UHGV virus genome: UHGV-0079874
Direction: 5' to 3' (one strand)
Source: a virus
Length of the DNA stretch: 11,460 nucleotides
Shown: positions 1 to 11,460 of the stretch, one piece after another
How positions within the stretch are numbered: position 1 is the first letter of the stretch
Layout of the letters: every line of letters begins with the position of its first letter
The notes under the pieces: model-generated
What the model saw: only the letters and a program-made list of their open reading frames with translations
The model's database searches: none
Told to the model about the DNA's origin: nothing
Made by a program: the position numbers and the translations under genes

Positions 1-31
1 ATGGTGGTCAGTGCGTCCTGCTGATGGCTTA

Positions 32-60
32 AAATTACAAGAAAGATTGTATGTTGTAAA
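32..60 (-). promoter_or_regulatory. Candidate PL promoter (leftward): -35 TTTACA (60..55) and -10 TAATTT (37..32) with 17-bp spacer
   Basis: Read on the minus strand; hexamers abut the OL sites as expected for operator-controlled PL. An alternative -35 at 76..71 cannot be excluded. Confidence 0.35.
37..50. promoter_or_regulatory. OL operator site, 434-type 14-bp ACAA-N6-TTGT (ACAAGAAAGATTGT)
   Basis: Exact ACAA-N6-TTGT 14-mer, same family as the three OR sites at 1219-1277; lies beyond the 3' end of the cI-side operon where OL/PL is expected. Confidence 0.7.
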
Positions 61-73
61 CAAGAAATATTGT
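60..73. promoter_or_regulatory. OL operator site (ACAAGAAATATTGT)
   Basis: Second ACAA-N6-TTGT 14-mer, 9 bp from the first, matching the OR spacing. Confidence 0.7.
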
Positions 74-90
74 AAAAAGGGGCGTGAAAA

Positions 91-104
91 ACAAACTCCA
101 TTGT
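91..104. promoter_or_regulatory. OL operator site (ACAAACTCCATTGT)
   Basis: Third ACAA-N6-TTGT 14-mer; more divergent centre and wider spacing (17 bp) than the other two. Confidence 0.5.
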
Positions 105-153
105 TTTTAAATGAAAAATAGTTTATTTTTGGTTATCGAGATTGAGGTGGGGA

Positions 154-1506
<1,353 letters not shown>

Positions 1507-1514
1507 GACATTCC

Positions 1515-1546
1515 CGCTCTTACACATCCCAGCCCTGAAAAAGGGC
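1515..1546 (+). promoter_or_regulatory. nutR antitermination site: boxA CGCTCTTA (1515-1522) plus boxB hairpin GCCCTGAAAAAGGGC (1532-1546)
   Basis: boxA consensus and the lambda-type boxB stem-loop (GCCCT/AGGGC stem, GAAAA loop) immediately downstream of cro; implies a lambda-type N. Confidence 0.85.
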
Positions 1547-1622
1547 ATTACCAGAAACAAATCTCTATGGTTTTGCGTTTCTTTGCGAAGCCAACTCTAT
1601 CTAATCATTAAGGAAATTATCT

Positions 1623-1904
1623 ATGGGTACTATTGCAACTAAAAGCAAGAAAGCGGCTCGCATCGAGTCAGCCTTGCTGAACAAACTGGCACTGATGGGG
1701 CAGAAGACATTCGCTCGAGCAATGGGGGTTCCTGAATATCAGGTAAGCCGATGGAAGAATGGTTTCTTCTCGCAGGTAAGCATGATGCTTGCTGTTCTGG
1801 AATACGGAATCGAAGACGATGAAATGGCTGAATTGACTAAGCGGCTTGCCGATTACCTGACAAAAGAAAAAGCCCCGAAGAACGGCGAATTCTTCGAGGC
1901 CTAA
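1623..1904 (+). CDS. cII: CII transcriptional activator (93 aa)
   Basis: Core RIESALLNK...SRWK...[11 protein letters not shown]...DDEMA aligns with lambda CII; position after cro/nutR. Confidence 0.9.
1635..1648 (-). promoter_or_regulatory. PRE-type CII-binding site TTGC-N6-TTGC (read on minus strand) inside the 5' end of cII
   Basis: Plus strand reads GCAActaaaaGCAA, i.e. TTGCttttagTTGC on the minus strand, at the same relative position as lambda PRE, directing leftward transcription toward cI. Confidence 0.6.
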
Positions 1905-1938
1905 TGTAGAAAGACTGGATCAATCCACGGGAGTAATT

Positions 1939-2085
1939 ATGACAAAACAACTCAGTCCTTACCAGGACAAAATTCACAAACACATACTACGTGATCGCTT
2001 CCTGTCCAGCTTCAAGCAGCCTGGTCGATTCCGGGCTGAGTTGGAAAAAGTGAAGCTGATGCAGAAGGAGAAAGGTCATGAGTAA
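1939..2085 (+). CDS. Small hypothetical protein (48 aa) between cII and the replication initiator
   Basis: Own reading (below the track cutoff): ATG at 1939 preceded by GGGAG at 1928-1932 with 6-nt spacing; basic protein [21 protein letters not shown]...; its stop overlaps the start of the next gene. Confidence 0.5.
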
Positions 2086-2938
2086 TCTTGCAACCGTAAC
2101 ACATTTAAGGCCTTCACAACGGCCTGTGGAGCGTCGTGTGGCAGAAGTTGAAGATGGTTATACCCGTCTTGCAAATGCCCTGTATGAAGAGCTTATCGGC
2201 GCAGATTTAACGAAAAATCAGAGCAAGGTTGCCCACGCCATATGCCGTAAAACATACGGCTACGGTAAAAAGATGGATCGCATCTCTGATAGTCAGTTAG
2301 CTCAAATTACCAGGCTGCCAAGACAGAAGGTAAACAAGGCCAAGAATGAGCTTATCGCGATGAAGGTTATCCTTCGCGAAGGCCAGCAAATCGGGCCTAA
2401 CAAGAACATCGAGGAATGGCAAATAGAAGGGTGTCACTACTCTGGTGATAATGTCACTGCATTGGTGACAAAAAGTGTCACCAAAACGGTGACAGCGCTG
2501 TCACCAAAACAGGGACACACAAAAGAAACTATTACAAAAGAAAAAAGAAATAATAAAAACACTATGTCCGAAAGTGTTCGGACGGAGTGTGAAAAATCAC
2601 ATGACCGTCACGAAGAAACCGACAAGGCATTCGAGGAAATATTCTGGTGTGCAGGCATGCGGAAAGCCGGGAAGAAAAACGCAGCTTCGGCATTCAGAAC
2701 ACAGTTCAGGGAATGGCGTAAAACTACCAGGGGTACGGCAAGCGAGTTTGCCACGATGCTGGCAGAAGACATCGCATGCAGGAATGGTAAGCAGTTCGGA
2801 TTCGACAGGTTGTTACCATCGAGCTACCTGAACGGTCAACGCTGGAACGACGAGAAGCCAGAAACTATTCAACCACAATCCAAACCATCATCCGCAATCA
2901 CCGTATCGAAAACTGGCTACGTGTTTTTCGACAGGTGA
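2078..2938 (+). CDS. Replication initiator with lambda-O-like N-terminal domain; C-terminal domain unlike what I recall of lambda O
   Basis: N-terminal [61 protein letters not shown] is close to lambda O; iteron origin embedded in the linker; C-terminal about 100 aa not recognised. Confidence 0.85.
2428..2560. repeat. Candidate replication origin: 3-4 palindromic iterons (GGTGA-N-TGTCAC) at about 20-24 bp periodicity, then an A/T-rich tract
   Basis: GGTGATAATGTCAC (2444-2457), GGTGACAAAAAGTGTCACC (2464-2482), GGTGACAGCGCTGTCACC (2488-2505), partial copies at 2428-2440 and 2511-2520, then AAAAGAAACTATTACAAAAGAAAAAAGAAATAATAAAAAC (2521-2560); inside the initiator gene as in lambda ori. Confidence 0.7.
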
Positions 2939-2941
2939 ACC

Positions 2942-3049
2942 ATGAAATCAAAAATCAAATCGCTACTGGTCGCTGGTTATAACCACGGCTGGTTAAGTAT
3001 TTCGTTTGTCGATTTCTGGTTTAAAAATCTCAATCTGAGGGAATCATGA
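2942..3049 (+). CDS. Possible small ORF (35 aa) coupled to the primase-helicase gene
   Basis: Own reading: ATG at 2942 just after the initiator stop (AGGTGA upstream); TGA at 3047-3049 overlaps the helicase ATG at 3046 (ATGA). No recognisable family; could be spurious. Confidence 0.25.
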   Translation: MKSKIKSLLVAGYNHGWLSISFVDFWFKNLNLRES

Positions 3050-4926
3050 CGCCAAGTGAACTTAGCGACCTGCTTTGGGCGCAGGTTGACAGGGTGGCTC
3101 CGCACCTGTTGCCAAACGGCAAGAAAGAGGGGCATGAGTGGGTTGCCGGTAACGTCAATGGTGACAAGGGAAACAGCCTTAAGGTCAACCTTAGCGGCAA
3201 GAAAAAATGGGCTGATTTCGCTGAGGGAGACGGCGGTGACATACTTGATTTGTGGATGGCATGTCGTGGAATTAACCTGCATCAGGCTATGCAGGAAGCG
3301 AAAGCATTTCTCGGTATCAAGGATGACGATCACCATTTCGATGCCAAACGTGAGAAAAAATTCTCCAGACCTGATCGCAAGAAAATCGCCCGCTACGTTA
3401 CCAGAACAGAATCCCATCTTGAGTACCTGCAATCGCGTGGCATATCGCCAGAAGTCGTAAAGCGCTACGAGGTTGTCAGCGGCAAGGTGTGGAATGGAGA
3501 ACGAGAACTTGATGCACTGGTGCTTCCGTACAAACGCGATGGTGAGTTGTTGCAGGTCAAGCGAATCAGCACTGAGCGCCCGGACGGGAAGAAAGTCATT
3601 ATGGCAGAAGGTGATTGCGAACCTTGTCTGTTCGGATGGCAGGCTCTGGACGCTGGCGTGAGGGCGGTTGTACTTTGCGAAGGCGAAATTGATTGTATGA
3701 GCTATGCGCAATACGGCATCTCGGCGTTATCCGTGCCGTTTGGTGGAGGGAAAGGCGCTAAGCAACAGTGGATTGAGTTTGAGTACCACAACCTCGACAG
3801 GTTTGAGGAAATATTCATCTCGATGGACGTTGATGATGTTGGTCGTGAAGCCGCAAGGGAAATCGCAAGCCGACTCGGTGAACATCGTTGCCGTCTTGTT
3901 ACTCTGCCGTACAAAGACATCAACGAATGCCTGATGAACGGTGTTACCGAGGATGAAATCTGGCAGTACATCGGCACGGCATCCTACTTTGATCCTGAAG
4001 AACTCTACAGCGCGCGAGAGTTTTACCAGGACACTATCAACGCTTTCTACGGCAAGCAGCAGTATCTGTTTAATCCACCGTGGGAATCTCTGGCAGATAA
4101 ATTCCAGTTTCGTGAGGCCGAGTTGACGCTGGTCAATGGTGTGAACGGTCACGGAAAAACGGAGGTTGTCGGGCATATGGCACTTGAGGCAATGCGTCAG
4201 GGTGTGAAGACGTGCATCGCGTCACTTGAGCTGAAGCCTGGTATTCTCCTTAAGCGCCTTACCCGTCAGGCGACGTGCTGCAAGATGCCGCCAGTGCTGG
4301 AAATTGACTCTGCATTTAAATTTTATGACGAAAGACTTTGGGTGTTTGGCCTGACTGGAACGGCGAAAGCCGACAGGCTGATCGAAATATTCGACTACGC
4401 TCGCCGCCGATACGGCATCCAGTTATTCATCATCGACAGCCTGATGAAATGCGGCATAGGTGACGATGACTATAACGGGCAGAAAGCATTTGTTGACTCG
4501 ATTTGTGACTTCAAAAACAAAACAAACTCCCACGTCATTCTCGTTACTCACTCCAGAAAAGGAGATAGCGAAGAAAAACCAACCGGGAAAATGGACGTAA
4601 AAGGCTCTGGAGCGATAACAGACCTGACAGACAACCTTTTTATCATCTGGCGTAACAAGGCTCGCGAGAGAGCGTTACAGAGAGTTCAGAGTGGTGAAAA
4701 GATGTCAGAGAAGGACGAACAGCTACTGGCATCTCCGGCATCTGTTTTGATGCTTGAAAAACAACGTAACGGCGAAGGTTGGGAAGGTGGTGTCCCGTTG
4801 TTCCTTGACGAGCAATCGCACCAGTTCCTGCAACTTGAATCAGGATCGCCTTATAGCTACATCGCCAATATGCCGAAATCGGAATATGACGAGGCGTGGC
4901 GACAGGAAAACGTGACGGAGTATTAA
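3046..4926 (+). CDS. Bifunctional DNA primase-helicase (TOPRIM domain plus DnaB/T7-gp4-like SF4 helicase), 626 aa
   Basis: TOPRIM motifs VVLCEGEIDCMS and FISMDVDDVG; Walker A GVNGHGKT, Walker B LFIIDSLMK, and further helicase-like motifs (HVILVTHSRK, EKQRNGEG). No CHC2 zinc-finger Cys pattern seen. Occupies the lambda P slot. Confidence 0.9.
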   Translation: MTPSELSDLLWAQVDRVAPHLLPNGKKEGHEWVAGNVNGDKGNSLKVNLSGKKKWADFAEGDGGDILDLWMACRGINLHQAMQEAKAFLGIKDDDHHFDAKREKKFSRPDRKKIARYVTRTESHLEYLQSRGISPEVVKRYEVVSGKVWNGERELDALVLPYKRDGELLQVKRISTERPDGKKVIMAEGDCEPCLFGWQALDAGVRAVVLCEGEIDCMSYAQYGISALSVPFGGGKGAKQQWIEFEYHNLDRFEEIFISMDVDDVGREAAREIASRLGEHRCRLVTLPYKDINECLMNGVTEDEIWQYIGTASYFDPEELYSAREFYQDTINAFYGKQQYLFNPPWESLADKFQFREAELTLVNGVNGHGKTEVVGHMALEAMRQGVKTCIASLELKPGILLKRLTRQATCCKMPPVLEIDSAFKFYDERLWVFGLTGTAKADRLIEIFDYARRRYGIQLFIIDSLMKCGIGDDDYNGQKAFVDSICDFKNKTNSHVILVTHSRKGDSEEKPTGKMDVKGSGAITDLTDNLFIIWRNKARERALQRVQSGEKMSEKDEQLLASPASVLMLEKQRNGEGWEGGVPLFLDEQSHQFLQLESGSPYSYIANMPKSEYDEAWRQENVTEY

Positions 4927-5010
4927 ATGACCATCTACATCACTGAGCTTGTAACAGGCCTGCTGGTAATCGCAGGCCTTTTTATTTGGGAGAGAGTAAA
5001 TCGTGGCTGA
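4927..5010 (+). CDS. Small hydrophobic peptide (27 aa), predicted single transmembrane helix
   Basis: Own reading: ATG directly after the helicase TAA (TAAATG), GGAG 6 nt upstream; MTIYITELVTGLLVIAGLFIWERVNRG. Confidence 0.45.
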   Translation: MTIYITELVTGLLVIAGLFIWERVNRG

Positions 5011-5209
5011 GTTAATTTTCTCTGCATTGAGGATTCTCGGTGCTATGTGGATGGTGGCGACGTTCATTGTTGTTGCCAGCAGTTTTGTCCGGTTGGTAGG
5101 CGAAGGTAAAGACCTGGTGGGTGTGCTTTTCGGTAGCATTTTCCTGTGGGTGATTATCGGTGTTATGCCTGTTGTCGTAGCAAAAGTGGCGTGGCGTTTT
5201 GTGAGTTGA
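5003..5209 (+). CDS. Small membrane protein (68 aa, two predicted TM segments)
   Basis: GTG start with GGGAGAG 8 nt upstream; overlaps the previous small ORF by 8 nt; very hydrophobic. Antisense and alternate-frame ORFs here look like artefacts. Confidence 0.55.
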   Translation: MAELIFSALRILGAMWMVATFIVVASSFVRLVGEGKDLVGVLFGSIFLWVIIGVMPVVVAKVAWRFVS

Positions 5210-5216
5210 GGTAACG

Positions 5217-5663
5217 ATGAAGCAAATATACATGCTTCGCAACGAAGCAATCAGAAACAACGCCATAGACGCAATACTCTCACTTCCGATCGACGACAAG
5301 TCACCTCACGAAGTCCACGTTAGAGAACCCAAACGCAGCAAAGAGCAGAATGACCGTATGTGGCCGATGCTGAACGATGTTTCGCGTCAGGTGCTATGGC
5401 ATGGTCAACGGCTGGCGCCGGAAGACTGGAAAGACCTGTTCACTGCCCTGTGGCTTAAGACCAAAAAACTGGAGCAACGAAGTGTGCCTGGTATCGACGG
5501 TGGCGTTGTCATGCTTGGCGTGCGTACCAGCAAAATGCGAAAGGCCAGCATGACTGAGCTTATCGAAATCATGTTCTGGTTCGGCTCAGAGCGCAACGTG
5601 CGGTGGAGTGATGACTCCCGGCGAGAGTATGAATGGTCACAACGAAAAGGGAAGGCTGCATGA
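5217..5663 (+). CDS. ninB: NinB (Orf-family recombination mediator)
   Basis: Alignable along its length with lambda NinB ([33 protein letters not shown]-terminus); SD GAGG upstream. Confidence 0.9.
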   Translation: MKQIYMLRNEAIRNNAIDAILSLPIDDKSPHEVHVREPKRSKEQNDRMWPMLNDVSRQVLWHGQRLAPEDWKDLFTALWLKTKKLEQRSVPGIDGGVVMLGVRTSKMRKASMTELIEIMFWFGSERNVRWSDDSRREYEWSQRKGKAA

Positions 5664-6187
5664 CTATCAAATCAAATACGCCAGCACACGACAAGGACTG
5701 CTGGCAAACGCCGCTTTGGCTTTTTGATGCACTGGATATTGAGTTTGGATTCTGGCTGGATTCGGCAGCGAGCGACAAAAATGCTCTGTGCGCTCACTGG
5801 CTAACTGAGGCCGACGACGCGCTCAATTCTGAGTGGGTAAGCCACGGTGCAATCTGGAATAACCCACCGTACAGCAATATCAGGCCGTGGGTGGAAAAAG
5901 CCGCTGAGCAGTGCATACAACAGCGACAGACGATAGTGATGCTTGTGCCAGAGGATATGTCTGTCGGATGGTTCAGCAAGGCTCTGGAGAGTGTTGACGA
6001 AGTTCGCATCATTACTGATGGACGGATTAATTTTATCGAACCATCGACAGGGCTGGAGAAGAAGGGAAACAGCAAAGGTTCCATGCTGCTGATTTGGCGA
6101 CCGTTCATCAGTCCTCGACGGATGTTTACTACCGTATCCAAAGCGGCATTGATGGCGATCGGGCAGGGCGTCAGGAGGGCGGCATGA
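5660..6187 (+). CDS. Phage Dam-like DNA N6-adenine methyltransferase
   Basis: NPPY catalytic motif (IWNNPPYSN) and N-terminal W-x-TP-x-W-L-F-D signature; ATG overlaps the ninB stop (ATGA). Sits where lambda has ninC/ninD. Confidence 0.8.
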
Positions 6188-6366
6188 GACGACAGCGACG
6201 AAGTATCACCGACATCATCTGCGAAAACTGCAAATACCTTCCAACGAAACGCTCCAGAAATAAACCCAAGCCAATCCCAAAAGAATCTGACGTAAAAACT
6301 TTCAACTACACGGCTCACCTGTGGGATATCCGGTGGCTTAGAGAACGTGCGAGGAAAACAAGGTGA
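6184..6366 (+). CDS. ninE: NinE (60 aa)
   Basis: [27 protein letters not shown]... matches lambda NinE as recalled; ATG overlaps the methyltransferase stop. The track ORF from 6094 is a TTG-initiated extension. Confidence 0.85.
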
Positions 6367-6533
6367 TTGACCAAAATCGAAGTTACGAACAAGGAAGTGT
6401 CGAGCGAGCTTTAACGTGCGCTAACTGCGGTCAGAAGCTGCATGTGCTGGAAGTTCACGTGTGTGAGCACTGCTGCGCAGAACTGATGAGCGATCCGAAT
6501 AGCTCGATGCACGAGGAAGAAGACGATGGCTAA
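6363..6533 (+). CDS. ninF: NinF (56 aa, Cys-rich)
   Basis: Own reading: GTG start overlapping the ninE stop (GTGA); [55 protein letters not shown] matches lambda NinF. Confidence 0.75.
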
Positions 6534-7137
6534 ACCAGCGCGAAGACGATGTAAAAACGATGAATGTCGGGAATGGTTTCACCCTGCATTCGCCAATCAG
6601 TGGTGGTGCTCTCCAGAGTGTGGAACCAAGATAGCACTCGAACGACGAAGCAAAGAACGCGAAAAAGCGGAAAAGGCAGCAGAGAAGAAACGACGACGAG
6701 AGGAGCAGAAACAGAAAGATAAACTTAAGATTCGAAAACTCGCCTTAAAGCCCCGCAGTTACTGGATTAAACAAGCCCAACAAGCCGTAAACGCCTTCAT
6801 CAGAGAAAGAGACCGCGACTTACCATGTATCTCGTGCGGAACGCTCACGTCTGCTCAGTGGGATGCCGGACATTACCGGACAACTGCTGCGGCACCTCAA
6901 CTCCGATTTGATGAACGCAATATTCACAAGCAATGCGTGGTGTGCAACCAGCACAAAAGCGGAAATCTCGTTCCGTATCGCGTCGAACTGATTAGCCGTA
7001 TCGGGCAGGAAGCAGTAGACGAAATCGAATCAAACCATAGCCGCCATCGCTGGACTGTCGAAGAGTGCAGGGCCATCAAGGCGGAGTATCAGCAGAAACT
7101 CAAAGACCTGCGAAACAGCAGAAGTGAGGCCGCATGA
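6526..7137 (+). CDS. ninG: NinG/Rap (recombination-associated structure-specific endonuclease)
   Basis: 203 aa; N-terminal Cys cluster, lysine/glutamate-rich coil, C-terminal HNH-like CxxC...H motifs; matches lambda NinG. Confidence 0.9.
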
Positions 7138-7340
7138 CGTTCTCAGTAAAAACCATTCCAGACATGCTCGTTGAAGCATACGGAAACCAGACAGAAGTAG
7201 CACGCAAACTGAAATGTAGTCGCGGTACGGTCAGAAAATACGTTGATGATAAAGACGGGAAAATGCACGCCATCGTCAACGACGTTCTCATGGTTCATCG
7301 CGGATGGAGTGAAAGAGATGCGCTATTACGAAAGAATTGA
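7134..7340 (+). CDS. ninH: NinH (68 aa, small DNA-binding protein)
   Basis: [37 protein letters not shown]... matches lambda NinH; ATG overlaps the ninG stop. Confidence 0.85.
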
Positions 7341-7983
7341 TGGCAGCAAATACCGAAATATTTGGGTAGTTGGCGATCTGCACGGATGCTACACGAACTT
7401 GATGAAAAAACTGGAGACGATAGGATTCGATACCAAAAAAGACCTGCTTATCTCGGTTGGCGATTTGGTTGATCGTGGTGCAGAGAACGTTGAATGCCTG
7501 GAATTAATCACATTCCCCTGGTTCAGAGCTGTACGTGGAAACCATGAGCAAATGATGATTGATGGCTTATCAGAGCGCGGAAACGTCAATCACTGGCTGC
7601 TTAATGGCGGTGGCTGGTTCTTTAATCTCGATTACGACAAAGAAATTCTGGCTAAAGCTCTTGCCCATAAAGCAGAAGAACTTCCGTTAATCATCGAACT
7701 GGTGAGCAAAGGTAAAAAATATGTCATCTGCCACGCCGATTATCCTTGTGACGAATACGAATTTGGAAAGCCAGTTGATCATCAGCAGGTAATCTGGAAC
7801 CGCGAACGAATCAGCAACTCACAAGACGGGATCGTGAAAGAAATTAAAGGCGCGGACACGTTTATCTTTGGTCATACGCCAGCAGTGAAACCACTTAAAT
7901 TTGCCAACCAAATGTATATCGATACCGGCGCAGTGTTCTGCGGAAATCTCACATTGATTCAGGTACAGGGAGAAGGCGCATGA
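7318..7983 (+). CDS. ninI: NinI Ser/Thr protein phosphatase (lambda PPase, calcineurin-like)
   Basis: Metallophosphatase motifs GDLHG, GDLVDRG, GNHE; 221 aa from the ATG at 7318 (GGAG 8 nt upstream). The track ORF from 7243 is an upstream extension overlapping ninH. Confidence 0.9.
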
Positions 7984-8603
7984 GACTCGAAAGCGTAGCT
8001 AAATTTCATTCGCCAAAAAGCCCGATGATGAGCGACTCACCACGGGCTACGGCTTCTGACTCTCTTTCCGGTACTGATGTGATGGCTGCTATGGGGATGG
8101 CGCAATCACAAGCCGGATTCGGAATGGCTGCATTCTGCGGTAAGCATGAACTCAGCCAGAACGACAAACAAAAGGCTATCAACTATCTGATGCAATTTGC
8201 ACACAAGGTATCGGGGAAATACCGTGGTGTGGCAAAGCTCGAAGGAAATACTAAGGCAAAGGTACTGCAAGTGCTCGCAACATTCGCTTATGCGGATTAT
8301 TGCCGTAGTGCCGCGACGCCGGGTGCAAGATGCAGAGATTGCCACGGTACAGGCCGTGCGGTTGATATAGCCAAAACAGAGCAGTGGGGGAGAGTTGTTG
8401 AGAAAGAGTGCGGAAGATGCAAAGGTGTCGGCTATTCAAGGATGCCAGCAAGCGCCGCATATCGCGCTGTGACGATGCTAATCCCAAACCTTACCCAACC
8501 CACCTGGTCACGCACTGTTAATCCGCTGTATGACGCTCTGGTGGTGCAATGCCACAAAGAAGAGTCAATCGCAGACAACATTTTGAATACGGTCACACGT
8601 TAA
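7980..8603 (+). CDS. Q: Late-gene antiterminator Q (lambda-type)
   Basis: 207 aa, essentially lambda Q along its whole length, including the Zn-binding CRDCHGTG...CGRCKG region. Confidence 0.97.
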
Positions 8604-8645
8604 CAGCATGATTGCCACGGATGGCAACATATTAACGGCATAATA

Positions 8646-8700
8646 TTGACTTTTTGAATAAAGTTGGGTAAATTTGACCCAGCGATGGGTTAATTCGCTC
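8646..8700 (+). promoter_or_regulatory. PR' late promoter with qut site: -35 TTGACT (8646-8651), -10 TAAATT (8669-8674), start near 8681, -10-like pause element AGCGAT at +1..+6
   Basis: 17-bp spacer between hexamers; the sequence is near-identical to the lambda PR'/qut region as recalled. Confidence 0.7.
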
Positions 8701-8874
8701 GTTGTGGTAGTGAGATGAAAAGAGGCGGCGCTTACTACCGATTCCGCCTAGTTGGTCACTTCGACGTATCGTCTGGAACTCCAACCATCGCAGGCTGAGA
8801 GGTCTGCAAAATGCAATCCCGAAACAGTTCGCAGGTAATAGTTAGAGCCTGCATAACGGTTTCGGGATTTTTTA
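8681..8874 (+). ncRNA. 6S RNA-like short PR' transcript (about 194 nt) ending at tR'
   Basis: Distance from the inferred PR' start to the tR' U-tract matches the lambda 6S RNA length; boundaries approximate. Confidence 0.55.
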
Positions 8875-8876
8875 TA
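8815..8876 (+). terminator. tR' intrinsic terminator
   Basis: Long hairpin (ATCCCGAAAC ... GTTTCGGGAT) followed by TTTTTTAT. Confidence 0.8.
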
Positions 8877-9271
8877 TCTGTGCAACAGGTAAGAGCATTC
8901 TCCCTTATGGGGCTTGGCTTAAATGCATTGAGTGCTCTTTCCGTTGTGCTGAATTAAGCGAGTACCGGAAGCAGAACCGGATCACCAAATGCGTACAGGC
9001 GTCATCGCCGCCCAGCAACAGCACGACCCAAACTGAGCCGTAGCCACTGGCTATCCTGAATTCATCAGTGATAGTTACGCTGCGGCCTTCTACATATGAC
9101 CTTCGTGAAAGCGGGTGGCAAGAGGCTGCGCTAACAACCTCATGCCGTTTTGCCCGTGCATATCGGTCACGAACAAATCTGATTACTAAACACAGTAGCC
9201 TGGATTTGTTCTATCAGTAATCGACCTTATTCCTAATTAAATAGAGCAAATCCCCTTATTGGGGGTAAGAC

Positions 9272-9595
9272 ATGAAGATGCCAGAAAAACATGACCTGTT
9301 AGCCGCCATTCTCGCGGCAAAGGAACAAGGCATCGGGGCAATCCTTGCGTTTGCAATGGCGTACCTTCGCGGCAGATATAATGGCGGTGCGTTTACAAAA
9401 ACAGTAATCGACGCAACGATGTGCGCCATTATCGCCTGGTTCATTCGTGACCTTCTCGACTTCGCCGGACTAAGTAGCAATCTCGCTTATATAACGAGCG
9501 TGTTCATCGGCTACATCGGTACTGACTCGATTGGTTCGCTTATCAAACGCTTCGCTGCTAAAAAAGCCGGAGTAGAAGATGGTGGAAATCAATAA
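9272..9595 (+). CDS. S: Holin S (S107/S105 dual-start, lambda type)
   Basis: [34 protein letters not shown]... matches lambda S; Met1-Lys2-Met3 dual-start motif present. Confidence 0.97.
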
Positions 9596-10055
9596 TCAAC
9601 GTAAGGCGTTCCTCGATATGCTGGCATGGTCAGAGGGAACTGATAACGGACGGCAGAAAACCAGAAATCATGGTTATGACGTCATTGTAGGAGGAGAGCT
9701 ATTCACTGATTACTCCGATCACCCTCGCAAACTTGTCACGCTAAACCCCAAACTCAAATCAACAGCCGCCGGACGCTACCAGCTTCTTTCCCGTTGGTGG
9801 GATGCCTACCGCAAGCAGCTTGGCCTGAAAGACTTCTCTCCCAAAAGCCAGGACGCTGTGGCATTGCAGCAGATTAAGGAGCGTGGCGCTTTACCGATGA
9901 TTGATCGCGGTGATATTCGTCAGGCAATCGACCGTTGCAGCAATATCTGGGCTTCACTGCCGGGCGCTGGTTATGGTCAGTTCGAGCATAAGGCTGACAA
10001 CCTGATTGCAAAATTCAAAGAAGCTGGCGGAACGGTCAGAGAGATTGAGGCATGA
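9579..10055 (+). CDS. R: Endolysin R (lytic transglycosylase, lambda type)
   Basis: 158 aa, matches lambda R along its length; overlaps the 3' end of S as in lambda. Confidence 0.97.
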
Positions 10056-10489
10056 GCAGAGTAACCGCGATTATCTCCGCTCTGGTTATCTGCATCATCG
10101 TTTGCCTGTCATGGGCTGTTAATCATTACCGTGATAACGCCATCGCCTATAAAGAGCAGCGCGACAAAGCCACATCCATCATCGCTGATATGCAGAAGCG
10201 TCAACGTGATGTAGCAGAACTTGACGCCAGATACACAAAGGAGCTTGCTGATGCTAACGCGACTATCGAAAGTCTCCGCGCTGATGTTTCTGCTGGTCGT
10301 AAGCGCCTGCAAGTCGCCGCCACCTGTGCAAAGTCAACGACCGGAGCCAGCGGCATGGGCGATGGAGAAAGCTCAGGACTTACAGCAGATGCTGAACTCA
10401 ATTATTACCGTCTCCGAAGTGGAATCGACAGGATAACCGCGCAGGTTAACTACCTGCAGGAGTACATCAGGACGCAATGCCTGAAATAA
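10052..10489 (+). CDS. Rz: Spanin inner-membrane subunit Rz (i-spanin)
   Basis: N-terminal [33 protein letters not shown] matches lambda Rz; the rest is a diverged coiled-coil periplasmic domain; ATGA overlap with R. Confidence 0.9.
10251..10436 (+). CDS. Rz1: Spanin outer-membrane lipoprotein subunit Rz1 (o-spanin), embedded in the +1 frame of Rz
   Basis: ATG at 10251 with AAAGGAG 7 nt upstream; lipoprotein signal with lipobox VSAC then proline-rich [13 protein letters not shown]; entirely inside Rz. The track ORF from 10221 is a TTG extension. Confidence 0.8.
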
Positions 10490-10520
10490 TTTTTTTGCAA
10501 ATCACAAAGTCCATTTAATG

Positions 10521-10546
10521 AGCCTCGCGATGCGGGGCTTTTTTAT
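10521..10546 (+). terminator. Rho-independent terminator after the lysis cassette
   Basis: Hairpin AGCCTCGC-GAT-GCGGGGCT (8-bp stem with one G-U wobble) followed by TTTTTTA. Confidence 0.65.
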
Positions 10547-10687
10547 GTCCGCAGTAAACGCGCATCTCACGCGCATATTAACGAGAGCCTTTCAGTAAGC
10601 GAGCCTGAGAAATGCCGTTATAGGTGGCGACCTCTCTCGGGCGGCTTTTCTGTGAGACAGGCTCACTTTCTAAAAGGTAAAGACGCA

Positions 10688-11230
10688 ATGAACTACCCAA
10701 CCGTTGTTAACGATATAGATTTCAGAGACCTAATTTTTGTAGCAAACAACGATCCGGTTACAGATTCTTTTATGGTGGCAAAAGCATTTGGAAAGCTGCC
10801 GAAGAACGTAGTCCGTGACATTGAGCGAACCATAGAAGCTTGCCCTCCTGAGTTTGATACAAAGCTCAACTTTGAGCTTTGCTATAAAAACAATGAGTTA
10901 CAGAATGGCAAGCCGCAAAAATTCTACCGTCTCCGTAAGGATGGGTTGATGCTTTTGGTTATGTCCTACACCAAAAAAGAAGCAATGCGTATCAAAATTG
11001 CTTACATCAACGCATTTAACTGGATGTACGCCATGCTTCAGGTTGGTCATCGTCAATTTGAAGAAGAGAGAAATGCCGTAATGCTGGAGTACATGAAAGA
11101 GAAGGATGTTGCCAGCATGTCAGGTCGTCTGCTCAATCGCTGGGGAAAAATTAAGAAGCCTCAGCTACTGGCGAGAATTGAACGCCTTGAACAGCACGGG
11201 CAAACCGTAATCCCCGGACTCACCAATTAA
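10688..11230 (+). CDS. Rha-family phage regulatory protein
   Basis: N-terminal PVTDSFMVAKAFGKLPKNVVRDIERTIE resembles the Rha-family signature (recalled, not searched); ATG at 10688 preferred over the GTG at 10652 that begins the track ORF. C-terminal half not recognised. Confidence 0.7.
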   Translation: MNYPTVVNDIDFRDLIFVANNDPVTDSFMVAKAFGKLPKNVVRDIERTIEACPPEFDTKLNFELCYKNNELQNGKPQKFYRLRKDGLMLLVMSYTKKEAMRIKIAYINAFNWMYAMLQVGHRQFEEERNAVMLEYMKEKDVASMSGRLLNRWGKIKKPQLLARIERLEQHGQTVIPGLTN

Positions 11231-11460
11231 CGGCAGCACCGCGAAACAACCCAAGCCAGTAAGTGGGGAAATAACACTGGCAGCCACTGAAAGATGAACC
11301 TCCAGCCTTATGGCAAAAAAGATTCTTTGTGGTGGCGGACTGATGGAAAGACATCGGTTATTGCAGAGGCCATTCAATGAGTGGTCTCGACAATGGCTTA
11401 TACCCTACACGGGATAACTTAACTGATATCCCTTTTAACGGATAAACGGAGCACAAATAA

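Follow-up and report, generated by a model that had tools for sequence, protein, structure and literature searches.

How does a phage whose replication initiator resembles the O protein of bacteriophage lambda obtain its replicative helicase when no P-type loader gene adjoins that of the initiator? The question is raised by the virus genome UHGV-0079874, of which a stretch of 11,460 nucleotides, hereafter called the window, was analyzed. Its replication cassette is that of the early right operon of a lambdoid prophage of the Sf101/mEp043/ES18 type and comprises three genes (Table 1) which, judging from their sequences, pair a lambda-O-type origin-binding protein with a phage-encoded T7-gp4-like primase-helicase in place of lambda P. 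The window DNA is 99.8% identical to that of phage Sf101, 99.4% identical to that of mEp043 and, from the A-rich stretch of the origin onward, about 88% identical to that of ES18. The cassette is present in 298 of 5426 complete E. coli genomes (about 5%). The arrangement is already known, having been annotated for years in ES18, epsilon34, Sf101, mEp043 and some Shiga-toxin phages; it is modest as a discovery, both the gene content and its reading having figured in GenBank annotations since 2005. Searches of the accessible literature found no experiment on the replication module and no published assay of this primase-helicase family, and the cassette has apparently never been dissected biochemically. 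Here, we describe its domain identities, catalytic motifs, iteron array and co-inheritance pattern. The comparison adds one testable element, an initiator whose generic core would bear a partner-specific tail.

The initiator gene is followed by a 35-aa open reading frame and then by the primase-helicase gene. No P-, DnaC- or lambda-O-C-type coding sequence was found in the window by tblastn: lambda P and a Pasteurellaceae P homologue (the P-type loader family is PF06992) gave no match with E < 0.09 over its whole length, and a DnaB reference matched only inside the SF4 domain of the 626-aa primase-helicase. Scanning the window for Rfam families and tRNA genes gave no match.

Table 1. Features of the replication cassette, in coordinates of the window
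Feature	Position	Strand	Basis
O-like replication initiator gene, 286 aa (ES18 gp59)	2078..2938	+	Pfam, TIGR01610, PHROG, Sf101 identity
N-terminal origin-binding domain, aa 1-157	2078..2548	+	49-52% identity to lambda O, 100% to PhiR12_1
Four 19-bp iterons, inverted repeat TGTCAC-N7-GTGACA, starting at 2432, 2452, 2476 and 2499	2432..2517	.	repeat search
A-rich stretch, presumed DNA-unwinding element and mosaic crossover zone	2519..2558	.	read directly from sequence
Palindrome immediately right of the A-rich stretch, ACACTATGTCCGAA / TTCGGACGGAGTGT	2559..2590	.	inverted repeat I4
Helical core of generic type in the C-terminal part of the initiator, aa 181-263	2618..2866	+	conservation, AF2
C-terminal tail of the initiator, aa 264-286, specific to the partner type and proposed to dock the primase-helicase	2867..2935	+	tail-partner association
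35-aa gene (MKSKIKSLLVAGYNHGWLSISFVDFWFKNLNLRES; ES18 gp60), stop overlapping the primase-helicase start (ATGA)	2942..3049	+	listed ORF
T7-gp4-like bifunctional primase-helicase gene (predicted), 626 aa (ES18 gp61)	3046..4926	+	phrog_239, PDB matches
Degenerate cysteine-less zinc-ribbon-like region, aa ~20-90	3103..3315	+	DnaG model alignments
TOPRIM domain, aa 209-296, with E212, D261, D263 and D291	3670..3933	+	Pfam Toprim_2
SF4 (DnaB/gp4-type) helicase domain, aa 355-594	4108..4827	+	AAA_25, DnaB_C, motifs

We consider it probable that the O-like initiator opens the origin and recruits the phage's own gp4/Twinkle-type primase-helicase instead of lambda P and host DnaB. The N-terminal domain would bind four iterons located within its own gene and open the adjoining A-rich stretch, as lambda O does. 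The C-terminal region would then bring a hexameric phage-encoded enzyme of the T7-gp4/Twinkle type to the opened origin, rather than P with captured DnaB, and would do so in two pieces, a generic helical core and a short tail serving as partner-specific docking peptide. The helicase would unwind the fork, laying primers if its zinc-less primase domain is active, and synthesis would fall to host DNA polymerase III since no phage polymerase is encoded in this region. The 35-aa protein, which would be translationally coupled to the primase-helicase, would usually accompany it. From this scheme we infer both a contact between initiator and helicase and an independence from host DnaB, DnaC and DnaG.

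The first part of the scheme concerns the origin and its binding protein. Residues 20-114 of the initiator match Pfam Phage_rep_O (PF04492) with E 1.1e-37 and 128.8 bits against a cut-off of 28.7; the protein also matches TIGR01610 phage_O_Nterm (105.4 bits, cut-off 45.5), belongs to PHROG 'replication initiation O-like' families and is encoded by a gene sharing 99.8% nucleotide identity with the 'replication protein O' gene of Sf101. Its N-terminal domain is 49-52% identical to aa 1-155 of lambda O (49% over aa 1-157 by BLASTP) and 100% identical to that of PhiR12_1 O, a protein with a lambda-type C-terminal domain. A PDB sequence search with the initiator returned nothing meaningful. The lambda-O-like N-terminal domain and the internal iteron origin proposed by the first-pass annotation are both borne out, the former by these matches and the latter by an arrangement of four iterons, A-rich stretch and palindrome like that of lambda ori.

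The iterons were recovered as direct-repeat families D1/D2 and inverted pairs I1/I2. Their pattern has 5 matches in the window against 0.41 expected, a count reached in 0 of 200 shuffles, and the four align at the positions of the four lambda iterons in a layout colinear with lambda ori. A fifth iteron-like site, at 3148-3166 in the primase-helicase gene, carries two mismatches and is probably due to chance. The A-rich stretch is nearly identical to the A-rich segment of lambda ori and coincides with changes in relatedness: identity to PhiR12_1 stops at nucleotide 473 of the initiator gene (window 2550), while similarity to ES18-type phages begins at window 2505 and that to Stx-type phages at window 2554. 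The palindrome, putatively functional, folds as a single-stranded DNA hairpin of -11.9 kcal/mol (z = -5.6) and is common to the window, ES18 and F451 but is not found in lambda.

The enzyme that would be brought to this origin belongs to phrog_239 'DNA primase/helicase' (E 1.6e-171). Its residues 191-539 match the T7 gp4 structures 5ikn, 6n7i and 1q57 at E about 1e-23 (5.6e-23 in one alignment), the protein matches the Twinkle structure 8e2l at E 7e-14, and identity to gp4A is 27% over 523 aligned positions. The domain search found both regions of the fusion that had been read from the TOPRIM and Walker A/B motifs. Toprim_2 matches with E 3e-12 (47.1 bits, cut-off 22.1), and E212, D261, D263 and D291 align with EGEID, DMDEAG and KDANEC of T7 gp4. 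In the helicase domain, Walker A (GVNGHGKT, aa 365-372), E395, D464 of Walker B, H502 and GSGA (aa 520-523) align with motifs H1, H1a, H2, H3 and H4 of T7 gp4; AAA_25 scores 27.9 bits and DnaB_C, which falls short of the threshold, 23.8 bits (cut-off 27 for each). The arginine finger aligns ambiguously. Pfam found no match to the DnaB N-terminal domain PF00772 in the 626-aa protein, a domain that is present in the true DnaB-type partners of related initiators.

The primase half is less typical. TIGR01391 dnaG positions 27-155 align with aa 26-143 (E 9.5e-10) at a score of 37.9, far below the cut-off of 283.6. In a weak match to Aquifex DnaG 2au3 (E 1.4), 'kkWaDFaeGdGGDil' aligns with 'qiFkCFgCGvGGDai', and the second knuckle thus reads D-F-A-E where Aquifex has C-F-G-C. 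The earlier remark that a zinc-finger cysteine cluster was missing holds: C73 is the sole cysteine among the first 190 residues, which contain neither CxxC nor CxxH. Because the DnaG/gp4-type ribbon has lost all four of its zinc ligands, primase activity is predicted from the sequence but not assured. The zinc domain of T7 gp4 is needed for template recognition, and gp4 deprived of it makes no template-directed primers; metazoan Twinkle has neither the zinc ligands nor primase activity. The lost ligands, the altered knuckle and the low dnaG score, together with the gp4 precedent, would all be accounted for if the 626-aa protein were a helicase only, its primase half an inactive relic as in metazoan Twinkle, with host DnaG priming in a module like P22 gp18/gp12 (own helicase, host primase), which would then not be fully self-sufficient. 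We regard this as rather unlikely, because the TOPRIM acidic residues are all retained and because conservation of the N-terminal 200 residues, cysteine-less ribbon included, remains strong in homologues with as little as 69% overall identity, which argues for selection on function.

The recruitment of a primase-helicase by the initiator bears on the C-terminal region of the latter. As first surmised, these 129 residues are unlike lambda O: BLASTP found no similarity between initiator aa 158-286 and lambda O aa 156-299, identity is 19% in a forced alignment, and distant homology of the two domains was rejected (hhalign probability 0.04). The core occurs in initiators followed by DnaB-type helicases and by DnaC/IstB-type or lambda-P-type loaders, being kept regardless of partner type, and core-like sequences also exist as stand-alone proteins of 100-130 aa. 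Representative proteins matching it at E<=1e-3 number 20,456, no Pfam model covers aa 181-263, and a PDB search with a profile of the C-domain family gave no match. Homologues of the C-domain retrieved by protein search were mostly short fragments devoid of Pfam labels, which served as alignment rows and not for domain architecture. The AF2 model used was built from a 38-sequence alignment (pLDDT 76.5), another from 6 sequences (pLDDT 57) being too poor for use. It predicts 3-4 helices in the core with pLDDT 82-92 and, among viral folds, comes nearest to the C-terminal parts of 'replisome organizer' proteins of phages and of RepA-like proteins. Confidence falls to about 50 in the tail, which according to the model is probably disordered when alone and which would bind the primase-helicase.

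The C-domain, the 35-aa gene and the primase-helicase behave as one unit joined to three different N-terminal DNA-binding domains: the C-domain constantly accompanies the primase-helicase, and N-domain and iterons swap freely. Natural mosaics illustrate this in a two-by-two arrangement. The window has its own N-domain with a primase-helicase-type C-domain; ES18 joins a lambda-type N-domain (86% to lambda) to a primase-helicase-type C-domain (95% to the window); PhiR12_1 carries the N-domain (100%) and iterons of the window with the C-domain (100%) and P (97%) of lambda, and lambda itself completes the table. Stx2a_F451/F403 join the primase-helicase-type C-domain to a third N-domain, HTH_36, which has three 21-bp repeats of its own at the junction. 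A primase-helicase lies downstream at each of 10 genomic loci having a C-domain of 52% identity or more and in 79 of 80 viral contigs, the sole exception ending at the contig edge. The full order, initiator (core plus ITVSKxGYVF tail), 35-aa gene and primase-helicase, is found in 9 of 10 diverged genomic loci and in 79 of 80 viral contigs.

Partner identity is followed by the tail. The tail class of the window occurs only with a primase-helicase downstream (57/57 distinct sequences having room downstream), tail class predicts partner class in all of 100 distinct core-plus-tail sequences, and the subclasses of the tail correspond to subclades of the primase-helicase (identities of about 52%, 58-65% and at least 68%). 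One core cluster (at least 60% identical) combines DnaC-type with P-type partners, each of these partner types having a tail of its own, and the DnaC-associated tail motif is found on two distant core clusters. Within the primase-helicase class, core, tail and partner form one clade (cluster 8), so that core and tail are inseparable for this system. The first-pass annotation had predicted the C-terminal domain to be the adaptor to the primase-helicase; the adaptor idea is supported by the co-inheritance and by the chimeras, but aa 181-263 proved generic and it is the final ~23 residues alone that vary with partner type.

Because tail and partner gene are physically adjacent, simple linkage, and not functional co-adaptation, could explain why they go together. 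No loader is needed for T7 gp4 to assemble on single-stranded DNA, and recruitment by the initiator may hence be unnecessary. The primase-helicase might thus load itself on single-stranded DNA at the A-rich stretch or the hairpin, core and tail doing other work such as oligomerization, DNA melting or host-factor binding. The association of the core with four unrelated partner types and its existence as a stand-alone protein would fit such a partner-independent role, and the conserved A-rich segment, where mosaic crossovers cluster, would alone hold everything to its right together. We nevertheless find self-loading unlikely: the match of tail and partner classes is complete, the tail switches together with a DnaC-type or P-type partner inside one closely related core cluster, the same DnaC-associated motif sits on two distant ones, and the C-terminal part of lambda O, which contacts P, offers a precedent.

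Between the initiator and primase-helicase genes lies the small one, a conserved element that the first-pass annotation did not mention. Its product differs from ES18 gp60 by 2 residues and belongs to phrog_21848 (E 4e-26); a domain search found no recognizable domain. Diverged modules retain the length of exactly 35 aa and, even where identity of the primase-helicase drops to ~52%, the overlap of the stop with the start of the enzyme gene; the gene is absent in a few otherwise intact ones, L014/L119 (11-nt gap) and L165 (41-nt gap). That this protein, and not the initiator tail, is the true bridge or loader between initiator and primase-helicase is quite improbable, since it is dispensed with in those modules and has no recognizable domain, even though its constant length, its overlap with the enzyme start and its own PHROG family would suit such a role.

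A wider reading of tail-directed recruitment can be offered tentatively. This class of initiators, of more than 20,000 representative clusters, may consist of three swappable parts, an origin-binding N-domain, a helical core and a C-terminal peptide of ~20-40 residues, the peptide alone setting the partner (gp4-type primase-helicase, DnaB-type helicase, DnaC-type or P-type loader); here, the tail would dock a primase-helicase with an active zinc-less primase, so that the phage could do without DnaB, DnaC and DnaG of the host. The window, ES18, PhiR12_1 and lambda provide natural chimeras for controls and thereby a cheap route to the choice of helicase system by lambdoid initiators. Severe outbreaks have been associated with the Eru5-type Shiga-toxin phages that carry the cassette (PMC8951638). 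As toxin production follows phage replication, the replication mode of such phages bears on toxin output.

Among known systems, the closest are ES18 (genes 59-60-61), epsilon34 (genes 50-52), Sf101, mEp043 and SEN22, all of which carry these three genes as a cassette located, as here, after cII. The ES18 GenBank record describes gp59 as 'similar to lambda gpO', the origin as 'similar to lambda ori' and gp61 as 'putative primase/helicase; similar to T7 gene 4', a reading also given for epsilon34 (PMC2629481). ES18 and epsilon34 have an N-domain of lambda specificity and lambda-type iterons; in the window the iterons are different and the N-domain, 49% identical to that of ES18, is its own. In the Shiga-toxin phages 'Eru5' (reference Stx2a_F403; F451, Min27, phi24B), defined by an HTH_36 protein and a 'primase' (Fagerlund et al., PMC8951638), the core, the tail and the 35-aa gene are the same and the primase-helicase DNA is 97-98% identical to that of the window. 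However, their initiator N-domain is HTH_36 instead of Phage_rep_O, three 21-bp repeats replace the four iterons, and a 342-aa intein interrupts the Walker A motif of the primase-helicase.

With lambda O/P/ori, the cassette shares its operon position, the N-domain family, the four iterons, A-rich stretch and palindrome within the initiator gene, and an initiator made of two domains, of which the C-terminal one accompanies the partner. It differs by an unrelated C-terminal domain and by a primase-helicase that replaces the helicase-hijacking loader P. The enzyme itself resembles T7 gp4 and mitochondrial Twinkle by a colinear TOPRIM-linker-SF4 helicase arrangement in one chain with retained catalytic motifs, and its acidic C-terminus ends on an aromatic residue (...NVTEY, against ...DTDF in gp4). 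Unlike gp4, to which it is only 27% identical, it has lost the zinc ligands, as has metazoan Twinkle, carries an insertion of ~20 residues near the C-terminal end of the helicase domain, and belongs to a temperate phage with no polymerase gene in the region, where it would work with host Pol III.

The same design logic, in which an iteron-binding initiator brings the element's own helicase and host Pol III is used, is found in P22 gp18/gp12, SPP1 G38P, RSF1010 RepC/RepA/RepB' and P4 alpha, of which RSF1010 and P4 also bring their own primase to the origin. The protein families differ from those of the window: P22 gp12 is a DnaB-type helicase without primase, P4 alpha an SF3 helicase fused to the origin binder, and RSF1010 distributes the three activities over three proteins.

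The replication cassette of the window, composed of an O-like initiator gene, a 35-aa gene and a gene for a T7 gp4-like primase-helicase, is already known and widespread. The replication region shares 99.8% DNA identity with Shigella phage Sf101 and 99.4% with coliphage mEp043, and 298 of 5426 complete E. coli genomes contain it. The GenBank record of phage ES18 labels gp59, the initiator equivalent, 'similar to phage lambda gpO', the rep_origin 'similar to lambda ori', gp60 'function unknown' and gp61 'putative primase/helicase; similar to phage T7 gene 4'. The same genes were described in epsilon34, where the lambda O match is limited to the N-terminal 162 residues (PMC2629481), the Sf101 module was reported to match that of mEp043 (PMC4159516) and the Stx-phage counterpart was classified as replication type 'Eru5' (PMC8951638), whose reference Stx2a_F403 is among the matches to the window region. 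No study of the cassette by biochemistry or genetics came up in a literature search that covered few subscription journals. Added here are a 2x2 domain mosaic of the initiator, the third gene, and the division of a proposed 'adaptor' domain into a generic core plus a tail specific to the partner.

Features of the window, an immunity-to-lysis segment (11.5 kb) of a lambdoid prophage
Feature	Position	Strand	Remark
158-aa ORF	154-630	minus	immediately downstream of cI; lambda has rexAB there
cI-type repressor gene	555-1187	minus	
cro			between cI-type repressor gene and cII
cII	1623-1904		
48-aa ORF	1939-2085		directly before replication region
Initiator gene (286 aa)	2078-2938		
Four 19-bp iterons	starts 2432, 2452, 2476, 2499		inverted repeat TGTCAC-N7-GTGACA; inside initiator gene
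A-rich stretch	2519-2558		after iterons
Palindrome	2559-2590		13-bp stem; directly right of A-rich stretch
35-aa ORF	2942-3049		between initiator and primase-helicase genes; stop overlaps primase-helicase start
Primase-helicase gene (626 aa)	3046-4926		
Primase-helicase C-terminus	4828-4923		conserved acidic tail, terminal aromatic residue (…SPYSYIANMPKSEYDEAWRQENVTEY)
68-aa ORF	5003-5209		GTG start, very hydrophobic; between primase-helicase gene and ninB, position of ES18 gp62
ninB, Dam methylase, ninG, Q antiterminator, lysis genes			in this order beyond replication region
Stretch without long ORF	8604-9271		~670 bp, between Q antiterminator and holin-like genes

Several neighbouring features deserve mention. 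The 48-aa ORF is named 'DUF2740 family protein' in E. coli genome records; RefSeq entries NC_027398, NC_019706 and NC_028696 (Sf101, mEp043 and SEN22) carry a 'tail protein' label at the region of the 48-aa and 35-aa ORFs, apparently a misannotation of a small gene of the early operon. The product of the 158-aa ORF, with an N-terminal hydrophobic segment followed by a Cys, resembles a secreted protein or lipoprotein, and the gene may be a moron or exclusion gene expressed in lysogens. The stretch beyond the Q gene corresponds to the location of pR'/qut, and Stx phages carry tRNA and toxin genes there; tRNA and Rfam scans of the window returned neither a tRNA nor an Rfam family.

The first-pass annotation had described an initiator with a lambda-O-like N-terminal domain, an internal iteron origin and a C-terminal domain unlike that of lambda O, and every element of this reading is present. 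Residues 20-114 match Pfam Phage_rep_O (E 1.1e-37), TIGR01610 is also matched, and BLASTP aligns lambda O at 49% identity over aa 1-157, the origin-binding N-domain. Beyond residue 157, BLASTP against lambda O detected no similarity, and a relationship between the C-domain family (aa 158-286) and the C-terminal 144 residues of lambda O was rejected by profile comparison (hhalign probability 0.04). When aligned with lambda ori, the four iterons occupy the same positions as the lambda iterons; their pattern has five occurrences in the window where 0.41 would be expected, and none of 200 shuffles had as many. The A-rich segment is virtually that of lambda, and divergence starts directly after it. 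The palindrome (z = -5.6 as a single-strand DNA hairpin) lies where lambda ori carries a different palindrome of its own. The palindrome accompanies the primase-helicase-type C-domain in the window, ES18 and the Stx phage Stx2a_F451; since it lies within conserved coding sequence, its conservation may be incidental.

The second protein had been proposed to be a TOPRIM-helicase fusion without a zinc-finger Cys cluster, and both parts hold. The two outcomes that would have refuted the first-pass reading, a second protein devoid of TOPRIM or helicase folds and an initiator ending in a standard lambda-O C-domain, are contradicted by these results. Pfam places Toprim_2 at aa 209-296 and the AAA_25 and DnaB_C models over aa 355-594, the protein belongs to PHROG 239 'DNA primase/helicase' (E 1.6e-171), aa 191-539 match structures of T7 gp4 (E about 1e-23), and Twinkle is matched at 7e-14. 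Alignment with T7 gp4A (27% identity over 523 positions) shows that TOPRIM residues E212, D261, D263 and D291 are kept, as are Walker A GVNGHGKT (aa 365-372), E395, Walker B D464, H502 and motif 4 GSGA; the arginine-finger position is ambiguous. The first 190 residues contain a single Cys, C73, and therefore no zinc finger. This region nevertheless matches DnaG model TIGR01391 (E 9.5e-10, far under the family cut-off), and a weak match aligns 'FkCFgCGvGGD' of Aquifex DnaG with 'WaDFaeGdGGD', so that it is best read as a zinc ribbon minus its ligands. Primase activity is the main uncertainty of the mechanism proposed below: the whole N-terminal region and the catalytic acidic residues are well conserved, but the zinc ligands are absent. 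The C-terminal acidic tail is reminiscent of …DWSNDTDF, the T7 gp4 tail that binds T7 DNA polymerase; as no phage polymerase is encoded here, it may contact a host replisome protein.

Four natural combinations of N-domain and C-domain form a 2x2 mosaic. The window joins its own N-domain to a primase-helicase-type C-domain. ES18 combines a lambda-type N-domain (86% to lambda) with a window-type C-domain (95% to the window), and coliphage PhiR12_1 the window N-domain (100% protein identity; 99.8% DNA identity over gene nt 1-473) with a 100% lambda C-domain; lambda P (97%) and ren come next in PhiR12_1, and lambda itself supplies the fourth combination. In Stx2a_F451, the C-domain seen in the window carries an unrelated third N-domain, HTH_36, with three 21-bp direct repeats at the junction. 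The crossovers of the mosaic lie in or beside the conserved A-rich segment.

The C-domain strictly co-occurs with the primase-helicase. In a species-level genome collection, a homologue of the latter adjoins all ten loci with a C-domain at least 52% identical (Shimwellia, Pseudescherichia, Erwinia, Leclercia, Pantoea, Pseudocitrobacter, Citrobacter and Providencia), and it is present in 79 of 80 viral contigs, the exception stopping at the contig edge. This agrees with the proposal that the C-terminal domain is the adaptor to the primase-helicase. As a refinement, aa 181-263 are a generic core found with various partners. Matches to distant relatives (36-48% identity) are confined to these residues, and the neighbours are DnaB-type helicases (Microbulbifer and a gammaproteobacterial MAG), IstB/DnaC-type AAA+ loaders (Actinobacillus, Haemophilus) or lambda-P-type loaders (Rodentibacter). 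Their alignment reveals a common core of ~83 residues, FW-AGM-K-GK…QFGFD-L-P-YLN-RW-DE-P, then a partner-dependent tail (aa 264-286 in the window). Against 1.84 billion representative proteins, the core profile obtained 20,456 matches at E<=1e-3, of which 903 reach E<=1e-10. The core usually occupies the C-terminal half of a protein of 240-330 aa or stands alone as one of 100-130 aa. Ten core proteins scanned with Pfam carried Phage_rep_O, HTH_36/DnaD_N, DUF1376 or no recognised N-domain, and no model covered the core. AF2 (38-sequence alignment) confidently folds the core into 3-4 helices (pLDDT 82-92), whereas confidence in the tail is low (about 50). Nothing convincingly similar was found among solved structures; the nearest predicted viral structures belong to 'replisome organizer', RepA-like, DUF1376 and HTH replication proteins, whose C-terminal part is the matching one (E 6e-6 for the best, others weak).

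Tails were compared in 154 further viral loci with diverse cores and 20 genomic loci, and among 100 distinct core-plus-tail sequences the tail class predicted the partner class without exception. Tails of the types …ITVSKxGYVF… (57 distinct sequences), …NQVFVDYD… (4; intermediate primase-helicase clade, 58-65%) and …REYELYMFM… (4; most diverged primase-helicase clade, ~52% identical) precede primase-helicases, …YGxxxxPxWA… (8) DnaC-type loaders, three other classes (14) P-type loaders and a long tail (4) DnaB-type helicases. One core cluster (at least 60% identical) includes loci with DnaC-type and loci with P-type partners, the two kinds having different tails, and the DnaC-associated tail is present on two distant core clusters, as expected of a tail that makes the partner-specific contact, although the association may reflect linkage, the tail DNA adjoining the partner gene. 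In systems of the primase-helicase class, core, tail and partner all belong to a single clade, so that these data leave core and tail unseparated there.

The 35-aa ORF, overlooked in the first-pass annotation, is a real gene and a usual but not invariable member of the cassette. Its product differs from ES18 gp60 at two positions and falls into a PHROG family of its own (phrog_21848); its length is constant even where the primase-helicase is only ~52% identical, and it is absent from a few modules (loci L014/L119 and L165).

Two kinds of mobile elements target the primase-helicase gene. The Stx-phage allele (L004:2996-5902 in Stx2a_F451; also Min27 and viral contigs L027, L220 and L221) encodes 968 aa and includes a 342-aa intein inside Walker A (GHGK|T, after K371 in window numbering), which is lacking in the window allele. 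With Ala first, DHLW in block B, Cys in block F and THN before Thr+1, the intein carries the class-3 'WCT' signature, and it matches Pfam LAGLIDADG and Hint; in Min27 the gene is annotated in two pieces, 'P' and 'DNA primase'. Related 'ShP-Sfv primase' inteins have been listed (PMC2807308). The second kind is a free-standing HNH-type homing-endonuclease gene (L037:5471-5947; also L042, L057, L062, L092, L100, L150 and L216) whose insertion separates the 35-aa gene from the primase-helicase start, with the product …NGYLRVTL…HRLVAQLFIPNP…VNHINGDKSDN….

In the most probable mechanism, by analogy with the established behaviour of lambda O, the N-domain would bind the iterons and the resulting complex would open the A-rich stretch. 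The C-terminal region of the initiator, probably via its tail, would then recruit the phage's own gp4-type hexameric helicase; the window contains no P, DnaC or separate DnaB gene. The primase-helicase would also prime, if its TOPRIM domain is active, and DNA synthesis would have to fall to host Pol III. Functional analogues would be RSF1010 RepC/RepA/RepB' and P4 alpha, systems whose replication in E. coli needs none of DnaB, DnaC and DnaG.

Follow-up and report, generated by a model that had tools for sequence, protein, structure and literature searches.

What is encoded by two very short reading frames with hydrophobic translations that directly follow the replication gene of a lambda-like virus genome? 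The frames, of 27 and 68 codons (here ORF27 and ORF68), lie in an 11,460-nt stretch of UHGV virus genome UHGV-0079874, which was analysed as a whole and is referred to as the window. A first-pass annotation, made from the sequence alone, had described them as two small membrane proteins at the position of lambda ren and ninA, possibly with an exclusion, toxin-like or host membrane-modulating role. Both frames were found as described; they overlap by 8 nt (Table 1). Neither had been recognisable at that stage, but they can now be assigned to two catalogued phage families, ORF27 to phrog_5907 and ORF68 to phrog_1165. We consider it probable (about 0.8) that the region consists of two independent modules of the lambdoid pR operon, i.e. 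a combined tR2 terminator and ninA linker, and an accessory cassette formed by ORF68.

According to the gene map, the window as a whole represents the early-right arm of a lambdoid prophage. The gene order is cI-type repressor, cro-like gene, cII, O, primase-helicase, ORF27, ORF68, followed by ninB, dam, ninE, ninG, ninH, a phosphatase gene and Q, and finally by a lambda-S-type holin gene, an ORF at the endolysin position (without Pfam match), Rz and Rha. The primase-helicase has 626 residues, ends with a TAA stop codon and is called 'toprim domain-containing protein' in E. coli prophage annotation. Upstream, a boxA and boxB pair was identified in the sequence, which we take to be identical to that of lambda nutR. 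By analogy, this nutR would be the upstream site that loads N for read-through of tR2 by RNA polymerase; since boxA and boxB are of the lambda type, the N-dependent read-through logic known from established lambda biology should apply. A promoter scan identified no promoter-like site on either strand within positions 4500–5700, and an Rfam scan of the window matched no family.

The lambda-type nutR adjoins an immunity region of the Sf6/Sf101 type (positions 1–3100 of the window match phage Sf101 at 99.8%), and the two together form a mosaic in which the N-utilisation site is that of lambda and the repressor module is not. In addition, an ORF of 158 residues at 154–630 on the minus strand adjoins the repressor gene, at the position of the lambda rexAB slot, and is possibly an accessory gene expressed in the lysogen; it had no Pfam or PADLOC match.

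Table 1. Features of the pR operon in the window that bear on ORF27 and ORF68
Feature	Position	Strand	Evidence or remark
nutR	1515..1546	+	boxA CGCTCTTA (1515-1522), boxB GCCCTGAAAAAGGGC (1532-1546); from the sequence
Primase-helicase replication gene	3046..4926	+	Pfam Toprim_2 E=3e-12, AAA_25, DnaB_C (DnaB-like ATPase)
GGAG Shine-Dalgarno motif of ninA	4917..4920	+	6 nt 5' of ATG, within the helicase coding sequence
ninA mini-ORF (ORF27), 27 aa	4927..5010	+	MTIYITELVTGLLVIAGLFIWERVNRG; phrog_5907 E=1.2e-17; lambdoid 'boundary sequence' block
Predicted tR2-type intrinsic terminator	4956..4987	+	top match of the terminator scan; folds
Shine-Dalgarno region GGGAGAGAG for the gene 3' of tR2	4988..4996	+	conserved 3' end of the tR2 block
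ORF68, gene for a 68-aa two-helix membrane protein	5003..5209	+	GTG start; phrog_1165 E=6.5e-36, residues 1-68 of 68
ninB (Orf recombination mediator), next nin-region gene	5217..5663	+	Pfam NinB E=1.1e-48

The ninA reading frame and the terminator within it

On every feature that could be tested here ORF27 matches ninA/tR2, and it is ninA, the long-known mini-reading-frame of lambda-like phages that carries the tR2 terminator inside (Kroger & Hobom 1982, as cited in PMC4824070). The phrog_5907 profile match spans residues 1–26 of the 27, and the first 70 nt are identical to lambda (NC_001416) at 66 positions (94%). Both flanks of this 70-nt block are unrelated, being ren and ninB in lambda, and the helicase gene and ORF68 in the window. 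The placement in the ren/ninA slot was therefore correct as to position, but the frame does not merely sit where lambda carries ninA. Its DNA is among the short blocks that lambdoid phages share most widely: the ninA block was found with tblastn in 398 phage records, including lambda, P22-like phages, Sf6 and Stx phages, and the 70-nt block with megablast in 1788 of 5426 complete E. coli genomes. In curated records, gene 45 of Sf6 (AF547987) is described as 'similar to phage 21 NinA' and as 'bsq6 boundary sequence', with an inner 'terminator, homology to phage lambda tR2', and in HK620 (AF335538) a 'ninA' is annotated with 'terminator tR2' inside; the HK75 and phage L records annotate the terminator as well.

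The sequence of positions 4956–4987 is that of a lambda tR2-type terminator, predicted to stop transcripts. It has a stem of 8 bp, AGGCCTGC (4956–4963) pairing with GCAGGCCT (4972–4979), of which 6 are GC pairs, a loop of 8 nt, and a T-run TTTTATTT (4980–4987) directly 3' of the stem, and folding gave a minimum free energy of -16 to -17 kcal/mol for the hairpin. Hairpin and T-run are identical to those of lambda, for which a termination efficiency of about 90% has been measured (PMC4824070). The gene map also places it as tR2 is placed in lambda, i.e. in the pR operon downstream of nutR, behind the replication genes and ahead of the nin genes and Q. The first-pass annotation read ORF27 as a membrane peptide only and missed this terminator, although, according to the annotations cited and to the literature on lambda (PMC4824070), the main known function of the block is at the RNA level.

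Further similarities with lambda are the ATG codon 30 nt 5' of the hairpin and a G-rich Shine-Dalgarno region at the matching place. The four base differences in the 70 nt include a change from GGGGGAGAG to GGGAGAGAG in the latter, by which the peptide changes from WGR to WER; GGGGGAGAG is found in most phages, and the region is kept before at least eight different downstream genes. The upstream partner is ren in lambda and the primase-helicase gene in the window. The peptide ends in ...RGKS (26 residues) in lambda and in ...RVNRG (27 residues) in the window, because the downstream partner here is ORF68 instead of ninB.

Three observations on terminator-like sequences stand apart from this assignment. 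First, the terminator scan gave five sites in total, compared to 0.9 expected in shuffled sequence; those at 5052–5078 on the plus strand, inside ORF68, and at 5249–5233 on the minus strand, where ninB begins, are weak and could have arisen by chance. Secondly, in a scan of species-representative genomes, exact copies of the lambda tR2 hairpin were present in assemblies of Pseudomonas, Shewanella, Oceanobacillus, Bradyrhizobium, Nocardioides and others (loci L135–L154), several of them on contigs of low coverage and of about 48.4–48.5 kb. These hits most likely represent contamination of public genomes with phage lambda control DNA, and the scan, consisting mostly of such contamination, is uninformative on the taxonomic spread of tR2. 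Finally, nearly every nin gene beyond ninB is flagged as frameshifted in E. coli KSC207 (NZ_CP019558, locus L001), a pattern that points to assembly error and not to decay, so that single-base variants of the tR2 stem in this genome are untrustworthy.

Terminator, linker or membrane peptide

Several lines of evidence suggest that ninA is probably translated. As the first-pass annotation had noted, ORF27 begins directly behind the helicase stop codon (TAAATG at 4924–4929) and is preceded by a GGAG motif, its TGA stop codon (5008–5010) overlaps the start of ORF68, whose GTG lies within the last ninA codons, and ORF68 has a Shine-Dalgarno sequence of its own. This tight coupling of stop and start codons, with the accompanying Shine-Dalgarno motifs, is retained across unrelated flanking genes. 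Upstream of ninA, a Shine-Dalgarno motif at a spacing of 4–10 nt was found in six of eight non-homologous contexts (about 5/7 if two possibly related contexts are merged), compared to a background of 4.8% (P=3e-7). Downstream, the ninA stop codon overlaps or abuts the next start codon in most of 12 different modules. The canonical ATG is present 30 nt 5' of the hairpin in 222 of 235 loci (94%). For lambda, Li et al. found in a reporter study with the native sequence that the NinA initiation site is 'not weak' (PMC4824070), and ribosome profiling of lambda (Liu et al. 2013, cited in a passage of PMC4824070) also bears on ninA translation.

The geometry of these signals relative to the hairpin makes it most likely that ninA acts as a coupling linker across the terminator. 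Its start is tied to the upstream stop codon and its own stop codon overlaps the downstream start, which is best read as a translated linker. In lambda, tR2 is located 30 bp past the ninA AUG and 16 bp before the ninA stop codon, translation of ninA reduces termination by just ~10%, and termination is at its maximum (~90%) once over 27 nt separate the upstream stop codon from the terminator (PMC4824070). The corresponding distance in the window, from the helicase stop codon to the terminator, is 29 nt.

To see whether the hairpin or the peptide is maintained by selection, we compared some 250 related IMG/VR loci, for which either the 5' portion of the block or the hairpin served as anchor. Behind one and the same 5' sequence, ATGACCATCTACATCACTGAGCTAATAACA, three different hairpins were found, i.e. 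those of the lambda, HK97/HK544 and L084 types, each with a T-run and each folding. The HK97/HK544-type hairpin consists of GGGCTATT and AGTAGCCC, and the L084 type differs from it by a change of a T-A to a C-G pair. The occurrence of three hairpin sequences at a single spot, all with a T-run, indicates that the terminator is the conserved function. The core of the peptide changes along with the hairpin allele, from GLLVIAGLFIW to GAIYTVALFYW and GATYTVAFLF.

The hydropathy profile of ORF27 contains a single hydrophobic stretch. In an alternative reading, NinA functions as a micro-peptide that spans the membrane once (an exclusion factor, toxin or membrane modulator), and the terminator merely shares its DNA. 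This would agree with the retention of the ATG and of Shine-Dalgarno motifs in unrelated upstream genes, and with the initiation observed in the lambda reporter. Moreover, the common polymorphisms of codons 2–10 are synonymous or exchange Ile and Val. In the hairpin-anchored samples, these codons showed roughly 7–8 synonymous compared to about 10 conservative non-synonymous variants (rough dN/dS 0.4), and for two of the three hairpin alleles (lambda and HK97) hydropathy profiles show the ninA frame to be the hydrophobic frame. Considering this weak coding signal and the choice of frame, a role of the peptide is retained as an unlikely, though not negligible, explanation. Against it stands the fact that the hydrophobic core is swapped wholesale with the hairpin allele, while a change in the hairpin loop replaces Leu by Gln in six loci. 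Differences in T-run length shift the frame (L058; HF4s compared to HK544), and the frame is broken with the hairpin kept by a 1-nt deletion in codon 2 (five loci), by nonsense mutations (L205 and L113), and by an HNH gene that splits ninA in HK022-type phages. The C-terminus varies from 20 to 32 residues in total peptide length and is set wholly by the downstream module. Furthermore, lambda transcripts terminated at tR2 lack the ninA stop codon (PMC4824070), and in the viable lambda nin5 the nin region including ninA is deleted (PMC3349717). The toxin, exclusion or membrane-modulator role that had been suggested for ORF27 is thus less likely than that of a translated linker with an embedded terminator.

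It is extremely unlikely that the block is a recombination joint alone, with no other role and with its similarity due to frequent exchange: the 'bsq6 boundary sequence' annotation of Sf6 and the sharp beginning and end of homology at gene junctions, with at least seven upstream and at least 12 downstream partners, do point to a joint, but lambda tR2 has been shown experimentally to be a strong terminator (PMC4824070), the other hairpin alleles retain hairpin and U-tract, and the two roles are compatible and not exclusive.

The HNH gene deserves mention as an observation of its own. It encodes a homing endonuclease of 203 residues with HNH_3 and AP2 domains, is AT-rich, and in L020 (6334–7055) interrupts the block precisely after ninA codon 9 and before the tR2 hairpin, with its stop codon 1 nt 5' of the hairpin and leaving a chimeric 'ninA' of 34 residues. 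The same insertion was found in HK022 (L009), in L101, L132, L159 and L160, and in 19 phage records. From its exact position, the highly conserved block looks like a homing site. The 34-residue variant was also considered as a hairpin-free NinA protein, and was rejected as such; its tail is 100% identical in 19 of 19 records and always occurs together with the HNH gene, and hence holds no independent information.

The 68-residue membrane protein

ORF68 is a genuine, conserved gene and an ordinary member of a catalogued, uncharacterised phage family. Homologues with 41–100% identity were found in 107 phage records, all with a constant length of 68 residues. The allele of the window is shared with HK022, HK75, HK630 and Stx2 phage 86, and is present in 448 complete E. 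coli genomes (~8%), in some of them with 100% DNA identity; other allele groups are the HK620 type (~57% identity) and the Salmonella SPN9CC type (41%, with an ATG at the homologous start). The small hypothetical proteins of phrog_1165 (HK022, HK75, HK620, Stx2 phage 86 orf70 and Salmonella SPN9CC_0027) match over the full length and are also of 68 residues. In E. coli and Salmonella phages, their genes lie directly behind tR2 and overlap the ninA stop codon, as in the window, and no difference of note from ORF68 was seen. PGAP names the protein hypothetical. An exhaustive phmmer search against 1.84 billion representatives gave 17 matches, all to small hypothetical proteins, including relatives of 63–66 residues at 30–39% identity. 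The Nei-Gojobori dN/dS ratio for divergent pairs is 0.29–0.37 in frame, whereas pS and pN are about equal in the two other frames.

The two transmembrane segments that had been claimed for ORF68 are supported by the hydropathy profile and by an AlphaFold model (pLDDT 92.6), and the dN/dS ratio of ~0.3 confirms that the frame encodes a protein. The model is a helical hairpin with helices at residues 2–33 and 38–67, in agreement with the hydropathy windows. Invariant residues in the alignment are W16, W49, G53, P56, K61 and W64; the second helix bears a conserved G-x-x-P, and G35 and D37 are conserved as well. The Lys or Arg residues that are conserved at positions 10 and 61, together with the turn, suggest that both termini face the cytoplasm (N-in/C-in) and that the short G-x-D turn is periplasmic.

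A few prophages contain pseudogene copies, with an in-frame stop codon in L029 and a deletion in L070, which implies that ORF68 is dispensable. Frame-disrupting variation, on which the first-pass annotation had made both frames depend, occurs for ORF27 in a minority of lineages, and does not argue against ORF68 as a gene. More distant homologues are found in arrays of small genes after replication genes, with no tR2 in front. This indicates that the two modules are independent, and that ORF68 is a cassette of its own which was set behind tR2 by mosaic exchange. The possibility that ORF27 and ORF68 are a single gene split by a frameshift was rejected, as ORF68 homologues occur without ninA (HK022 and distant relatives); no fusion of the two was found among the relatives examined.

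In two of the distant relatives (L284 2501–2701 and L282 2501–2692), small genes of the phiTE_015 family (PF26207) are repeated neighbours in early-region arrays, and these combinations may represent a recurring accessory-gene neighbourhood. A different downstream cassette, of 108 residues with a hydrophobic N-terminus, was observed in L005 (1277–1603, Sf6 gene 46), L025, L093 and L117. It opens with GTGGCTGA, as ORF68 does, from which it appears that the recombination joint extends over the opening codons of the gene that follows.

As to function, ORF68 had no match in Pfam, NCBIfam or PADLOC at E<=1, Foldseek searches against PDB and BFVD gave nothing informative, and a literature search found no paper on ORF68. 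We tentatively propose, with low confidence, that ORF68 is embedded in the membrane and, as a small modulator, acts during lytic growth on a protein or process of the host inner membrane. Since no promoter-like site precedes it, production of ORF68 is expected to depend on transcription past tR2.

Two other roles, in exclusion and in the timing of lysis, are less likely. In the first, ORF68 would work in the manner of T4 Imm or HK97 gp15, as a protein of superinfection exclusion or injection blocking that bars the entry of a second phage's DNA. ORF68 is indeed a small two-helix hairpin of the inner membrane and an early product, and its accessory slot takes anti-restriction genes (Lar, Dam) in relatives. 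Its likeness to T4 Imm and HK97 gp15 is, however, in kind only, as small early phage proteins of transmembrane helices; no sequence, HMM or profile similarity to these or any other exclusion protein was detected. Moreover, ORF68 is not positioned for expression from the prophage: lying behind tR2 in the repressed pR operon, without a promoter-like site, it should not be made in the lysogen, where exclusion usually acts. This role is thus decidedly improbable.

The second role, in which ORF68 would damage the membrane as a toxin or set the timing of lysis like a holin or antiholin, is suggested by the length of 68 residues with two transmembrane helices, resembling class II holins, and by the conserved G-x-x-P in the second helix. 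It is nevertheless very unlikely. The window has its own lysis cassette at 9272–10489, beginning with the lambda-S-type holin gene (9272–9595), followed by the ORF at the endolysin position and Rz, and expression of ORF68 would fall hours-equivalent ahead of the late genes. No holin HMM of Pfam was matched, the C-terminus lacks a charged tail (just KVAWRFVS) and there is no dual start, so that neither profile, nor place relative to the lysis cassette, nor tail is that of a class II holin or pinholin. Type I toxins of the Hok/TisB kind, peptides with one transmembrane segment, a promoter of their own and an antisense RNA, also differ, as ORF68 has two helices and the promoter scan revealed no antisense promoter such as these toxins have.

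There is some outside chance, rated jointly for two readings, that ORF68 is a new kind of inner-membrane effector or that the ninA/tR2 block is truly dual-coded. As an effector, ORF68 would serve in anti-defence or host takeover and would bind a specific host membrane protein via its face of invariant Trp residues, G-x-x-P and Lys. With dual coding, RNA hairpin and hydrophobic peptide would both be under selection, and the choice between termination and read-through would also set whether a non-stop, tmRNA-tagged fragment or a complete membrane micro-peptide is made.

Proposed model and meaning

We propose the following model for the two modules. At tR2, with its hairpin at 4956–4979 and the U-tract behind it, transcription from pR would be stopped unless N had modified it at nutR, and this termination would gate the nin genes and Q. 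The ninA frame, with tR2 embedded, would have its start coupled to the stop codon of any upstream gene, here that of the primase-helicase, and its stop codon overlapping the start of any downstream gene, here ORF68. On read-through transcripts, ninA may thereby hand ribosomes across tR2, so that the nin region remains an unbroken 'chain of interlinked genes'. It would also set the upstream stop codon ~30 nt 5' of the hairpin, presumably far enough that a terminating ribosome does not mask it. The hydrophobic appearance of the NinA peptide would then reflect the codons of stem and U-tract. Probably the same block is also a site (boundary sequence) at which mosaic modules are joined by recombination. 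The ORF68 cassette would supply a helical hairpin of the inner membrane, as a delayed-early product made only after read-through of tR2. The model builds on the sequence identity, conservation, coding signal and fold presented above and, for lambda, on published results (PMC4824070) for tR2 as a terminator and for the ninA AUG as an initiation site; from these we infer the coupling role of ninA, as well as topology and function of ORF68.

Both reading frames are thus already known, and little is new in them as such. They do hold a caution for scans that work from sequence only, since a GC-rich hairpin with a U-tract, when read as codons, mimics a transmembrane helix; here, what seemed a 'tiny TM ORF' behind a replication gene corresponds to tR2, the classic gate of delayed-early transcription in lambda. 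The interest that remains lies in the role of the widespread 68-residue protein, and in the consequence of the dual use of the tR2 block as a hairpin and a translated frame.
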